A stretch of 64,000 nt of DNA from a virus (taxonomy: Duplodnaviria > Heunggongvirae > Uroviricota > Caudoviricetes): the IMG/VR virus record IMGVR_UViG_3300027733_000047; one strand, 5' to 3'. The notes below the pieces were generated by a model. That model worked only from the letters and a program-made list of their open reading frames with translations. It was not told the origin of the DNA and made no database searches. Each line of letters starts with the position of its first letter. The first letter of the stretch is position 1. The translations under genes were made by a program, and so were the position numbers. This document shows positions 1 through 64,000 of the stretch, piece by piece.

Positions 1-641
1 TGAGGCTCTCGATGTTTGTCAAAACCTGTTTCATCTCCTTCCAAATCTTAAATGTATCTGTGGCTTGGTATTCTTTAAAATGAGCAATTAAAACCTTGAT
101 GACTGGAGCTGGCACCTTGAACTTAAATTTTAAAGCGTCGGTTTGATTAAAAAGCTTATTTCTAACAATCGTGTTAAACGCCATGCCTTGTAAAGCTGGT
201 GTCTCAGATATAAATCTTATCCAAGAAAACTTCTTCATAAAGGCCTTCATTATTGGATGCGTATCGATGCTGTCCCAACTAGCAATATTGCCAACATAAG
301 CACGCAACCCAGCATATGTTAATTGAGAGAATTTACCGTGGCCACGCTTGCTAGAATACCAAAACTTACCCCCCTTATAAATGATGCTCTCCATTTTCTT
401 TTTTCGGATATACATCTTGTTCGTAATGCTAATACCAACGGTCTCATGAAACGTACAAATCTCAAAATCACCATTTTCTTGTGTAAACTTAACAACTCGT
501 GTGATGTAATAACTACCTCGATTGTTGAAATACAAAATCCTAGCCTTGTACTTGTCTTTCGCGTAAACTTCAAATAGTTTGTCAACCAACGAAGATTTGG
601 ACTCCTGTATCAAGGTCCACTCTGGTTTATTTTTTTCCATA
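1..641 (-). CDS. hypothetical protein, partial (C-terminus beyond window start)
   Basis: Minus-strand frame translates without stop from ATG (639-641) to window edge (>=213 codons; MEKNKPEWTLIQESKSS...); not in ORF track because no stop in window. Confidence 0.5.
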
Positions 642-693
642 TGTAAATTGATTTATTTTGGCAAATATACCAAAAAAAATCAAATCACCAAAA

Positions 694-1173
694 TTATTTT
701 TTAAGATTTGCATAATATACTATGTAACTCTTTAAACACTTAGATTTAAAATCTATCCACGTATCCATATTTATCTTAATCCCCAGCCGATTACCCAATT
801 TCAATCCCTCATCCCAAGCAGCAAATTCTTCCTCTAGGCTCGCAACAACATAAGAATCCCTACGCATATATCTTTTATCATTGGTTGTTAAATTAACCTC
901 TTCAGCATACGCCGAAGTTGGAAACCGCTTGGTAAACTTCTTCCAATTCTTTCTAATTTCGTGATGACCCAACTCATGTAACATCAAATAGGTTTTTATC
1001 TCTACACCATATTTACCCTCGATATATATTGATTTTGGCTCATTTAAGGTTTGTAGGTTCCATTTTATCATGGATACACCCTTGTGATTAAGACTTATGT
1101 TAGCATAACCCTCATTAACAGCATATTCAGTTAAATGCCCAATTGCCCTCTTGTAACTATATCTACCTGCCAA
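694..1173 (-). CDS. putative HExxH-motif zinc metallopeptidase-like protein
   Basis: 159-aa ORF with MLHELGHHEI motif. Confidence 0.4.
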   Translation of the reverse strand: MAGRYSYKRAIGHLTEYAVNEGYANISLNHKGVSMIKWNLQTLNEPKSIYIEGKYGVEIKTYLMLHELGHHEIRKNWKKFTKRFPTSAYAEEVNLTTNDKRYMRRDSYVVASLEEEFAAWDEGLKLGNRLGIKINMDTWIDFKSKCLKSYIVYYANLKK

Positions 1174-1279
1174 AACCTTTTTTTTATAAATATCCAGTAT
1201 ATCTATATTAACATGTGAAGGTCAAACAAGCTCTGCAATTTACACTTCCAAAAGCAGGTACGGCGACATCGCCAGCTAC

Positions 1280-1882
1280 CTAGATGGAGCCAGGACCGAC
1301 GTAATTAAATCTAAACTCTGGGTTGACCCAAACATTTCCACCACCAGTTATCTTGGCTGTTCTATCTATTATCAGCTGTCTAACAGCTACCGCATCTGGA
1401 CTAAATGCACTGCCATCAGATGGTCTTAAATATTTCTTGGCCTCCTCTTTAGGGAATTCAACAAACTTTCCACCATCCATTACAGCAAATGAATATTGAG
1501 ACCCCGTAGGATATATAGGCAAATACAAACCACTCTTGCCAGTCTCTAACATATCAAAACCCTCTAATCTTTCATATGTGCCACGGCGTTGACCAGGCTC
1601 CGACTCAATACCCTTGCGCTCCTGAGCCCTGCGATACGTATCTAACCATGGAAACATAAACATTGTATGCTTATATAATTTACCATACATAGGATTGGGC
1701 ATCTTGCCCTCTGGGGTAACAAGGTTCTTATTCATGTTGCTATCCATGCTAGCAACATAATACGCTGTACCAGTTGTCATCTTGCCAAATCCCTGAGCCA
1801 AAAACTCAAAAAGGTCTGTATAACTACCTTCGTTTAAAATAGCCTCAGAAATTAAATCATTTAAAATTTTTTGTATTTTCAT
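1280..1882 (-). CDS. hypothetical protein
   Basis: 200-aa ORF; preceded by R2 repeat element (cccagaaaaaatttttt...ggggtacc). Confidence 0.6.
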   Translation of the reverse strand: MKIQKILNDLISEAILNEGSYTDLFEFLAQGFGKMTTGTAYYVASMDSNMNKNLVTPEGKMPNPMYGKLYKHTMFMFPWLDTYRRAQERKGIESEPGQRRGTYERLEGFDMLETGKSGLYLPIYPTGSQYSFAVMDGGKFVEFPKEEAKKYLRPSDGSAFSPDAVAVRQLIIDRTAKITGGGNVWVNPEFRFNYVGPGSI

Positions 1883-1908
1883 AACTTTTTTTTATATAAA
1901 TATACGGA

Positions 1909-1946
1909 AAAATCCCCCAGAAAAAATTTTTTAAAAGGGGGGTACC
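1909..1946. repeat. R2 intergenic repeat (TCCCAGAAAAAAATTTTTTAAAAAGGGGTACCCC family), copy 1
   Basis: cccccagaaaaaattttttaaaaggggggtacc upstream of the 1280..1882 start. Confidence 0.6.
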
Positions 1947-1954
1947 ACACCTTT

Positions 1955-2707
1955 TTATTTAATCTTTATATGTTCAACAACCTTGATATTATCCGTATTA
2001 AATATTATGTATTCATAATCCTGATAGTCAAACCCATCATATCCACACTTTTTAAAAAATAACGACATGTCTTTTTCGTACTCCGCAGTTTTGTAATTAA
2101 ACGCAAATATAAGAAAATCATTAATGCTCTTATCTGTGTTTTTTTTCAAATCATATAATATCTCGGTGTTTTTATCACCACCCTTTTGGTTGCCTAAAAT
2201 CTCTTTGACATTAGAAAGAACATCCTGTATTTCTTTATACTCCGCATTATTTTTAACACGCATTAACACATCTTCCAGCTTATTGACCAAAAATTTTAAA
2301 TCATCTAAATCATTGATATCGTAATCCCTTAGATTTTCGTATTTAGGATTTGTGTTAATTTCATTCCTAATCTCACTAGTATACTTTAATTTTAATTCAA
2401 TACTTCTAATAAAATCAGAACTTATCTTTTCATCCAAAGATAATAACTTTAAATTTGATTTATCAACTATTGTCATATATGCGCCATAATCCGATGCCTT
2501 AAATGGCGTAGAAGCAAAATATATTCCCCACCCATGTATACCCCTAGAACCACCCTTGATATAATCAGTATGAAATTTGTACCTAAAATCATCACCACAA
2601 TGATACATGATATCTTGCTTTGAATACTTTCTAGCAATATCTTGAGTTATATTACTCACCATTTCATTCAAATACCTTCGTAAACTATTTTTTATAATAT
2701 TTTTCAT
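1955..2707 (-). CDS. hypothetical protein
   Basis: 250-aa ORF; R2 repeat element upstream of ATG. Confidence 0.6.
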   Translation of the reverse strand: MKNIIKNSLRRYLNEMVSNITQDIARKYSKQDIMYHCGDDFRYKFHTDYIKGGSRGIHGWGIYFASTPFKASDYGAYMTIVDKSNLKLLSLDEKISSDFIRSIELKLKYTSEIRNEINTNPKYENLRDYDINDLDDLKFLVNKLEDVLMRVKNNAEYKEIQDVLSNVKEILGNQKGGDKNTEILYDLKKNTDKSINDFLIFAFNYKTAEYEKDMSLFFKKCGYDGFDYQDYEYIIFNTDNIKVVEHIKIK

Positions 2708-2730
2708 ACCCTATAAATATCACGAAAAAT

Positions 2731-2822
2731 TTCCCAGAAAAAAATTTTTAAAAAAGGACCCCCTCTTATATTTTAAGTCGAAAATTTCCCAGAAAAAAAT
2801 TTTTTAAAAAGGGGTACCCCTC
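2731..2822. repeat. R2 repeat, two tandem copies
   Basis: ttcccagaaaaaaatttttaaaaaaggaccccctc and ttcccagaaaaaaattttttaaaaaggggtacccctc between 2823..3526 and 1955..2707. Confidence 0.65.
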
Positions 2823-3526
2823 TTATTTTATCTTTTTACCATCAACAAATAATTTATTCAACATATCATCACTTATAAGATTAAGCTTAATATTACTACC
2901 CAAAATCTTTTGTACAGGAAAATTTCTTAATAACACATTGCTTGATAACCAAAAACCACCAGAACCATTAAAAGCATTGGAAATAACCCTTTTTTTATCT
3001 TTATACGTGTTCTTATTTATAACAAGTATATAATTTGACCCCCCATCCTCAAACGTAAAAAATACCAATTCTTTACCCTTGACATGCGAAGATATATCAG
3101 GATAATCATCTAACTCTTCACTTACCGTAATATTAAAACCTAATCCCATCCCGTTAATCCTATTCATCTCTTTTAAAAATGGTTCGTCATGCTCATGCTC
3201 AATACCCTGTTGAGATAAATAAACATGTATCATCTCATGCGCTAACGTATTCTTAAATTGACTATATGTTAAATCGTAAAACCTAGACATCCTTAAACCA
3301 CGTATAATTTCTTTACCCGATTCATCTTTCGCATAATATACTGTACCAATAAGATTTTTATCCATACCCCACCTTATTGGTATTGGCGCTATCTCACCCC
3401 CAAATAACAACCCATTTAATCTATTAAATTCTGACGTTAAATTAATATCATTAAAATCAATAACATCTTTATCATTAATCGTTTCTAATATCATACGCCT
3501 AAATAACTCCTGTATTAACTTTCTCA
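2823..3526 (-). CDS. SprT-like zinc metallopeptidase domain protein
   Basis: Motif LAHEMIHVYL...EHEHDEPF (HExxH...H..EF, SprT/Wss1-like); start moved to MRKLIQ (ATG 3524-3526) because the track N-terminal extension is a translation of the intergenic repeat. Confidence 0.5.
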
Positions 3527-3550
3527 TATAAAGATAAATATCACGAAAAA

Positions 3551-3640
3551 TTCCCAGAAAAAAATTTTTTAAAAAGGGGGTACCCCTATATGACCTTAAA
3601 AAAATTCCCAGAAAATTTTTGCGTGAAGGGTCACCCCCTA
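3551..3640. repeat. R2 repeat, two copies (second degenerate)
   Basis: ttcccagaaaaaaattttttaaaaagggggtacccct and ttcccagaaaatttttgcgtgaagggtcaccccc. Confidence 0.6.
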
Positions 3641-3735
3641 TGTGGGGTGGCATACGGGGGGGTATGTAAGGGGGGTAACGGGGGGAGGGGGTACGGGGGG
3701 AGGGGTACCCCTTATATATGGGGGAGGGGTACGTA
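3628..3735 (+). repeat. G-rich tract with at least 8 G4-G7 runs (G-quadruplex-prone) built from GGGGTAC / GTACCCC units
   Basis: ggggtggcatacgggggggtatgtaaggggggtaacggggggagggggtacggggggaggggtacccc...gggggaggggtac; unique in an AT-rich genome. Confidence 0.6.
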
Positions 3736-3736
3736 T

Positions 3737-3775
3737 ATAAAAAAACCCCCTTTTGATTTTAAGGGGGTTTTTAGA
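3737..3775. terminator. bidirectional intrinsic terminator hairpin
   Basis: aaaaaaacccccttttgattttaagggggttttt: 9-bp GC stem flanked by A/T runs; downstream of 3791..4345. Confidence 0.6.
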
Positions 3776-3790
3776 CGTTTTAAGGATACC

Positions 3791-4345
3791 TTATTCAGTT
3801 ATAAGGTATTCAGTCCCGCAGAACTTAATTAGTGTTATACGGCTAATGTATGGGGTTATCATACGGAAATCATCTTCAACGGCTACAAGTCCACGTCCTG
3901 CTGTTTTTTTAGGTGTAGGGTTAAAATAGATAGGTGCCCACAAGTCCATACTGATAGCCTCAGCCTCAGTAATTTCCTTGCCGTTATGAAAGTAGCCAAG
4001 TAATTCAACTGCCTCAGTTTTCAATATCTTTGCGTCTAACATCATTTCACCCGTTTTAAGTGAACGGATAAGGGTAGTTGATAGCCTTTCTTTGCCCTTC
4101 ATTTCCTCAGCCTTAAATTCAGTTTCACCCGTTAAATTAATCACTTTGTTAGTGTAATTGTGGTTAAGGTAGGCATTTTTTACCCTTACAAGTTTTTGAA
4201 CTTGCTTTGTACCCTTTACAACACGTGAACGGCTATCGTCCACAAAATACGTTAAACTAATTGAAGTTGAACGTGTAAAGTCCTTTACTAATTCAGCGAA
4301 ATTAGCCACACTGATAGGCTGTTGGTTTAATACTGCTGTTTGCAT
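3791..4345 (-). CDS. hypothetical protein
   Basis: 184-aa ORF followed by hairpin terminator 3737-3775. Confidence 0.6.
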   Translation of the reverse strand: MQTAVLNQQPISVANFAELVKDFTRSTSISLTYFVDDSRSRVVKGTKQVQKLVRVKNAYLNHNYTNKVINLTGETEFKAEEMKGKERLSTTLIRSLKTGEMMLDAKILKTEAVELLGYFHNGKEITEAEAISMDLWAPIYFNPTPKKTAGRGLVAVEDDFRMITPYISRITLIKFCGTEYLITE

Positions 4346-4408
4346 TTTTTGTTGGTTTAATTGTGAAAAGATGATGTAATTTAGTAAAATAAATTCAATA
4401 TACCAAAT

Positions 4409-4636
4409 TTATTTTTTATCATTGTAAATTATAAAAATTGTTGATGTAATAAATAAAACTAATGAAGTAACCCAACCCCAACACAAAAACCAACCTACGT
4501 GCCCTTTATCCATTGCGTGCGCGTATTCGTACATACTGCTTTCACTTGTCCCAGGTTCAGCACCCAAAATAAATAACGTACATAAACCTAAAACGATAAG
4601 GGAAATTTCTTGAGCATAGAAAATAAAATTTTTCAT
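4409..4636 (-). CDS. small membrane protein (paralog of 6418..6687)
   Basis: Shares LGAEPGTSESSMYEY(A/E)H core with 6418..6687 ORF; hydrophobic. Confidence 0.55.
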   Translation of the reverse strand: MKNFIFYAQEISLIVLGLCTLFILGAEPGTSESSMYEYAHAMDKGHVGWFLCWGWVTSLVLFITSTIFIIYNDKK

Positions 4637-4740
4637 AATTTGAATAGTTTAATTGTTAAAAGATGATGCAATTTACAAAATAATTTTGATATAGCAAATT
4701 TATTTTTGAATTATTTTGATATTTTTTTTATTGATATATG

Positions 4741-4795
4741 TTGCTAAAATGTTTAGCAATTTGCTAAATTATTTAGTATGCTAATATTTTTAGCA
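4741..4795. promoter_or_regulatory. cluster of three TGCTAA(A)-N-TTAGCA palindromes
   Basis: ttgctaaaatgtttagcaa, ttgctaaattatttagta, atgctaatatttttagcat. Confidence 0.4.
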
Positions 4796-4799
4796 TTAT

Positions 4800-4900
4800 A
4801 GGGTGCGTTGGAGTATACTTCCCGATTTGTAGTCGTCTGTGCCTTTGCATAGCAAAGGTAAGGAAAGCAATTGATATAAACAAATTTATTTTGAATTATT
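4800..4900 (-). ncRNA. mini-unit E: promoter plus conserved about-65-nt segment ending in GGAGTATACTCC palindrome (candidate sRNA)
   Basis: Minus-strand read ...tgctatgcaaaggcacagacgactacaaatcgggaagtatactccaacgcaccc; member of the 8-copy family. Confidence 0.35.
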
Positions 4901-4975
4901 TTTAAATTATTTTAAATAAAAAAAATCAGGATATAGAAATATCCCGATTTATCCTTATACAATATAAACCCTAAT

Positions 4976-5107
4976 TAAAACGATTGTTGCGTCGTGTCAT
5001 TTTGTCCCACGACTGATTGCCGTGACAACCATATCCAGCACGACAAGATGAACCAAAGATAGCGATTGAACCAAGCAATACCAAAGCAAATAATAATTTT
5101 TTCATTT
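4976..5107 (-). CDS. small secreted Cys-rich peptide (44 aa)
   Basis: My translation MKKLLFALVLLGSIAIFGSSCRAGYGCHGNQSWDKMTRRNNRFN; promoter motif 5120-5180 abuts ATG; below ORF-track cutoff. Confidence 0.4.
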
Positions 5108-5223
5108 TTAAAAGTTTAATTGTTAATTGATAATGCAAATATAGGACAATAAATTCAAACTACCAAATTTATTTTTAAAAAGATTTATTTGTTTATTTGA
5201 AATTAATTTTGTATTATTGCTGA

Positions 5224-5406
5224 ATGAAAAAATTATTATTACTTATTGCGATTGCTACCTTATCGGGTTGCTATGAATATCGTAAATTGCCCAATGTTAA
5301 ACGTGTTAATAAGGGTGATGTAAGAAAAGCAATGAAACATAGCACTTCAAATTATGAAATGCCAAGACAAAGCACTTATAACGTTTCTTATCATTATAAC
5401 CATTAA
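5224..5406 (+). CDS. putative small lipoprotein
   Basis: MKKLLLLIAIATLSGC lipobox-like N-terminus; plus strand. Confidence 0.35.
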   Translation: MKKLLLLIAIATLSGCYEYRKLPNVKRVNKGDVRKAMKHSTSNYEMPRQSTYNVSYHYNH

Positions 5407-5417
5407 ACCAAACTAAA

Positions 5418-5606
5418 ATGAAAATCAAAACAAAATTAAGCCCAGAAAATGAAATGCTATCTTTGTATTTATCAATTATTGTTAGCCTTATATTTTTCGC
5501 CTTGTGGGTGTTTACAGACATCAACCCAACAAAGTTATTTTTTAACTACATCGTGTTTTATTGTGTTGTTGTGCTGATTGGTTTCTTTTATCCTTTCAAA
5601 AAATAA
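5418..5606 (+). CDS. small membrane protein
   Basis: 62-aa hydrophobic ORF in tandem with 5224..5406. Confidence 0.35.
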   Translation: MKIKTKLSPENEMLSLYLSIIVSLIFFALWVFTDINPTKLFFNYIVFYCVVVLIGFFYPFKK

Positions 5607-5628
5607 TTTAAAAAAAGATTAAAAAAGA

Positions 5629-5728
5629 TTTGGTAGAATGAATAATTCTACCTATCTTTGATTTATCAAAGCGATAAGACGACGACAAGTCGGTAGGTAT
5701 ACTCCACGCTACGTGCTATTTTTTTTAT
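5629..5728 (+). ncRNA. mini-unit A (candidate sRNA)
   Basis: TTTGG(5629)-N19-TATCTTTG(5653-5660), then ...gacgacgacaagtcggtaggtatactccacgctacgtgctaTTTTTTTT. Confidence 0.4.
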
Positions 5729-5782
5729 CCAATATATAAAAAAATTGTCAGATATTACTCTGACAATCATATTATAGTTTAT

Positions 5783-6190
5783 TTAACTATAATAAATTTC
5801 CTCCAAATCCTTCAAAACAGCTTTGCCCTTATCCGTCCAAGATATACCTTTGAGCCATACAAAATGCTCAAGGTTTTGAGGGTTGCGCCAATCCATTCCT
5901 TCGCCCTCAAATAGCCATTTTAAAGCCGTTTTATAGTCAGATGCGCCCAATTGGATAGTACGTCCAATTAACAAATCAAAAGCCTTCAAATCGGCTTGTA
6001 AACGCAATTCCTCCTCGATGGCATTCTCACGGCAAACCTCGGAAAAACGAGCGAAATCGGCTTGTAACTGCTCGTCAGACATAGCCGAATAATCCAAGCC
6101 ACGAGGGCGAAAGCCGTATGCGTCCTTGTGAAAATCGCTATAAACTTGTAGCATTTCGTTTCTCTCGGCAAGTGATAAGGTAGTAGTCAT
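5783..6190 (-). CDS. hypothetical protein (GC-rich compositional outlier)
   Basis: 135-aa ORF; clearly higher GC than neighbours; promoter variant 6195-6260. Confidence 0.6.
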   Translation of the reverse strand: MTTTLSLAERNEMLQVYSDFHKDAYGFRPRGLDYSAMSDEQLQADFARFSEVCRENAIEEELRLQADLKAFDLLIGRTIQLGASDYKTALKWLFEGEGMDWRNPQNLEHFVWLKGISWTDKGKAVLKDLEEIYYS

Positions 6191-6293
6191 AATTTGAATG
6201 TTTAAATGTTAAAAGATAATGCAATTTAGCAAAATAAATTCAAAGCACCAAATTTATTTTCATATAATTTTTTTTATAATATATTGGTTTATA

Positions 6294-6412
6294 TCGCATA
6301 AAAAAAATATCGTGTAGGTTGGAGTATACTTCCCGATAGTGTATATCGTATTGCAACTTTGCTAAAGCAAAGATAAGGTAGTTTTTTCAAACTACCAAAT
6401 CTTTTGCAAAGT
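6294..6412 (-). ncRNA. mini-unit F (candidate sRNA)
   Basis: Minus strand TTTGG-N19-TTATCTTTG, then ctttagcaaagttgcaatacgatatacactatcgggaagtatactccaacctacacgataTTTTTTTT. Confidence 0.4.
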
Positions 6413-6417
6413 ATTTT

Positions 6418-6687
6418 TTATATTTTTTTGTATATACGGATTGCAGTAGTAACTACAAACGTAACAAATGATAAACCTAATGCCAAAAGCAAATACCAAC
6501 CAAAATTACCTTTATCGCAAAAATGCTCGTATTCATACATAGAACTCTCACTTGTCCCAGGCTCAGCGCCTAATACACATAATAGGCAAAAAGCAAAAAT
6601 ACACATTGAAAAAAATTGTGCGTTTTCAATAAATTCATTAAAAAACTTTTTCATAATAGATTGTTTAAATGTTAAAAGATAGTGCAA
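6418..6687 (-). CDS. small membrane protein (paralog of 4409..4636)
   Basis: LGAEPGTSESSMYEYEH core; promoter variant 6660-6725. Confidence 0.55.
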   Translation of the reverse strand: MHYLLTFKQSIMKKFFNEFIENAQFFSMCIFAFCLLCVLGAEPGTSESSMYEYEHFCDKGNFGWYLLLALGLSFVTFVVTTAIRIYKKI

Positions 6688-6756
6688 TTTACTAAAATAA
6701 ATTCAAACTACCAAATTTATTTTTAAAAAAATAAATAAAAAATAATTGCCAAAATA

Positions 6757-6853
6757 TTTGTTTTATAATTTAAAAACCCTTACCTTTGCTAAAGCAAAGG
6801 CAAAGACGTTTAAACAACGGGAAGTATACTCCACGCTACGTGTTATTTTTTTT
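6757..6853 (+). ncRNA. mini-unit G (candidate sRNA)
   Basis: TTTG-N19-TTACCTTTG, then ctaaagcaaaggcaaagacgtttaaacaacgggaagtatactccacgctacgtgttaTTTTTTTT. Confidence 0.4.
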
Positions 6854-6907
6854 ATATATGAAAAAAAAATTTTGCAAAGGTACAACATTATTTCCATACT
6901 ACCAAAT

Positions 6908-6946
6908 AAAGTTATCCACATAGGCAAAAAATATGTTAATAACTTT
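6908..6946. promoter_or_regulatory. hairpin AAAGTTAT-CCACA...-ATAACTTT containing a perfect DnaA box (TTATCCACA 6912-6920)
   Basis: 8-bp stem; precedes the plus-strand promoter of 7022..7330. Confidence 0.45.
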
Positions 6947-7021
6947 TCTAAAATAAATTTGGTAGGTTAAAAAAATAGTCCTATTTTTACATCAGTTCTT
7001 TCACATTTAAACCAATCTATT

Positions 7022-7330
7022 ATGACACAATTTGAAACGGCTATTGCCCAAGCCGAAATTGGCGAATTGCAAACTCCAAGTGTTAGTTATGGTAAAACTG
7101 CCATAGATTACTTTTGGTATCAAGTTTCAGTACATCACTTTAACCTTAAAATTATGGCAAGTGGTATGAAATGTCGGGGTATTAAATTTACCGATATTAA
7201 AAAATACTACGGCTTGAAAGGTAATTGCGCTAAAAAATGTCTGGCACAATTTGAAAATGTCGTTACTCGTTACCGATTAAAAATGATTAACGACCATCTC
7301 AACACAATGGAAACTGAATACTCGTTTTAA
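7022..7330 (+). CDS. hypothetical protein (lone plus-strand gene with own terminator)
   Basis: 102-aa ORF; TTTGG-N19-TAtttTTa upstream (6957-6990); strong intrinsic terminator 7345-7371. Confidence 0.6.
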   Translation: MTQFETAIAQAEIGELQTPSVSYGKTAIDYFWYQVSVHHFNLKIMASGMKCRGIKFTDIKKYYGLKGNCAKKCLAQFENVVTRYRLKMINDHLNTMETEYSF

Positions 7331-7344
7331 ACTCCAATCCAACA

Positions 7345-7371
7345 AAGCACCCTTCGGGGTGTTTTTTTTTG
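7345..7371 (+). terminator. rho-independent terminator of 7022..7330
   Basis: gcacccttcggggtgttttttttt: CACCC-TTCG-GGGTG followed by T9. Confidence 0.75.
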
Positions 7372-7375
7372 CCCC

Positions 7376-7395
7376 ATGTACACAAAAGTGTGCAT
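7376..7395. promoter_or_regulatory. 20-bp palindrome ATGTACACAAAAGTGTGCAT (operator-like, copy 1 of 9)
   Basis: Family consensus ATGTACACAA|TTGTGTACAT; lies between the terminator and the unit-B promoter. Confidence 0.5.
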
Positions 7396-7426
7396 TTAAA
7401 ATAATTTAAAAATAATTCAAAATAAA

Positions 7427-7527
7427 TTTGGTAGTATCAAATTAATGTACTACATTTGTATTGTCAATGTGAATGACAGACGATTAAAACTCGGGAGGTA
7501 TACTCCAAGCTACGTCATATTTTTTTA
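7427..7527 (+). ncRNA. mini-unit B (candidate sRNA)
   Basis: TTTGG(7427)-N19-TACATTTG(7451-7458), then tattgtcaatgtgaatgacagacgattaaaactcgggaggtatactccaagctacgtcataTTTTTTT. Confidence 0.45.
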
Positions 7528-7769
7528 GCGCTCCAAAAATCTTTTCATTCTTTCATATTCATAATTTTCATAATATAATATTTTTTTAATGAATTTAAAT
7601 AATGCTTTCATAGTATATGGATTTAATTATATATATTCAAATAATATACCAAACCAAAATTATTTTTCATATCCTATTTGTCAGCTCAAAACTGACAATG
7701 CAGATATAAAACATAACTCATTTTAAGCCGATTTAACGGCATATATTTATCAGATAAGGTAATCATAAG

Positions 7770-7802
7770 GGGCATAAAAAAAGGGGCTAAATTAGCCCCT
7801 TA
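7770..7802 (-). terminator. intrinsic terminator of 7821..8687
   Basis: Perfect palindrome aaggggctaaattagcccctt followed (on minus strand) by T7. Confidence 0.65.
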
Positions 7803-7820
7803 TTCATTCGTATAGCAATT

Positions 7821-8687
7821 TTAATTTGCCGTTGCCATATCGTATATGGTATCAAATATTTTGCCGTCTAGTGTTTTTTGCACATCAAACGATTTCGCAA
7901 ATTTGGTATGCAATATCTCGTTGAAGGCATTGTAACCTAACCACATATTAGGCGAAGTATTAAGGTATCTAGATTCAGCCAATATCGTATCTGCAACTAT
8001 TTCAGCATTTAAGGACGGCTCGGGATTTTTGTCCGATTTTTCATACTTAAATATAGCAGTTTCCTTGCATACGTCCTTTACGAATTTTTGCACATCAGAA
8101 ACGATTGCACCACTCAAAAACTCTGCCTTCGGTTTCAACGTGTAATACTCGTTATTCAAAAAATTGCTAACAAGGGTTTCAATTTCGGGCAATACAAACT
8201 CAACGATACTACCTTTATGCTTTACGTTAAAAGACATTTTGGTTTCAGCAACGTGCAAACCATTAGTACAAACTTGGCGAAAATATCCAAAACTGCCCGA
8301 CGTTTTACAACTGCCGTCATACGAATTAACGAAACGTAACATTGGCTTGATAATATCTTTGCCATTAGCCACAACGATATTATATCTATCATCGTTTAAG
8401 ATATAATCAACTGCGAAACTACGATTATCACGATTAATACTACGTGTGTCGTATTGCACATCAGCATTAATCAAATTTTCTTCCACAACGGCAAAAAACT
8501 GCTCGTTGGGTAAATGTCCGTAATTGTCCGAAAATACGCCTACCAACGTGCCGTTGGAATAGATTGCTTTTTCTAATCCCTTACGTGTAGGAGTGCCTAA
8601 AATTTCGGCTAAATTACGCACTTCGCTATCAACGAATACGTTGTCATTCTGCATTGTTTGCCCCTTAAAATTGATACGTGTAGTCAT
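7821..8687 (-). CDS. DUF932-like phage/plasmid protein
   Basis: Motif VNSYDGSCKTSGSFGYFRQVCTNGL resembles DUF932 signature (NSHDGSSA...FR.VCSNG); paralog of 32805..33701. Confidence 0.5.
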   Translation of the reverse strand: MTTRINFKGQTMQNDNVFVDSEVRNLAEILGTPTRKGLEKAIYSNGTLVGVFSDNYGHLPNEQFFAVVEENLINADVQYDTRSINRDNRSFAVDYILNDDRYNIVVANGKDIIKPMLRFVNSYDGSCKTSGSFGYFRQVCTNGLHVAETKMSFNVKHKGSIVEFVLPEIETLVSNFLNNEYYTLKPKAEFLSGAIVSDVQKFVKDVCKETAIFKYEKSDKNPEPSLNAEIVADTILAESRYLNTSPNMWLGYNAFNEILHTKFAKSFDVQKTLDGKIFDTIYDMATAN

Positions 8688-8740
8688 AACTGGGTTGCAT
8701 TTTAGCCACTCGCATTGTGGTTAGGTTGAATTGTGAGATA

Positions 8741-8780
8741 CAAATATCGCATTAGTTTTTCAAACCACCAAATTTATTTT
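8741..8780 (-). promoter_or_regulatory. Bacteroidota sigma-A-type promoter (TTTGG-N19-TAnnTTTG on minus strand)
   Basis: Plus strand reads caaatatcgc...ccaaatttatttt; drives 7821..8687. Confidence 0.55.
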
Positions 8781-8823
8781 GAATTATTTTTAAAATAGTT
8801 ATACACATATTATTTTTTATAAT

Positions 8824-8836
8824 GTGAATAACTTTG
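8824..8836. promoter_or_regulatory. half-site TGTGAATAACTTT (reverse complement of the TTATTCACA DnaA-box variant)
   Basis: Same extended motif AAGTTATNCACA as the other copies. Confidence 0.3.
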
Positions 8837-8842
8837 CACCCT

Positions 8843-8948
8843 AAAAAAAATAGCGTGTAGGTTGGAGTATACTTCCCGCCATTGTTAGTGCCGTATGTCA
8901 TTCAAATTGACAATACAAATATAGGATAATAAATTGAAACTACCAAAT
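8843..8948 (-). ncRNA. mini-unit D (candidate sRNA)
   Basis: Minus strand TTTGG-N19-TATATTTG, then tattgtcaatttgaatgacatacggcactaacaatggcgggaagtatactccaacctacacgctaTTTTTTTT; near-identical 5' segment to unit B. Confidence 0.45.
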
Positions 8949-9004
8949 TTATTTTAAAAAAAAATGCCCTACATTTGTAAGGCATTTAATTCGTGTGCTG
9001 ATTA

Positions 9005-9162
9005 ACACTGATAAGTTATCGGTATTATCTCAAACGCTTCAATAAAACCAGTTTCTGCTTGTAACACTTCAACAAGTGCAAGAGCATCAACTCTGTGTTC
9101 AAATGCTTTGTGCATAATACCCGCACCATTTTCAAATACGAGCCAAATTGTTTTTTCCATAA
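9005..9162 (-). CDS. small hypothetical protein (52 aa)
   Basis: My translation MEKTIWLVFENGAG...; promoter 9170-9230. Confidence 0.35.
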
Positions 9163-9307
9163 TAGATTGTTTTAATTGTGAGATACAAATATAGGATTAA
9201 TAATTCAAACTACCAAATATTTTTTGAAGTATTTTTAAAATATTTTTTTGGTGGTCTGGAATTAATGTTGTATGTTTGCTTTGTTTAAATGAATAGGTTA
9301 AAAGATA

Positions 9308-9345
9308 ATCCCTGATGTGTCTACATCGGGGATACTTTTTATTTT
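9308..9345 (+). terminator. plus-strand hairpin plus T-run
   Basis: atccctgatgt-gtctac-acatcggggat (11-bp stem, one G-U) then tttttatttt. Confidence 0.5.
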
Positions 9346-9354
9346 GTATAAACT

Positions 9355-9381
9355 AAAAAACCCCACACTTTTGGTGTAGGG
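9355..9381 (-). terminator. intrinsic terminator of 9406..9669
   Basis: Minus strand reads CCCTACAC-caaaa-GTGTGGGG then TTTTTT. Confidence 0.6.
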
Positions 9382-9405
9382 AATTTATTCACAATTAAAC
9401 TAACT

Positions 9406-9669
9406 TTAACTTCGTAGATATGCAATATCTTTGTTATACTTTAATGTCTTGGCTTGGCTTGTGGTCAGTCCAACAAACTCTTGTGGTCTAAAACTAATTT
9501 CATCGGGATAGAATTCAAATAAAAATTCTTCAACCCCATTTTCAAGCGTAACATAAACCTTTGGCATATCATCAAAGAAACTCTTTGGCATTGCCGTAAT
9601 TCTTGCTGATACGATTTTTAATTCTTCTGCTAACATAATTTTATTTTTTGATTGTGAATGAATAAGCAA
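9406..9669 (-). CDS. hypothetical protein
   Basis: ORF; promoter motif 9661-9710; terminator 9355-9381. Confidence 0.6.
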   Translation of the reverse strand: MLIHSQSKNKIMLAEELKIVSARITAMPKSFFDDMPKVYVTLENGVEEFLFEFYPDEISFRPQEFVGLTTSQAKTLKYNKDIAYLRS

Positions 9670-9722
9670 ATTTAAGATTAATTTTCCACACTACCAAATA
9701 TTTTGCAAAGTTTTTTCAACCC

Positions 9723-9742
9723 ATGTACACAAAAGTGTATAT
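9723..9742. promoter_or_regulatory. palindrome ATGTACACAAAAGTGTATAT (copy 2)
   Basis: About 20 bp upstream of the -33 of the 9406..9669 promoter. Confidence 0.5.
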
Positions 9743-9826
9743 CGTGGAATTGATTGAGAGTCGCCCCATGCTCTCATGTATTGCCGTTCTTTGTTGCGTG
9801 GACTTTCGGCACATTAAACAATTCCA

Positions 9827-10168
9827 TTATCTTTTATTCAACCATTCATCAAAGGTGCGATAACCTCCGAATGCTCTCCATTGGTTATACATATCATTCC
9901 TATCTTTGCAAACACGCTTTGCCCACTTGTAAACCAACTCGGTTTCTTTGAATGTGGTAAAGTTATCTCGGCAATAGTTTTCAAGAAACCCTACTGCTTG
10001 GCACCAACGAATATATGATTTTTCGGTAATGCGTCTGTTTATCCAATCATCACTTGTTCTGCCACAATCATTGAATTGTTTAATCGTATCAAACCCAGCA
10101 GACATTTTATCAATATCTACTTTGTTATATAAACTCTCAACAACCCTTGCTATGTAATGTGCTGTCAT
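9827..10168 (-). CDS. hypothetical protein
   Basis: 113-aa ORF on dominant strand. Confidence 0.55.
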   Translation of the reverse strand: MTAHYIARVVESLYNKVDIDKMSAGFDTIKQFNDCGRTSDDWINRRITEKSYIRWCQAVGFLENYCRDNFTTFKETELVYKWAKRVCKDRNDMYNQWRAFGGYRTFDEWLNKR

Positions 10169-10317
10169 ATTATTTTATATTATCTATTAACCAAGCGATA
10201 AATTTGCCTAATGAAGTTACAAACCAAATAAACCCCAATGTAACAAAAAAGCCAATCCAAAATTCTTGAGTGTATAACATACTGCAAATATAAGATAATT
10301 TTTTGAATGTACCAAAT

Positions 10318-10539
10318 TTATTTTATGTTTGTTAATGGGTAAGCGTTGATAAACCTTTCAGTAACTAGCTCAAAATTTTCTTTATCTCTAGGGTAGTATT
10401 CATTAGCAACGGATTCTAAAGCTGCTTCTACGTGTAGTTTGGCAAACTCTTTCATTGCTTGTGGAACACTTTGTTCAAAAGTGTGTCCTTCTTGCCTATG
10501 ATAATTTTTTATAAATTCTTCTGCTGTTTGTATTTTCAT
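10318..10539 (-). CDS. hypothetical protein
   Basis: ORF; consensus promoter 10541-10583 abuts ATG. Confidence 0.6.
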   Translation of the reverse strand: MKIQTAEEFIKNYHRQEGHTFEQSVPQAMKEFAKLHVEAALESVANEYYPRDKENFELVTERFINAYPLTNIK

Positions 10540-10540
10540 A

Positions 10541-10583
10541 CTGCAAATATAAGATTAATAATTGAATGTACCAAATTTATTTT
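10541..10583 (-). promoter_or_regulatory. consensus promoter abutting ATG (leaderless-type)
   Basis: ctgcaaatataagattaataattgaatgtaccaaatttatttt; -7 box ends 4 nt before ATG of 10318..10539. Confidence 0.6.
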
Positions 10584-10798
10584 TCAAATTCTTTTAGTGT
10601 TCTTAATGTTCGTTGTAATTCTTCCATATCACAACAAACTGCAACCCTTCTGCTAAATGGCAACCAAAAAAACCTATGATGTTTTACGACTACATAACCA
10701 ATCTCTAACTTACCTTCGTAGTTATATAATTGTTTATAATATGCGTAGTCATATTCGGTAAATGCTGAATTAAGTATTCTTTTTAATAATTTTTTCAT
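10577..10798 (-). CDS. hypothetical protein
   Basis: ORF; consensus promoter 10800-10842 abuts ATG. Confidence 0.6.
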   Translation of the reverse strand: MKKLLKRILNSAFTEYDYAYYKQLYNYEGKLEIGYVVVKHHRFFWLPFSRRVAVCCDMEELQRTLRTLKEFEK

Positions 10799-10799
10799 A

Positions 10800-10842
10800 C
10801 TGCAAATATAAGATTAATAATTGAATGTACCAAATTTATTTT
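10800..10842 (-). promoter_or_regulatory. consensus promoter abutting ATG
   Basis: Identical motif to 10541-10583; drives 10577..10798. Confidence 0.6.
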
Positions 10843-11153
10843 GCACTTTTTACATTATTAAATTCAACAACTCCAATTGCTCGTCTAACCAATGTCAATG
10901 CTTTTTGGTCGTAGCCACCAATATGCCAATCTGTTATTCTATTTACATCACGATTATTTTTGTAGTCATATATTGTAGCCACAACTGATTGTCCGTGAAT
11001 GCCACCTAATATTGTCCAATGTGCCAATGATTTGTCGTAATTGGTTTCAGGTTTGCCCAATGTCATAACCAATTCTTGATAGGTTATATCCAAATAACCT
11101 TGTAAGTGTGTGCCGTTTATTCTTGTGCTAGGGTGATTAATTTTGAATGCCAT
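10836..11153 (-). CDS. hypothetical protein
   Basis: ORF; consensus promoter 11170-11203. Confidence 0.6.
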   Translation of the reverse strand: MAFKINHPSTRINGTHLQGYLDITYQELVMTLGKPETNYDKSLAHWTILGGIHGQSVVATIYDYKNNRDVNRITDWHIGGYDQKALTLVRRAIGVVEFNNVKSAK

Positions 11154-11169
11154 TGCTTAATTGTTTAGG

Positions 11170-11203
11170 ACACAAATATAAGGATAATAATTCAATGTAC
11201 CAA
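11170..11203 (-). promoter_or_regulatory. consensus promoter
   Basis: cacaaatataaggataataattcaatgtaccaaatttattttt; drives 10836..11153. Confidence 0.55.
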
Positions 11204-11383
11204 ATTTATTTTTAAAATCTTTGTATCCTTGCCAAATGTTCTAATGCGTCTTTATAGGTATCTGCCCAAATACGATAGCCATCTAGTACATATAACTTTT
11301 TGCCATCTTCTCTTACTTGGATTGGTTGCGGTAAACTTGATTCGTTTTGCATTGTTTTTAATTTATAGATTATTTAATTTATT

Positions 11384-11507
11384 ACGACTTAAACTTTTTC
11401 GGATACCAAACTCCGCAACTGCCCTTGCTACAATTACCACTAACGTAATACTTTGAACAAGATGAAAATGCAACTGCGATTAGAATTAAGATGAATAACT
11501 TTTTCAT
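11384..11507 (-). CDS. small secreted Cys-rich peptide (41 aa)
   Basis: My translation MKKLFILILIAVAFSSCSKYYVSGNCSKGSCGVWYPKKFKS; promoter 11534-11573 abuts ATG. Confidence 0.4.
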
Positions 11508-11566
11508 AATAGATTGTTTTTAATTGTGAGATACAAATATAGGACTATTTTTTGTATCTACCAAAT

Positions 11567-11800
11567 TTATTTTAAAGAAAAAGAAATTTCTTTTTTTAAT
11601 GGTTTATCTACATCATAATCTAACTTACTTAATACTTCAACTAATTTATCATTAGTTTTGTGTAACTGGTTTCTAATTTCTTCGATAGTGTAAACTTTAT
11701 CTAGGTCGTTTGTTTGGCTTTCGTCTTTTAGTAAGAATATATCTACATCAGCCATAGTAGATGCAATTAATGTTCTAATTGTAAGTAATTCGTTTTGCAT
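11567..11800 (-). CDS. hypothetical protein
   Basis: ORF; promoter 11821-11860 abuts ATG. Confidence 0.6.
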   Translation of the reverse strand: MQNELLTIRTLIASTMADVDIFLLKDESQTNDLDKVYTIEEIRNQLHKTNDKLVEVLSKLDYDVDKPLKKEISFSLK

Positions 11801-11820
11801 AATTGATTTGTTTTAGAATG

Positions 11821-11860
11821 TAAATATAGGACTATTTTTTGTATCTACCAAATTTATTTT
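11821..11860 (-). promoter_or_regulatory. consensus promoter abutting ATG
   Basis: taaatataggactattttttgtatctaccaaatttatttt; drives 11567..11800. Confidence 0.55.
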
Positions 11861-12290
11861 AGATATTTACCAAAATAATTTCCGCTGATTGATACGATAT
11901 TTCGGGACTAACAAAAACTCCTTCCTTTTGGAATTTCCTTAATCTTGTATTTTCTTGTTTGGTAACTAAATTCCATATACCATACTTTGTAAGATAGATT
12001 TCTTTTAATTCATCTACACTATTAGGTGTTGTGTCCAGCAATATTTTACCAACTATTTTTCTTGGGTATTCGTGTTCTTTAACTCGTTTGTTCTTGGGTA
12101 ACTCCAATGCCTTCTCGCTTATCTTTCCGCTGAATGTTAATCTGTTTGTGGGTAGATAATATATTGCAGCACCAACGATTGTGGATAGAAATTCTTTTTG
12201 GTATTCAGTTGATGTGTCGTAACTTTGTTTTAGATTAACTAAAAGATTAAATACCGATTCAAACTTTTGTTCTGTTTTATTCATACGCAA
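11859..12290 (-). CDS. hypothetical protein
   Basis: ORF; promoter 12291-12330. Confidence 0.6.
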   Translation of the reverse strand: MRMNKTEQKFESVFNLLVNLKQSYDTSTEYQKEFLSTIVGAAIYYLPTNRLTFSGKISEKALELPKNKRVKEHEYPRKIVGKILLDTTPNSVDELKEIYLTKYGIWNLVTKQENTRLRKFQKEGVFVSPEISYQSAEIILVNI

Positions 12291-12316
12291 ATATAAGATT
12301 AATTTTTCAAAGTACC

Positions 12317-12350
12317 AAAAAAAAAGGAAAGTTTTTTTAGGACTTTCCCT
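12317..12350 (-). terminator. intrinsic terminator of 12367..12912
   Basis: Minus strand reads GGAAAGT-cctaaaaaa-ACTTTCC then T9. Confidence 0.65.
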
Positions 12351-12366
12351 TTTAGGTGTTTCACAA

Positions 12367-12912
12367 TTAACCTACTATCTTTTCGTTTATACCAAATTCA
12401 TCTAAAATTGATTCAACTCCGTAATATCCAAAACAACTATCTTCAATTTCGCCGTTTTCGTTTATCAATGTATATCCGTACACTTCGCCTCGCATATAAA
12501 GGTCGTATGTTTCTAATTCAGCCAATAGGACTTTTGTTACCTTCTCAATTTCTTTTTTGGTAACTCGCTTAACTCCGTATTCGTTTTTTACTTTATCTTT
12601 GCTAATAAACACAAACCCTATCTGCCCACTATCCCACTTGCAACTGAATGGTGTTGTTGAAATTGTTATGCCCGAATGGTCGTAAAGATATAAGGGTAAT
12701 ATGATTGCTGGTTTTTCATTTTTAATGATTGCCTTCTCCATTTCTGCCCAACCCGAATAATCTTGATGTTTGTAGGTGTGTTTGTCGCCTAACGAATATC
12801 GTCCGTGAAAACATATCATTGTAGATAGGTTATCATCGTGTCTTGGATTGTTAGGGTACTCGTCTTGTGTTACTTCTAATGTTTTGCCATTGTTTAATTT
12901 GTACGTTTCCAT
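12367..12912 (-). CDS. hypothetical protein
   Basis: Start moved to METYKLNNG (ATG 12910-12912) so it does not overlap promoter 12939-12980; terminator 12317-12350 downstream. Confidence 0.6.
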   Translation of the reverse strand: METYKLNNGKTLEVTQDEYPNNPRHDDNLSTMICFHGRYSLGDKHTYKHQDYSGWAEMEKAIIKNEKPAIILPLYLYDHSGITISTTPFSCKWDSGQIGFVFISKDKVKNEYGVKRVTKKEIEKVTKVLLAELETYDLYMRGEVYGYTLINENGEIEDSCFGYYGVESILDEFGINEKIVG

Positions 12913-13057
12913 TTTATTTGTTTTTAATTGTGAGATACAAATATAATACAATAAATTCAAACTACCAAATTTATTTTGAATTATTTTAAAGTTTTTTTAA
13001 AAAAGCTCCCGATATAGAAATATCGGGATTGATTATTGAATGAAAAAAAGAACTATT

Positions 13058-13255
13058 TTACCACTTGCCAACTATGTCCATAACTTGTTGGTACTGCTTT
13101 AAGTATGCGTCTGCCCAAAGGTCAATGAATTTGTTTTTCTGTTCGCCTAAAATACGATAATTGAATTTGTAACCACTGCCGTCTTCAAATTCTATCATTG
13201 CCAATTTGGCTTGGTGTTTTGATTCCAAAACTTCAACTGCTTGTGCTAATGTCAT
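13058..13255 (-). CDS. hypothetical protein
   Basis: ORF; promoter 13262-13320. Confidence 0.55.
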   Translation of the reverse strand: MTLAQAVEVLESKHQAKLAMIEFEDGSGYKFNYRILGEQKNKFIDLWADAYLKQYQQVMDIVGKW

Positions 13256-13319
13256 AATATATGTTTTTTAATTGTGAGATACAAATGTACGATTATTTTT
13301 TGAATGTACCAAATTTATT

Positions 13320-13577
13320 TTAATAATATTTTGCATAACCCGTCCAAAACCAAACTGAAATTCCTGCAAATATAGACGTAGCAACGATTGTAAACACTCT
13401 ATTATTTTTTCTTTGTTTCTTTAACTTCAACGAATATTGTTGTTTGTATATTACACTATCCGTTATTTTTGAACGAACTGACATATAAAGGTCATTACGT
13501 TTTTGGTAATAGGACGTGTCTTGTGCATTTGTGCTGAAACTGAATAAGATTGCGATTGCAAAGAATAATTTTTTCAT
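13320..13577 (-). CDS. small secreted/membrane protein
   Basis: Signal peptide MKKLFFAIAILFSFSTNAQ; promoter 13590-13640. Confidence 0.55.
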   Translation of the reverse strand: MKKLFFAIAILFSFSTNAQDTSYYQKRNDLYMSVRSKITDSVIYKQQYSLKLKKQRKNNRVFTIVATSIFAGISVWFWTGYAKYY

Positions 13578-13788
13578 CTTTATTTGTTTTTAATTGTGAG
13601 ATACAAATATAGGACTATTTTTTGGAAATACCAAATAAAATTGCAACTAAATATGAAAAAGTTATTAGTGTAAGGAATACATTATTCATCACTCCAATTT
13701 CGGATTCCTCGCCTATGTTGTTTAATATAAAACCACCCACCAATAATACTATTATAATTGCGTGAAATAAACGTAAATTTTTCATTTT

Positions 13789-13992
13789 TTATAGTTTAAA
13801 TAAATTAATAGGAATAAGGTTAAATTCTTCGGGTAATTCTCGCATAGCACCCATACCTTTTCTTTCAGCATTGTGTTGCTTTAACCACTCTTTAAATTCA
13901 GTTTTGTTTCTTACCAATGTTTCAAACTTCTTATCATCACCATTACCAAACCTATCATTGTATTCAACAATGTAAAATGTATTCTTTGTCAT
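13789..13992 (-). CDS. hypothetical protein
   Basis: ORF, start overlaps stop of next gene. Confidence 0.5.
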   Translation of the reverse strand: MTKNTFYIVEYNDRFGNGDDKKFETLVRNKTEFKEWLKQHNAERKGMGAMRELPEEFNLIPINLFKL

Positions 13993-14273
13993 AAACTGGC
14001 TATTATTTTTTTACGATATGCAACATATTTTCCCAAACGATTGATAAAACTTTCTGCTGATTTCTTTGTGCTGAAATAGGCAAAGAATTGACAATACTCA
14101 CTATCCTCGCTTGTTGTAGGTCTAAGTACTTTGTTTTCTTTTAATTTATCTACAATGTCGTAATTGCTTTCGCAGTTACCAAATGTTTCCAACCCACGAA
14201 GGTCAGCCGTTACCGTCCATTTTTTGTCCCACTCGTATTTTGTGGGAATGATTTTGTCTATTGTGTAAGCCAT
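13989..14273 (-). CDS. hypothetical protein
   Basis: ORF; promoter 14282-14340. Confidence 0.6.
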   Translation of the reverse strand: MAYTIDKIIPTKYEWDKKWTVTADLRGLETFGNCESNYDIVDKLKENKVLRPTTSEDSEYCQFFAYFSTKKSAESFINRLGKYVAYRKKIIASL

Positions 14274-14325
14274 TGTTAATTAGTTTAGAATGTAAATATA
14301 GTACTATTTTTTCAAACTACCAAAT

Positions 14326-14679
14326 TTATTTTAATTTTTCTGCTAATTCTTTAATTACTTTAAAATCAAATTCTTGACAACCAACGATTACTTTTTTTGT
14401 CTGCTTATCAATAATCGCAGTATAATCACAATTTAACTTAAAATTACTTCGCGTAGTATTTTCAAGCAAATCAATCATTTCTTCAATGCTAACCACATTA
14501 TAACCATCACCACTAACCGAGCCAACGATTTCATTACGATTACTATTGTATTGAAAATGCTCCCAACCATTACTTTTTTCGCCAAAATAATTCTCACATA
14601 CATCAATACCTCTTTGCTTTGCGATAGTAAACAACCAACCAATTAATTTATCATTTTTTACTCTAACTGAATATATCAT
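14326..14679 (-). CDS. hypothetical protein
   Basis: ORF; promoter 14690-14745. Confidence 0.6.
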   Translation of the reverse strand: MIYSVRVKNDKLIGWLFTIAKQRGIDVCENYFGEKSNGWEHFQYNSNRNEIVGSVSGDGYNVVSIEEMIDLLENTTRSNFKLNCDYTAIIDKQTKKVIVGCQEFDFKVIKELAEKLK

Positions 14680-14730
14680 AATTTTTAATTTAGAATGTAA
14701 ATATAGTACTATTTTTTCAATCTACCAAAT

Positions 14731-15117
14731 TTATTTTAGAATTTCTTCAAAATTATTTTTGGTAATGTTTTCGCTTTCTGCTTTCTTGTCAATCATTAAA
14801 TAAACATCACTCAAAAACTTTTCCTTTATCCCTTCGTTCTTTTCGCTTTCAGCAATGTAATAGGTTAGATAATCTAATACTTCTCTTTTGATATTCCATT
14901 TAACCCCTCTACAATCGTAATAGAAACGACTGCCGTCTTCATTCATTCCACGTTTACCTACCAACACACGCTTAACTCTATCTTCACGCTTTTTTTGTTC
15001 GTGGTGTGCCTTAAATTGATTAAGTGTATTTTCACTGCAAAATCCTGCCATTATAGATATCTTTGCAAAATCCATTGCCAATTCATCTGTCCATTTAAAA
15101 CTTGGTTTGTAACCCAT
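14731..15117 (-). CDS. hypothetical protein
   Basis: ORF; promoter 15130-15185. Confidence 0.6.
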   Translation of the reverse strand: MGYKPSFKWTDELAMDFAKISIMAGFCSENTLNQFKAHHEQKKREDRVKRVLVGKRGMNEDGSRFYYDCRGVKWNIKREVLDYLTYYIAESEKNEGIKEKFLSDVYLMIDKKAESENITKNNFEEILK

Positions 15118-15183
15118 TTTGTTTATTTTTTTAGTGTATGCAAATGTAGTAATAATAATTCAAACTACCTAATTTATTTTGAA

Positions 15184-15384
15184 TTATTTTTTTATAATCC
15201 AAACTTTTTTTAGGTATTCATCAACAACTTGTGCTGGTGTTAAAGGATTCGCACCCCAACCATCATCAGCCATACGATGAAATTCAACCCCAAAAGAATT
15301 TTCTCTTGCTTGGTAATTCTTATTAACCCATTCCAATAGATTAACCATTGAATTGTGCATTTCGTTAAAATCAGTGATATTCAT
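15184..15384 (-). CDS. hypothetical protein
   Basis: Start moved to MNITDFNEMHN (ATG 15382-15384) adjacent to promoter 15398-15445. Confidence 0.5.
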   Translation of the reverse strand: MNITDFNEMHNSMVNLLEWVNKNYQARENSFGVEFHRMADDGWGANPLTPAQVVDEYLKKVWIIKK

Positions 15385-15527
15385 CTTAATTAATTTAGAA
15401 TACAAATATAGCAAATTAAATTCAAACCACCAAATATTTTTTAAACTTTTTTTATACTTCGCCAAAAGTATATTAGATTAGATAGTTTTGGCGAGTTATA
15501 AATTATTTTAAAAATAATTGCACAAAT

Positions 15528-15627
15528 ATTTGGTAGTGTCAATTATTATTACGATATTTGTATTGTCAATGTATGACAGACGATTCGCTCGGTAGGTATA
15601 CTCCAACCTACGCCATATTTTTTTTAG
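15528..15627 (+). ncRNA. mini-unit C (candidate sRNA)
   Basis: TTTGG(15528)-N19-gATATTTG, then tattgtcaatgtatgacagacgattcgctcggtaggtatactccaacctacgccataTTTTTTTT. Confidence 0.45.
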
Positions 15628-15703
15628 GGTATATATAAAAAAATCCCCATATAAACATATAGGGATTATAATTGATACTTTATCAACTATGATAGACAAA
15701 TTC

Positions 15704-15916
15704 TTATTCGTGTCCACCAAATATTTGTTCCCATTCTTTTGGTGAAATTCCCGTTAGGATAAATTCCCTTTCTGCTGGTGTTAGGTTTGGAAATATGGTT
15801 TGAATATACTCACCATTTTCTCTGCGATTGAAAAACCTTTCTAATTGCTCTTCGGTAATATCCAATTCCAATGTTGTTTTGATTCCCGAAATTTGACTTG
15901 TGTTTGTTAATAGCAT
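15704..15916 (-). CDS. hypothetical protein
   Basis: ORF; promoter 15935-15990. Confidence 0.55.
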   Translation of the reverse strand: MLLTNTSQISGIKTTLELDITEEQLERFFNRRENGEYIQTIFPNLTPAEREFILTGISPKEWEQIFGGHE

Positions 15917-15990
15917 TGTTTAAAGTTTAATTGTGATTAATAGAATACAAATATCGCAATAATAATTCAAACTACCAAATTTATTTAATA

Positions 15991-16024
15991 AAAGTTATCC
16001 ACATTTTTAGTGTGGATAACCTTT
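15991..16024. promoter_or_regulatory. inverted pair of perfect DnaA boxes (TTATCCACA 15995-16003 / TGTGGATAA 16011-16019) forming a 13-bp-stem hairpin
   Basis: aaagttatccacatttttagtgtggataaccttt; between the 16034..16612 stop and the next promoter. Confidence 0.5.
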
Positions 16025-16033
16025 ACATATTCA

Positions 16034-16612
16034 TTATTTTTCAAATGATAATTCTTCGCCATTTGTTCGCATTTTCATTCCATTCAATTTGAATTTGAAT
16101 TGGCGATACTTTGTTGATTTCATCATTTGGCGAATTTCATCTTTTGCCTTTGTTTTGGCACTTCTTTTATCTTCGCCATAATCAACTGCTTCAACAACAT
16201 TCTTTTTAACTTTGCTACCAAAAACATATAACTCCAATGTATCAGCGTGTAACTTCAACGCTTCGTTAATGTGGATATACGCTTCTTTTTGTCCTTCGCT
16301 TCTTGCTTTGCTTGGATTGATTAAACTCTCCAATAACTCGGTTTTTGCTACAAGAATATCAACCATAGAACTATTCCATTCCATTGTGGTAACATCTAAA
16401 TTAGAAAGGAATTTAATGTCCTTCTGCTTTGCAGTTTGGTAATTAACACCAATGTTGATTAGATAATCGGCTAATTCGCCTTTGTCATTTACATAACCTT
16501 TAACCGAACAAAAGGTTACATTCGTTAATGATTTGTTCAACGCTGATTTGATTGTTTCAGCGATTGTTTCTGCTTGGTTACTTAAACCAATGATTGTTGC
16601 TTCGTTTTGCAT
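16034..16612 (-). CDS. hypothetical protein
   Basis: 192-aa ORF; promoter 16625-16685. Confidence 0.6.
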   Translation of the reverse strand: MQNEATIIGLSNQAETIAETIKSALNKSLTNVTFCSVKGYVNDKGELADYLINIGVNYQTAKQKDIKFLSNLDVTTMEWNSSMVDILVAKTELLESLINPSKARSEGQKEAYIHINEALKLHADTLELYVFGSKVKKNVVEAVDYGEDKRSAKTKAKDEIRQMMKSTKYRQFKFKLNGMKMRTNGEELSFEK

Positions 16613-16854
16613 TGTTTAATTGTTTAATTGTGAATAATAGAATACAAATATCGCAATAATAATTCAATCTACCAAATTTATTTTGGATATTTTTGAATAT
16701 TTTTTTCTATCATATAACTTCTTGCTTTTATGCACACGATTATACGATACACGACCTGCTTCCAATTCCAACTGGCGATTAACTTTGCGTAGTAATTTGT
16801 CGGTAGATAGTTTCATAATAGCAAATATACTATTATATTTTCAATCCACCAAAT

Positions 16855-17118
16855 TTATTTTGATAATCTTTTTAAATCTTCTTCAAACTCTCTCATCATC
16901 TCGTCAAAATCATATACCTTGTTACCAGCATCATCAAGGTAGTAATACACTCCAACCTCAATGGTTTGTTCAGCGATGGGTTCTCTATTGATAGTTGGTA
17001 ATACATCTTGAAGTAGGTTGATAGCCGTTCCCAACTTTACATTGCCGTAACCCGTTCTGTCTTCAAGTGTGTGCAAAAGGTCTAATGCTTTGGATAATAT
17101 GTCTTTATTTGATTTCAT
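16855..17118 (-). CDS. hypothetical protein
   Basis: ORF; promoter 17125-17163 with TGTACAC palindrome just upstream. Confidence 0.6.
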   Translation of the reverse strand: MKSNKDILSKALDLLHTLEDRTGYGNVKLGTAINLLQDVLPTINREPIAEQTIEVGVYYYLDDAGNKVYDFDEMMREFEEDLKRLSK

Positions 17119-17178
17119 ATCGCAAATATAAGATTAAAAATTCAATGTACCAAATTTATTTTCTCGCGCTCGCGTGTG

Positions 17179-17200
17179 TAGTACACAAAAGTGTACATAG
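17179..17200. promoter_or_regulatory. palindrome TAGTACACAAAAGTGTACATA (copy 3)
   Basis: Immediately upstream of promoter 17125-17163; preceded by ctcgcgctcgcg. Confidence 0.5.
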
Positions 17201-17202
17201 GG

Positions 17203-17481
17203 TTACTTAACCGATAATACTTTTTCAATATCATCATCAGTAATATCTTTGCTTGCGCCGAATTTAAGATATTCCCTTCTGCCAAACTTTTGATGCTCAC
17301 GATGTCTAAACTCGTGAATAATAATATCAGCTTGTTTGAAACTACCCATATACTGCCAACCTTCGCCATTATTCATTGCGATGCTGGGGTGTTCAATACC
17401 TTCGTTGATTGGGTGGGTAGCAACCATATCCCACATTCTTTCCCATTCCTGACTGCCTTCTTTTATTAATACCATTTCCAT
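17203..17481 (-). CDS. hypothetical protein
   Basis: 92-aa ORF on dominant strand. Confidence 0.5.
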   Translation of the reverse strand: MEMVLIKEGSQEWERMWDMVATHPINEGIEHPSIAMNNGEGWQYMGSFKQADIIIHEFRHREHQKFGRREYLKFGASKDITDDDIEKVLSVK

Positions 17482-17492
17482 ATTAGATTGTT

Positions 17493-17690
17493 TTATTCAA
17501 AGATATGCTCAACTACGATTGAAGTCAATGATTTTCTTTCCTTTAATTGTTTGCGTAGATAAGTTCTCCACTTAACATAACCCTTTAAGATATGTTCATC
17601 ATCAACATTTTCAATTTGCTTTTGTTGTCTTGCGATTGTAACCAACGCTAACTGCTTGTGGTTTACTTGGATAACATCAAAGATTGGCAT
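17493..17690 (-). CDS. hypothetical protein
   Basis: ORF; promoter 17705-17760. Confidence 0.5.
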   Translation of the reverse strand: MPIFDVIQVNHKQLALVTIARQQKQIENVDDEHILKGYVKWRTYLRKQLKERKSLTSIVVEHIFE

Positions 17691-18060
17691 AGTTAATTTG
17701 TTTTAATTGTGAGATACAAATATAAGATTAATTATTCAAACTACCAAATATTTTTTGAATTATTTTTTAGATTAATTAGTTTAAAAAAAGAAGGCAAGGT
17801 AGAAACCTCGCCTCGTTTTTAATCCGTACCCTATAAAAACTAACTTTTCAGTTAATCAATGCGAATATACTAAACTAAAAAGAAAATGTCAAGTATATGT
17901 AAATTATTTTTTTTGCAGAATAAAACTGCCTCGCCTTCGGTAGCAAACCCACTATTCAGCAGTTGACCGTTTTGGTTATGTATTGCAAACCAACCCTCAC
18001 ATTCGTATATTATAACTTTCATAATGCAAATATAATGCTTTATTTTTAGATTACCAAATT

Positions 18061-18357
18061 TTATTCCCCACCATAATAAACTTTATAGTATCTTTCATCA
18101 CCTATCAATTCACTTGTAAAGTGTTGCATTCTACCTGTATATTCATTTGGCGAACGTCTTACGATTTGAAATTCAAGGTTTTTACCTTCAAATACTAATT
18201 CCAGCTTTTCTCTTACTTCACTTGCAAATTCCTTGTCTATATACAATTCAGTTGTACGCTCACCTTTATCCAAATTGTTTTGAATTTGCTGAATTTGTTT
18301 TTCAAACAATCTATTAATTGTTTCTTCCCTTGCTGATTTGTTTAGTTTAAATTCCAT
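18061..18357 (-). CDS. hypothetical protein
   Basis: 98-aa ORF. Confidence 0.55.
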   Translation of the reverse strand: MEFKLNKSAREETINRLFEKQIQQIQNNLDKGERTTELYIDKEFASEVREKLELVFEGKNLEFQIVRRSPNEYTGRMQHFTSELIGDERYYKVYYGGE

Positions 18358-18560
18358 ACTTTATTTTTTACGTTTAGATAATGTAATAGGGTTTACCGAT
18401 GCTTTTGATGAATAGGTTAATTTGTCTTGAAATAAGAAAATGCTTTTAGCCATTTCATCTGTAAATAACTCAACAACTTGTTTTGGTTTTTCTACCTTTG
18501 TATCTTTCTTTTTCATACTGCAAATATAAGACAATATTTTGTAACTACCAAATTTATTTT

Positions 18561-18594
18561 AAAAAATAGTGGGACTTTCACCCACTTGTTTTTT
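18561..18594. terminator. bidirectional terminator downstream of 18610..19395
   Basis: agtggg-actttca-cccact flanked by T/A runs on both strands. Confidence 0.6.
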
Positions 18595-18609
18595 ATCATT
18601 ATCAACCTA

Positions 18610-19395
18610 CTACTTTATCTTAAATTCAGCACGATATATATCAATCAAATGTGCTAAAAAATCTGTTTCATTTTCGCTAAATTTAGCATTGGCTTTTGTC
18701 AAATGTTTTGCAGATTTGAGAATGGCTTTGCTCATTCTTTTGTAATCTTTTGACATTCTTAATACTTTAAATAAACTCCTTCTCGCAAATGATTTGTTTG
18801 GTATATCATTCTTAACCAATGTAACGGCATCAAGCATTTCGTAACTATCATCAACATCAAAAAACTTTAAATCACCACTTTTAAACGCTTTACCTTCTTG
18901 GTTTTTTGATGCACCACCCATAAAGATATGTAACAAATCAGTTGTTGTCAAACCCTTATCTTTAATTAATTTATCAAATATTTGATATTCTGGAATGTGA
19001 TAAAATGTACGGATATAGTTATTGTTACTCCACGCTTTTGCAGTATTGTTTAATGATGTAACATATCTCAATACATTCATCAGCGTATCTTCGGTTAAAT
19101 CAACGATAAGGATATTTAAAGGTAAATCTAAACGTGATGCGGCTATGATACTATGTTGCCCATCAGCAATATATTCTTCATTAACCTTACCAAATACCAT
19201 AGTACGAATGATAATTACCTTTGTACCCGCAGTACCATACTTTGAGAAACTCTCCATCAATACCTTAACTTGTGCTTCATCAACACCACGATTGTGATTG
19301 TTAGGTAATTTTGAATACTTTAAATACTCCTTTGGTTTCATCTCTTGGTAGATTTTTAATAATCTCGCAATTAATGTTGACTCTGTTTTTTTCAT
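18610..19395 (-). CDS. ParB/Srx-fold (DGQHR-like) nuclease-domain protein
   Basis: N-terminal LPNNHNRGVDEAQVKVLMESFSKYG...IADGQHSIIAA resembles ParB N-domain / DGQHR motif; promoter 19420-19470; terminator 18561-18594. Confidence 0.45.
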   Translation of the reverse strand: MKKTESTLIARLLKIYQEMKPKEYLKYSKLPNNHNRGVDEAQVKVLMESFSKYGTAGTKVIIIRTMVFGKVNEEYIADGQHSIIAASRLDLPLNILIVDLTEDTLMNVLRYVTSLNNTAKAWSNNNYIRTFYHIPEYQIFDKLIKDKGLTTTDLLHIFMGGASKNQEGKAFKSGDLKFFDVDDSYEMLDAVTLVKNDIPNKSFARRSLFKVLRMSKDYKRMSKAILKSAKHLTKANAKFSENETDFLAHLIDIYRAEFKIK

Positions 19396-19563
19396 TTTGA
19401 AAATGTTTTTAGTGTGATTAATAATGATAGAGCAAATATAATCTTATTTTTTCTAACCACCAAATATTTAATCAATTATTTTTAAAATATTTTTTAGATT
19501 AATTAAAATAAAAAAGGCAAGGTATTACCCTCACCTAATTTAATCTAGAAACCAAACAAACTA

Positions 19564-19941
19564 TTAACTTTCGTAAACTTCCGTAATCTCCTCAATATAT
19601 TCATCAACTGCTTCTTCAACATCAGCCATTACGTTATCAACGATGTCGCTTGTGTTGATACCAATGCTCTCAATTTCAATTTCATTTCCGTTACGAATTT
19701 CAAACTCGCAACTTGAAATATCAACGATGTCATTGTTGCTCATTCCGTCAATAGCATTTTCAACGGCATTTTTTATTTTCTCCAACATTTTTTCTTTGTT
19801 GATAAACCCTTCAAGTTTTTCTTGCTCGGGAACATCAATCCTGTTTACAAGTTGAAGTACGTCTTCTCTACTCCAAATGCTTGGAAACGATGTGTTGATT
19901 GTGTTGATTGCTTCTTCCTTTGTCATTTTTGGATAATTCAT
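19564..19941 (-). CDS. hypothetical acidic protein
   Basis: ORF; promoter 19955-20015. Confidence 0.6.
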   Translation of the reverse strand: MNYPKMTKEEAINTINTSFPSIWSREDVLQLVNRIDVPEQEKLEGFINKEKMLEKIKNAVENAIDGMSNNDIVDISSCEFEIRNGNEIEIESIGINTSDIVDNVMADVEEAVDEYIEEITEVYES

Positions 19942-20006
19942 TTTAATTTAATTTTGATTGTGAGATACAAATATAAGACAATAAATTGAAACCACCAAAT
20001 TTATTT

Positions 20007-20378
20007 TTAAGATTTAAAATATAATTCTCCACTAGCAAACTTTTCTTTATCTAGCTGACTTTGTACAAACTCAACTGCTCTCTTATCAGTTTCATCATAT
20101 ACATACGCTCCATTGCTAGATGTAGGCACAACACTACCATTGCTTAATGATTGGATATAATATCCGTTTATATCATCTAATGGAAGGGATTGTAATGCGT
20201 CAATAAACACATCAGTTAAAATAGGATAAGATATAACCCCACCCGTAAAACTAGATGTGATACCTAACTTCATATTACCACGCTCAATTTCAATGGCTTC
20301 AGTTTCTCTGCCAATGTTTCTTAACCCTTTGATTAAAGGTGCTTTGTACGAACCCGAAGGTGCTTTTGGATAATTCAT
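20007..20378 (-). CDS. hypothetical protein
   Basis: Start moved to MNYPKAP (ATG 20376-20378) adjacent to promoter 20396-20455. Confidence 0.55.
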   Translation of the reverse strand: MNYPKAPSGSYKAPLIKGLRNIGRETEAIEIERGNMKLGITSSFTGGVISYPILTDVFIDALQSLPLDDINGYYIQSLSNGSVVPTSSNGAYVYDETDKRAVEFVQSQLDKEKFASGELYFKS

Positions 20379-20452
20379 TTTGTTTAGATTTAGATTGTGA
20401 AATAAATAATAGAGTGCAAATGTAATCTTATATTTGCACTCTACCAAATTTT

Positions 20453-20701
20453 TTAGTTATTATTATTAAATAAGTTACCCACAACGCTATCCACATTTTC
20501 CATATCTTGAACAACTTTCATTGCTTTCTTTACATCACCTTGTGTAACGTGTCTTAACATTATTAATTGTGAATAAAAGATAATTGCTTTCATTCTGTCA
20601 TCATCTTGACATTCCTTCCATTCAGCGATTGCTTCTTCAAGGTCTTTAACTAATTTTGCTTCGGTTGAAGCAGTTGCCATCATTACTAGCATTGATTTCA
20701 T
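20453..20701 (-). CDS. hypothetical protein
   Basis: ORF; promoter 20725-20775. Confidence 0.55.
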   Translation of the reverse strand: MKSMLVMMATASTEAKLVKDLEEAIAEWKECQDDDRMKAIIFYSQLIMLRHVTQGDVKKAMKVVQDMENVDSVVGNLFNNNN

Positions 20702-20788
20702 AATAATTTGTTTTAGATTGTTAATTGATAGTGCAAATATCGTATTAATAATTCAATCTACCAAATTTATTTTGAAGTATTTTTGGAT

Positions 20789-20815
20789 AAGTTATCCACA
20801 CTATGTTTATAACTT
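20789..20815. promoter_or_regulatory. hairpin AAGTTAT-CCACA..-ATAACTT with a perfect DnaA box (20792-20800)
   Basis: ggataagttatccacactatgtttataactt. Confidence 0.45.
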
Positions 20816-21220
20816 AATTTGTTCAGTATGTGAATTTGTATCAGTTTGCATACCAATAACATTTGACAGTAACTGGTAATTAGTGAAACCCTCTTTGTTA
20901 GGTAAATCCAATTTAATGTTATGCTTCTCAATTATATGCTCAATCATTGTATTCATCATATCATAATCTAAAATGAATTCAGCCAATACCTTTGAAGAAA
21001 ATCTACCCGCTTCCCTGACTAATTGTTTAACGCCAGTGAAGGCTGTATATGAATAACCATTGTTATACTTTGTCAATGGCTGTATTGAAAGATAGTAACC
21101 CCTTCTCTCAACACTACCCGTAAAGTAATTCATTCCACCTTTGTTGTAATATATTTCAACGTCCACGTGTGTAAAACTGCTTTCTAATGTCGGAAACGAT
21201 AATAATAATCTTTTGTGCAT
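20807..21220 (-). CDS. hypothetical protein
   Basis: ORF; promoter 21228-21270. Confidence 0.6.
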   Translation of the reverse strand: MHKRLLLSFPTLESSFTHVDVEIYYNKGGMNYFTGSVERRGYYLSIQPLTKYNNGYSYTAFTGVKQLVREAGRFSSKVLAEFILDYDMMNTMIEHIIEKHNIKLDLPNKEGFTNYQLLSNVIGMQTDTNSHTEQIKL

Positions 21221-21334
21221 AATCTTTTTTTTGCAAATATAGTTTTAAATTTTGTTTCTACCAAACTTTTTTATGTAAAATTTTTAATGGTTTATCGGAT
21301 AATTTCCGATGCTGGTCTTATAATTTTACAATCC

Positions 21335-21354
21335 ATGTACACAATTGTGTATAT
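21335..21354. promoter_or_regulatory. palindrome ATGTACACAATTGTGTATAT (copy 4)
   Basis: Upstream of the 20807..21220 promoter. Confidence 0.5.
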
Positions 21355-21403
21355 GAGTTGGGCTAGGAATCACCCTAGCCCTTCTCTATTCACAATCTAA
21401 ACC

Positions 21404-21859
21404 CTATTCATCAACCTTCTCAATTTCTTCTAATTGCTCTAAAAACTCTTTCGGTGTACCCTCAAATAAAACCTTACCCCTACTAGTTACACACTTTAAA
21501 GTTAATTCCATTGTATCATTATCACCAATTACATAGTAATCGTATTCTTCCCAACAATCCTTTGTACCTGCTGTGTGTAAATAAATGTTACCTGCACCCT
21601 CTTTGAAATTTGCAACCACTTGCGCTGTCAAACAACCCATACCATTAAATAAAAGTTGTGTTTCAGCAAATGAAATACCATTAACCAATTTGCCTTTTAC
21701 CAAAAACTCGGCTAATTGTATTCCGTGTCCACTAGGATAGCCGTCATATTGTCTATACATTACAACAATTTCGGTGTCCTTTACTTTTGGTTTTCTACGT
21801 TTGTCTTTTGGCTGTTCTTTGTACCTTTCAATAAAATGTGTTAAACTGCGTGTTCCCAT
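21404..21859 (-). CDS. hypothetical protein
   Basis: 151-aa ORF; promoter 21875-21935. Confidence 0.6.
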   Translation of the reverse strand: MGTRSLTHFIERYKEQPKDKRRKPKVKDTEIVVMYRQYDGYPSGHGIQLAEFLVKGKLVNGISFAETQLLFNGMGCLTAQVVANFKEGAGNIYLHTAGTKDCWEEYDYYVIGDNDTMELTLKCVTSRGKVLFEGTPKEFLEQLEEIEKVDE

Positions 21860-21925
21860 TTTTAATTTGTTTTAGATTGTGATTTAATAATGCAAATATA
21901 AGATTAAAAAACGAAACTACCAAAT

Positions 21926-22168
21926 TTATTTTGAATTTTTTAATACTTCATCTATCGCAATACGAAGGTCGTTAAGGTCTGCTCTTGTCATAAGTGGTAT
22001 CATTATTCTATTGAACAACATATCTTTTCTTATTGCTCGGCTATCTCTATCGGGGTAAAGGTTATTATCTTCAATAGATATGTAACCAACATTACCAGTC
22101 AATCCAACGGAAACAATATGTCCGTTTGAATAGGTTTGTCTTTGTGCTAATTTTGTTTGCTTAGTCAT
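21926..22168 (-). CDS. hypothetical protein
   Basis: ORF; promoter 22170-22215. Confidence 0.55.
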   Translation of the reverse strand: MTKQTKLAQRQTYSNGHIVSVGLTGNVGYISIEDNNLYPDRDSRAIRKDMLFNRIMIPLMTRADLNDLRIAIDEVLKNSK

Positions 22169-22205
22169 AATGCAAATATAAGATTAAAAAACGAAACTAC
22201 CAAAT

Positions 22206-22451
22206 TTATTTTCGGTTTTTTTCAACATAAAATGTTCCACTACGATATATGCTATCACCATTCTCATTCACATAACGGATTGTTGCGTTACCTGGTAGGT
22301 ATTCAAATTCATTGGTATAATCTTCATAACTATACTTCGCGTAGTTATATTGGATTGTATATTTGTAATTAGTTTGTTGTTTTTCTCTAACAAACATATA
22401 CATTAATATAAACAATGCTACTACCGATAAAATTCCAATTACTAATCTCAT
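22206..22451 (-). CDS. small membrane protein
   Basis: N-terminal TM segment; dominant strand. Confidence 0.5.
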   Translation of the reverse strand: MRLVIGILSVVALFILMYMFVREKQQTNYKYTIQYNYAKYSYEDYTNEFEYLPGNATIRYVNENGDSIYRSGTFYVEKNRK

Positions 22452-22466
22452 TTTAATTTATTTAGA

Positions 22467-22664
22467 TTATGAATTAAATTGTTCAAGTTCAAAAAATTCT
22501 TCCCACTCGTCCTCTGGTAAAAACCCTACAAGATTTTTGGTAGGGCAAAATGAAAGCAAAGCATCTATTGCAGTTGTATCTCCATTGTCAATATCTTTTT
22601 TGATATTATAGATTACCCTATCAATAAGTTGTTGTCTTTTTTCTTCTGCTTGTTCGTTTGTCAT
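22467..22664 (-). CDS. hypothetical protein
   Basis: 65-aa ORF. Confidence 0.45.
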   Translation of the reverse strand: MTNEQAEEKRQQLIDRVIYNIKKDIDNGDTTAIDALLSFCPTKNLVGFLPEDEWEEFFELEQFNS

Positions 22665-22878
22665 AACTTATCTATTATATTTGAATTTTCTATAAAATAA
22701 TGACATCAGTTCTTCATCAGTATAAAACTTTCTTTGCTTACCATTGGTGTATGGTCTTTCATTGGTTGAATACCACGTTCCGTCTTTGTATTGGTGAAAG
22801 TGATTTTCTTTCAACCATTGTAATAATTCTATCATACTGCAAATATAAGATTAAAAAACCAAACTACCAAATTTATTT

Positions 22879-23565
22879 TTAACTTTCTGCAACCAACAAA
22901 TCAGTATATTCTTTTTCAGTCAAATGTCTAACTGCAACCTTATCTTTCTTTTTTATTGGTTTAATTAGAATACAATCACCCTGTCTTATGATTTTCTCAA
23001 TGTTACCTTCTTCAACATCAGTTTGAATAGTCCAAGCTACACATTGAATAGCATTAACTTTCTTAATATCAAAATTCCACCTATCTTCCCACGCAGTAAA
23101 GTTTGTATTATATACACTTCTAACATCAACCCAAATCAAATACTCTCTATCTGTGCTTGTATCTTTACACTTCACAAAATAACAATCTTCCATTTTTTCC
23201 CACGAATTTTTTAACCCTTCGCTAAAATACTTGCCATCAACTTTGTATAGTTCGTAGGTATCTTTGAATTTCTTTGTTACCAACTCACCATTTTCAGCAA
23301 CCCAAGTGGTTTGCTTGTTAATTGCTTTCTTGTTAATCAGTTTAGGATTGACTTCACTCACCAATCTTTCAATACCCAAACAAATTATTCCAACCCTTCT
23401 TTGTTCCAAGTTTTCAAATTGTGCAATATCTTTGAAGGACAACGGCTGAATATCGTTCCATATATCCGATAGTTCCTCAAAAGGACATTCATCACCATTT
23501 TTTAATTTAAGCAATCTGCAACCTTCATTGTAAGGAAATTGTATGTTTTCTATTACTATTTTCAT
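22879..23565 (-). CDS. hypothetical protein
   Basis: 228-aa ORF; promoter 23582-23630. Confidence 0.6.
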   Translation of the reverse strand: MKIVIENIQFPYNEGCRLLKLKNGDECPFEELSDIWNDIQPLSFKDIAQFENLEQRRVGIICLGIERLVSEVNPKLINKKAINKQTTWVAENGELVTKKFKDTYELYKVDGKYFSEGLKNSWEKMEDCYFVKCKDTSTDREYLIWVDVRSVYNTNFTAWEDRWNFDIKKVNAIQCVAWTIQTDVEEGNIEKIIRQGDCILIKPIKKKDKVAVRHLTEKEYTDLLVAES

Positions 23566-23623
23566 TGTATGTTTTTTTTGTTATGCAAATATAAGATTAA
23601 TTTTGTTACCAACCAAATTTATT

Positions 23624-24280
23624 TTAGTCATCACTTTGAGTATAAACAACAAATGTTCTGCTAACTACTAATTTGAGTTTACCTTCATCAATGGTCAATT
23701 CATCAGCATCACGATTTGTTGTATATGAATACCAATCCAACTGCTCACCTTCTGCATTTTCAAAATCGTATTCACACGCAGTATTATCAATCAGTTCAGT
23801 TAATTCAACCATAATTTCATCATCTCTATCAGTCATAATGAAATCTCGGCTAAAATTAAATGTTGCCCTATCACTTTCACCACCATTGATATTGCTAACA
23901 TTTTTAGCAATAAATGTAGCTTGTTCATCAGTCAAATCAATATAAATAGTTTCAGTATATTGTTCGTTATATTCTGCTTCTGCCGATTTTGAATAGGTAA
24001 AACTATGTTCAGCTTCATCTTTGCTTTCGTTATCCAATTCAATATGCACAACACCCCTTTCGCCTTGATAATGTCCGTCAGACGCTTCATAAAAATTTAC
24101 ATTCTTATACACTTGGTCGTCAAAGTAAGTTTCCAAATCACTATTCTCAATGATTTTGTCTTTCTTGTCATAAAAATTGATAGTGGTATCATTCATACTA
24201 TCACCACCACAATCAAATTCAAATTCAGCACGACTAATGCTTAATTCTTTCCATTTGTTTACTGCTTCTTGTAAGTTCAT
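23624..24280 (-). CDS. hypothetical acidic protein
   Basis: 218-aa ORF; promoter 24298-24345. Confidence 0.6.
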   Translation of the reverse strand: MNLQEAVNKWKELSISRAEFEFDCGGDSMNDTTINFYDKKDKIIENSDLETYFDDQVYKNVNFYEASDGHYQGERGVVHIELDNESKDEAEHSFTYSKSAEAEYNEQYTETIYIDLTDEQATFIAKNVSNINGGESDRATFNFSRDFIMTDRDDEIMVELTELIDNTACEYDFENAEGEQLDWYSYTTNRDADELTIDEGKLKLVVSRTFVVYTQSDD

Positions 24281-24333
24281 AATTTATTGTTTTTAGATTG
24301 CAAATATAAGGTTAAAAATCCACACTACCAAAT

Positions 24334-24729
24334 TTATTGTCGTATTTTTTCTAAAAAATCTTCACATATTTTTGTAGCTTCGGGATTGTCTATATCTTTA
24401 ACACCATTACTAAACCAACTTTGTAATTCAATATGTTTTAGATAATCTTGTGGAGTAGGCACAAACTTCATACGGAAATCTTCTGCTATATGTAACATAG
24501 CAATATCAACACTATCAACACTTTTGCCTTCACTATTGATTATGTTATATCCAAATACCTTTGGAATGATTGTATATGCAAACCAAGTATTATGTGTCAG
24601 CATACGACTGCTATTGTTATTCATAGTAGCTTTTGGACTATCTATAAGTTCGTGTATAGCCAAATAATCTTCTACTTTGCCACCCCAACGCTTAACGCTG
24701 GACTTTGAATGAATTAAAGGGTTTGCCAT
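24334..24729 (-). CDS. hypothetical protein
   Basis: ORF; promoter 24745-24790. Confidence 0.6.
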   Translation of the reverse strand: MANPLIHSKSSVKRWGGKVEDYLAIHELIDSPKATMNNNSSRMLTHNTWFAYTIIPKVFGYNIINSEGKSVDSVDIAMLHIAEDFRMKFVPTPQDYLKHIELQSWFSNGVKDIDNPEATKICEDFLEKIRQ

Positions 24730-24759
24730 TGTTTTTAAGTTTAGAATACAAATATAGGA

Positions 24760-25164
24760 CTATTTTTCCAAACCACCAAATTTATTTTTGATTATTTCTA
24801 TTAATTTATTTAGACAAATAAGTTCTGCTTTTTCGTATGAATCTACATCTTCATAATACCACATATGTGCAGGATTACCCATTGTTTTACCTGAAACAAT
24901 ATAACTATATTGTGGTTTGTCCCAATCACCAAACATATTAATAACGTGGTATAATCTATGCTTTTCTCTAAACCATTTAAATGCTTGTTGGTATAGTGGT
25001 GCAGAAAAGTAATCTATTGAATCATTATTATCTTCTTTTAAGTTTCTTAAAGACAATATAAATTGTTGACTTCCCAAGTTATTATAATAACCAAAACAAG
25101 GTTCATCAAAACCAAGTTTTTTAAGTTCTACTGCTTGTTTGTAAGGAATAAATTCTTTGTTCAT
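24760..25164 (-). CDS. hypothetical protein, FIPY...LGFDEPC family (paralog of 38351..38692)
   Basis: Shared N-terminal EFIPY(K/E)QA..LK.LGFDEPC and ..AP...QAF(K/R)WFREK. Confidence 0.6.
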   Translation of the reverse strand: MNKEFIPYKQAVELKKLGFDEPCFGYYNNLGSQQFILSLRNLKEDNNDSIDYFSAPLYQQAFKWFREKHRLYHVINMFGDWDKPQYSYIVSGKTMGNPAHMWYYEDVDSYEKAELICLNKLIEIIKNKFGGLEK

Positions 25165-25284
25165 AATTAATCTATTTTAGTTTTTTTAAATGAGAGGGAA
25201 GTGGAGCTACCACTCCCCAATGTTTCTACTTTTGAATATGCTGGTTAAGTTAACATCACAGCAGAAAGTTCATTTTCGTCTGCT

Positions 25285-25385
25285 TCTCATTTTTTATAAT
25301 GTTCAGATTGTTTTAAACAAGGTTCATCAAACCCAAGTTCTTTAAGTTCTAATTCTTGTTGGTAAGGGATAAATTCTTTTTGCAT
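25285..25385 (-). pseudogene. truncated 5' duplicate of the FIPY...LGFDEPC family gene
   Basis: Region 25318-25385 is roughly 80% identical to 25082-25164; encodes MQKEFIPYQQELELKELGFDEPCLKQSEHYKK then stop; retains own promoter 25395-25440. Confidence 0.5.
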
Positions 25386-25435
25386 TATATTAATTTTAGA
25401 TTGTGAATAGCAAATGTAAGATTATATTTTCAAAC

Positions 25436-25473
25436 TACCAAAAAAAAAGGTAAGAATTTTCTTACCTTTTTTA
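25436..25473. terminator. bidirectional terminator downstream of 25491..25757
   Basis: aaaaaaaaaggtaaga-atttt-cttacctttttt. Confidence 0.65.
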
Positions 25474-25490
25474 ATAGTTTGTTTAATCTA

Positions 25491-25757
25491 TTAATCCCAC
25501 ACTTGACTAATAGTTCGCTTGAATGGATTGTATTCCACTTGCTTACCCATTACCCAATTACCTTTGCTAACTTGTAACGCTTTGTGTTCGTTAGAAAAAT
25601 CGCCATTAGGTTTTTCGTGTTTTAATACACTATCTTTGATAACCTTAATGTTTGGAAATTCCAATACATCAGTTTCCATTGAGAAACCACCATAAAGTGT
25701 GTGCTGATTAATACCTTCACCCTTCAATAGAGTGTGCTTTGTTAATTTTGTCTGCAT
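25491..25757 (-). CDS. hypothetical protein
   Basis: ORF; promoter 25775-25820; terminator 25436-25473. Confidence 0.6.
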   Translation of the reverse strand: MQTKLTKHTLLKGEGINQHTLYGGFSMETDVLEFPNIKVIKDSVLKHEKPNGDFSNEHKALQVSKGNWVMGKQVEYNPFKRTISQVWD

Positions 25758-25794
25758 AATTAAATTGTTTTTAGATTGTAAATATAGGACTATT

Positions 25795-26028
25795 TTATGA
25801 AACCACCAAATTATTTGTAAAAAATTTATACATTTTTGGTGTATAAATTACTTTACTTTCGCCATTGATAACTTGTACTACCTTTAAATATGTTGGTTTA
25901 CCAAATTCATCAAACCTCTGGTGCATATCAACAATACGTGTTATCATATCTTCGGCATTACGTGTTTGAGTTACATAAGTAACAGTTATACCACATTGTG
26001 AGTGGACTTCGTATTTTGTTTTTGTCAT
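25795..26028 (-). CDS. hypothetical protein
   Basis: 77-aa ORF. Confidence 0.5.
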   Translation of the reverse strand: MTKTKYEVHSQCGITVTYVTQTRNAEDMITRIVDMHQRFDEFGKPTYLKVVQVINGESKVIYTPKMYKFFTNNLVVS

Positions 26029-26049
26029 ACTGCAAAGATATGTTTATTT

Positions 26050-26391
26050 TTACAAACCATAAAATAATTTATCCATAGCATCTTTTTGACTAATCAAATC
26101 TTCAACCAACTTAATTGGTAACTCACAAACCTCGCCCAACATGTTGTCCGTCCATTCATCTAAACATATCCCTCTACAAACCTCTACAATGGCAGATTTT
26201 TTGGTTACCTTTATTACCTGATAGTAAGCATATCCATCAGCCACATTGCGCCTGAAATTGCGCCACAGCAACAATCCTTTATCTCGCTGTTCAATATCAA
26301 TACCTTTTAACACATCGTAGTTGTGTTCCGAATTAACTATTGCTCTTTGCCAATCAGTCATATCTGTTGGAAAATGTTGTTTGTACTTCAT
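26050..26391 (-). CDS. hypothetical protein
   Basis: Start moved to internal MKYKQHFPT (ATG 26389-26391); palindrome 26415-26432 upstream. Confidence 0.5.
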   Translation of the reverse strand: MKYKQHFPTDMTDWQRAIVNSEHNYDVLKGIDIEQRDKGLLLWRNFRRNVADGYAYYQVIKVTKKSAIVEVCRGICLDEWTDNMLGEVCELPIKLVEDLISQKDAMDKLFYGL

Positions 26392-26414
26392 ATTATAGTT
26401 TTTAAAATTTAAAA

Positions 26415-26432
26415 GACACAATTGTGTACATA
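26415..26432. promoter_or_regulatory. degenerate palindrome GACACAATTGTGTACATA (copy 5)
   Basis: Right half intact; upstream of the 26050..26391 start. Confidence 0.4.
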
Positions 26433-26434
26433 GG

Positions 26435-26680
26435 TTATAGGTGAGTTTGTAACCCACAATTTAAACATTCAATGTAGGGTTTACCACCCTCTCTAACAGC
26501 AACACTATCACCAGGCAACAACCACCATTCATTGTTGCTACATTCAGGACACTTCGCTTCCTCGCTTCCCATTCTTTCTTCCATTGTTAATTGTTCGCCC
26601 TTTAAATACGGGTAAACTTCATCTAATACGTTACCTTCGATTTCAATTAACTCTGCTCGGTAAAATTTTGGCTTTCTCAT
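26435..26680 (-). CDS. zinc-ribbon protein
   Basis: CPEC...CLNC Cys pairs. Confidence 0.5.
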   Translation of the reverse strand: MRKPKFYRAELIEIEGNVLDEVYPYLKGEQLTMEERMGSEEAKCPECSNNEWWLLPGDSVAVREGGKPYIECLNCGLQTHL

Positions 26681-26701
26681 AATGCAAATATAAGTTTATT
26701 T

Positions 26702-26905
26702 TTATTCAGTAACCTCAAAAACATCTATATCTCTATAATCTATTACCTTTAATCCTTCTGCTTCGGGTAAAAAGTTCTCAACTCCAGTTTTGTCTTCCTC
26801 ATAAAAACAAAGGACGCTTTTGCTTACAACATTGTCCTCGTCATACAAATCAGTATCGTATTCAACCAAAACATTCATACGAATCTCAATAATCTTTTTT
26901 GCCAT
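26702..26905 (-). CDS. hypothetical protein
   Basis: ORF; promoter 26920-26965. Confidence 0.5.
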   Translation of the reverse strand: MAKKIIEIRMNVLVEYDTDLYDEDNVVSKSVLCFYEEDKTGVENFLPEAEGLKVIDYRDIDVFEVTE

Positions 26906-26935
26906 AGTAATTAAGTTTAGATAGCAAATATAGTA

Positions 26936-27355
26936 TTAAAAATCGAATCTACCAAATTTATTTTTATCTTTTAATGAACCTTCAACGACAGCATACATTC
27001 CATAATCAACGGTAATGATTTCACCAATACGTTTGTTATCAACGTCCCAATTATTCCACACCCAATGTGGCTGTTTTCTTGGATTGTAACTTAACTTATC
27101 TTTAACCCAAACCTTCTCAAATTTTTCAAATCTAATTTCAATGCTATCACATATCACCCACGCACATACGTCTTTATTCTCGCCATTGAATATCTTCTCG
27201 GCTGTCTTACGATTGTTCTTTAACTGACAGCCCTTCATAATCAGTTGAACATCACATGGACTATGATATTCAACTCCAGTTTTACTCCATATCTTCCACT
27301 TCATGTAGTTTTTACCTTTGCCTAAATTGAAACGAACTTTGATTTTGTTTTGCAT
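26936..27355 (-). CDS. hypothetical protein
   Basis: ORF; promoter 27370-27420. Confidence 0.6.
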   Translation of the reverse strand: MQNKIKVRFNLGKGKNYMKWKIWSKTGVEYHSPCDVQLIMKGCQLKNNRKTAEKIFNGENKDVCAWVICDSIEIRFEKFEKVWVKDKLSYNPRKQPHWVWNNWDVDNKRIGEIITVDYGMYAVVEGSLKDKNKFGRFDF

Positions 27356-27413
27356 GATTGATTGGTTTAGAAGACAAATATAATCCTATTTATTCAAACT
27401 ACCAAATTTATTT

Positions 27414-27932
27414 TTAAAATCTTTTGTGATATTGGTTTTGTTCCATAATATAAATAATATCTCTTAATGCTCCTTTAAGGTCATCACCATTACGATAGAT
27501 AGGTATAACAAAATTAACAAATCCGTGTCTTGAACTACCTTCACGCAAAAAGTTTTCATCACAAGTTGTTCCGTTAACTTTATACTTCTCATACAACTCA
27601 CCTAACCCCTTAAATTGTTTAGATTCGTAATAACCCAAATTGCTTGACCTAAACTTAATACCTTCCTTATTTACACCGAATGAGAATGAGCCATACCAAC
27701 TACTACCTACACTTCTTTTCATACGAATAATTACACTATCTTGGTCATCAAGAACTTCGTAATTGGTTTGGAATACTCTATCCAAATCATAAATCAGTTG
27801 AAGGGCAAATCCTTTGTTTGCTTTTATTTCATCAATGGCTTTTAGTTTTTCGCTGTCCATTGCATCAAAAAATAGATTGTTGTAATTGTAATTCATTGCT
27901 TTTAGTTTTAGATTATTTAAAGTAGAATGCAA
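27414..27932 (-). CDS. hypothetical protein
   Basis: 172-aa ORF; promoter 27935-27975. Confidence 0.6.
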   Translation of the reverse strand: MHSTLNNLKLKAMNYNYNNLFFDAMDSEKLKAIDEIKANKGFALQLIYDLDRVFQTNYEVLDDQDSVIIRMKRSVGSSWYGSFSFGVNKEGIKFRSSNLGYYESKQFKGLGELYEKYKVNGTTCDENFLREGSSRHGFVNFVIPIYRNGDDLKGALRDIIYIMEQNQYHKRF

Positions 27933-27968
27933 ATATAAAACTATATTTGCAAACTACCAAATTTATTT

Positions 27969-28280
27969 TTAGATACAACCCAAATGTCCACTTGGCTTAC
28001 ACATCATTTTTAATGTTTCATTTGTAAACCCGTCATTGGCTTGTTTCTGTTTAAACCCCTCCAATAACTCTCTTGCAATCTTTTGTGATTGTTCGTTTCT
28101 GCCGTCTGTTCTATACTCAACACTGGCACAATGTTCTAACCATTGTAAGCATAACTTTGTAAATGACTGCTGTAATGTCCTGTGCTCACATGACATTGCT
28201 TCGCAGAATTCTTTACCTTTGTCGTTGAAGGTGTTAACGTAATCGCTAACTTCCTGTACTAATTCTTTTGTTTGTTTCAT
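27969..28280 (-). CDS. hypothetical protein
   Basis: ORF; promoter 28295-28345. Confidence 0.55.
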   Translation of the reverse strand: MKQTKELVQEVSDYVNTFNDKGKEFCEAMSCEHRTLQQSFTKLCLQWLEHCASVEYRTDGRNEQSQKIARELLEGFKQKQANDGFTNETLKMMCKPSGHLGCI

Positions 28281-28337
28281 GTTTTAAAGTTTAGATTGCA
28301 AATATAATCCTATTTTTAATACCATACAAATTTATTT

Positions 28338-28793
28338 TTAAATTGTTGTAATCATTACGTATTGACTATCTTTGGTTAATTCATTTAAAACCAATAATTC
28401 ATCTATGAATGGTTGATAACTACCCCAAGTGATTAACCCTTGTAGTTTTATTTCTTCATCTACTTCACCCAATATGGCTTCAAAGACATCACTGGAATAC
28501 ATTGATTCCTCTAACATATCATCAATATCTGTAAAACTTTCTCTACCCTTTAATTCATTTAATAACTTATCACTTAACTGATGATTAGGTATTTGTATTA
28601 TCTTTAACTCGTTAAGGTGATAATCTCTACCAAAAGGTACGATGCTACCGCCAAACATCTTGGCTTTCTTTGTGGCTTCACGTCTTGTATATAACATCGG
28701 GTCTATCGTTTCATAGCCACCCAAATAATCACCAGCAATTTGGTCAGGCCTTGCTGTGTGTCCTTCGTTTAATCTTACTCGATATAATTGCAT
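28338..28793 (-). CDS. hypothetical protein
   Basis: ORF; promoter 28810-28850 with palindrome 28865-28886 upstream. Confidence 0.6.
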   Translation of the reverse strand: MQLYRVRLNEGHTARPDQIAGDYLGGYETIDPMLYTRREATKKAKMFGGSIVPFGRDYHLNELKIIQIPNHQLSDKLLNELKGRESFTDIDDMLEESMYSSDVFEAILGEVDEEIKLQGLITWGSYQPFIDELLVLNELTKDSQYVMITTI

Positions 28794-28809
28794 AATTGAA
28801 ATGTTTTTA

Positions 28810-28850
28810 CAAATATAGGGTTATTTTTGTTGCCAACCAAATTTATTTTT
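28810..28850 (-). promoter_or_regulatory. consensus promoter
   Basis: acaaatatagggttatttttgttgccaaccaaatttatttt; drives 28338..28793. Confidence 0.55.
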
Positions 28851-28864
28851 TACCCCTCGCGCAC

Positions 28865-28886
28865 ATGGGTACACAAATGTGTACAT
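28865..28886. promoter_or_regulatory. palindrome ATGGGTACACAAATGTGTACAT (copy 6)
   Basis: About 20 bp upstream of the -33 of promoter 28810-28850; preceded by cctcgcgcac. Confidence 0.5.
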
Positions 28887-28964
28887 AAAACACAGATGCC
28901 GTTATCTCTAACGGCACCCATGAATCATCAATCTAAAACTAAAAACAAAAAACAAAAAGCAATA

Positions 28965-29531
28965 TTATTCATCTTCATCATCATAATCATCATCTTCCTC
29001 ATCATCAGGATAAAAGAATCCTTGGTCACCACAACTTTCGGGATAAGGTAAACTCTCCCACCATTGCTTCCAGTCACTATTTGTATTTGGTAACCTCTCA
29101 ACCAACTTGGGCATCTTTAATCCCTGTTTCGCCCATCCCTCAAACTCACCGCTATCACCAAAACTCTCCCAACCATGCTCGGCAACCAATTCATTCGCAC
29201 ATAATCCACCTTCACTCTCAATCGGTGATTGATAATTATCAAAATCCTCACGATGACAATACTTCTTATCACCCTTCTTGATACCTCGAACCCAAATCTT
29301 ATCAAAGAATAACATTCTAGTTTCTTCATCAGTATCACCCTTATACCCATTCATCTCCGCTGATAGTACATGAATATCTTTACCACCAAACACTCCATAA
29401 CCCTCGTAGTTATTCTCGGTGAATATTTGTCCGTCTTCCGTAACCATATGTACTGGAAATGTACTTCTAGTACTATAATGATTTGCAATACTCTTGTTTG
29501 TATCGCTTGTTAGCCAACTAAAAAATCCCAT
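28965..29531 (-). CDS. hypothetical protein with poly-acidic C-terminus
   Basis: 188-aa ORF ending DDEEDDDYDDEDE. Confidence 0.6.
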   Translation of the reverse strand: MGFFSWLTSDTNKSIANHYSTRSTFPVHMVTEDGQIFTENNYEGYGVFGGKDIHVLSAEMNGYKGDTDEETRMLFFDKIWVRGIKKGDKKYCHREDFDNYQSPIESEGGLCANELVAEHGWESFGDSGEFEGWAKQGLKMPKLVERLPNTNSDWKQWWESLPYPESCGDQGFFYPDDEEDDDYDDEDE

Positions 29532-29695
29532 AATATTATGTTTTAGTGTTTGTGAAAATAATCGTAAATGTCAACAACGCAGTTAAATATTAGCATAGCC
29601 ATAATGATAGTACCTAAACCCAATAAGCACCATACCACAAATACTTCGCTGTCGTGTCTTTGTCTTTCTCTATTGTTCATAACGCAAATGTAAGA

Positions 29696-30253
29696 TTAAA
29701 AAATGAATTTACCAAAACTATCTTTTCTTAAACATAATTGAGATAGATTTGTATTTAATATTGTTTCACCTTGGCTATCCAATTCTTTAATTTTTTTTGT
29801 CACATACTCTCTACCATCAACCCTATTTAAGATTTGTTCAAGCGTATATCCCTTCCAACTCAACATCTTATATCCGTTTTCGTTGAAATTTTTGCTATAA
29901 CATATACCCTTAAGCATATCTTTAGCCAACTTCTTTTTATGTTTCTCAATCTTTTTCTTATTGGATATAGCATATACCACTTCATTAATCCAATGTTCAA
30001 GATTACTTTTAATCTCAATAGTTCTTTCACCATAGGTTACAAACTTTGAAGGTAAGGTCTTGCAATACTCCTCTGCTTGTGCAATAATAGGTCGTAACTC
30101 AATAGAATACGCATTATAAAAGGTACAACCACCTCTGCCGTCATTATTAGCATAGGCAACCTTCTTACCATTAACATACAAATCTGCTTTGAACATCAGC
30201 GTTTCTTCGCTGAACGCTTCATTAATCTTTACGTTTTTTAATTCTAATTTCAT
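29696..30253 (-). CDS. hypothetical protein
   Basis: 185-aa ORF; promoter 30270-30315. Confidence 0.6.
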   Translation of the reverse strand: MKLELKNVKINEAFSEETLMFKADLYVNGKKVAYANNDGRGGCTFYNAYSIELRPIIAQAEEYCKTLPSKFVTYGERTIEIKSNLEHWINEVVYAISNKKKIEKHKKKLAKDMLKGICYSKNFNENGYKMLSWKGYTLEQILNRVDGREYVTKKIKELDSQGETILNTNLSQLCLRKDSFGKFIF

Positions 30254-30312
30254 ATTATTTAAGTTTTAGAATACAAATATAAGAAAAAATTTGTTACAAA
30301 CCAAATTTATTT

Positions 30313-30660
30313 TTAATTATCCCAATCATTATAATCACCGTCCTCCAGCGCCTCTAATATCCCTATTAAGATATCCAAAGGTAAATCATCGTAGTTATGT
30401 TCCGATTGGAACTCCAACCAGTAATCATTATCTCCAGTATCAATATGTACCTTACCCGATTCACCGTCAACCCTCTTAACACAATGATTCGTTTGGTCGT
30501 CAACTACGATATAGATTAACGGTGTATGTAATTCAATCACCCTAACATCATTACTCAAAAACATACTCTTGATGTCATTCATGATATCAATCCTTAAATC
30601 TAATATCGCCCTTTTGTATTCTGTACTTTTCATATATAACTTTTTAATAATAATAAGCAA
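30313..30660 (-). CDS. hypothetical protein
   Basis: 115-aa ORF. Confidence 0.5.
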   Translation of the reverse strand: MLIIIKKLYMKSTEYKRAILDLRIDIMNDIKSMFLSNDVRVIELHTPLIYIVVDDQTNHCVKRVDGESGKVHIDTGDNDYWLEFQSEHNYDDLPLDILIGILEALEDGDYNDWDN

Positions 30661-31000
30661 TTGCTACCGTATAAAGATGTAAATCAACTTCATCAACTGA
30701 AACCTCATAATGTTCATAATAGTTAACATTACCAAATACCTTCTTCGCCAGTTTCTCAACAGCATCAGTAATCTTTTTTAGATTATCTAATTTACGATTC
30801 TTTAACATATACTCTGCTACCAACCTATCGGCTTCATTAAGATAACCCTTCTTTAAGGTATCTTTACGAAAGAAATCCACATTCTCAACAAAATCCAAAT
30901 CGTGTGAGAATATTTGAAGCAAACCTTCTTTGATATGACCATCACACATCGTATGCAATTGAAAATGAATTAACCCAAGTGAATTGTTGTAATTGCCCAT
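30644..31000 (-). CDS. hypothetical protein
   Basis: ORF; promoter 31010-31055. Confidence 0.55.
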   Translation of the reverse strand: MGNYNNSLGLIHFQLHTMCDGHIKEGLLQIFSHDLDFVENVDFFRKDTLKKGYLNEADRLVAEYMLKNRKLDNLKKITDAVEKLAKKVFGNVNYYEHYEVSVDEVDLHLYTVAIAYYY

Positions 31001-31025
31001 GATTTATTTTTTTACAAATATAAGA

Positions 31026-31388
31026 TTAAATTTCCGTTTCAACAAATTTATTTTCATAAACTTGTCGTAGCCCGCCGTAACCAATTGGAATCCCGCCGTT
31101 GCCCCACTGAACATCACCCTCGTTGTAATCATCCATGTTACCCTTAACCAATGAAATAAACATATCGTATGCCTCCTTCATTACCTGACTGTCATTACCG
31201 TACATAACATAAAATCCAAATAGATTTTGTTTTGGCTGTCCAACAAATACAATCTTATAACTATCACCGTACTTATGCACGCTTGCTCTGTTCTTGAACC
31301 CTGAATAACTTATTGGTTTGTTTGTACTCAAATTAATCAACCCTAACAATTTTAAATTGTCAACCAACTGCTCATTACTTAACTTCAT
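31026..31388 (-). CDS. hypothetical protein
   Basis: 120-aa ORF. Confidence 0.55.
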   Translation of the reverse strand: MKLSNEQLVDNLKLLGLINLSTNKPISYSGFKNRASVHKYGDSYKIVFVGQPKQNLFGFYVMYGNDSQVMKEAYDMFISLVKGNMDDYNEGDVQWGNGGIPIGYGGLRQVYENKFVETEI

Positions 31389-31417
31389 ATATCTAATTTT
31401 AGTTTACAAATATAGGA

Positions 31418-32239
31418 CTATTGATTCAAATTGTCCGCATTTAATTTTAACTTCATCATTTGTTTAATAGCACCTGCCCTCTCAAATTGCTCATCTTTGA
31501 TAGCCAACTCTAATAACTTCTCCAAAACTGGAAGGGCGTACTCCTCAATTAAATTACCTTCCTCATGGGCAATCTCTACCAACCAAGTATTGAAATCATC
31601 TAACTCGCTGTCATCCTCAACATCATCAATCAATCTTTCCTCAATCCAATATGACATATCACCCAATATCTCCATTGCTAATTTAATCGAATCTTTGCTG
31701 TAATCGGGTTGATAGATATCTACTATCTCACCACCCTGTAAGGTATAGGTCCCAACATTGCTACCAAAATCTTCATCAGCATATCTTACTTCAATAGTAA
31801 TATCCTCAAACATCTCACTCAATTTAACCAACGCCCTGATAGGTGTACTCCACGCTGTTTCAAATATAACAAACCCCTCATCACCCTCGCCTCTATGACT
31901 ATAACAATCCCACTTCGTACCCCAACTATGTATGTGCCAATCATACCAATTATCAGCACCATACTTACGCTTTAAGTTATTTTGCTCATCTTTGGTAATA
32001 GGTCTATAATCTTTCTCCCACTCGTTTAACTCACCTTTGGCTACCTTATCTTTCCACTCCTGTAACTCTGCTTCGGTTACAATCTTTGCTGGACTACTCG
32101 TTCCTATCAACTCATCAGGCATAGGATAAAATGATTGAAAACTAAATGGGCTTTTATCACCCTTACATTTCTCTCTTAACTCTTTAATTCTTTCTGTACT
32201 ACCTAAAAAGGTTACTTCGTTTGTTACGTGGTTTGGCAT
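31418..32239 (-). CDS. hypothetical acidic protein
   Basis: 273-aa ORF; promoter 32265-32310. Confidence 0.6.
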   Translation of the reverse strand: MPNHVTNEVTFLGSTERIKELREKCKGDKSPFSFQSFYPMPDELIGTSSPAKIVTEAELQEWKDKVAKGELNEWEKDYRPITKDEQNNLKRKYGADNWYDWHIHSWGTKWDCYSHRGEGDEGFVIFETAWSTPIRALVKLSEMFEDITIEVRYADEDFGSNVGTYTLQGGEIVDIYQPDYSKDSIKLAMEILGDMSYWIEERLIDDVEDDSELDDFNTWLVEIAHEEGNLIEEYALPVLEKLLELAIKDEQFERAGAIKQMMKLKLNADNLNQ

Positions 32240-32300
32240 TGTTTTATGTTTTAAATTTATGAATACGCAAATATAATACTAATTTTGGTAACTACCAAAT

Positions 32301-32564
32301 TTATTTTTCTGTCTTATCATATCTTATATAAGATATCCAATACTGCTCCAAATCTATCATTTGATTATTACACAAATCCATGAAATCACTTAGGGTAATA
32401 ATATCAATATCATTAGGTATCGCTGTTTCTAATTGATGTATGTCATACAGGTTATTCTCAACCTTCTCAGCAAACCCTCTCCTGTCATACTCATCAATCG
32501 GTATCAATAATATTCTCGTTTCAATATTCATAGCCTTAATGTTTAGATAGCAAATATAAGACAA
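32301..32564 (-). CDS. hypothetical protein
   Basis: ORF; promoter 32550-32595. Confidence 0.55.
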   Translation of the reverse strand: MSYICYLNIKAMNIETRILLIPIDEYDRRGFAEKVENNLYDIHQLETAIPNDIDIITLSDFMDLCNNQMIDLEQYWISYIRYDKTEK

Positions 32565-32605
32565 CTTTTGTTATCAACCAAATTTATTTTAATAAAAAAA
32601 AGATT

Positions 32606-32690
32606 TTTTTATTCCAAAATATAATCCTATATTTGCATAGCAATCATGCAAGACGACTACAAATCGGGAGGTATACTCCAACCTACCCCT
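32606..32690 (+). ncRNA. mini-unit H (candidate sRNA, no T-run)
   Basis: TATATTTG, then catagcaatcatgcaagacgactacaaatcgggaggtatactccaacctacc; shares gacgactacaaatcggga(a/g)gtatactccaac with unit E. Confidence 0.3.
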
Positions 32691-32691
32691 A

Positions 32692-32730
32692 TTTGCTAAA
32701 TTCTTTAGTACTTGCTAAAATCTTTAGTAT
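32692..32730. promoter_or_regulatory. two tandem TTGCTAAA-N3-TTTAGTA palindromes
   Basis: tttgctaaattctttagta / cttgctaaaatctttagtat directly after mini-unit H. Confidence 0.4.
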
Positions 32731-32745
32731 TGGATAAAACAAAAA

Positions 32746-32773
32746 AAGTTATTCACATTGCTGTGAATAACTC
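32746..32773. promoter_or_regulatory. inverted pair TTATTCACA / TGTGAATAA (DnaA-box variant) hairpin
   Basis: aagttattcacattgctgtgaataactc, 12-bp stem. Confidence 0.45.
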
Positions 32774-32804
32774 TTTCGGATTTTAAAGCGGGTTTTTCTA
32801 TATG

Positions 32805-33701
32805 TTAAGCAAGGCTCAACTCGTTTAAAGCAAATTCAAAACTTGCTTGGTTTTTCTTATACGATGTACCAACCAACATGTTTTCCCAATCACCATTTAC
32901 ACGCTTGGGTGCTTTTCTCTCATGTGTTGTCCATGATGTAACACCACTGTGTAACCCCCACATGTTCATTCCCTTCTGCTCCATTTCCTTATTGATGTGT
33001 GTGTATAAATCATCCATGATGTTAATCGACTTTTGTGTTAACTTGTCGAATTCAGCAATGCTGGTAATTACTCTATCATAACCCAATACACTCTTAACCA
33101 TTTTATCGGCTAATCCTTTTGATACTTCTGTAGATACAAATCTACGATATCTCTCAACTTGGCGAAGGCTCTCACCTAATGCTGTTTCAATCAGGGAAGG
33201 AATCGATTTGATTTTCTCATTCAATGTCGCTGTATGTCTAAACTTCGCGTTACCTTCTCTATAGAAACGGAAAAACTGATTCATACAACTCATAGTCAAA
33301 TCACCAATACCAACACTTAACCCTGTACTACCATCATTGCTGTCTATGATTGTAACATAACGTTTGATGATGTCATCACCTACTTTGCTGTCACCTTCGA
33401 TAGCCAACTGCATAAACACCCTACGACCACCATTGATACTTCCAGCCTTGGATACAGTTAACTCACTACCAAACTTCTCCATACCGCGTAATACCATCTC
33501 AACCACATCTGCATTCTGCGATACAGTATAACCTTCTTTTACTGTATTGATACACTCATTCGTTGAACTGTTAAATAAACCGTAATACGGTGTTATCATT
33601 TGCTCACCTTGGTTATTGTGCGCAATCAAGGGCGCTTTCTCAATAGTGAAATCTAAACCATGTACAGATAAAATGTCTTGTACTTTCTCATTGTAATTCA
33701 T
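32805..33701 (-). CDS. DUF932-like phage/plasmid protein
   Basis: 298 aa; IIDSNDGSTGLSVGIGDLTMSCMNQF resembles DUF932 core; paralog of 7821..8687; promoter 33730-33770. Confidence 0.45.
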   Translation of the reverse strand: MNYNEKVQDILSVHGLDFTIEKAPLIAHNNQGEQMITPYYGLFNSSTNECINTVKEGYTVSQNADVVEMVLRGMEKFGSELTVSKAGSINGGRRVFMQLAIEGDSKVGDDIIKRYVTIIDSNDGSTGLSVGIGDLTMSCMNQFFRFYREGNAKFRHTATLNEKIKSIPSLIETALGESLRQVERYRRFVSTEVSKGLADKMVKSVLGYDRVITSIAEFDKLTQKSINIMDDLYTHINKEMEQKGMNMWGLHSGVTSWTTHERKAPKRVNGDWENMLVGTSYKKNQASFEFALNELSLA

Positions 33702-33787
33702 AACTTTAATTTTTTTAAGTGATTAATAGAATGCAAATATACTATTAAATTTAATGCCAACCAAATATAATCTTATTTATTTTAAAA

Positions 33788-33973
33788 TTATTTTTCAGTA
33801 TAGATAAACTTAACCTTGCTACCTTGTTTGGTATTTGGCTCCAATTTATCTATATTTGTCCAGCCCCACTTCCATTCAACCTTGGTGGCACCAACCCAAC
33901 CAATGGTACGAAGGAATCTACCGTATTGGTTTACTACATATAATCTGTCACCTACTTTGATATCTTTTACCAT
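33788..33973 (-). CDS. hypothetical protein
   Basis: 61-aa ORF overlapping stop of next gene. Confidence 0.45.
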   Translation of the reverse strand: MVKDIKVGDRLYVVNQYGRFLRTIGWVGATKVEWKWGWTNIDKLEPNTKQGSKVKFIYTEK

Positions 33974-34188
33974 TCTACTTTAAATTTATCTAATGTGTCT
34001 AAATATACAATCTCATAATTCAAGCAAATATACTCTCTATTATCCATTTCACTATCCAACCATACTTTGATTATACCTACAGGCCTATCATCAACATACA
34101 GGGTAACCTCGGGCTCACCTTCATCTTGATATGATAATTGTTTGTAATCTTTGAACCTGACTTCCGTTTCTTCCTTGATACGTTTCAT
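33967..34188 (-). CDS. hypothetical protein
   Basis: ORF; promoter variant 34192-34235; palindrome 34238-34260 upstream. Confidence 0.5.
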   Translation of the reverse strand: MKRIKEETEVRFKDYKQLSYQDEGEPEVTLYVDDRPVGIIKVWLDSEMDNREYICLNYEIVYLDTLDKFKVEW

Positions 34189-34237
34189 ACAGCAAATGTA
34201 ATTTTAATTATTCAAATAAACAAATCTATTTTTATAA

Positions 34238-34260
34238 GGGGTACACAATTGTGTACACCC
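34238..34260. promoter_or_regulatory. palindrome GGTACACAATTGTGTACACC (copy 7)
   Basis: Abuts the promoter of 33967..34188. Confidence 0.5.
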
Positions 34261-34262
34261 AC

Positions 34263-34988
34263 CTATATAGCAATGGCAAACCCTGTGGTAAATGCTACCT
34301 TATTATCAGCACCTTTGCCTGTTTGGTTTTTATACTTCAAACCAACTATAACACCCTGTTCGTCCAGAAAACGTAAATCAGTTTCATCACCGTTAACTAC
34401 TCTATAACCGTTATACGTTTCAGGTAACTTATTAAATACCATGGCTACATTATAACCTTTCTTTAATACCGCCATGGCATGTTTGTCGTTATCTTCACTC
34501 CTGCTAAAGGTTAAATGATAATTGCTAGGCATGGACCCGTCAAACCTTTTAGGATTCTTGGTATAATCATAAAATTGTATATCAGGATATAATTCGAAAA
34601 TATTCTTACCTTCACGTATCTTTAATTTTTCCCAACGTATATCACTAGTACCGTTTAACCTGAATACTGGTATTGCTTTACCTTCATGTTTTTTGATAGC
34701 TTTGCTCACCTCTAAATCTAATTGAGCTAAAAACTCTTTGCGATTGGCTAAATACCATTCAGTTTTATTACGACGACCTTCCTGAACTGTATCGTACATC
34801 CCACCAAACCCTGACTTAAATAAACAGGCCGATGAACACCCTGAACTAGCATGTGGACATAAATTAACACCCTGACTATTATCAGTATAAGGTGACATGT
34901 ACATAATATAGGTTATATAACCTAATTTAGCACCTTTGATTGTTTTGTGGTTGTTTGTGGTTAACAACGTACTTTTGTAGTAAGACAT
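34263..34988 (-). CDS. hypothetical Cys-cluster protein
   Basis: 241 aa; CPHASSGCSSAC cluster; promoter 35000-35055. Confidence 0.6.
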   Translation of the reverse strand: MSYYKSTLLTTNNHKTIKGAKLGYITYIMYMSPYTDNSQGVNLCPHASSGCSSACLFKSGFGGMYDTVQEGRRNKTEWYLANRKEFLAQLDLEVSKAIKKHEGKAIPVFRLNGTSDIRWEKLKIREGKNIFELYPDIQFYDYTKNPKRFDGSMPSNYHLTFSRSEDNDKHAMAVLKKGYNVAMVFNKLPETYNGYRVVNGDETDLRFLDEQGVIVGLKYKNQTGKGADNKVAFTTGFAIAI

Positions 34989-35061
34989 AAGCTTTAATGT
35001 TTTAGATTAAGAAAGTACAAATGTATGGCTATTTTTGATACGTTCCAAATTTATTTTGCCT

Positions 35062-35090
35062 GGCACATAACAAAGTTATCCACATCATGT
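35062..35090. promoter_or_regulatory. hairpin AAAGTTAT-CCACAtcatgtgc-ATAACTTT with a perfect DnaA box (35066-35074)
   Basis: At the edge of the ORF-free region, abutting the promoter of 34263..34988. Confidence 0.45.
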
Positions 35091-35547
35091 GCATAACTTT
35101 ATTTGGATAGGTAAATTATCCTATCATAAATTTGTAACCTCACTAACCTCGAAGTTATGATTCTGTTAATGTACCTAACCACAAAACAACCTAAATCCTT
35201 AAACAGTATCCCCGCTGCTATATCGCTGGACATGTTAATCCTCTGGACCCCTGAGCGGCGTCACCTGCAATATGAAAGGTTCATCGGCCCTGCTCCAGAA
35301 CCGCGAGTCGGTTAATCTAATATTAATTTTGGATTACTAGTTGACCTGAACCCCTTTTTTTCGTATACTTGTAAATAATATGTCTACATCGATAACTAGA
35401 ACCACAGTTGGACCTAAGTCAGGATTTGTTGACCCCCTAAAGAAAACATTCCCTCCTCTCATCTCCCGCTGCACACACAGCCTCCTGCATCAGGATGGCC
35501 ATTCTCAGATTTCCCCGTTAGACCCGCGCGGCGCCTAGCCCGAACCC

Positions 35548-35567
35548 ATGTACACTTTTGTGTATAT
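35548..35567. promoter_or_regulatory. palindrome ATGTACACTTTTGTGTATAT (copy 8)
   Basis: Inside the 1-kb ORF-free region. Confidence 0.5.
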
Positions 35568-35603
35568 AACTTAAAGATGATACGTTTAAGGATGCTCACA
35601 AAA

Positions 35604-35620
35604 TGCTAAATTCTTTAGCA
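35604..35620. promoter_or_regulatory. TGCTAAA-ttc-TTTAGCA palindrome
   Basis: Same family as 4741-4795 and 32692-32730; inside the ORF-free region. Confidence 0.4.
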
Positions 35621-35919
35621 CGGCTTCTCCCACGAAAAAAAAATTTCAGCCGAAAAAAGGGGGAGAGTTTACGGAGAGGGTAACCCTAAATGGCTTATCA
35701 CCCCAAAAGAAAAGTGGGTGCTAGGCATGAAAATGGGGTGCAAAAGTGTTCACCCCCATTTTAGGGGTGCAAATTCAACACATTTTAACACTTTTTACCA
35801 CTCCCTGACATTTTTTCAAAAAAAATACTGTAGAATGTTAAGGTGTCCAACATTAGTTTTATGGTACATATAAATAATAATATTTTTAGCAAATCGGAAA
35901 TTCTAGGTCCCGAAAAATC

Positions 35920-35939
35920 ATGTACACTTTTGTGTACAT
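35920..35939. promoter_or_regulatory. palindrome ATGTACACTTTTGTGTACAT (copy 9)
   Basis: Inside the ORF-free region, 30 bp from the HNH gene stop. Confidence 0.5.
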
Positions 35940-35969
35940 AATTTGTCCGATGGCCTTCGGCACATAATA

Positions 35970-36614
35970 TTAAAGATTCATTTTATCCCAGAATATGTCG
36001 TTATATGTTACGCCATTAATTATATCTGAGATTGCTCTATACTTTCTACCATAGATTTTTGCAATATCAGTCATGGTTAATCCGTCTTTATGTTTTTGTT
36101 TAATTTCTAATATTGTTTCTCTAGAAAAGAAAGTATGTCCACCTCTATTTTTAAAAGCTCCAGATTCCACAGCGTGTTTAATATTATCTTTATTATTTAT
36201 CCATTCTAAGTTATTAACTGTAGCGTTTCTTTTATCTAGGTCTATATGATTTACTTCGTTTTTATTTTCCATTCTGGGTATGAATGTTTTTGCTACTAGT
36301 CTATGTATGTATTGTTGTTTGGTTTCTAGTGTTTCATCTTTAGATAAAGCACATTTAGGGTAACCTTTATCAGATATATGAATAGATGTATAGTCGTGAT
36401 ACTTTAAGTCAAATATTCTACCCCAAGATGAGATTAGGTATCTATTTTGTTGTACATTATCATCATTTATTGTTTCCCAGATTTCTTCATCTAAATTATC
36501 TGGGATTACATTAAGTGGGTTTGTTACTCTAGCGTATTCTATATTGTTTTGTTGCAGATATTCATCTGTGAATGGTTCTAGGAGTTTTCTAAGTATTTGG
36601 GTTTCTTTGTTCAT
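35970..36614 (-). CDS. HNH homing endonuclease (NUMOD4-like + HNH)
   Basis: YLISSWGRIFDLKYHD (NUMOD4-like) and HIDLDKRNATVNNLEWINNKDN (HNH) motifs. Confidence 0.75.
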   Translation of the reverse strand: MNKETQILRKLLEPFTDEYLQQNNIEYARVTNPLNVIPDNLDEEIWETINDDNVQQNRYLISSWGRIFDLKYHDYTSIHISDKGYPKCALSKDETLETKQQYIHRLVAKTFIPRMENKNEVNHIDLDKRNATVNNLEWINNKDNIKHAVESGAFKNRGGHTFFSRETILEIKQKHKDGLTMTDIAKIYGRKYRAISDIINGVTYNDIFWDKMNL

Positions 36615-36858
36615 TTACTAATCTATTTTGTATATCCATGAGTGTTAAATTGGCTTCTTGGATTATATCCATTTGTTTTTGTACTATTGGGAGTAGTTTG
36701 CAGACTTCTTCTTTATCTTCATAATTTATTTGTTTGGCTAGGTTTCTCATAGCCAATATGGATAAATTTTTAACGTTGAAGGTATCGCTATAAATTTCTT
36801 TTAATAGTTGTTGTGTTGCGTTTTCGGATAATAGGTTTGTTTTTGCTTTTCTAGGCAT
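36589..36858 (-). CDS. hypothetical protein
   Basis: ORF in tightly packed cluster with shifted G+T-rich composition. Confidence 0.5.
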   Translation of the reverse strand: MPRKAKTNLLSENATQQLLKEIYSDTFNVKNLSILAMRNLAKQINYEDKEEVCKLLPIVQKQMDIIQEANLTLMDIQNRLVNEQRNPNT

Positions 36859-36888
36859 ATATTTTAATTTTTTGGGTTATGTTATATA

Positions 36889-37071
36889 TCAAGGGTACTG
36901 ATTCATGATATCATCTACCTGAGATTCTGTAATATTATACAGGTCTTCTCCTAGTAGTTCTATTATTTTGCTTAGCTGTGATACGGTAACCATTCGTTCT
37001 ACTAGGTTATCCGTGGGGTTATCTAGTGATGTAGGGTTGTCTTTTTTTACTCTGATTAATTCTAAGTCCAT
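36889..37071 (-). CDS. hypothetical protein
   Basis: 60-aa ORF in the same cluster. Confidence 0.4.
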   Translation of the reverse strand: MDLELIRVKKDNPTSLDNPTDNLVERMVTVSQLSKIIELLGEDLYNITESQVDDIMNQYP

Positions 37072-37082
37072 GTTAATTTATT

Positions 37083-37334
37083 TTATATGGGGATGTTATT
37101 GTTATCTTCGTCTTTTATTTTTATGAGGGTTCTATCTAGTTTTACTAGCTGGGATTTAGCGTACCAATTTAGGGAATCTTTTTTTTCCCATAGGAGGTTT
37201 TCTTTTTCTTGTTGTATCAAGGTATCGAGTTCTTCCTGTGAGTTAGCGATAACATCTTGAGTTATGATGGTATCAAGGTTATCTTCTTGGTCTTCGTATT
37301 CTGCTGATGTCAGGAAGTGTAGTGTGTATATCAT
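37083..37334 (-). CDS. hypothetical protein
   Basis: 83-aa ORF. Confidence 0.45.
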   Translation of the reverse strand: MIYTLHFLTSAEYEDQEDNLDTIITQDVIANSQEELDTLIQQEKENLLWEKKDSLNWYAKSQLVKLDRTLIKIKDEDNNNIPI

Positions 37335-37345
37335 ATGTTTTAGGT

Positions 37346-37534
37346 TTATATTCTGTCTAGGATAGTTCTTTCGAATATTATTAAGTAGCCGCCTCTAATT
37401 TGTCCTGTTGAGCCAGCTACGTTTTGTGCTGATACGGATGTAATCATCCAACCTTGTTCTAGTATTTCTTCTACCCTTCGTTGTATTAGGTTAGGTGGTT
37501 CATCTGATACCACCAATACTTTTTGTTCTTTCAT
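37346..37534 (-). CDS. hypothetical protein
   Basis: 62-aa ORF. Confidence 0.4.
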   Translation of the reverse strand: MKEQKVLVVSDEPPNLIQRRVEEILEQGWMITSVSAQNVAGSTGQIRGGYLIIFERTILDRI

Positions 37535-37701
37535 GTTATTCTTTTATATATTCAACTTCGTTCCAATCTCCAAAACTACCTATCCATCCGAAATTGTATT
37601 TTAATAATCTTTTTGCTTTTAGTATGTTTTCGGCCATAACGTATTTATAGCCAGCATCTACTCCAGTCTTGCGTCTTACAAATATTTTAAACAGTTTCAT
37701 A

Positions 37702-38139
37702 TTAATTTTTTATTTCTATCAAGAGTCCTTTATCGAACATTGGTTTGAATTTCTCTTGGATTGTTTCATCGTATTGGGTGATGGTTAGGTCCATACCTTT
37801 TATGATGGCCACGACATCCTCCAATGTGGTTATTTTGGGGAAGTCAATCTTAAAGGTTTTAGGGTATGCTGGCACCGCTTTTGGTCTCCTGTCATCGATA
37901 AGTCCACTACTATTTTCATAATAGATTTCATTTCCATTATTATCATATTCGTTTTTCCGCCAAAATCCATTACTATCTTCCCAATAGATTTTATTACCTT
38001 TATCGTCATACTCTCTTTTACACCACCATCCATCACTCCTTTCAAAATAGATTTCTTTTCCATCGTCATCTTTGATGGTGAATGGAAACTTTGTTACCCC
38101 TAGTTGTTGAGCTATTGTTTTAGATAATGTTCCTTTCAT
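37702..38139 (-). CDS. tandem-repeat protein (MORN/YWE-like repeats)
   Basis: Repeated D..G.EIY.E.S.G(W/F)W.K.EYD..GN.IY(W/Y)E.S.G units. Confidence 0.5.
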   Translation of the reverse strand: MKGTLSKTIAQQLGVTKFPFTIKDDDGKEIYFERSDGWWCKREYDDKGNKIYWEDSNGFWRKNEYDNNGNEIYYENSSGLIDDRRPKAVPAYPKTFKIDFPKITTLEDVVAIIKGMDLTITQYDETIQEKFKPMFDKGLLIEIKN

Positions 38140-38320
38140 TTTTTTCTTTTTTTGTTACGCTATTATGTAGGTGGATTACGTTTTCGATAATCTCTTTAAT
38201 CCATTCATTGGTATCATCTGGTAGACCATGTCTACTGTAGCCTGTTTTGGTTTCTTCTACGTTGTCTTCGAATGTTAGGTCTACTTCTGATGTTTTGATT
38301 GTTATTTTCATAATGTGCAA
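38120..38320 (-). CDS. hypothetical protein
   Basis: 66-aa ORF overlapping the downstream start. Confidence 0.4.
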   Translation of the reverse strand: MHIMKITIKTSEVDLTFEDNVEETKTGYSRHGLPDDTNEWIKEIIENVIHLHNSVTKKEKNERNII

Positions 38321-38350
38321 ATATACTATATAAAATTTAAAGTGACAAAT

Positions 38351-38692
38351 TTATTTTTTTATTATTTGGATTAGTTTTTTAAGACATTCGAGTTCTGCTT
38401 CTTCGTAGGTATCAAATGACTCATTGGTTTGTGTTACACCTTCTTTATAAGTTTCATAACCAAATCCTTCATCAAACTTAAATACAAAAGAATACAGTTC
38501 ATACTTCTCTCTAAACCATCTAAAGGCTTGTGAGAATGTTGGGGCGGATATAGCGCAATGTGGCATTTCTTTTATCATCAGATGTCCACCACCATCTCTA
38601 TAACCCATACAAGGTTCATCAAACCCCAGTTGTTTAAGTGCTTGGGCTTGTTCGTAAGGGATAAACTCTTCTGCTGTTGGTATATTACTCAT
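38351..38692 (-). CDS. hypothetical protein, FIPY...LGFDEPC family (paralog of 24760..25164)
   Basis: EEFIPYEQAQALKQLGFDEPCMGY ... ISAPTFSQAFRWFREKYELY. Confidence 0.6.
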   Translation of the reverse strand: MSNIPTAEEFIPYEQAQALKQLGFDEPCMGYRDGGGHLMIKEMPHCAISAPTFSQAFRWFREKYELYSFVFKFDEGFGYETYKEGVTQTNESFDTYEEAELECLKKLIQIIKK

Positions 38693-38882
38693 AGCTTTCT
38701 TTGTTTATGGTTCTATCGGTGCCAAATGTTTTGTTGGTCCAGCTTTTCATTTCTTGCATTGACTCATCGCCTTCTTCAAATTCGTAGATGTCCATTTCAT
38801 CTGCGAGGCCGCATACTTCATAAAAGTTATCTAATAGCTTTTGAAGCGTTTCTTTTTTGATTAGTACAAATCCTTTTTCCAT
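38685..38882 (-). CDS. hypothetical protein
   Basis: 65-aa ORF overlapping the neighbouring start. Confidence 0.45.
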   Translation of the reverse strand: MEKGFVLIKKETLQKLLDNFYEVCGLADEMDIYEFEEGDESMQEMKSWTNKTFGTDRTINKESYE

Positions 38883-38893
38883 AATTTTATATT

Positions 38894-39100
38894 TTAATAA
38901 TTATTAAGTTTTAATAGTTCGTCTTTCTCATATGATATTTCAAATTCTCTATAATTGGCACAATCATCTATTGAATTTAATTGATAAAGATAATAATCAT
39001 GTGTATATATTGTGATTGAAATTATAATTTTAGGGTTCTGTTCTTTATCGGTTTTGATATAAACATTGTCACCTATATTATATTTTGTTTTTATATTCAT
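38894..39100 (-). CDS. hypothetical protein
   Basis: 68-aa ORF. Confidence 0.45.
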   Translation of the reverse strand: MNIKTKYNIGDNVYIKTDKEQNPKIIISITIYTHDYYLYQLNSIDDCANYREFEISYEKDELLKLNNY

Positions 39101-39254
39101 GGCTTTCTATTGTTTTATTTGATTAACTACGCTTACTATACTCTTCATCCAAGCACCCATAATATCTCTTCTTCCGAACAATACATTCCATATTGACATA
39201 TCTGCATCCCAGATTTCTTTTGGTACTTCTACTTTAATAACTTGTCTATCTTCT

Positions 39255-39629
39255 TTATTCATAACTTTCTATTTTTGTTATTTTTGTTGTTGTGATTAGT
39301 TTGGTTGGTATGTTATTTCTATCCCAAGATTCAACTGTCATAGGTGATACAAATACAGAATCATAATTAGCCAATTTTCTTCTCTCTTCCAAACTCAATT
39401 CTCGTTCCTCAATATTTAATCCCCACCTTTCACTGAACTCTGTATCGGTTTTACATTTGTTGATGAACTCTTCTTGTGAGTAATGAACATAATTAGGATA
39501 TCCGCTATTAAATTCAAGTCCATCTGATTTGAAATGTTTACCCCTCTCACTAAAAGTAATTGAATCTATTAAAGTGGTGTAATACTTCTCATACGCTTCA
39601 TCCAATAATTCTTGTTGTTCGTTATTCAT
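39255..39629 (-). CDS. hypothetical protein with ThyA-insert-like EEFINKCKTDTEFSERWG motif (paralog of 39760..40149)
   Basis: Shares MNNEQ(Q/K)ELLDE.YE.Y N-terminus and SxEEFINKCKT.TEFSERWGL.IEERELS with tandem neighbour; motif resembles ThyA residues EEFINKIKTDDEFAKKWGDLG (54303..55433). Confidence 0.55.
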   Translation of the reverse strand: MNNEQQELLDEAYEKYYTTLIDSITFSERGKHFKSDGLEFNSGYPNYVHYSQEEFINKCKTDTEFSERWGLNIEERELSLEERRKLANYDSVFVSPMTVESWDRNNIPTKLITTTKITKIESYE

Positions 39630-39759
39630 AACTTTCTATTTTTTTGGATATATTCCGTTTTCAATTTCATTAAGAATCCTACTTTGATATTCTTCGGAGC
39701 ATTTTTTAAGTTCAAATAATACCCATAATCCAAACAAAGGTTCAATATCTTTTGGTAAT

Positions 39760-40149
39760 TTACTCATAACTTTCTATTGTTTTATCGTTATATGTTATTG
39801 TGATTGCTCTGGTTGGTATATTAAAATCATCTAAAAAGCGATGTGATGGTAATGCCATTCTATCCCACGGAAATTGTTTATCTTTTGGATAATAATCAAA
39901 ACGGATACGCCACCTTTCTTCTTCACTCAACTCCCTTTCCTCAATCTGCAATCCCCACCTTTCACTAAACTCTGTATTGGTTTTACATTTATTGATGAAT
40001 TCTTCTTTTGATAATATTAATCTATGTATAACATCTTCACTTAATGGATATTGGTTTAATTTTAAATTTTCTCCATTGTATTTTTTTGTAAAAATTGAAC
40101 AATAGTTCTCATACACCTCATCCAATAATTCTTTTTGTTCGTTATTCAT
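39760..40149 (-). CDS. hypothetical protein with ThyA-insert-like motif (paralog of 39255..39629)
   Basis: As above. Confidence 0.55.
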   Translation of the reverse strand: MNNEQKELLDEVYENYCSIFTKKYNGENLKLNQYPLSEDVIHRLILSKEEFINKCKTNTEFSERWGLQIEERELSEEERWRIRFDYYPKDKQFPWDRMALPSHRFLDDFNIPTRAITITYNDKTIESYE

Positions 40150-40152
40150 ATT

Positions 40153-40389
40153 TTATTCTTTTACGTAATCCATCATTTCTCTCAGCTTGGCAATCATTGC
40201 TTCTAGTGTTTCAGCATTTAGGTATAAGCGTGCGTCGTAGGTAGAAGATTGAGATTCTTTTATTTCTAGTACCACACCATCAAATGTTTCTGTTGGTTGG
40301 ATTCTGATATTTTGTTCAAATTCGGTATGTAATTCTGTGGTAATCCAAATTTTTTTCTTTGTCATATTATTTTTTAAAAAAGGTATCAA
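40153..40389 (-). CDS. hypothetical protein
   Basis: 78-aa ORF. Confidence 0.5.
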   Translation of the reverse strand: MIPFLKNNMTKKKIWITTELHTEFEQNIRIQPTETFDGVVLEIKESQSSTYDARLYLNAETLEAMIAKLREMMDYVKE

Positions 40390-40396
40390 CGATTTA

Positions 40397-40433
40397 ACAT
40401 AGACATGGTGTCTATGTTCATGTCTATGTTCAT
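40397..40433. repeat. palindrome AACATAGACA-tgg-TGTCTATGTT overlapping direct repeat GTCTATGTTCAT x2, next to the tRNA-like element
   Basis: Read directly from the sequence. Confidence 0.55.
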
Positions 40434-40442
40434 CATTTAGTT

Positions 40443-40525
40443 GTCAGGCAAGGACTTGAACCTTGAACGCCGTTTTTAACTCGGCCTCTCTTTATAGATA
40501 GCGTCTACCCTTCCGCCACCTGACT
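40443..40525 (-). tRNA. tRNA-like element (possible type-II tRNA, or a tRNA 3' portion serving as an att core)
   Basis: Minus-strand read GTCAGGT...GGCGTTCAAGGTTCAAGTCCTTGCCTGACA: canonical T-arm (CAAGG-TTCAAGT-CCTTG), 7-bp acceptor with one G-U, D-loop with GG, candidate long variable arm; I could not fold a convincing anticodon arm by hand. Confidence 0.4.
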
Positions 40526-40530
40526 ATTTG

Positions 40531-40719
40531 TTATTGAATATAAAGTACTTCATTTAGATTTAAAGCCATACATGGATTACCATCTTGGTCATAAAATGCT
40601 TGAAGAAGTTTACTAAAGTTTACATAACCGTAATTTTCATTGTAGATGTTCTCCATAATTCTTTTACCCAATTCTTTACTTACTTCTAAAGTCATTCCGT
40701 TTTTAAAATAAATTGTCAT
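40531..40719 (-). CDS. hypothetical protein
   Basis: 62-aa ORF. Confidence 0.45.
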   Translation of the reverse strand: MTIYFKNGMTLEVSKELGKRIMENIYNENYGYVNFSKLLQAFYDQDGNPCMALNLNEVLYIQ

Positions 40720-40725
40720 ATCTTT

Positions 40726-40932
40726 TTATTCTTGGGTATAGATTTCGTTATAGAATAATGTGCAAGCAAAGGTGGAAAACGAGATTACAAAACCTAATAC
40801 CAAGTAGTTGAATATGATGTTAAGAGTACCTCCATTCGGTGAATGCCATATAACCCCTATTGACCATGTAATAAGGATTAGACACGCTAAGAGTATCATT
40901 GAGCCCAGCGCAATCTTTTCAAGTTTTTTCAT
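40726..40932 (-). CDS. small membrane protein
   Basis: Two hydrophobic segments. Confidence 0.5.
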   Translation of the reverse strand: MKKLEKIALGSMILLACLILITWSIGVIWHSPNGGTLNIIFNYLVLGFVISFSTFACTLFYNEIYTQE

Positions 40933-40936
40933 AAGT

Positions 40937-41263
40937 TTATTTTGTTTTTCTCCATTTGATAAATTCCCAAATTGACATTCTTTTTAGTTCACGGATGTTA
41001 GGGCGACTATTTCTTAAGTGATTACATTCATTATTTAACTCTTCGTTAATAGCTGATAGTCTATCGTTTCGGCCCAATAGTTCTTTCACCGCCATATCCG
41101 TTGTGATATACTTTACTGATGGTAGAGGGGAGTAATTGTTTAACCATGAAGTGTAAGTGTGGGGTTGGGGTACCACATAGGTGTTACCTTTTTCCATCTT
41201 CTCTTTAAATTCTCTTAACTCGTTATAATCCGATAGAGTTAATACTACTGTGTTTGTTTCCAT
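40937..41263 (-). CDS. hypothetical protein
   Basis: Start moved to METNTVVL (ATG 41261-41263) so it does not overlap promoter 41283-41335. Confidence 0.55.
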   Translation of the reverse strand: METNTVVLTLSDYNELREFKEKMEKGNTYVVPQPHTYTSWLNNYSPLPSVKYITTDMAVKELLGRNDRLSAINEELNNECNHLRNSRPNIRELKRMSIWEFIKWRKTK

Positions 41264-41344
41264 ATTATTTTGTTTTATTATTGGAATACAAATATACAAC
41301 ACTTGATTTAATATTCCAAATTTATTTTAAAGATTTATTGTGTA

Positions 41345-41638
41345 TTATATTTCGTATTTTGTTTCTGGATAAAATTCTATGCAATATACTTTGATGGCAT
41401 CAACATATGTTGTTTCAATACCATGTGTTGTTGTTTTACATATATAGCCCCAGTATCCCATATAATCATCTGGGTATTTGGTTTCATAGATAACGAACCC
41501 TGTGCATATTGTGTCTGTTTTATCTACGGCGTAGTATTCGTCAACGCCTCGTTTAAGGTCATCGAAGTTATCGGCTGACATGATGGGTCTGTTGCCATCG
41601 GCGTCCATTGCTATGTATGTTACTTTTAATCTGGTCAT
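41345..41638 (-). CDS. hypothetical protein
   Basis: 97-aa ORF. Confidence 0.55.
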   Translation of the reverse strand: MTRLKVTYIAMDADGNRPIMSADNFDDLKRGVDEYYAVDKTDTICTGFVIYETKYPDDYMGYWGYICKTTTHGIETTYVDAIKVYCIEFYPETKYEI

Positions 41639-41648
41639 TTGTTTAAGT

Positions 41649-42590
41649 TTAAATGAAATACTTTATATTCAATAATCTGTCAATTACATCTTGGCCAGTG
41701 TGTCCATCAAATGGATATTTTGCTTTTTCAACTTCGGGTATCTTAAACAAATCCCAATCTGATGCTGGGTAGTGATTGCTTATCTGTCCTGTGGGAAGAA
41801 CGGCCATTACAATAAACCAACCGCCACCAAAACATAATTCACCATCGTGGTGTTTCCAAGATTTATGTACATCATACTTTAATTTAAAATCTACAAGTAT
41901 GCTACCCCACTGATTAAACAGTGCTACATTATAAGCTTTCCTAAACTCATAGAGTTCTTTGAATGTATGGTAGCCGTCGGATGTGTCTTCGTTAATCTCT
42001 GTTTCAGTTTGGGAAGATTCAACAAGTTTTTCAAGTTCAGAAATATATCTTAACACACTAATAGGTGTGGTAATATAATCTTCTTCACAATTATTCTTCC
42101 AATAGTTTATATCTTTTTCTTGTTGGGGAAGTTTGGAATTTAACATTTGAGCTTCTATTGGAATGTTTATTTTGTGTTGCCATTTTTTATCTAAAGGGTA
42201 GTTCCAATTTTCATCAACCTCCACTTCCTTACAACTTGGATTCTTCACAAACCATTCTAAAAACTCATCATCAATGGCTTGTACACCATCTAATGATTGG
42301 TCTGTTGTTAGGATTATTTTTTTAGTAATTGGTTGGATTCCATAATAATATTTAAGAAAATAAACTTCATTGGTATTAGTGTTTAATACCCAACAATTTT
42401 CAATTTCTTCATCGCTAGTAATATAGAGGTGTTGATAATTACTACTTGGTAGTATTTTTTCTAAATTAGAATAAGTATCACCATCTAATAGTAATTTATT
42501 ATTCACTTTATTTAAGAATAACCTACTTGGTTTATCCGTTGGTAGTAAGTATATGTTTCTCATATTGCTTTTATCTTGGTCCTGTCTCAT
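41649..42590 (-). CDS. hypothetical protein
   Basis: 313-aa ORF. Confidence 0.65.
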   Translation of the reverse strand: MRQDQDKSNMRNIYLLPTDKPSRLFLNKVNNKLLLDGDTYSNLEKILPSSNYQHLYITSDEEIENCWVLNTNTNEVYFLKYYYGIQPITKKIILTTDQSLDGVQAIDDEFLEWFVKNPSCKEVEVDENWNYPLDKKWQHKINIPIEAQMLNSKLPQQEKDINYWKNNCEEDYITTPISVLRYISELEKLVESSQTETEINEDTSDGYHTFKELYEFRKAYNVALFNQWGSILVDFKLKYDVHKSWKHHDGELCFGGGWFIVMAVLPTGQISNHYPASDWDLFKIPEVEKAKYPFDGHTGQDVIDRLLNIKYFI

Positions 42591-42804
42591 AGGTAATTGT
42601 GGTTGTATTTTCTGATTCTTTTATTAGCTTCTGTATCTCTGCTACAGTCTCTCTTACATGTCGTCTATCACCTGCCACTGTGTATACTTTTGCATGTATT
42701 AATAGCTCAGCTGAACATGGTCGTACTTCCTGTAGTGTTGTTATCATCATTGGATTGATTAAGACTTTGAGTCCTTCGTTATCTGTTAGTGTTATGAATT
42801 TCAT
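42571..42804 (-). CDS. hypothetical protein
   Basis: 77-aa ORF overlapping start. Confidence 0.45.
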   Translation of the reverse strand: MKFITLTDNEGLKVLINPMMITTLQEVRPCSAELLIHAKVYTVAGDRRHVRETVAEIQKLIKESENTTTITYETGPR

Positions 42805-42815
42805 ATTATATGTTT

Positions 42816-43076
42816 TTATTTTGATTTTTTGTTAAACATCAAAGGTGCATCTGTAAGATAAACGAACCCATCTTTTGTTGTCTTAAAGGTTTCTTTGTAA
42901 TATTGTTCTGCCATATAATTTATATTATCATCAAATCTTAATGATTGACCTTCCTTATAAGCTGCTAGTATCTCTTGGTGATGCATCGCTTGAGCTTGTT
43001 GGATTTCTTCATCTGTTACAACTTGTGCAAATCCTTGTTTATTAAGTTGGTTAATTAACCATTCAATTGATGTCAT
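42816..43076 (-). CDS. hypothetical protein
   Basis: ORF; promoter 43090-43135. Confidence 0.55.
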   Translation of the reverse strand: MTSIEWLINQLNKQGFAQVVTDEEIQQAQAMHHQEILAAYKEGQSLRFDDNINYMAEQYYKETFKTTKDGFVYLTDAPLMFNKKSK

Positions 43077-43104
43077 ATATCTTTTGATTTAGAATACAAA
43101 TATA

Positions 43105-43341
43105 CTAGTTAGTTTTGAATCTACCAAATTTATTTTTGGATTTAAAGGATGGTGTTGTTGCGTAGTATTGGAATGTCATGAATCCAGTTGTGGTGGAGTC
43201 TTGTATCTTATATTTGAATGCGTTTCCTAATATATGTGTTAGGGTGCAGTATTTGCCTTTGAATATGAATGAGTCACCTACACCCATAATATTCCAAGTA
43301 GCTATTTTTGGGTTATCCATTGAGTTGGGTTCTTTTTGCAT
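43105..43341 (-). CDS. hypothetical protein
   Basis: 78-aa ORF. Confidence 0.45.
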   Translation of the reverse strand: MQKEPNSMDNPKIATWNIMGVGDSFIFKGKYCTLTHILGNAFKYKIQDSTTTGFMTFQYYATTPSFKSKNKFGRFKTN

Positions 43342-43343
43342 AT

Positions 43344-43778
43344 CTATTTTTTTCTCTTGGGTTTTTTGTATGTGTTTTTGATATAGTTGATAGCTCTTAG
43401 TGGGACATAAACATCTAGTTTAGATTCTAGGTCCATGAATAATTCGTCCCAAGTTATTTTTTCTGATTCTTTGTGTTCGTATGCGCCGTCTGGTCCTATT
43501 TGAAAGTCGTCTGATACGTATGGTGCTTGGGGTTTATCTACATCGGTTAATACCGCAACTTTATATGCTTGTTTCAATCCCGTTTCCAAAAAGTCTTCTA
43601 TTTCAAACTCAACTTTTTTGCCATCCACCAATGGAATGATAGGTTGTTTTGTTGTTGGGTCAAATGTTTCTTGATGTAATGGTACCCATTCGCCGCAATA
43701 CATAATATCATACGCCTTTTCTGAATCAAAATATCTTACAACCCAACCTTGTTCTTTTTTTTGTAGTGTTCCTTTCAT
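43344..43778 (-). CDS. hypothetical protein
   Basis: 144-aa ORF. Confidence 0.6.
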   Translation of the reverse strand: MKGTLQKKEQGWVVRYFDSEKAYDIMYCGEWVPLHQETFDPTTKQPIIPLVDGKKVEFEIEDFLETGLKQAYKVAVLTDVDKPQAPYVSDDFQIGPDGAYEHKESEKITWDELFMDLESKLDVYVPLRAINYIKNTYKKPKRKK

Positions 43779-43905
43779 GTTATTTACAATTTTCTATATA
43801 ATATACTATTATCATTCCAACTAGTAGAAATATTCCTAGAGCGGTTAAAAATAAACATCCTTCTTTTCTCTTTTTTTCGTTTAATGGTAGGTCTCTCATA
43901 ATTTT

Positions 43906-44289
43906 TTATTTTTTAGGTGTAAAGTTATTTGCTTCGATTATGTATTCTTCTGATATGAATGTGTTTAGTCCTGTATAAAATCTATCACCCATTTTGAAGG
44001 CTCGATGCTTTTCTGTTTTTCTTTTTATTTTGGTTATAACTTCGTATTGGTTATCTGGGTCAAACCTAGCGTGGAATACTTGTGTATCTTCTTCTGTTTC
44101 AAGACTTTTTTTGTACCAATCGTTTAGGTTCATCCAAACGAATAGATGTGCTCTTTCACCTTCTGTCATTTGTGCCCAGTATTTTCTTGTAAGGTCTTGC
44201 CAGAACATTGCTCTTGAGATGGGTCTTGGTGGTATGCAGGCTTCAGCTAGAAAGCTTAGCTCAAAGAAATCAATATTGAATGTGCTCAT
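43906..44289 (-). CDS. hypothetical protein
   Basis: 127-aa ORF. Confidence 0.55.
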   Translation of the reverse strand: MSTFNIDFFELSFLAEACIPPRPISRAMFWQDLTRKYWAQMTEGERAHLFVWMNLNDWYKKSLETEEDTQVFHARFDPDNQYEVITKIKRKTEKHRAFKMGDRFYTGLNTFISEEYIIEANNFTPKK

Positions 44290-44343
44290 TTGGTTTATTT
44301 TTTATTATATTTTGGTACCCAGAGTACTAAAATATGATTATTT

Positions 44344-44580
44344 TTAAACTGCGTCAGTTCTTTCGAATACCACGCCTTTAACTACTTGGTATTCATCTTC
44401 TGATACCAATGTTTTATATTGGTGTGGCCCGTAGTACCAATAGTCGTGGTAGTTAAGAGCCACTTCATGAACTTCAGTTGATATGTTTGCATCACATAGA
44501 CCACCTTCGTATCCTTGGGTGAATACGTGTAAGTCTTGTGGTAGTTGTTGTAGTTGTTCGATTAGTTCTTTTACTGTCAT
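44344..44580 (-). CDS. hypothetical protein
   Basis: 78-aa ORF overlapping start. Confidence 0.5.
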   Translation of the reverse strand: MTVKELIEQLQQLPQDLHVFTQGYEGGLCDANISTEVHEVALNYHDYWYYGPHQYKTLVSEDEYQVVKGVVFERTDAV

Positions 44581-44942
44581 AATGATTCGATTTCAATTTT
44601 AACTTGTGTCCAGAATTCGTAGCCTCTATCGGCACCCATGTGGCCTAGAACTTCATCAGCAACTTTATTCGCGAATAATTTAGCTGTGGGTGAATAAACA
44701 TATGAATAATCTGATAATTTGGTTGTATGTTGTCCCATAAAGAATGCTAATAATTCTTCAGCTTTATCTTTTGGTGTTGGCGCATTTTTTGGTAGTTCAG
44801 AAACAAACATATCACCTTCAAAAGTTGTACTGCATTCGGTGCAGAATACTTCTTTAATAGGTCTATGTTGTTTTGTGTAATCGTAAGTGCATTGTAATTT
44901 TTCATTTTCACCACACTTCGGGCACGTATAGATAAGTTCCAT
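44577..44942 (-). CDS. zinc-ribbon protein
   Basis: CPKC...CTEC. Confidence 0.55.
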   Translation of the reverse strand: MELIYTCPKCGENEKLQCTYDYTKQHRPIKEVFCTECSTTFEGDMFVSELPKNAPTPKDKAEELLAFFMGQHTTKLSDYSYVYSPTAKLFANKVADEVLGHMGADRGYEFWTQVKIEIESL

Positions 44943-45055
44943 ATTTTATTTTTTATTGTCCATTTTTTTTATTTGTTTTAATACATCGATGATACCCCAG
45001 ATGCAAATTCCAAATAATAATACAAATATACCAATTATTATCATAAAAATCAAAT

Positions 45056-45247
45056 TTAATGTTTAAATGTATAGGGTGAATATTTTCCTTTATCATCTAT
45101 TTCGGTTATACCTATGTAGTATTCTTTTTCACCACAGTGTTTGCATGTGCGAATAAGTTTATCTTCATAGAATGTTTTACCCCTTTCAGATAGTTTCCAT
45201 CCATTCCAATTGTGAAGCCCTAGATTGCAGAATATTTCTCTTAACAT
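45056..45247 (-). CDS. hypothetical protein
   Basis: 63-aa ORF with CKHC pair. Confidence 0.45.
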   Translation of the reverse strand: MLREIFCNLGLHNWNGWKLSERGKTFYEDKLIRTCKHCGEKEYYIGITEIDDKGKYSPYTFKH

Positions 45248-45495
45248 TATTCAATATTTCTTAGTAATGAATCAATTTTGTATAGTGTTTTTTCATCGAG
45301 TTCTTCAAATAGTATTTCGTATCTCTGAAGTTGATATTCTTTGATATTAGATTCCATTCGTAGTGAATCGATTGTGCGTTTTTTTAATTCGTTATCTTGC
45401 ATTAACTTTGTATTTTCTGATTTGGCAAACCATAGTGTTAATAGGTTTGTTGTTAAAGCAGTTATTGCAATTGTAAATAAAATTTTCAAGTTCAT
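45247..45495 (-). CDS. small membrane protein
   Basis: N-terminal TM helix. Confidence 0.5.
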   Translation of the reverse strand: MNLKILFTIAITALTTNLLTLWFAKSENTKLMQDNELKKRTIDSLRMESNIKEYQLQRYEILFEELDEKTLYKIDSLLRNIE

Positions 45496-45630
45496 ATTTT
45501 TATTAGTATTCTAAAAAGTCATCACCCTTATAATCTGGGTGTTTATCTTTCATGTTATGGATACCTCTAACCCATAATATTGAAAGGATTGTTGAGATTG
45601 TTAGTGATATGATTATTGCTGTCATGTTAT

Positions 45631-45873
45631 TTAGTGTGTTCCGTTAGTTAATGATATACCATGTCTAAGTCCGTGGATTAAATCTGTTATTTGTCCTTCG
45701 GTCATATTTTTTATGATAAGACCTACAGAGTGCCCGATTTCGTTTCCAAGGTCGGAGATATCGCCGTAGTATTTGGTTTTTTTTGTTTTGTCCAATAAAT
45801 CTGTACCTAGTGTATGCATACATCCAACTAGGGTGTATGGTAATTCGTTTTCGCAAAAATCTTTGTTATCCAT
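45631..45873 (-). CDS. hypothetical protein
   Basis: 80-aa ORF. Confidence 0.45.
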   Translation of the reverse strand: MDNKDFCENELPYTLVGCMHTLGTDLLDKTKKTKYYGDISDLGNEIGHSVGLIIKNMTEGQITDLIHGLRHGISLTNGTH

Positions 45874-46591
45874 TGTTAAATAGTTTAAAGTTTTTAATGA
45901 ATTCTTTGGTGTAGGGTTTTAACTTTTCATCATCTAGTTTACTATAAAGCCCAGTTGACATGAATGCTTGTATTTCATCATCGATAATTTTTTTGTTGTT
46001 GAGATAACCGATACCTACAAGTGCCTTGTTTAGTCTGTTGTAGTCTGATTTTTTAATCTTAGAGATTAGCGCATCACAATTTCTTTTGTACTCTGGATTG
46101 GTGTAATATAAGGCATGTGCCATTTCATGGTTCATCGTTCTAGACTTAAAATTATCTGTACCGATTAGATACCAATTATGTTTGGTGCCGTTGTTTAAGC
46201 TATATGATTTGGTTTCACATTCTGAAACAATATGTTGCATTATTTCGTCATATTCGGTCATGTACTTATCACCAAATTTTTCGATAGCCTTTTCCAATGA
46301 GTATGATGGTATGTTATAACCAGCCCAATCTTCTGGGTAGGTGAATGTCTCTTTCTTGTAATGGTCTCTGTAGCGCTTCATGAGGCCTTCTAGGGTAAAG
46401 AATCTGTTTCTTATACCTTTGATAGGTGACTCGTAGAACTCTTGGTATCTAGAGAATAGCATTGCCCTGTCGTAAGCATCTTCAACAGCAACACAGTATA
46501 TGTGTGGTGCTACTTCTTTAAGTTCTCCTTTTACTAAATAGTGTTTTATTTTCATATTAATATAAGTCTTCGCTGAATAATCTGTTTTCAA
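45866..46591 (-). CDS. putative HExxH-motif metallopeptidase-like protein
   Basis: 241 aa with TMNHEMAHALYY motif. Confidence 0.45.
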   Translation of the reverse strand: MKTDYSAKTYINMKIKHYLVKGELKEVAPHIYCVAVEDAYDRAMLFSRYQEFYESPIKGIRNRFFTLEGLMKRYRDHYKKETFTYPEDWAGYNIPSYSLEKAIEKFGDKYMTEYDEIMQHIVSECETKSYSLNNGTKHNWYLIGTDNFKSRTMNHEMAHALYYTNPEYKRNCDALISKIKKSDYNRLNKALVGIGYLNNKKIIDDEIQAFMSTGLYSKLDDEKLKPYTKEFIKNFKLFNNG

Positions 46592-46880
46592 AATCTATCG
46601 TATGTCCATTGGCTATATGGATTTGGGCACCTTCTTCTCTATCTACAAACCGATTTTTGCTTGTTAGGAATCCTTGTACATGTTCACCAGAACAGTCTTC
46701 ACCAATTTCACAAGTTCGTAAACCTGTTAATGAACTCATAGTCCACATACACTGACCATGACGATGTCCTAAGACTACTAAACCCTTATCGCAATTCTTT
46801 GGAAGTACTTCGGGTATCTCTTTCTTAAGAGGTATTTCTTTATACCATATAGCAGCACATAATATGTATTCTTGTTCCAT
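46557..46880 (-). CDS. hypothetical protein
   Basis: 107-aa ORF. Confidence 0.5.
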   Translation of the reverse strand: MEQEYILCAAIWYKEIPLKKEIPEVLPKNCDKGLVVLGHRHGQCMWTMSSLTGLRTCEIGEDCSGEHVQGFLTSKNRFVDREEGAQIHIANGHTIDFENRLFSEDLY

Positions 46881-46924
46881 GTGATAAATTTTTAAAAAAA
46901 ATAGTCTTTTGAACCACCAAAGGA

Positions 46925-47060
46925 TTCTACCGATACTTACACATGAAGCGTAAGCGCTATAGCCTCGGAACGGCTAGGAAAACAGAAGATGGGCGAGTGG
47001 ACATCTGTTTTTATGATTGGCATTACTGTTACGCACCTCAGGTATTTCTACCGTTCCCAA
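46925..47060. other. GC-rich non-coding segment with long-range complementarity (ggaacggctag ... ctaccgttcc)
   Basis: Between 47075..47293 and 46557..46880; composition unlike the flanking AT-rich spacers. Confidence 0.3.
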
Positions 47061-47074
47061 TCAACCTAATAGTT

Positions 47075-47293
47075 TTAACTTTCCAAATTTAATTTAAAGA
47101 CCAAACCGTTTTTTATTATTTTATCCTCGTAAATAAGCGAATCAACGATATCTCGTTTAACGTTGTATAAAGGATTATGTTCGCCGTCCATAACTCTACA
47201 TAACTTTGGCCCATGTCCCTTGATATAACCATCTTTATTAAATAAATCGGTTAAGACAAGTTTTTTCAATTTAATTGTTTCGTCTAGTGTCAT
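47075..47293 (-). CDS. hypothetical protein
   Basis: 72-aa ORF. Confidence 0.45.
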   Translation of the reverse strand: MTLDETIKLKKLVLTDLFNKDGYIKGHGPKLCRVMDGEHNPLYNVKRDIVDSLIYEDKIIKNGLVFKLNLES

Positions 47294-47296
47294 CGT

Positions 47297-48256
47297 TTAT
47301 CTTGGGTTGTATATCATTGAAGTGCCTGAACCAAGTACTGTTGATGGTACGCGTGGTACATCACCATTAGCATTTACCCAACGGATGTATTCAACATAAG
47401 TAGGGCTAAGTTCACGTGTTTTAAGTCTAATAGCCTCGGCCTCACCTGCTGCAGAGATAACTGCTTTGGCTGAGTCACCTTTTGCTGTTGCAATTTTAGT
47501 TTCAGCATCAGCAACAGCTGTAAGTTTATCAAGTTCAGCTTGTTGTGCTTTTTGAATTGCTTCTGTTTTTGCTTTGATAACATCAGCCAATTCTTTTGGT
47601 GGTACGACGCCTGGGTTGATTTGTGATACCGTAAAGTACAAGCTTAATTCTTTATTTAACTCTCTTGTAACATCTTCTTGATACTTTTGTTTGTGATTAA
47701 AGATGCTATCAATCGTGTAGCTATTGCTTGCGTTGGCTAGAGCAATGTTAGTGGCTGTTGACAACCAATTATCTTCTAATGAAGTGAAACTACCACCCTT
47801 TAATAGATTGACATACAAGTCAACCGCTTTTTCTGGTTTCAACGAATAGTTAAAACTAGGGTTAACTTGAATAGGGAAACCACCTCTTGTTGTTACACTG
47901 AACGCTTGATACGATACGTGGTTTTGACGAATTGAATACTCAACTACATCGCTAATCCAAGAGTTGTAGAATACCCAACCTTTAACTGGGATAGCAACAG
48001 GAATACCTTTGCTATTACCGATGCGGTCAATCTTAAGACCAACATTACCAGCATCAATTCTTTGGATGGTAACTGGGTTCATTAGTGATAGTGATAGGGA
48101 TATGAGAATTACCCCTACGAGTTTAGCAACCATCAATGGTTTTAAACTTCGGTCACCGTACCTATCAGGTTCGTTAAAATAATTTTTCGGGTTAAAGATA
48201 CCGAACGTTACGCCTAGTAACGCAATTGCAAGAATAAATGTTAATGTTCCAATCAT
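47297..48256 (-). CDS. SPFH/band-7 (HflK/C-like) membrane protein
   Basis: N-terminal TM; core resembling SPFH fold; C-terminal coiled coil with AEAEAIRLK typical of HflK/C. Confidence 0.55.
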   Translation of the reverse strand: MIGTLTFILAIALLGVTFGIFNPKNYFNEPDRYGDRSLKPLMVAKLVGVILISLSLSLMNPVTIQRIDAGNVGLKIDRIGNSKGIPVAIPVKGWVFYNSWISDVVEYSIRQNHVSYQAFSVTTRGGFPIQVNPSFNYSLKPEKAVDLYVNLLKGGSFTSLEDNWLSTATNIALANASNSYTIDSIFNHKQKYQEDVTRELNKELSLYFTVSQINPGVVPPKELADVIKAKTEAIQKAQQAELDKLTAVADAETKIATAKGDSAKAVISAAGEAEAIRLKTRELSPTYVEYIRWVNANGDVPRVPSTVLGSGTSMIYNPR

Positions 48257-48498
48257 TGTTTTGTGTGTTTTTTAAAGTAAAAAAATAAATGTTTAGTGTG
48301 TAAAATAATGCTTATCAAAATTAATGATAGCAATAGTCCTTCGAATAGGGTGATAAAGATGCTTTGTTGTTGTGACATCAAGCTACCCAACATATCAATG
48401 AATATTGCTGATAGCGCGAGGTGAACAAAGGCCCCTAAAATTTTAAATAATAATTCCATGTGTTTAAGTGTATTAGAATACAAATATACTAAACGCAT
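48253..48498 (-). CDS. small membrane protein
   Basis: Hydrophobic; start overlaps SPFH stop. Confidence 0.5.
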   Translation of the reverse strand: MRLVYLYSNTLKHMELLFKILGAFVHLALSAIFIDMLGSLMSQQQSIFITLFEGLLLSLILISIILHTKHLFFYFKKHTKQ

Positions 48499-48530
48499 TT
48501 TGATTATCCAAATAAAATTTGATTTATTTT

Positions 48531-49901
48531 TTAATTAAATTGGATAGGGCTAGGTGGTGATGGTAATGGATGAACAATTACGGGTTGTTGTATTGTTGCA
48601 CTGCAGAGTGTTCCAACGGTTGTTGCTGTTAGACTAACATTAAATGTTCCAGCACTTGAATAGATGTGAGTTGGGTTTGTAAGTATTGATGTTGTGTTGT
48701 CACCAAAACCCCATTGATATGTTATTGAGTGGTTTGGTATTTGGGGTGTTGTATTCGTGAATACAGTAGTACCACCCAAACAAACTGGTGGTACATTAAA
48801 ACTTGGGTCTGGTGTTGGCTCTATAGTAACTATTATCGTTGTATCTCTTCCGCATCCTAAGTTAGATGATATGTATAAATTTACAGAATAGGTACCAGCT
48901 TGAAATGTATGGATTGGATTTTGTAATGTAGATATTGTACCATCATCAAATGTCCATAAGTAATTAATTGGTGAGTAGCTAGCAGAGCTGGTATTTGTAA
49001 ATTGTACTACCCCAGCACAGTTTGGTGTATATGTGAAGTTTGGAAACCCAGGGGCCATATCTAAAATATAGTACAGCGTTAATTGACACCCTAGAAAGGT
49101 TGTAACTTGACATGTGATTGTATCGTATAATTGTGGGTTGATTGTTGTGCTTTGTGTTGTATCTCCATTCTCCCAAAGATAACTAGCAAAACCACCTAAG
49201 CCATCTATCGTTAATGTTGTATCATTTTCACAATATGTTACGTGGTTAGTTGATTGACCACATTGAACAGCATCTATATAAGCGTAGCCGTAGTGTCCTC
49301 TAAGTCTGCAGTCACCTGTTTCAAATTCAAGTGTCACTGATTGTCCAACATAAGCACTTAAGTCAACTGCCACTTCAGTCCAATCTCTCCAAGCAACCGA
49401 AACAGTATCTGGCGGGTTTGGCCCACAATATTGAAACCCAGCCAAATTTGATGCTGCTGTTACGGTATAGTCAGTACAAGGTATAACGGTGCCGTTTGCT
49501 AATCTAACTCTAGATTGAAATCTAGGTTGGTCTGCTACCAAGTGGTTTGGGTCTTGGAATACCACAGCATATGCGTATCTAATGATTGTTGTTGCTGGTG
49601 TTACTGTAAATTGATAATAAAGTGCTTCTGCTTGAGCACCTACTCTATTATTTCCGAGTCTAGCTGAGTATGTACCTTGGTAAACTGTTCTTAATCCGCC
49701 ACATGTGTTTGGGTCAGTACCTTGTGTCATTATTGTTTGTCTGTTTGCTCCAAAACCATTTGTTGGTAATACGATTGGGCAGCATGTGCCTAGTCTGGCT
49801 GACCAACCAGTAAAGTTACCAAGTTCAAAATCAGTATTACCACATTGCGAATATGTTGCAACGGAAATGAATAATGATATAATAAATAAAACGTTTTTCA
49901 T
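48531..49901 (-). CDS. secreted protein with C-terminal PKD repeats
   Basis: Signal peptide MKNVLFIISLFISVATYSQ; two PKD-like units (YLWTFDDGT...NPIHTFQAGTYSVNL; YQWGFGDNT...NPTHIYSSAGTFNVSL); GC-richer than the phage background. Confidence 0.65.
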   Translation of the reverse strand: MKNVLFIISLFISVATYSQCGNTDFELGNFTGWSARLGTCCPIVLPTNGFGANRQTIMTQGTDPNTCGGLRTVYQGTYSARLGNNRVGAQAEALYYQFTVTPATTIIRYAYAVVFQDPNHLVADQPRFQSRVRLANGTVIPCTDYTVTAASNLAGFQYCGPNPPDTVSVAWRDWTEVAVDLSAYVGQSVTLEFETGDCRLRGHYGYAYIDAVQCGQSTNHVTYCENDTTLTIDGLGGFASYLWENGDTTQSTTINPQLYDTITCQVTTFLGCQLTLYYILDMAPGFPNFTYTPNCAGVVQFTNTSSASYSPINYLWTFDDGTISTLQNPIHTFQAGTYSVNLYISSNLGCGRDTTIIVTIEPTPDPSFNVPPVCLGGTTVFTNTTPQIPNHSITYQWGFGDNTTSILTNPTHIYSSAGTFNVSLTATTVGTLCSATIQQPVIVHPLPSPPSPIQFN

Positions 49902-49907
49902 AATTTA

Positions 49908-50105
49908 TTAATAACGAGGAGATGAAAGTCTTAGGGGGTCAATTGTTCTTGTTTCCCTTCTATCTAACCTACGTATTTGTCTTTCGTACTTTCTAGTATT
50001 AGTTTCAAATTTATGTCTTGGGTTTGCCGCAGCATATGGTGACATATATGTAGTACAGCCATTTGAAATGGCAATAATAAAAATTAAAATAAATATTTTT
50101 TTCAT
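49908..50105 (-). CDS. small lipoprotein
   Basis: MKKIFILIFIIAISNGC lipobox. Confidence 0.5.
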   Translation of the reverse strand: MKKIFILIFIIAISNGCTTYMSPYAAANPRHKFETNTRKYERQIRRLDRRETRTIDPLRLSSPRY

Positions 50106-50662
50106 CGTATTAAAATTAAATTTCCTTTTTTAAAACCTGTTTTACCGTCAATTCCTTTCCACCAACATTGAAAAACAAAATTAAAGATTCCTTGTTGTGC
50201 ACCTTTATATATTCCATTCCATTTATCACCCAATTTATTTGTTTGATAAACCATCTCCCCGTATCTATTATATACCTGCCAACGAATTTCGGTTATTTTA
50301 AACGGAATTGGTGACCAAGCGTCATTAAGCCCATCTCCATTAGGTGTAAATGCGTTAGGAAAAAATATTGCCGATTCTGGACATTTTACAACCTTTACCC
50401 GATATATTCTAGTTGGGTTGCCGCATTCATCTTTATAATAGACTCTTATTAGATAATATCCTGTATCTCTCCAAGTTATTCTAACATTTGAATTTGTTGA
50501 TATTGTATCGCTATTAAGTGTCCATAACCAACCACCACTACTTGTTGATGCATTTGCCCAATAGTTAAAAGTATTCCTAACGTTTGGACATAGTTCAATC
50601 TCTTGCTGAGCTTTTACCGACAGGCTCACCGTAATTAATAATATAGATATGATATATCTCAT
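50102..50662 (-). CDS. secreted protein with T9SS type-B C-terminal sorting domain (CHU_C / gliding-motility-associated CTD)
   Basis: Signal peptide; C-terminus FFPNAFTPNGDGLNDAW...VYNRYGEMVYQT...WNGIYKG...GIFNFVF...GNLILIR matches the TIGR04131-type signature (FTPNGDGINDxF ... IFNRWG..VF ... WdGtykG ... GvYvY ... GtvtLiR). Confidence 0.75.
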   Translation of the reverse strand: MRYIISILLITVSLSVKAQQEIELCPNVRNTFNYWANASTSSGGWLWTLNSDTISTNSNVRITWRDTGYYLIRVYYKDECGNPTRIYRVKVVKCPESAIFFPNAFTPNGDGLNDAWSPIPFKITEIRWQVYNRYGEMVYQTNKLGDKWNGIYKGAQQGIFNFVFQCWWKGIDGKTGFKKGNLILIR

Positions 50663-51207
50663 TAATCATGTTGTATTGGGCTTATTGTTGGTAATGGATT
50701 TACAACCACAGGATTGGTAACGCTAAACGTACAACCACCTAGGCTATATGTATATGTTACGTTTGATGTACCTACACCTGCTGTTGTTGGGCAGAATTGG
50801 TTACCAGTTACACCATTTCCAGACCAGATACCGCCATCAGGTGAGCCAACTAAGGTCACACAAGGTGCGTTAACACAGAACGGTCCAGATTGAAATGTTG
50901 GTGTTATGTTTAGCACAAACACATTTAAAAGGACTGGTGGGCCTACGCAACCAAATTCATTGGTTGGGAAAACGGTCACAGCATTTGTTATTAGGCCAGC
51001 GTTTGCTGTACCCCAATCAACGGTGATTATGTGTGTTCCTTGGCCTGAGGTAATGATACCTGGGCTGGCTACGGTCCAAGTATATGTATTATTTGGTACG
51101 TTTACAACCTGATATGTAGAGCTATTTGAACGATAACAAACAGTATCTGTTTGTGCTTTAACCAAAAAAGGTGTAAAAAATAGGAGGATAAAGAGTAACT
51201 TTTTCAT
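50662..51207 (-). CDS. secreted Ig-like/Cys-rich protein
   Basis: Signal peptide MKKLLFILLFFTPFLVKAQ; ends PLPTISPIQHD, similar to the PKD protein C-terminus PLPSPPSPIQFN. Confidence 0.55.
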   Translation of the reverse strand: MKKLLFILLFFTPFLVKAQTDTVCYRSNSSTYQVVNVPNNTYTWTVASPGIITSGQGTHIITVDWGTANAGLITNAVTVFPTNEFGCVGPPVLLNVFVLNITPTFQSGPFCVNAPCVTLVGSPDGGIWSGNGVTGNQFCPTTAGVGTSNVTYTYSLGGCTFSVTNPVVVNPLPTISPIQHD

Positions 51208-51257
51208 TGGGATTAGGGTTTACTATAAATATTTTATTAAGCAACAAAAGTACCGAA

Positions 51258-51983
51258 TTATATTGTAATTATTTTTAAATTATCATCCCCATCTAAAATT
51301 ATAGCTGTCCTATTTTCAACCCAGTCCCCAGAGTTAAGATAATGGTCATTGTTGATGACCAAATCTGAGGGTTGGTGTATATGTCCGCATATTACACCAT
51401 TGCAATCTTTTTTGTGTGCCATCTTTATTGCGGCATTCTCAAAGTCATTTATATAATTGGTAGCTTGTTTAACACTTGCTTTAATTTTTTGGGAAATTGA
51501 CTGATATGGAAGTTTTCTCCATGCTCTGTATCGATTATACCATCTGTTTAACCATAGGGCCATATCGTATCCAACTGAACCAATCTTTGCTAACCATTTA
51601 TATTTGCTAATAAAAACATCTATTACATCACCGTGGAATATATAATATTTTTTATCTTTAACATTCAGGATATAGTCCTCAACAATCATTATGTTTCCAA
51701 AACTAGAACCAATGAATTCAGCTATGAATTCGTCGTGATTACCTCTAATCCAAACTACTTTTATCTTGTTTGATAGCTTTAATATCTTGGATATAACCAT
51801 CGTATGTTTCTTTTTCCATTTTGAGCCTCTATTTAACGCCCAACCATCAATGATATCACCATTTAGAATTAATAATTCAGTTGGATTATTGTCCAGAAAT
51901 TCAATAAAGTCTTTGGCTTTAGAGTCTTTGGTCCCAAGATGTAAATCAGATACGATTATAGCTTTGGATTTCATATTCCACAA
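51258..51983 (-). CDS. LpxH-family metallophosphoesterase (UDP-2,3-diacylglucosamine hydrolase-like)
   Basis: SDLHLG...NGDIIDGW...RGNHDEF...FHGDVID...GHIHQP...NSGDW: calcineurin-like motifs in LpxH order. Confidence 0.6.
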   Translation of the reverse strand: MWNMKSKAIIVSDLHLGTKDSKAKDFIEFLDNNPTELLILNGDIIDGWALNRGSKWKKKHTMVISKILKLSNKIKVVWIRGNHDEFIAEFIGSSFGNIMIVEDYILNVKDKKYYIFHGDVIDVFISKYKWLAKIGSVGYDMALWLNRWYNRYRAWRKLPYQSISQKIKASVKQATNYINDFENAAIKMAHKKDCNGVICGHIHQPSDLVINNDHYLNSGDWVENRTAIILDGDDNLKIITI

Positions 51984-52059
51984 AATAGTTTTGTTAGAAT
52001 TATTAAAACGGCTGCTGTTGTTACAACAATAAACTCAAATTTGATATCAACTTTCTTTT

Positions 52060-52758
52060 TCATCGCCAATAATTAAAATCTTTTTTAAAAAACTCGTCGT
52101 TATTTCTATTCCACCAGCACATAACCATTAGTTTAATCATATACCATAAACCTTTTTCCTCAAATCTTCTAGAAGGAGTATGAACAAATAGATTCGAAAT
52201 CTTAAACCTTTTAGTGTTAATTTTTGAGCTAATGTGGTAGTCTTCTGCAATTTTATCCTCATTATTAAATCCTCCAATTTTATTAAATGCATCGGTTTTA
52301 AACATCATAAACCCACCCAATGCGAATGGGGTTGTTTTAGAACTAAACCATTGTATAGTATTAAATATTTTGTAAACCCAATCAAATTTACCGTCAAATG
52401 TTTTAAATTTACAAGTCAGCAAATCATAGTCATTTTCAACCATTTCTTTTAAACATTTAACAATTAATTCATTATCGTATATGTGTATGTCAGCATCAAG
52501 AAATAAAACATAGGGTGTTTTTACCAGTTTGGCACCGTTGTTTCTAGCCACGGATGGTAGGCCACCATCAATTATTGTTACTTGCGAACTATATTTTTTT
52601 TGATATTTTTTTAGTAGTATGGTGCTGATTTCATCGTTTGATGAATCCGCAATAATTACTTTAAACTTTTCAGTTTGTTGTACAATAAAAATGAGGGTGT
52701 CTATTACTAAACGACCCTCATTTTTACTAGGTATTACTATGGTTATATCTTTATTCAT
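52060..52758 (-). CDS. family-2 glycosyltransferase
   Basis: ITIVIPSKNE N-terminus and LFLDADIHI (DxD) motif. Confidence 0.6.
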   Translation of the reverse strand: MNKDITIVIPSKNEGRLVIDTLIFIVQQTEKFKVIIADSSNDEISTILLKKYQKKYSSQVTIIDGGLPSVARNNGAKLVKTPYVLFLDADIHIYDNELIVKCLKEMVENDYDLLTCKFKTFDGKFDWVYKIFNTIQWFSSKTTPFALGGFMMFKTDAFNKIGGFNNEDKIAEDYHISSKINTKRFKISNLFVHTPSRRFEEKGLWYMIKLMVMCWWNRNNDEFFKKDFNYWR

Positions 52759-52800
52759 ACATATAAATATTGATATTTTTATATAAATTTTTAAAAAATG

Positions 52801-53154
52801 TTAATAACAAACTGTACCAATAAGATTATAGTTAGTTGTTATTTCATCCCCAATATTAATATCGATTGACGCAACAGTAGTTAAAGTATCTGGTTCAATT
52901 GTGTTTGGGTTATCGCTATGATTCATAAATCTATCATTATCTAATGAACATTTCCAAACATCATCTAAAAAATAACAATAGTGTTTAATATATTCTTTTT
53001 GTAGTTGTGGTAACTGTTCGTATTCTTGTTCAGTAAATTTTTTTGTGAAAATTGATTCTTTAAATATTACAGTTCCTTTAGGGATAAATTCATCGGCAAA
53101 TAGTCCGATACCATTAATCGCGCTTTCTTTTAACTTTGTTTTTACTCTTAACAT
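52801..53154 (-). CDS. SET-domain protein (putative protein lysine methyltransferase)
   Basis: 117 aa with GIGLFADEFIPKGTVI (GxG), RFMNHSDNPN (NHSCxPN-like) and GDEITTNY (ELxFDY-like) in SET order. Confidence 0.6.
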   Translation of the reverse strand: MLRVKTKLKESAINGIGLFADEFIPKGTVIFKESIFTKKFTEQEYEQLPQLQKEYIKHYCYFLDDVWKCSLDNDRFMNHSDNPNTIEPDTLTTVASIDINIGDEITTNYNLIGTVCY

Positions 53155-53513
53155 AATTTTTTAATATTGTGTGGTTTTGGTCTACCTTCATCATCTAATA
53201 ATACAAATACTATTTTATCTATCTTGATTATTGTTTCTTTGGTTGTCTTGCATCTAACGTCACACGCTAGAGTAATAGAAGTAGTACCTATGCTGACTAG
53301 TTCGGTACCAAACTCTACTATGTCTCCTTGCTTAGCCGTCTTAACAAAATTGACTTCACTCATTGCTTTGGTTACGATGTTAGGTGAACCTAGCTGACAT
53401 ATAGCAAAGATAGCAGCCTCTTCATCAATCCATTCTAATACCCTTCCCCCGAAGAGTGTACCTCTTGAGTTTAGGTCACCTGGTTTTACTAGTTTTCTTG
53501 TTCTGTATTTCAT
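53148..53513 (-). CDS. hotdog-fold acyl-CoA thioesterase
   Basis: LNSRGTLFGGRVLEWIDEEAAIFA resembles the 4HBT/YbgC acyl-CoA hydrolase core. Confidence 0.55.
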   Translation of the reverse strand: MKYRTRKLVKPGDLNSRGTLFGGRVLEWIDEEAAIFAICQLGSPNIVTKAMSEVNFVKTAKQGDIVEFGTELVSIGTTSITLACDVRCKTTKETIIKIDKIVFVLLDDEGRPKPHNIKKLC

Positions 53514-53540
53514 ATTTTATTTTGTTTTAACTACTTTAAA

Positions 53541-53759
53541 TTAAGATTTTTCAAGTAATGAATTATCCAATTCTATACCTAAACCAAATAGTGATTTTTC
53601 GATTACTTCACGTATTGTCAATGTTGTATCTTCTTTCATAATATTTAAACAAACTAACATAAGTTCATTTGTTCTATCAATTTGATTAATGAATTTAATC
53701 ACATAATCAATAAATTTTAAATCGTCAAAATTTTTCATAATTTTCCAAGATGTTTCCAT
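53541..53759 (-). CDS. hypothetical protein
   Basis: 72-aa ORF. Confidence 0.45.
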   Translation of the reverse strand: METSWKIMKNFDDLKFIDYVIKFINQIDRTNELMLVCLNIMKEDTTLTIREVIEKSLFGLGIELDNSLLEKS

Positions 53760-53762
53760 TTT

Positions 53763-54113
53763 TTATTTTATTTTAACTACTTTAAATAATCCTTTCTCTA
53801 TTGTGTAACCGTTATTAATAAAATGTTTTAGGCTATCGACATTGCAGTGGGCATAAACTATTTTATCTGTATCTTTAATTTTTGAATCTCTGTAGTTCCA
53901 CAATAGTTTATATATCCCTTTGCTCCTGTGTTCTTCTTTAACATAGGCATGACATAAGTAGATTACAGATTCGTGTTCAACATAAGATACAACACCAACC
54001 AATTCATTTTTAATTAGGCATCCGTAGTAAGTAGCGTGTTTATCTAATAGGTCAGGTTTGAGTTCTTTAAACTCATCCTCAACATCATTATATGTAATCT
54101 TTTTAATTTCCAT
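53763..54113 (-). CDS. GNAT-family N-acetyltransferase
   Basis: VGVVSY...HAYVKEEHRSKGIYKLL resembles GNAT motif A. Confidence 0.45.
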   Translation of the reverse strand: MEIKKITYNDVEDEFKELKPDLLDKHATYYGCLIKNELVGVVSYVEHESVIYLCHAYVKEEHRSKGIYKLLWNYRDSKIKDTDKIVYAHCNVDSLKHFINNGYTIEKGLFKVVKIK

Positions 54114-54302
54114 TGGTTAATTACTTTACTCTTTTTTTAATTTCCAATAATTCTGCGGCAGTTTCGTAATCTTCTTCGTTAACAGATAATTTTTCGGCAT
54201 CCTCACAAATTTCTTTTAACATATCAACAATAAAATATCTAATCTCTTCTTTACTTTTACCTTTGAGGTTTTCTAATATTTTTTCTTTTTCTGTCATATA
54301 AT

Positions 54303-55433
54303 TTAATTAGAAAGTGGCATTTTTATCGCTGGATGACTTTGATATCCTTCAATAATAAAATCACCGATTTCATAATGTGCGATATCATCAACTTTACTAT
54401 CTAATATTTTTAACTTTGGTAATGGATATGGTTCTCTTGTTAATTGTTCTACAACACCTTCCTTTTGATTCAGGTAAATATGACAATCTCCCATATTTGC
54501 AATTAATTCATCAGGAACCATATTAACTTCTTTGGCTATGATTTCTAAAAGTAGAGCATAACTTGCGATGTTGAATGGTGTGCCTAACGGAACATCTTGA
54601 CTTCTAGTATTATACATTAAAGAGATTGCTCGGGTTGGTAGGTTATTATCAAGTAATTTATTCGTCCAAGCATTCACATCTCCAACTGATTTGAACTCGG
54701 GTACTACAATCTCACCTTTTTCTCTCTTTTGATTAAAAATTGAAACTCTCTCTTCAATACTTAACTCTCTCGTATAAAATTGAAAATCAGTATGACAGGG
54801 TGGAAGCGTCATTTTTTGTAACTCACCTACATTCCAAGCATTAACTTTATTGCGTCTAGAATCTGGGTCTATTTTAAGCAAATTGATTGAATTTGCGATT
54901 TGGTCTATGGTCTGTTTTTCCATATATCTCAACCCATTGCCATTAGGTATTTCCAAATCATGATTAACCCAACTTCTCCACTGTCTACCATAAATTGGTC
55001 CTAAATCTCCCCACTTCTTAGCAAACTCGTCATCGGTTTTGATTTTGTTGATGAACTCTTCTTGTGATAGAATTTTTATCTCTGAAAGATATTCTTGATA
55101 TCTCTCCTCAGTCGAAAATGATTTTTGTAATTTATTAGCGTGTTCCCACCCTTTCAAATACGCTTTATAAGCATCGCCATCCCATATATGACATCCATTA
55201 TCAACAAGGTATTTGATATTGGTATCACCACGTAAGAACCATAGTAGTTCTGTCACCATAGTTTTCCAAGCCATCTTCTTTGTTGTTAGTAATGGAAATC
55301 CTTCGCTCATTTTGTGGCGGATTTGTCTACCGAATACGCTTATGGTTCCTGTACCAGTGCGGTCTTTCTTTTCAACTCCATTATGGATTATATCCTGAAG
55401 TAGTCTTTGATATTGTTTGTCGATGTTATTCAT
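54303..55433 (-). CDS. thyA: thymidylate synthase (ThyA, long form with L. casei-type insertion)
   Basis: DRTGTGTISVFG, WGDLGPIYGRQWRSW, DPDSRR, LPPCH (catalytic Cys), PFNIASYALL; 376 aa, with the insert before WGDLG. Confidence 0.85.
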   Translation of the reverse strand: MNNIDKQYQRLLQDIIHNGVEKKDRTGTGTISVFGRQIRHKMSEGFPLLTTKKMAWKTMVTELLWFLRGDTNIKYLVDNGCHIWDGDAYKAYLKGWEHANKLQKSFSTEERYQEYLSEIKILSQEEFINKIKTDDEFAKKWGDLGPIYGRQWRSWVNHDLEIPNGNGLRYMEKQTIDQIANSINLLKIDPDSRRNKVNAWNVGELQKMTLPPCHTDFQFYTRELSIEERVSIFNQKREKGEIVVPEFKSVGDVNAWTNKLLDNNLPTRAISLMYNTRSQDVPLGTPFNIASYALLLEIIAKEVNMVPDELIANMGDCHIYLNQKEGVVEQLTREPYPLPKLKILDSKVDDIAHYEIGDFIIEGYQSHPAIKMPLSN

Positions 55434-55439
55434 AATCTT

Positions 55440-55718
55440 CTATTGTTTTTTAAATTCATATCTAACACTATAAATAGTATCTTCAATCCAATCATCTTGA
55501 CTATTTCCATTTGCTATTTTGCCTATCCAAGATTTAATCTCATATAGATAAACAACATCGGGATTAACTCTTTCTAGTTCTTTAAACCACAAACTCATAC
55601 CACCATCTGCTTCTCTATACATTGATTCCTTAACACACCATTTTTCACCTAAATATTGTACATTGTCTAGTGTTGTGTATTCGTCTTGAAGTGGTTTTTT
55701 TACTATTTTAAGTTCCAT
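55440..55718 (-). CDS. hypothetical protein
   Basis: 92-aa ORF. Confidence 0.5.
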   Translation of the reverse strand: MELKIVKKPLQDEYTTLDNVQYLGEKWCVKESMYREADGGMSLWFKELERVNPDVVYLYEIKSWIGKIANGNSQDDWIEDTIYSVRYEFKKQ

Positions 55719-55724
55719 AATCTT

Positions 55725-55946
55725 TTATTGTATTTCTTCGAAAGGTAAATCTTCGAGAATCCAAGTTATTAATTCTCTATCGATTATTTCTTTCCATATA
55801 CCGTCTTCAAGTATAAAAAAGTCACTACCTTTGCTATGTTCGCTAAATCTTATCTCCTGTTGTACACCATTTTTATCTTCTATGGTGCACTCTTTAGTTT
55901 CCATATAGTAAACTACTTCAGGTTCAGTTTTTAATTTGTATTGCAT
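55725..55946 (-). CDS. hypothetical protein
   Basis: 73-aa ORF. Confidence 0.5.
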   Translation of the reverse strand: MQYKLKTEPEVVYYMETKECTIEDKNGVQQEIRFSEHSKGSDFFILEDGIWKEIIDRELITWILEDLPFEEIQ

Positions 55947-55953
55947 ATCTTTA

Positions 55954-56340
55954 TTATTGAGTTGTTTCGTATTCGTACATTACCATATCTTCTGGGTATA
56001 GTATAGCGTATAACATGTGTGTGCTTATTTCTGGTTTAAACTTCTTCATCAAGAACATACACTTGTTGCCATCCTTATCGATACATTTCCAAGTATAGCA
56101 TACGTGGGTGTCGTAAGTTGTCTTATCAGGTGTATCGTATGTCCTGAATTTATAGGAACCTATTTTAATATCCCACTCATTAATAATGATGAACATATCA
56201 GTTGGTTGGTTGGAAGATATTATATTCCATTTATCGCCGTCCCATGTGCTTTTGGTAATATTTGTAACCCTGTTAAAGTCTTGAGAATAACTAAAGAGTG
56301 TTGTGAGTAGACTTACTACTATGAGTGATAATTTTTTCAT
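55954..56340 (-). CDS. secreted hypothetical protein
   Basis: Start moved to internal MKKLSLIVVSLLTTLFSYSQ signal peptide (ATG 56338-56340), which resolves the overlap with 56345..56584. Confidence 0.5.
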   Translation of the reverse strand: MKKLSLIVVSLLTTLFSYSQDFNRVTNITKSTWDGDKWNIISSNQPTDMFIIINEWDIKIGSYKFRTYDTPDKTTYDTHVCYTWKCIDKDGNKCMFLMKKFKPEISTHMLYAILYPEDMVMYEYETTQ

Positions 56341-56344
56341 TTTT

Positions 56345-56584
56345 TTAATGTGATTCAATATGTTTATAAAAAAGGTTTGTAATTTCGTCGCATTCTTCTT
56401 GGGTTTCATTATACTCCATATCAGAAAACATAACACCATGTACAAACCAACCATCATCTATATCCCATTCACTATAGATTATAAATTCTTTTCCATCAGA
56501 TGTATGGCCGATAAATTTCTGAACCATTGATAATGTTTCTGGTTCTTTTAGATTGATATTCATGTTTAAAATTTTATAAAACAA
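56345..56584 (-). CDS. hypothetical protein
   Basis: 79-aa ORF. Confidence 0.45.
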   Translation of the reverse strand: MFYKILNMNINLKEPETLSMVQKFIGHTSDGKEFIIYSEWDIDDGWFVHGVMFSDMEYNETQEECDEITNLFYKHIESH

Positions 56585-56644
56585 ATATACGTATACAACT
56601 ATAAAAATGCAAGAGTTATTAATAATTTGTGGACAATGTTGAGG

Positions 56645-56989
56645 TTAAAGATATATTTGTACCAAAACAATACATAACGCTAAGAATATAGATACACTTA
56701 CTTTAAGTGTTATTGGTTCTCCGAATAGATACCTACTCATCAAGGCAAATACTATCATACCTAAGCTGAATCCAATAAATCTGCTAGGCCATATTTTTCC
56801 ATCAAATGCTATAACAAAGTATTCGACAGATTTTATGTACAACCAAGATAGGGGAATCGCTGCGGCTAACAATAATACAGGATACTTTTGATACCAACCA
56901 TATTTTATGTTACCCTGCAATTGAAGAAACGTACCGATTTGCGCAATAAGACCATAAATAATACCTAAACTTAAACTATTCCAATTCAT
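56645..56989 (-). CDS. membrane protein
   Basis: Multiple TM helices. Confidence 0.55.
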   Translation of the reverse strand: MNWNSLSLGIIYGLIAQIGTFLQLQGNIKYGWYQKYPVLLLAAAIPLSWLYIKSVEYFVIAFDGKIWPSRFIGFSLGMIVFALMSRYLFGEPITLKVSVSIFLALCIVLVQIYL

Positions 56990-57161
56990 TATTCTTCATC
57001 TTTAATTGTTTTTTTTTCAAGTCCTTCTAAAATTGTAACTGGTACGAATGTAATCCAAAATTCCCAAGTTGAAGGACCATAACCGAAATAACCCAAACAA
57101 CCACCAAGCCATACTGACCAAAGAATTCCATAAATTGTACTTTTTTTCATATGTTTATTTT

Positions 57162-57587
57162 TTATCCGATTTCATCTCGGTTTATTTGTGAATAATTAAA
57201 TGCTCTTTGTCTGTACATTGCTTCGTCCAATATATCTAGCGCGGCAGGTAATGCTGCTCTATCATCTAAGAAGTGGTTGCAATAAGGTTTACTACCTTTT
57301 TGGCCGTAGGGTAACTCGATTGGTGTTTGGTTGATTGAATCAACCTTGATACCAATTTTATCGCAATACTCCATTATATGTTGGTGTCTATCTTCGTTGC
57401 ACGCTGTGTGTATAACGGTGTAGCAGCCAACCCCTTGACACTCCTTTAGAAGCTTGATTGTTCTATCGATATCTTCTTGGTTATCTAGAGTATGGTAAGG
57501 TGAAATGGTGCTGTCAAAATCCACACCTATGATTATCTTACCATGAGATTGCCATTCTTGTACTAGGCGGTCTATATATTTTTTCAT
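57162..57587 (-). CDS. HAD-superfamily phosphatase-like protein (possible nucleotidase)
   Basis: GVDFDSTIS (DxDxT motif I). Confidence 0.4.
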   Translation of the reverse strand: MKKYIDRLVQEWQSHGKIIIGVDFDSTISPYHTLDNQEDIDRTIKLLKECQGVGCYTVIHTACNEDRHQHIMEYCDKIGIKVDSINQTPIELPYGQKGSKPYCNHFLDDRAALPAALDILDEAMYRQRAFNYSQINRDEIG

Positions 57588-57595
57588 GTTTATAA

Positions 57596-57805
57596 TTATT
57601 TTTTATCTTTTATAAATTCATTGTAAAGTAATTCCCAATCGTCAGATAAATAATCTTTTTCTCCGAGCCATTTAAAGACATCTTTGATTGTAAATCCATT
57701 AACGGATTTGGTCATTGTTTCTCTGTATGTTGGTGATACGTTTTTAAATTCATGACCACATTGACAAGGGGTTGACCAGCATTCTGAACAATCTGATAAT
57801 GCCAT
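57596..57805 (-). CDS. small Cys-rich zinc-finger-like protein
   Basis: CSECWSTPCQCGH. Confidence 0.45.
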   Translation of the reverse strand: MALSDCSECWSTPCQCGHEFKNVSPTYRETMTKSVNGFTIKDVFKWLGEKDYLSDDWELLYNEFIKDKK

Positions 57806-57806
57806 A

Positions 57807-58286
57807 TTAAAGTGTTTTTAATTCTTGTTTAACAAGTGTTAGTGCTTGACCTAATAGGTTTAAGCCAAACCAATATGATGGATTATCAATACCTTCGGCA
57901 TCTTCTGCCAACCCTATACCCCAGATGTTATCTAGTGGTGATGCTTCAACAAAGATTCTATCTTCGGTTTCTAACATTTGTTCTTTAAGGTCTTGGTTCT
58001 GACTAAACTTAGCCAAGTTGCCTTCGTAAACGATGGCCAAGCAATTCTTATCCCAAATAGCTTTGTCAAAGTTTCTAATCATTCTGCCGAATCTTTTTTG
58101 TTCTCTTGGGTTTTTTTCTTCCATGATTTGTTCAGCGATTTCCATGTCATTGAATAACAAGGCTTTCTGATACATCATGTATTGTTCGCATGAATTGTAT
58201 TCAATCCCATCGATTGTCATGTCGGCTTTATGCCATTGGGAATATATCCCATTCCAGAAGAATACGTATTTGTCTGTTATTTTCAT
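57807..58286 (-). CDS. NADAR-domain protein (YbiA-like)
   Basis: FFWNGIYSQW...IDGIEYNSCEQYMMYQKALLF...GNLAKFSQN...VEASPLDNIWGIG matches the NADAR/DUF1768 pattern. Confidence 0.7.
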   Translation of the reverse strand: MKITDKYVFFWNGIYSQWHKADMTIDGIEYNSCEQYMMYQKALLFNDMEIAEQIMEEKNPREQKRFGRMIRNFDKAIWDKNCLAIVYEGNLAKFSQNQDLKEQMLETEDRIFVEASPLDNIWGIGLAEDAEGIDNPSYWFGLNLLGQALTLVKQELKTL

Positions 58287-58290
58287 TTTA

Positions 58291-58632
58291 TTAATTTTTA
58301 TATTCTACATATGTTATTTTAATTCCTAAGTCTTTTGCGTAAGCTATTTCTTCGGCTACGCCCTTAGATTTGTCCCAACCTTCCATCATGTAAACAATCA
58401 TTTCATCACATCTATTTAAGAATGTCAGACAAAAGTTTTCCCAAAAAGGCCAATCGGTTGGCATGTCAGGTTGAAAGTTTACTGCGGTATGTCCGTATAG
58501 TATTGGGCTAAAAGCTACAACGCCATTGTTGATAAGTTCAGCTGTATACTTGGAAACCTTTTGATAGTTTTCTTCTCTAACATTGTCATCAGGATGACTA
58601 TATGGAGATGAAACAAAGATTAGTTTTCTCAC
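58291..58632 (-). CDS. DUF4406 / nucleoside 2-deoxyribosyltransferase-like protein
   Basis: IFVSSPYS... ...CDEMIVYMMEGWDKSKGVAEEIAYAKDLG pattern. Confidence 0.5.
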   Translation of the reverse strand: MRKLIFVSSPYSHPDDNVREENYQKVSKYTAELINNGVVAFSPILYGHTAVNFQPDMPTDWPFWENFCLTFLNRCDEMIVYMMEGWDKSKGVAEEIAYAKDLGIKITYVEYKN

Positions 58633-59408
58633 TTCAAACGATTTTTAATTTCAGTTAATGTTGTTTGGTTTTCAAAGTTACCATCTAGGTAAAGTGTTTT
58701 CAATTGACCTTTGGTTTCTGTTTCCCAAGTTACTTTATCGAATAGTTTTAATTCACCATCGTCATCATTTTTACCAACGTACAAAAGTCCTGTAGCTGAT
58801 TTCTTCATACCATCATCTGTAATTGGGTCTTTAAAGATTTCACGACCTTCAAAATTAACCTCAACATATGTTGCTTTCATTGCAAACCCGAATGTATCGC
58901 GAGTGTTGAATTGGTAAGTGAATGAACCAACACCCAACACGATATTTGTGCTTGCAAATCCTTTTGCTTCTAATCTAGAACAGATTTCTTCTGCTCTGTC
59001 GATTGTGATGCTGTCACCATAGATTGCACCGATGTGTGAATCTAGGACCTTGTAACCTTGTTCGTTAATGGTTCCACCGAATACATCCCAAAGCAATTCA
59101 ATAACTCCTTTGTAAGATGGGTCTTCGTCATCAACTAAACTTACCATTTTAGAACGGGTATTATATCCGCAAACAATATCAACAGGGTCGCCTGAATCAG
59201 GACGTATTACCAATTTACCATCACGAGCTAGGATTTCTTCTTTGAGAATAGGTAAATACTCTGTACACATTCTCCAGAGGTCAAATGTATCACTTACCAT
59301 ACTAAGTATTCCTGTAGGATATTTTGCTAATAACCCTCTAATACCGTTTAATTCATCAGTAACTGTTTTTGTTACAGTTCTTTTTCTAGTTTCAATAACT
59401 TTTTTCAT
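58629..59408 (-). CDS. nicotinamide phosphoribosyltransferase-family protein, C-terminal half (split gene)
   Basis: KLVIRPDSGDPVDIV, IVLGVGSFTYQ, EIFKDPITD align with the NAMPT C-terminal half (LIIRPDSGNPLD, IAFGSGGGLLQ, NVFKDPVAD). Confidence 0.75.
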   Translation of the reverse strand: MKKVIETRKRTVTKTVTDELNGIRGLLAKYPTGILSMVSDTFDLWRMCTEYLPILKEEILARDGKLVIRPDSGDPVDIVCGYNTRSKMVSLVDDEDPSYKGVIELLWDVFGGTINEQGYKVLDSHIGAIYGDSITIDRAEEICSRLEAKGFASTNIVLGVGSFTYQFNTRDTFGFAMKATYVEVNFEGREIFKDPITDDGMKKSATGLLYVGKNDDDGELKLFDKVTWETETKGQLKTLYLDGNFENQTTLTEIKNRLK

Positions 59409-60476
59409 TATTTAAGTTTTAATTATACTTTTATTTATTCCTTTCTAAAAAATCCATCACTTCAATTTCTTTTGGAACATCTATATTTTTGAACTGTTCT
59501 TTGAACTTTTCAATTAGATGGTCAGCAATTTCCATTGATTCTACCGTAAATTTTATTCTTGTAATATCATCTGGATAATTCTCAAAATTTTCATCTTCGT
59601 ATTTTAAATAATATACTTTCATTGTTTAGGTTGTTTAAGTTTAGAATACAAATATACGAACAATATTTGAAATAACAAAATTAATTTTAAAGGTTTGTAT
59701 TAATTTAATACATTTTTTAGTTTTTTTATGTCTTTTGTGTAGGTAGTAGATATTTATTAGTATGAACCACGAACAAATATACAATAAAATCATTAATAAC
59801 GCAAAATCTCAAATAAGGTCTAAAAAAGATTCTTATTTTGAAAGACATCACATTATCCCTAAAACCGCTGGTGGTGATAATTCAAAAGAAAATATCGTTC
59901 TACTAACAGCTAAAGAACACTTTGTTTGCCACCGTCTATTATGTTTCATATACCCTGAATCAAAATCCCTACGTTTTGCTTTTTGGGCGATGTGTAACCA
60001 ATTAAAAGGCGATGTTAAACGAGATTATAAAGTAACATCAAGAACATACGAAGATGCAAAACTAAAATTCAAAGAAGTTAATTCATCTTTACATAAAGGT
60101 AAAAAACTTTCAGACGAACATCTGTTAAAAATTACCAAAAGAATGTTATCTGATGATAATCCAATGAAAGGTAGAAAAGGTTCTGATAATCCATTATATA
60201 AAAAAGAACGAAGTGAATACACCAAATCTAAAATTTCAAATACCAAACTCTTAAACCCAACAAAAAATTGTAATTTTAAAGGCTTATATGTTACACCTTT
60301 AGGTAAGTTTTATACTTCGGCAGAAGCATCTAAAATACATAAATTAGATAGGTCTGTCATAATTGAAAGATGTAAAGTAAAGTCCGATAAAGTTATTACA
60401 AAAAAAGGTGTATTCTTTTCTAAAGATTTAACAATTAATGATATTGGTAAAACATATAAAGAGGTTGGATGGGATT
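59409..60476. mobile_element. homing-endonuclease-bearing insertion splitting the NAMPT-family gene
   Basis: About 1.07 kb separates the N- and C-terminal NAMPT halves; it contains the HNH ORF and one small ORF. Confidence 0.55.
59431..59622 (-). CDS. hypothetical protein inside the insertion that splits the NAMPT gene
   Basis: 63-aa ORF with promoter variant 59640-59690. Confidence 0.45.
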   Translation of the reverse strand: MKVYYLKYEDENFENYPDDITRIKFTVESMEIADHLIEKFKEQFKNIDVPKEIEVMDFLERNK

Positions 60477-60499
60477 TTATATCTCAACCTCAGAAATAA
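59762..60499 (+). CDS. HNH homing endonuclease
   Basis: FERHHIIPKTAGGDNSKENIVLLTAKEHFVCH HNH motif; plus strand between the two NAMPT halves. Confidence 0.7.
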   Translation: MNHEQIYNKIINNAKSQIRSKKDSYFERHHIIPKTAGGDNSKENIVLLTAKEHFVCHRLLCFIYPESKSLRFAFWAMCNQLKGDVKRDYKVTSRTYEDAKLKFKEVNSSLHKGKKLSDEHLLKITKRMLSDDNPMKGRKGSDNPLYKKERSEYTKSKISNTKLLNPTKNCNFKGLYVTPLGKFYTSAEASKIHKLDRSVIIERCKVKSDKVITKKGVFFSKDLTINDIGKTYKEVGWDFISQPQK

Positions 60500-61307
60500 T
60501 GTTTCCATTATCATCATAAGTTATCTCTACTTTATATTCTTCTTCAACTTCAACCTTTTTAAACTCGGTTATAGAGCACATTACCGAGTGTTCGGTTGCG
60601 TTTACGCTACCACCAACGAATCCTGTTTCACCATAATACTTTCTAGCACCGCCGATAGCTGGCAATGAATCGGTACCTGAGAATGATGTCAAGTGACCTA
60701 ACCCTGAGCTTATTGTTGCATCGATTGAATCCAATCCTCTCATTGAGAAATCATGTCCTTGCCAGTCGATAAACCATGCTCTTTCAGCATCAGTTTTTTC
60801 TTGCCACTTGGTTAATACCTTACGATATTGGTGAGCGATGGTAGCAGATGTTGTTGGTTTCCACAAAAGGTTTGAAATGATTGTTTCAAGGTAATTTGTT
60901 ATCCAATAGAAATCAGGATGTGTGTTGTGGATTGTAAGAATAGGAATTCTCATTGGTACTAGTGTTCCTTCTTCTAGTATCTTTACATGGATAGGTAAGT
61001 AACCCAAGTCATGTAGTTTTTCAAAGTGTGTAACATCGTAATCGGTACCTAAGTACATTGATAGTTCGCGTTTAATTTCACCACAAACTTCAGATTTCAT
61101 TCTATTAAAGAAATCATCTCTGAATGCTTCGTTGATTTGTTTCATTACCATTTGTTGACCAAATGATACAACTTTATCACAACCCTTTGGAGCGTATTTG
61201 TTGCTACGTGGTGTAAAGTTTGAATAAACTAATGTTGTACCTTGTGGATACATTTGATGGTGTGCTGTTTTATAACCATCGGTAAGTAAAAGTGGATTGA
61301 TTTTCAT
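60477..61307 (-). CDS. nicotinamide phosphoribosyltransferase-family protein, N-terminal half (split gene)
   Basis: INPLLLTDGYKTAHHQMYPQGT ... FSGTDSLPAIGGARKYYG ... ATEHSVM align with the NAMPT N-terminal half (NILLATDSYKVTHYKQYP ... FKGTDTVAGLALIKKYYG ... AAEHSTI); the C-terminal roughly 30 aa do not align. Confidence 0.75.
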   Translation of the reverse strand: MKINPLLLTDGYKTAHHQMYPQGTTLVYSNFTPRSNKYAPKGCDKVVSFGQQMVMKQINEAFRDDFFNRMKSEVCGEIKRELSMYLGTDYDVTHFEKLHDLGYLPIHVKILEEGTLVPMRIPILTIHNTHPDFYWITNYLETIISNLLWKPTTSATIAHQYRKVLTKWQEKTDAERAWFIDWQGHDFSMRGLDSIDATISSGLGHLTSFSGTDSLPAIGGARKYYGETGFVGGSVNATEHSVMCSITEFKKVEVEEEYKVEITYDDNGNIISEVEI

Positions 61308-61317
61308 AATTTTATTT

Positions 61318-62085
61318 TTAAAAATGTGTATAAATTGTTAAGTTAGATAATTCGTATTTATCGTATTTGCTATTGGTGCAATAGATTTTTTCGTATAGGT
61401 TTTCTAATTCTTTATTAGGGTTAGGCACAGTAATGTGACTTACTGCAAGATAAAGCTTACCAACATTTTTTGTTTTAAGTAGCTTGGCCAAGCCTACAAA
61501 TGTTCCACCGAACACACATAAGTCATCTAGGACTAGGATGTCAGCACCTTCAAAATCTTCTTTGTCGATGGTTTGTGTCAATTTGTGTGTTACCAAATCT
61601 CTAGACTTGCTAGCAGCATATACGCCACCTTCGTGATGTAATGTATCAGCAAGTTTGTTAATCCATTTGAATGACCCAGCGTCTGTTGATAAGAAGATGG
61701 GTGTTGATTTGATATCTTCCAATACAGAACCGATAAAGATAGAGTTATCTATAACCCTGCTGTTATTTAAACCCATTAGGGTTGAATCGCTATGTGGGTG
61801 ATATACATAAACCCTTGCAAAGTTGCATGAGTTGATAAAATCACATACCAATTTTAATTCAAACGATTGGTTGGTTTCAAATCTGCGGTCATGTTGTTGT
61901 TGAAACATGCAAGGGATTTTAAGAACAACATTTTGAATCTGATTAAAATCACATATGTCTTTAAGTGACTTGATAAAGAATAAATCTTCGTAGGTGTTGA
62001 TTCTTTCTGTGATTACTGGTTCTCTGAAATCGGTAATCTCTGCGTAAACGGTACCGTCTGGGTATTTGATTCGATTGTAAAGCAT
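61318..62085 (-). CDS. ribose-phosphate pyrophosphokinase-family protein (Prs / ADPR-PP-synthetase-like)
   Basis: KIPCMFQQQHDRR (compare YARQDRR), STDAGSFKWINKLA, ILVLDDLCVFGGT (compare DDIIDTAGT) in Prs order. Confidence 0.7.
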   Translation of the reverse strand: MLYNRIKYPDGTVYAEITDFREPVITERINTYEDLFFIKSLKDICDFNQIQNVVLKIPCMFQQQHDRRFETNQSFELKLVCDFINSCNFARVYVYHPHSDSTLMGLNNSRVIDNSIFIGSVLEDIKSTPIFLSTDAGSFKWINKLADTLHHEGGVYAASKSRDLVTHKLTQTIDKEDFEGADILVLDDLCVFGGTFVGLAKLLKTKNVGKLYLAVSHITVPNPNKELENLYEKIYCTNSKYDKYELSNLTIYTHF

Positions 62086-62107
62086 TTGTTTTATTTTTTA
62101 ATTGTTA

Positions 62108-62896
62108 TTATTTATATTGCCATATATATCCAATGGCTGTTTTTGCTCTTCCATTAAGACAATTTGATATGTTGGTCCCAGTTTTTAAATTAAGTTCTTT
62201 AATAATATCTTGAATACTATTCCATTCTTTAATTAAATTCATATTTTTATCATACTGAATTACTTTTTTAAATTTTAAATTAATGTATGGTTTAACACTT
62301 TTTAATTTTTTTGTTAAAAATAATTTTTTATTTTTCTTCAGATAGGCACCATTGTAAATTGAATTCCGTAGAGTACTTAATTTTATGTTGTAGTAATCAG
62401 AAGCAACTTTAATCGATTCCCATTCTTTAATGAAAAAACCCGTTTCATCGTATTCGTAACATTTTTGACATATTTGTTTTTTCCACATTGAAGAGTCTCG
62501 TTTCACACCTAATTTACTATCTGAAATTTTTTTTCTTGTTTCATATGAAAATTTTCGCAAAGTTTTATTATACTCACCAATTTTTCTTTTAGCCTCGGAT
62601 GTATGTTTTCGACCTTCACAATTTCCAGCAACTGGGCATACATTATATTGTGATGGTGTATTATCAATCCACCACTGCTCTCTCTCTATCAATTTATCCT
62701 TATTTTCAATATGTTCTAAAATAATAAATTCAAAATTTTCTTTACCGTATTTATTCCAAGCGTTTTGTAAAATAATTGAATGGTGTTCATTTTTTTTAAG
62801 TTTAGATAAATGAGAATTTTTTCTTTTATTAAATTTAATTGTTGACCCGACGTATCGTTTCATATTGATTTTATTAAGTATACAATATATTACCAT
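62108..62896 (-). CDS. GIY-YIG homing endonuclease
   Basis: VIYCILNKINMKRYVGST...R..SH and NAWNKYGKENFEFIILE (I-TevI-like). Confidence 0.7.
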   Translation of the reverse strand: MVIYCILNKINMKRYVGSTIKFNKRKNSHLSKLKKNEHHSIILQNAWNKYGKENFEFIILEHIENKDKLIEREQWWIDNTPSQYNVCPVAGNCEGRKHTSEAKRKIGEYNKTLRKFSYETRKKISDSKLGVKRDSSMWKKQICQKCYEYDETGFFIKEWESIKVASDYYNIKLSTLRNSIYNGAYLKKNKKLFLTKKLKSVKPYINLKFKKVIQYDKNMNLIKEWNSIQDIIKELNLKTGTNISNCLNGRAKTAIGYIWQYK

Positions 62897-62985
62897 GACA
62901 TTTTAGTTTATGTAATATAAATATACTAATTATCTAAAAAAAGTCTAATTTATTGATACCTGTGTCTTGTGTATATCATAATTTG

Positions 62986-63180
62986 TTATTTAAAAAAATC
63001 ATTATCTTCAAAAAATTCTTTTATTCTTGGTAGGTATATTATGAATAACACACCTAATAGTACTATTGATAGTATCATAATTAACACAAATAGTGGGTGC
63101 CAAAACACCAGATAAAAAGCAATAAACAATGCTAGTATTTTTGCTATATTTTTTAATATTCTTTCTTGATTAGGTCTCAT
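62986..63180 (-). CDS. small membrane protein
   Basis: Two TM helices. Confidence 0.45.
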   Translation of the reverse strand: MRPNQERILKNIAKILALFIAFYLVFWHPLFVLIMILSIVLLGVLFIIYLPRIKEFFEDNDFFK

Positions 63181-63186
63181 AATATT

Positions 63187-63465
63187 TTAATTTTTTGATT
63201 TCCAAAACTGATACCACTTACGTACCTTAGGTGGATTACATTTGCTAAAAGGATTATGACCAAATGATACTTTATTTAAGTATTTTGACGTTAACATATT
63301 AATCATAATCTCATGGTACTCAATTGGGATATCTTTAAAATCGGCAGATACATCAACTTTTAAATCGATGGTACCATTTTCGGTTTGAAGCGTGAAATAT
63401 TCATTCATTCTAACCACTGTGGATGATGTTACATAAATAACATCAGCGTTTAAATTAATTTCCAT
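63187..63465 (-). CDS. hypothetical protein
   Basis: 92-aa ORF. Confidence 0.5.
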   Translation of the reverse strand: MEINLNADVIYVTSSTVVRMNEYFTLQTENGTIDLKVDVSADFKDIPIEYHEIMINMLTSKYLNKVSFGHNPFSKCNPPKVRKWYQFWKSKN

Positions 63466-63541
63466 ATTGCAAATATATGCTTTTTTGATGTAAAAAACAA
63501 TTTTTTTGGTAAAAACTTTATATTTATAGTAAACTATTTTT

Positions 63542-63913
63542 ATGAAAGAACAATTAGTAACAATGATGCTTCAAATACAAAACCAAATTAAAATTTTACA
63601 TTGGCAAACATTTTCTGAAGCAAGACACGTAGCATATGGTAATTATTATGACAGCCTTGGTGGAAACATTGATGAATTTGTTGAGGTTATGATGGGTAAA
63701 TATGGTAGATTTCAGTTACCAGAAGAAGGTACTAAATTAGAAATATTCAACCTTAAAACCTTGGAAATCAATTCATTCCTAGATACCGTAACTGATTTTT
63801 TAATTAACATGACTGACCAATTAGACGCTAGAAAAGATACCGATTTATTAAATATCAGAGACGAAATGTTAAGTGATACAAATAAATTAAGATATCTATT
63901 AACTCAAAAGTAA
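63542..63913 (+). CDS. hypothetical protein
   Basis: 123-aa plus-strand ORF after the strand switch near 63.5 kb. Confidence 0.5.
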   Translation: MKEQLVTMMLQIQNQIKILHWQTFSEARHVAYGNYYDSLGGNIDEFVEVMMGKYGRFQLPEEGTKLEIFNLKTLEINSFLDTVTDFLINMTDQLDARKDTDLLNIRDEMLSDTNKLRYLLTQK

Positions 63914-64000
63914 TTGATACTGTTCCCTGTATTTTAATACAGCTAAATCCTTAGCCTTTGCTTCAATCTCAATATCGAAGTCCAGACCAAAAGTCTGGAT

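Follow-up and report, generated by a model that had tools for sequence, protein, structure and literature searches.

A probable phage Namat gene split by an HNH endonuclease cassette that supplies the two fragments with oppositely charged extensions

The window, i.e. the whole 64,000-nucleotide stretch of viral DNA that was analyzed, carries a NAMPT-family gene divided between two open reading frames (ORFs) on the minus strand, with an HNH endonuclease gene on the plus strand between them. The two fragments, the endonuclease gene and a short additional ORF were found exactly where a sequence-only reading of the same DNA had placed them. The features of the locus are listed below, where L001 denotes a near-identical phage contig with an intact gene, and L010, L104 and L105 denote other loci with a split gene.

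58629-59408, minus strand: C fragment, whole ORF, 259 aa
58629-59228, minus strand: distal body of the C fragment, resident type, 85-97% DNA identity to L001
59229-59360, minus strand: proximal part of the C fragment, split type, about codons 17-60, co-conversion tract
59361-59408, minus strand: start codon and basic N-terminal head of the C fragment, cassette-encoded, MKKVIETRKRTVTKTV, net charge +5
59406-59710, minus strand: nested secondary insertion of about 305 bp, containing a 63-aa ORF
59431-59622, minus strand: 63-aa ORF, no Pfam or PHROG match
59711-59761, minus strand: ancestral leader of the C fragment, from by-eye alignment with the leaders of L104, L010 and L105
59762-60499, plus strand: MobE-like HNH homing endonuclease gene, 245 aa, antisense to the Namat operon
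60477-61307, minus strand: Namat/NAMPT N fragment, whole ORF, 276 aa
60477-60572, minus strand: acidic C-terminal tail of the N fragment and stop codon, cassette-encoded, 31 codons, ITEFKKVEVEEEYKVEITYDDNGNIISEVEI, net charge −7
60573-61307, minus strand: homologous body of the N fragment, codons 1-245, 97% DNA identity to the intact gene in L001
61318-62085, minus strand: Prs-like gene, probable Adps (PHROG 619, ribose-phosphate pyrophosphokinase, E 1e-43)
62065-62954, minus strand: second, independent homing-endonuclease insertion, with a GIY-YIG ORF at 62108-62896, upstream of the Adps-like gene

Consistent with the colinearity with NAMPT claimed earlier for both halves, the N fragment covered positions 12-272 of the 500 positions of PHROG 448 (E 2e-95) and the C fragment positions 262-494 (E 2e-89). 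Pfam detected NAPRTase on both fragments and NAMPT_N on the N fragment, all above the curated cut-offs, and the full-length NAMPT/Namat domain order (PF18127 plus PF04095) was complete only across the two ORFs. The concatenated fragments were 83% identical to an intact 493-aa homologue, P0001. Alignment with intact homologues placed the break after ...NATEHSVMCS (S245), five codons past the catalytic His codon, and showed that homology restarts at T17 of the C fragment. The catalytic residues are divided between the fragments: the N body, whose protein sequence is 98% identical to that of the intact homologue P0002, contains the NAMPT_N domain, the β1-β2 loop and the catalytic His240, and the distal C body contains the IRPDSG catalytic Arg and a GVGSFTYQF segment. 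His240, in the ..NATEHSV.. motif, does not vary among 42 sequences, and its counterpart in PDB entry 9w5x lies in the motif ATEHSV. The 245 aa plus about 30 extra residues previously described for the N half correspond to 245 aligned residues and a 31-aa tail. The C fragment also bears an unaligned 16-aa head, which that description did not include.

The split gene is most likely Namat of the NARP1 NAD+-reconstitution pathway rather than a classical NAMPT, because of its Adps-like neighbor, its similarity to 9w5x and 9w5w and the aromatic residues of its putative clamp helix. Namat differs from NAMPT in favoring ADPR-PP over PRPP and yielding NAD+ in one step. These two entries were the best PDB matches (E 4e-75 and 1e-71), with a similarity far above that to human NAMPT. 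The selectivity-clamp helix of SpbetaL1 Namat carries residues F392 and Y396 (PMC12774641); as these land on F and Y in the 9w5x chain, we infer that 9w5x is SpbetaL1 Namat. GVGSFTYQF, the likely counterpart of this helix in the window, has F and F at the two clamp positions, against GIGSFTYQY in 9w5x; Xanthomonas and human NAMPT read GGALLQK there. The stacking residue of the β1-β2 loop aligns to K37/Y38 in the window, which is not diagnostic. The Prs-like gene, which also gave distant PDB matches to Prs, ends 10 bp upstream of the N fragment, and 97% of Adps-clade genes have been reported to adjoin a Namat homologue (bioRxiv 10.1101/2024.02.11.579819). The GIY-YIG insertion on the far side of this gene is not present in L001, and three endonuclease families (HNH, GIY-YIG and LAGLIDADG) are clustered around the NARP1 locus. 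A literature search returned no relevant report of a split NAMPT/Namat. Annotation pipelines would label such loci as two truncated "NAMPT" genes, and surveys of NARP1 may miss them.

The HNH gene is the sole plus-strand ORF of at least 200 aa in the window, and its assignment as an endonuclease, already made from its motif, is corroborated by Pfam (HNH, PF01844, 23.4 bits against a cut-off of 21.4), by PHROG 655 (homing endonuclease, E 8e-43) and by the catalytic residues, with H29, H30, N44, H53 and H57 invariant across 38 homologues. NUMOD3 scored 19.0 bits, slightly under its cut-off of 20.4, and the protein is about 42% identical to T4 MobE over 166 aa. The ancestral leader of the C fragment retains a ..CTACTACCTACACAAA.. 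motif common to L104 and L010 and a vestigial ATG (59711-59713), now trailed by Tyr and a stop codon. The nested insertion of about 305 bp occurs in this lineage only, being missing from every other split lineage examined, and a search of 1.8 billion representative proteins with its 63-aa ORF yielded only 6 homologues, which were distant or short. The promoter that had been proposed for this ORF was not supported, as the region had 32 promoter-like matches against a shuffled expectation of 27 ± 5. With σ70-like matches no commoner than after shuffling, no promoter was demonstrable for the C fragment, and the T4 late motif TATAAATA was not enriched (14 found, 16 expected). Both fragment ORFs are intact and start in an A-rich context without a Shine-Dalgarno sequence, as is typical for this phage; the leader upstream of the 16-aa head is of this type and resembles those of the phage's other genes.

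The insertion that had been postulated from the window can be delimited by comparison with a relative that lacks it. In L001, whose flanks share 97-99.7% DNA identity with the window, the gene is intact and encodes 493 aa. By blastn, the foreign DNA spans window positions 59334-60572 (1239 bp) and replaces 36 bp of L001; at the protein level, it spans 59361-60572 (1212 bp) and replaces the residues GGK. The 1.07 kb previously given for the insertion is correct for the gap between the two ORFs but not for the foreign DNA. The two contigs differ by the presence or absence of the cassette at one site, with no intron, intein, terminal repeats or target-site duplication, and a transposon-like insertion was rejected, as the cassette is bounded by neither inverted nor direct terminal repeats. 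A weak plus-strand hairpin at the cassette edge (60574-60593) is probably due to chance.

The order N fragment, antisense HNH gene, C fragment recurs in at least nine diverged metagenomic lineages. The window-type split allele was present on 10 contigs from several samples, and other split loci comprised L010, L015, L094/95/96/101, L097/98, L103/104, L105, L106 and L012, with HNH identities across the split loci ranging from 84% down to 47%. At another locus, L011, a related HNH gene (53% identical) is intergenic between adps and an intact namat. When viral contigs were scanned with the full-length HNH protein, most matches were generic Mob-like endonucleases, a scan with its C-terminal domain being more specific. 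In the phage collection, megablast gave no match and a distant search only remote NAMPT matches, with no cultured relative there. The intact sister allele, the MobE-like HNH gene and the intact fragment ORFs agree with the earlier proposal that the gene was fragmented by a free-standing homing endonuclease, as in nrdA.

Introns and inteins often harbor homing endonucleases, and split inteins flank a free-standing endonuclease in "fractured genes" (PMC2677866). A group I or group II intron with an antisense endonuclease, or trans-splicing by a split intein, could thus restore a single chain, and the first residue past the head is indeed a Thr. We consider this highly improbable. When the region 58400-61500 was searched on both strands with cmscan at E ≤ 10, the covariance check that had been suggested for group I introns, no Rfam intron family was matched and the only match was a chance one to a snoRNA. 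There was no Hint/intein Pfam match, and the extensions, at 31 and 16 aa, are far smaller than a Hint fold. No terminal His-Asn precedes the Thr and no Cys or Ser occupies the first position of the tail; in the split lineages, the tail begins I/L-T-E-F and the head finishes K-T-V/K-K-V. Moreover, the stop and start codons are conserved in place, and in both tail and head pN is well under pS, as in sequence that is translated. The finding of neither an intron family nor an intein domain supports the earlier preference for a split gene over a self-splicing intron.

The tail is missing from more than 110 intact homologues, and tail and head occur in split alleles only, both being homologous in eight split lineages. 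Purifying selection was detected on the tail in these eight lineages (pN 0.18 versus pS 0.65) and on the head (pN 0.25 versus pS 0.62), these estimates resting on the few codons of a 31-codon tail and a 16-codon head. The two extensions are oppositely charged in all lineages (tail −7 to −13, head +5 to +8); those of L012 are unrelated in sequence, yet have the same charge polarity. A census of tails gave one match with a short protein query and 50 loci with a degenerate DNA pattern, with Namat on only two, both already-known contigs. The tail region and the HNH gene, on opposite strands, share 23 nt at their 3′ ends, with identical geometry wherever both gene ends could be read (L006-L009, L094 and L103-L106).

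An active two-piece enzyme might form through its native interface alone, with tail and head as passengers that are conserved for other reasons, such as an HNH 3′ UTR or terminator, the antisense overlap or translation-initiation signals. The last seven tail codons overlap the HNH ORF, which could constrain them, and the A/K-rich head could stem from the A-rich sequence in which genes of this phage start. No tail-head contact was modelled with confidence by AlphaFold, either in the fused chain or in a mini-construct: the AlphaFold2 model of the fused chain, built on a shallow alignment, had a mean pLDDT of 60 and only a low-confidence hairpin near YDDNGN, and the single-sequence model of a tail-plus-head mini-construct placed a hairpin at the YDDNGN turn and modelled the head as a long helix; neither model was informative. 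However, the tail is conserved at the amino-acid level over its 24 non-overlapping codons, with many synonymous changes, and charge polarity is kept in every lineage, including the sequence-unrelated L012. [quoted passage not shown] We regard passenger extensions as unlikely; the charged extensions, which many related phages conserve, probably keep the two fragments together.

A further alternative is that the insertion killed the gene, leaving the ORFs as the decaying halves of a pseudogene in a phage that lacks Namat or relies on its host. The break adjoins the catalytic His, and two frameshifts that compensate each other occur in the C fragment of L010, through either decay or errors in sequencing. 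By contrast, at least nine lineages keep both ORFs uninterrupted and colinear even though their synonymous sites have reached saturation, with pN at only about 0.15-0.18 in each fragment. The apparent truncation of the N fragment in L103, a candidate case of decay, is explained by a scaffold gap. Unsaturated pairs gave dN/dS values of 0.07 for the N fragment, 0.12 for the C fragment and 0.10-0.13 for HNH, and HNH values between lineages were 0.10-0.42. As some of the divergence of the split alleles may predate splitting, when the host genes were intact, dN/dS of the fragment bodies is weaker evidence than selection on tail and head. These cassette-specific extensions are under purifying selection with their charge kept, and the exact split allele of the window persists on its 10 contigs from several samples. 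Decay is quite unlikely, somewhat more so than passenger extensions.

For nearly all split alleles, the closest intact relative is no more distant than the closest other split allele. The N fragment of the window, which is 98% identical to the intact P0002, shares no more than 82% identity with the other split alleles. In the C fragment, identity to L104 is 88% over the first 60 residues, versus 70% for the distal part. The proximal part of the C fragment has 72-77% DNA identity to L001, rising to 100% further downstream, and carries the signature SDTFDLWRMCTEY (59256-59294); intact homologues read SDTWDLW[KR]VCTEH at this site in 110 of the 110 with a match. The co-conversion tract is asymmetric: donor-like sequence covers the first ~60 codons of the C fragment, whose remainder is resident-like, and on the N side resident-like sequence extends to the junction. 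The Namat body of L106 shares only 49% identity, but its tail and head are homologous and HNH is 61% identical. Because the N body is intact-like and the start of the C fragment L104-like, these patterns indicate that a mobile cassette was acquired through recombination, with an L104-like donor.

Taken together, we consider it likely that a Namat gene was split by a cassette that spreads by homing, and that its separately translated halves reassemble with the help of the charged extensions. In this reading, a MobE-like, HNH-centred mobile cassette has recombined into the Namat gene of a large freshwater phage, giving the upstream fragment a 31-codon acidic tail and a stop codon, bringing an endonuclease gene on the opposite strand, and giving the downstream fragment an A-rich leader, a start codon and a 16-codon basic head. 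The two fragments would be translated separately and may join to form an active enzyme whose composite active site would take the catalytic His and the β1-β2 loop from the N fragment, and the IRPDSG Arg and the aromatic clamp helix from the C fragment. Assembly may be aided by the oppositely charged extensions, and the insertion would then be neutral for the phenotype. During co-infection, the endonuclease presumably cleaves alleles that are still intact, repair then copying the cassette with some downstream flank. More tentatively, and with somewhat less confidence than doubt, endonuclease, matched charge-complementary extensions, stop codon, leader and start codon might form a portable "split-and-splint" module able to enter the core of Namat genes that encodes the active site, in genes diverged by up to 50%, while the enzyme is kept. 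If so, selfish elements would have, beside self-splicing introns and inteins, a third means of making their insertion harmless, one that acts through protein assembly, and the module would now be spreading among freshwater jumbo phages at their NARP1 anti-defence loci.

The arrangement at this locus can be compared with several known systems. With NARP1 (Osterman et al., bioRxiv 10.1101/2024.02.11.579819), it shares a Prs-like gene adjoining a NAMPT-like gene, and with its Namat the catalytic His, the IRPDSG Arg and aromatics (F and F) at the putative clamp positions. However, the described Namat proteins are all single-chain, whereas clamp and core would here each need two polypeptides. With the fractured genes of Dassa et al. 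2009 (PMC2677866), it shares the order of N part, endonuclease gene and C part, and electrostatic complementarity between extensions has been proposed for fractured split-intein genes (PMC2677866). The extensions in the window differ in being too short for a Hint fold and in having no intein motifs, and no protein splicing is therefore expected. T4 gene 39 / mobA / gene 60 (a split topoisomerase) and the split gp43 DNA polymerase genes of T4-like phages are likewise cases of fragmentation associated with a Mob-type endonuclease, but the enzymes are other than Namat. T4 gene 60 additionally uses translational bypassing, and we know of no demonstrated role for the tails of gene 39/60 and gp43. 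Tail-like extensions with a similar charge distribution have been described on fragments of T4-type split genes (PMC3045599).

The closest precedent is the "genes-in-pieces" ribonucleotide reductase of Aeromonas phage Aeh1, whose fragments and tails were studied by Crona et al. 2011 (PMC3045599). Both loci have a free-standing MobE-type HNH gene within an enzyme gene, beside active-site residues; a break in an α/β-barrel-type catalytic domain, with independently translated fragments that share out the active-site residues; and short cassette-derived C- and N-terminal tails of opposite charge. In both, the endonuclease is intergenic beside an intact gene in relatives (T4 mobE between nrdA and nrdB; here L011). 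The Aeh1 arrangement (nrdA-a / mobE / nrdA-b) was reportedly described by Friedrich et al. in 2007, and is to our knowledge the single known instance of its kind and the one studied case in which gene fragmentation by an endonuclease is rescued by tail-mediated assembly. The window differs in that the enzyme is of the Namat/NAMPT family, with a role in NAD+ reconstitution and anti-defence instead of dNTP synthesis; the endonuclease gene lies antisense and overlaps tail-to-tail by a conserved 23 nt; the charges are the other way round (acidic tail, basic head); one cassette with homologous tails is found in many host genes that have diverged; and genomes that are nearly identical carry either an intact or a split allele. 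Function has been demonstrated for Aeh1 and is predicted for the enzyme of the window. The locus offers a second enzyme family for endonuclease-split genes together with a natural comparative series, consisting of intact and split alleles, diverged alleles with homologous tails, at least one non-homologous tail pair of the same polarity and a relative with an intergenic endonuclease. This series makes it testable whether the tails belong to the mobile element, how much flank is co-converted, and whether a NAMPT-fold enzyme with a composite active site and clamp works in two pieces. As the target is a phage counter-defence pathway, the clustered endonucleases may drive the exchange of anti-defence alleles between co-infecting phages. 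The authors of the Aeh1 NrdA study predicted that similar tails would occur elsewhere and be hard to recognise (PMC3045599).

The NAMPT-family gene of the window is present as two colinear ORFs with an HNH endonuclease gene on the opposite strand between them, as the sequence-only reading had described; the ORF list, PHROG 448 and Pfam all agree on this arrangement, which comprises:

58629-59408, minus strand, C fragment, 259 aa
59431-59622, minus strand, 63-aa ORF between the N and C fragments
59762-60499, plus strand, HNH ORF between the N and C fragments, 245 aa
60477-61307, minus strand, N fragment, 276 aa

In the nicotinamide phosphoribosyltransferase profile PHROG 448 (500 positions), the N fragment corresponds to positions 12-272 (E 2e-95) and the C fragment to positions 262-494 (E 2e-89). 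According to Pfam, the N fragment contains NAMPT_N and the beginning of NAPRTase, the remainder of which lies in the C fragment. The concatenated halves, used as a query, retrieved thousands of intact homologues of ~490 aa, the top match being 83% identical. In alignments with these homologues, the intact proteins read ...NATEHSVMC(S/A)GGKDDEVGTFRRLLQTYPTGILS... at the break, whereas the window N fragment reads ...NATEHSVMCS followed by a 31-aa tail, ITEFKKVEVEEEYKVEITYDDNGNIISEVEI, and a stop codon; the 245 aligned residues and about 30 extra ones originally reported for this fragment are thus borne out. The C fragment begins with a 16-aa head, MKKVIETRKRTVTKTV, and regains family homology at TDELNGIRGLLAKYPTGILS, so that only ~3 residues (GGK) are lost. 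The break falls five residues past the catalytic histidine, His240 of the window N fragment, which corresponds to H247 of human NAMPT and aligns with H245 of PDB 9w5x. Downstream of ..IRPDSGDPVDI.CG (window ~59110-59170, C-fragment codons ~80-100, and the same position in L012, L015, L094, L104 and L106) lies a surface segment that is hypervariable and rich in indels; depending on the allele, intact or split, it comprises a few residues or up to insertions of ~50-80 aa.

The top PDB matches of both fragments were 9w5x/9w5w (E 4e-75 for the N fragment and 1e-71 for the C fragment); human NAMPT was matched at E 8e-33 and 2e-19, respectively. Positions 392 and 396 of 9w5x are F and Y, fitting the numbering of F392 and Y396 in SpbetaL1 Namat (PMC12774641). 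Both clamp positions are F in the window; classical NAMPTs have GGALLQK there. The gene upstream of the N fragment codes for a Prs-like protein, and a Namat homologue adjoins 97% of the genes of the clade of Adps, the Prs-like partner of Namat, in the NARP1 study (bioRxiv 10.1101/2024.02.11.579819). Because of the strength of the PDB matches, the F/F pair and the Prs-like neighbour, we assign the split gene, with moderate confidence, to the Namat of NARP1. Three further features flank it:

57807-58286, NADAR gene (Pfam), directly downstream of the split gene
58291-58632, DUF1937/deoxyribosyltransferase-like gene, directly downstream of the split gene
62065-62954 (ORF 62108-62896), minus strand, GIY-YIG/NUMOD homing endonuclease insertion upstream of the Adps-like gene

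With NADAR and DUF1937 genes directly downstream, the surroundings resemble an NAD/ADP-ribose counter-defence island, and the Adps-like, Namat, NADAR and DUF1937 genes together look like a counter-defence cluster centred on these metabolites.

The intact homologue P0001 is encoded on three contigs (L001-L003), whose genes follow the order seen in the window (Prs-like, NAMPT-like, DUF1937, NADAR and onward); this supplies the relative without the insertion that the earlier reading had called for, in a near-identical context. DNA comparison with L001 revealed 99.7% identity for window 63300-62955, 97% for 62064-60573 and 90% for 59333-57594. The GIY-YIG block (62065-62954) is cleanly inserted and missing from L001, and window 59334-60572 (1239 bp) replaces 36 bp of L001. 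Identity to L001 is 93-100% right up to the junction on the N side; past the insertion, towards the C side, it drops to 72-77% over the first 120 bp, reaching 100% ~750 bp away. The cassette has no terminal repeats or target duplications, and a transposon origin was therefore rejected. An intein was also rejected, since the extensions are much too short and lack terminal intein motifs, and Pfam detected no Hint/intein domain. As for an intron, a cmscan search covering both strands of 58400-61500 (E <= 10) gave a chance snoRNA match only, which settles the group I covariance check proposed at the outset and led us to reject this explanation too. The intact L001 allele, the MobE-like HNH gene and the lack of any intron or intein match thus support the original interpretation of a gene split by a homing endonuclease.

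The HNH domain scored above the Pfam cut-off. No other plus-strand ORF in the 64-kb window reaches 200 aa, and the region in which this one lies has a higher AT content than its surroundings. Across its first 166 residues, the HNH protein shares about 42% identity with T4 MobE, and it is ~30% identical to endonucleases interrupting the DNA polymerase genes of Dickeya and Salmonella phages; its catalytic His/Asn residues are invariant in 38 homologues. The endonuclease would presumably cut the intact allele near the region coding for ATEHSVMC / SDTWDLWKVCTEH, and the split allele would resist.

Several freshwater samples yielded the exact window N fragment, on 10 contigs in total, with an identical arrangement in all. 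The layout of N fragment, antisense HNH gene and C fragment was repeated in loci reached via HNH homologues:

HNH identity to the window at other split loci
L103/L104: 84%
L010: 79%
L105: 64%
L106: 61%
L094/L095/L096/L101: 58%
L015: 56%
L097/L098: 54-55%
L012: 47%

In the split loci in which both gene ends were read (L006-L009, L094 and L103-L106), the stop of the N fragment overlaps the 3' end of the HNH gene by 23 nt in antisense. An apparent truncation of the L103 N fragment was dismissed as a run of N. In L010 (3160-3960), the C fragment passes from frame 2 to 0 and back to 2 through two frameshifts that compensate each other, reflecting either an assembly artefact or incipient decay of this split allele. 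Freshwater metagenomes are the source of the contigs; one with a 99%-identical HNH measures 320 kb, which suggests a jumbo phage.

Eight lineages share a tail matching [IL]TEF..h.hEEEY.VEh.YDD.GNhISE.Eh (h, hydrophobic), with net charges from -7 to -13 and, in the window, the peptide YDDNGNIISEVEI, and a head matching MKKh.E.R.R.hKK.V, with net charges from +5 to +8. Between lineages, pN is below pS in both the tail (0.18 and 0.65) and the head (0.25 and 0.62), indicating that each evolves as constrained protein. The extensions of L012 are unrelated in sequence, yet they again form an acidic tail and a basic head (charges counted by hand). An AlphaFold2 model of the fused chain was poor (mean pLDDT 60), with only a low-confidence β-hairpin at the invariant YDDNGN turn; a single-sequence model of a mini-construct gave the same small hairpin, with the head as a helix running on into the next Namat helix. 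The tails may have a role in the split enzyme, which would assemble from two polypeptides and probably retain activity.

Synonymous sites are saturated between split alleles, with pN about 0.15-0.18 in the N as in the C fragment, and unsaturated pairs gave dN/dS values of 0.07 (N fragment), 0.12 (C fragment) and 0.10-0.13 (HNH), although part of the divergence behind these figures may be older than the insertions. The window N body is 98% identical to the intact protein P0002, while its identity to the remaining split alleles does not exceed 82%; nearly all split alleles have an intact relative that is as close as, or closer than, any other split allele. L106 carries a homologous tail, head and HNH (61%) inside a Namat body just 49% identical. 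The motif SDTWDLW[KR]VCTEH was found in 110/110 intact homologues with a match, and split alleles have SDTFD[LI]WRM[CL]TEY, except L106, which is of the intact type. The first 60 residues of the window C fragment are 88% identical to L104 and the remainder 70%; from ~codon 61 on, the closest sequence is L001. The simplest reading of these sequences is that an L104-like donor passed the cassette and ~130 bp of downstream flank to an L001-like phage, the donor-like flank being the co-conversion pattern expected of homing.

Gene starts in window 56989-63465, including that of the C fragment, have A-rich leaders without a Shine-Dalgarno sequence and may point to a host whose initiation is SD-independent; promoter and terminator predictions were no better than chance. 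The leader beside the HNH start, ..CTACTACCTACACAAA.., is common to the window, L104 and L010; the window copy terminates in a vestigial ATG (59711-59713), after which come a Tyr codon and a stop. Between this ancestral leader/ATG and the present C-fragment start sits a nested insertion of ~305 bp (59406-59710) with the 63-aa ORF, which is confined to the window lineage and has very few homologues anywhere.

The HNH and GIY-YIG insertions make this a NARP1-like locus with two independent endonuclease insertions. In relatives, a LAGLIDADG endonuclease lies between the Adps-like and intact Namat genes or upstream of the Prs-like gene (L004/L005 5044-5958; L103/L104 ~5400-6400). The presence of three endonuclease types at the same small locus in different phages indicates a homing hot spot around the anti-defence operon. 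The island is further polymorphic for a 153-aa Nuc_deoxyri_tr2 (nucleoside 2-deoxyribosyltransferase-like) gene, present in L001 (8518-8963) and L004 and absent from the window (~57594-57606) and L006-L009. Elsewhere, the window thymidylate synthase ORF (54303-55433, 376 aa) covers only positions 29-307 of a 335-position PHROG profile and seems to have ~100 extra residues; in L103, a 276-aa ThyA adjoins an I-TevI-like GIY-YIG endonuclease.

No split NAMPT or Namat turned up in a literature search. The locus is best described as another case of 'genes-in-pieces', with a precise precedent in nrdA-a/mobE/nrdA-b of Aeh1, where oppositely charged, insertion-derived fragment tails are essential for activity; tails of this kind were predicted in that work for further fragmented genes (PMC3045599). 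A 53%-identical HNH in L011 lies between adps and an intact namat, an intergenic position like that of T4 mobE, whereas Aeh1 mobE is intragenic. The window locus differs from Aeh1 in its enzyme family, the antisense orientation of the endonuclease gene, the reversed charge polarity and the nested extra ORF, and in offering comparative evidence that the tails belong to a cassette moving among diverged host genes.
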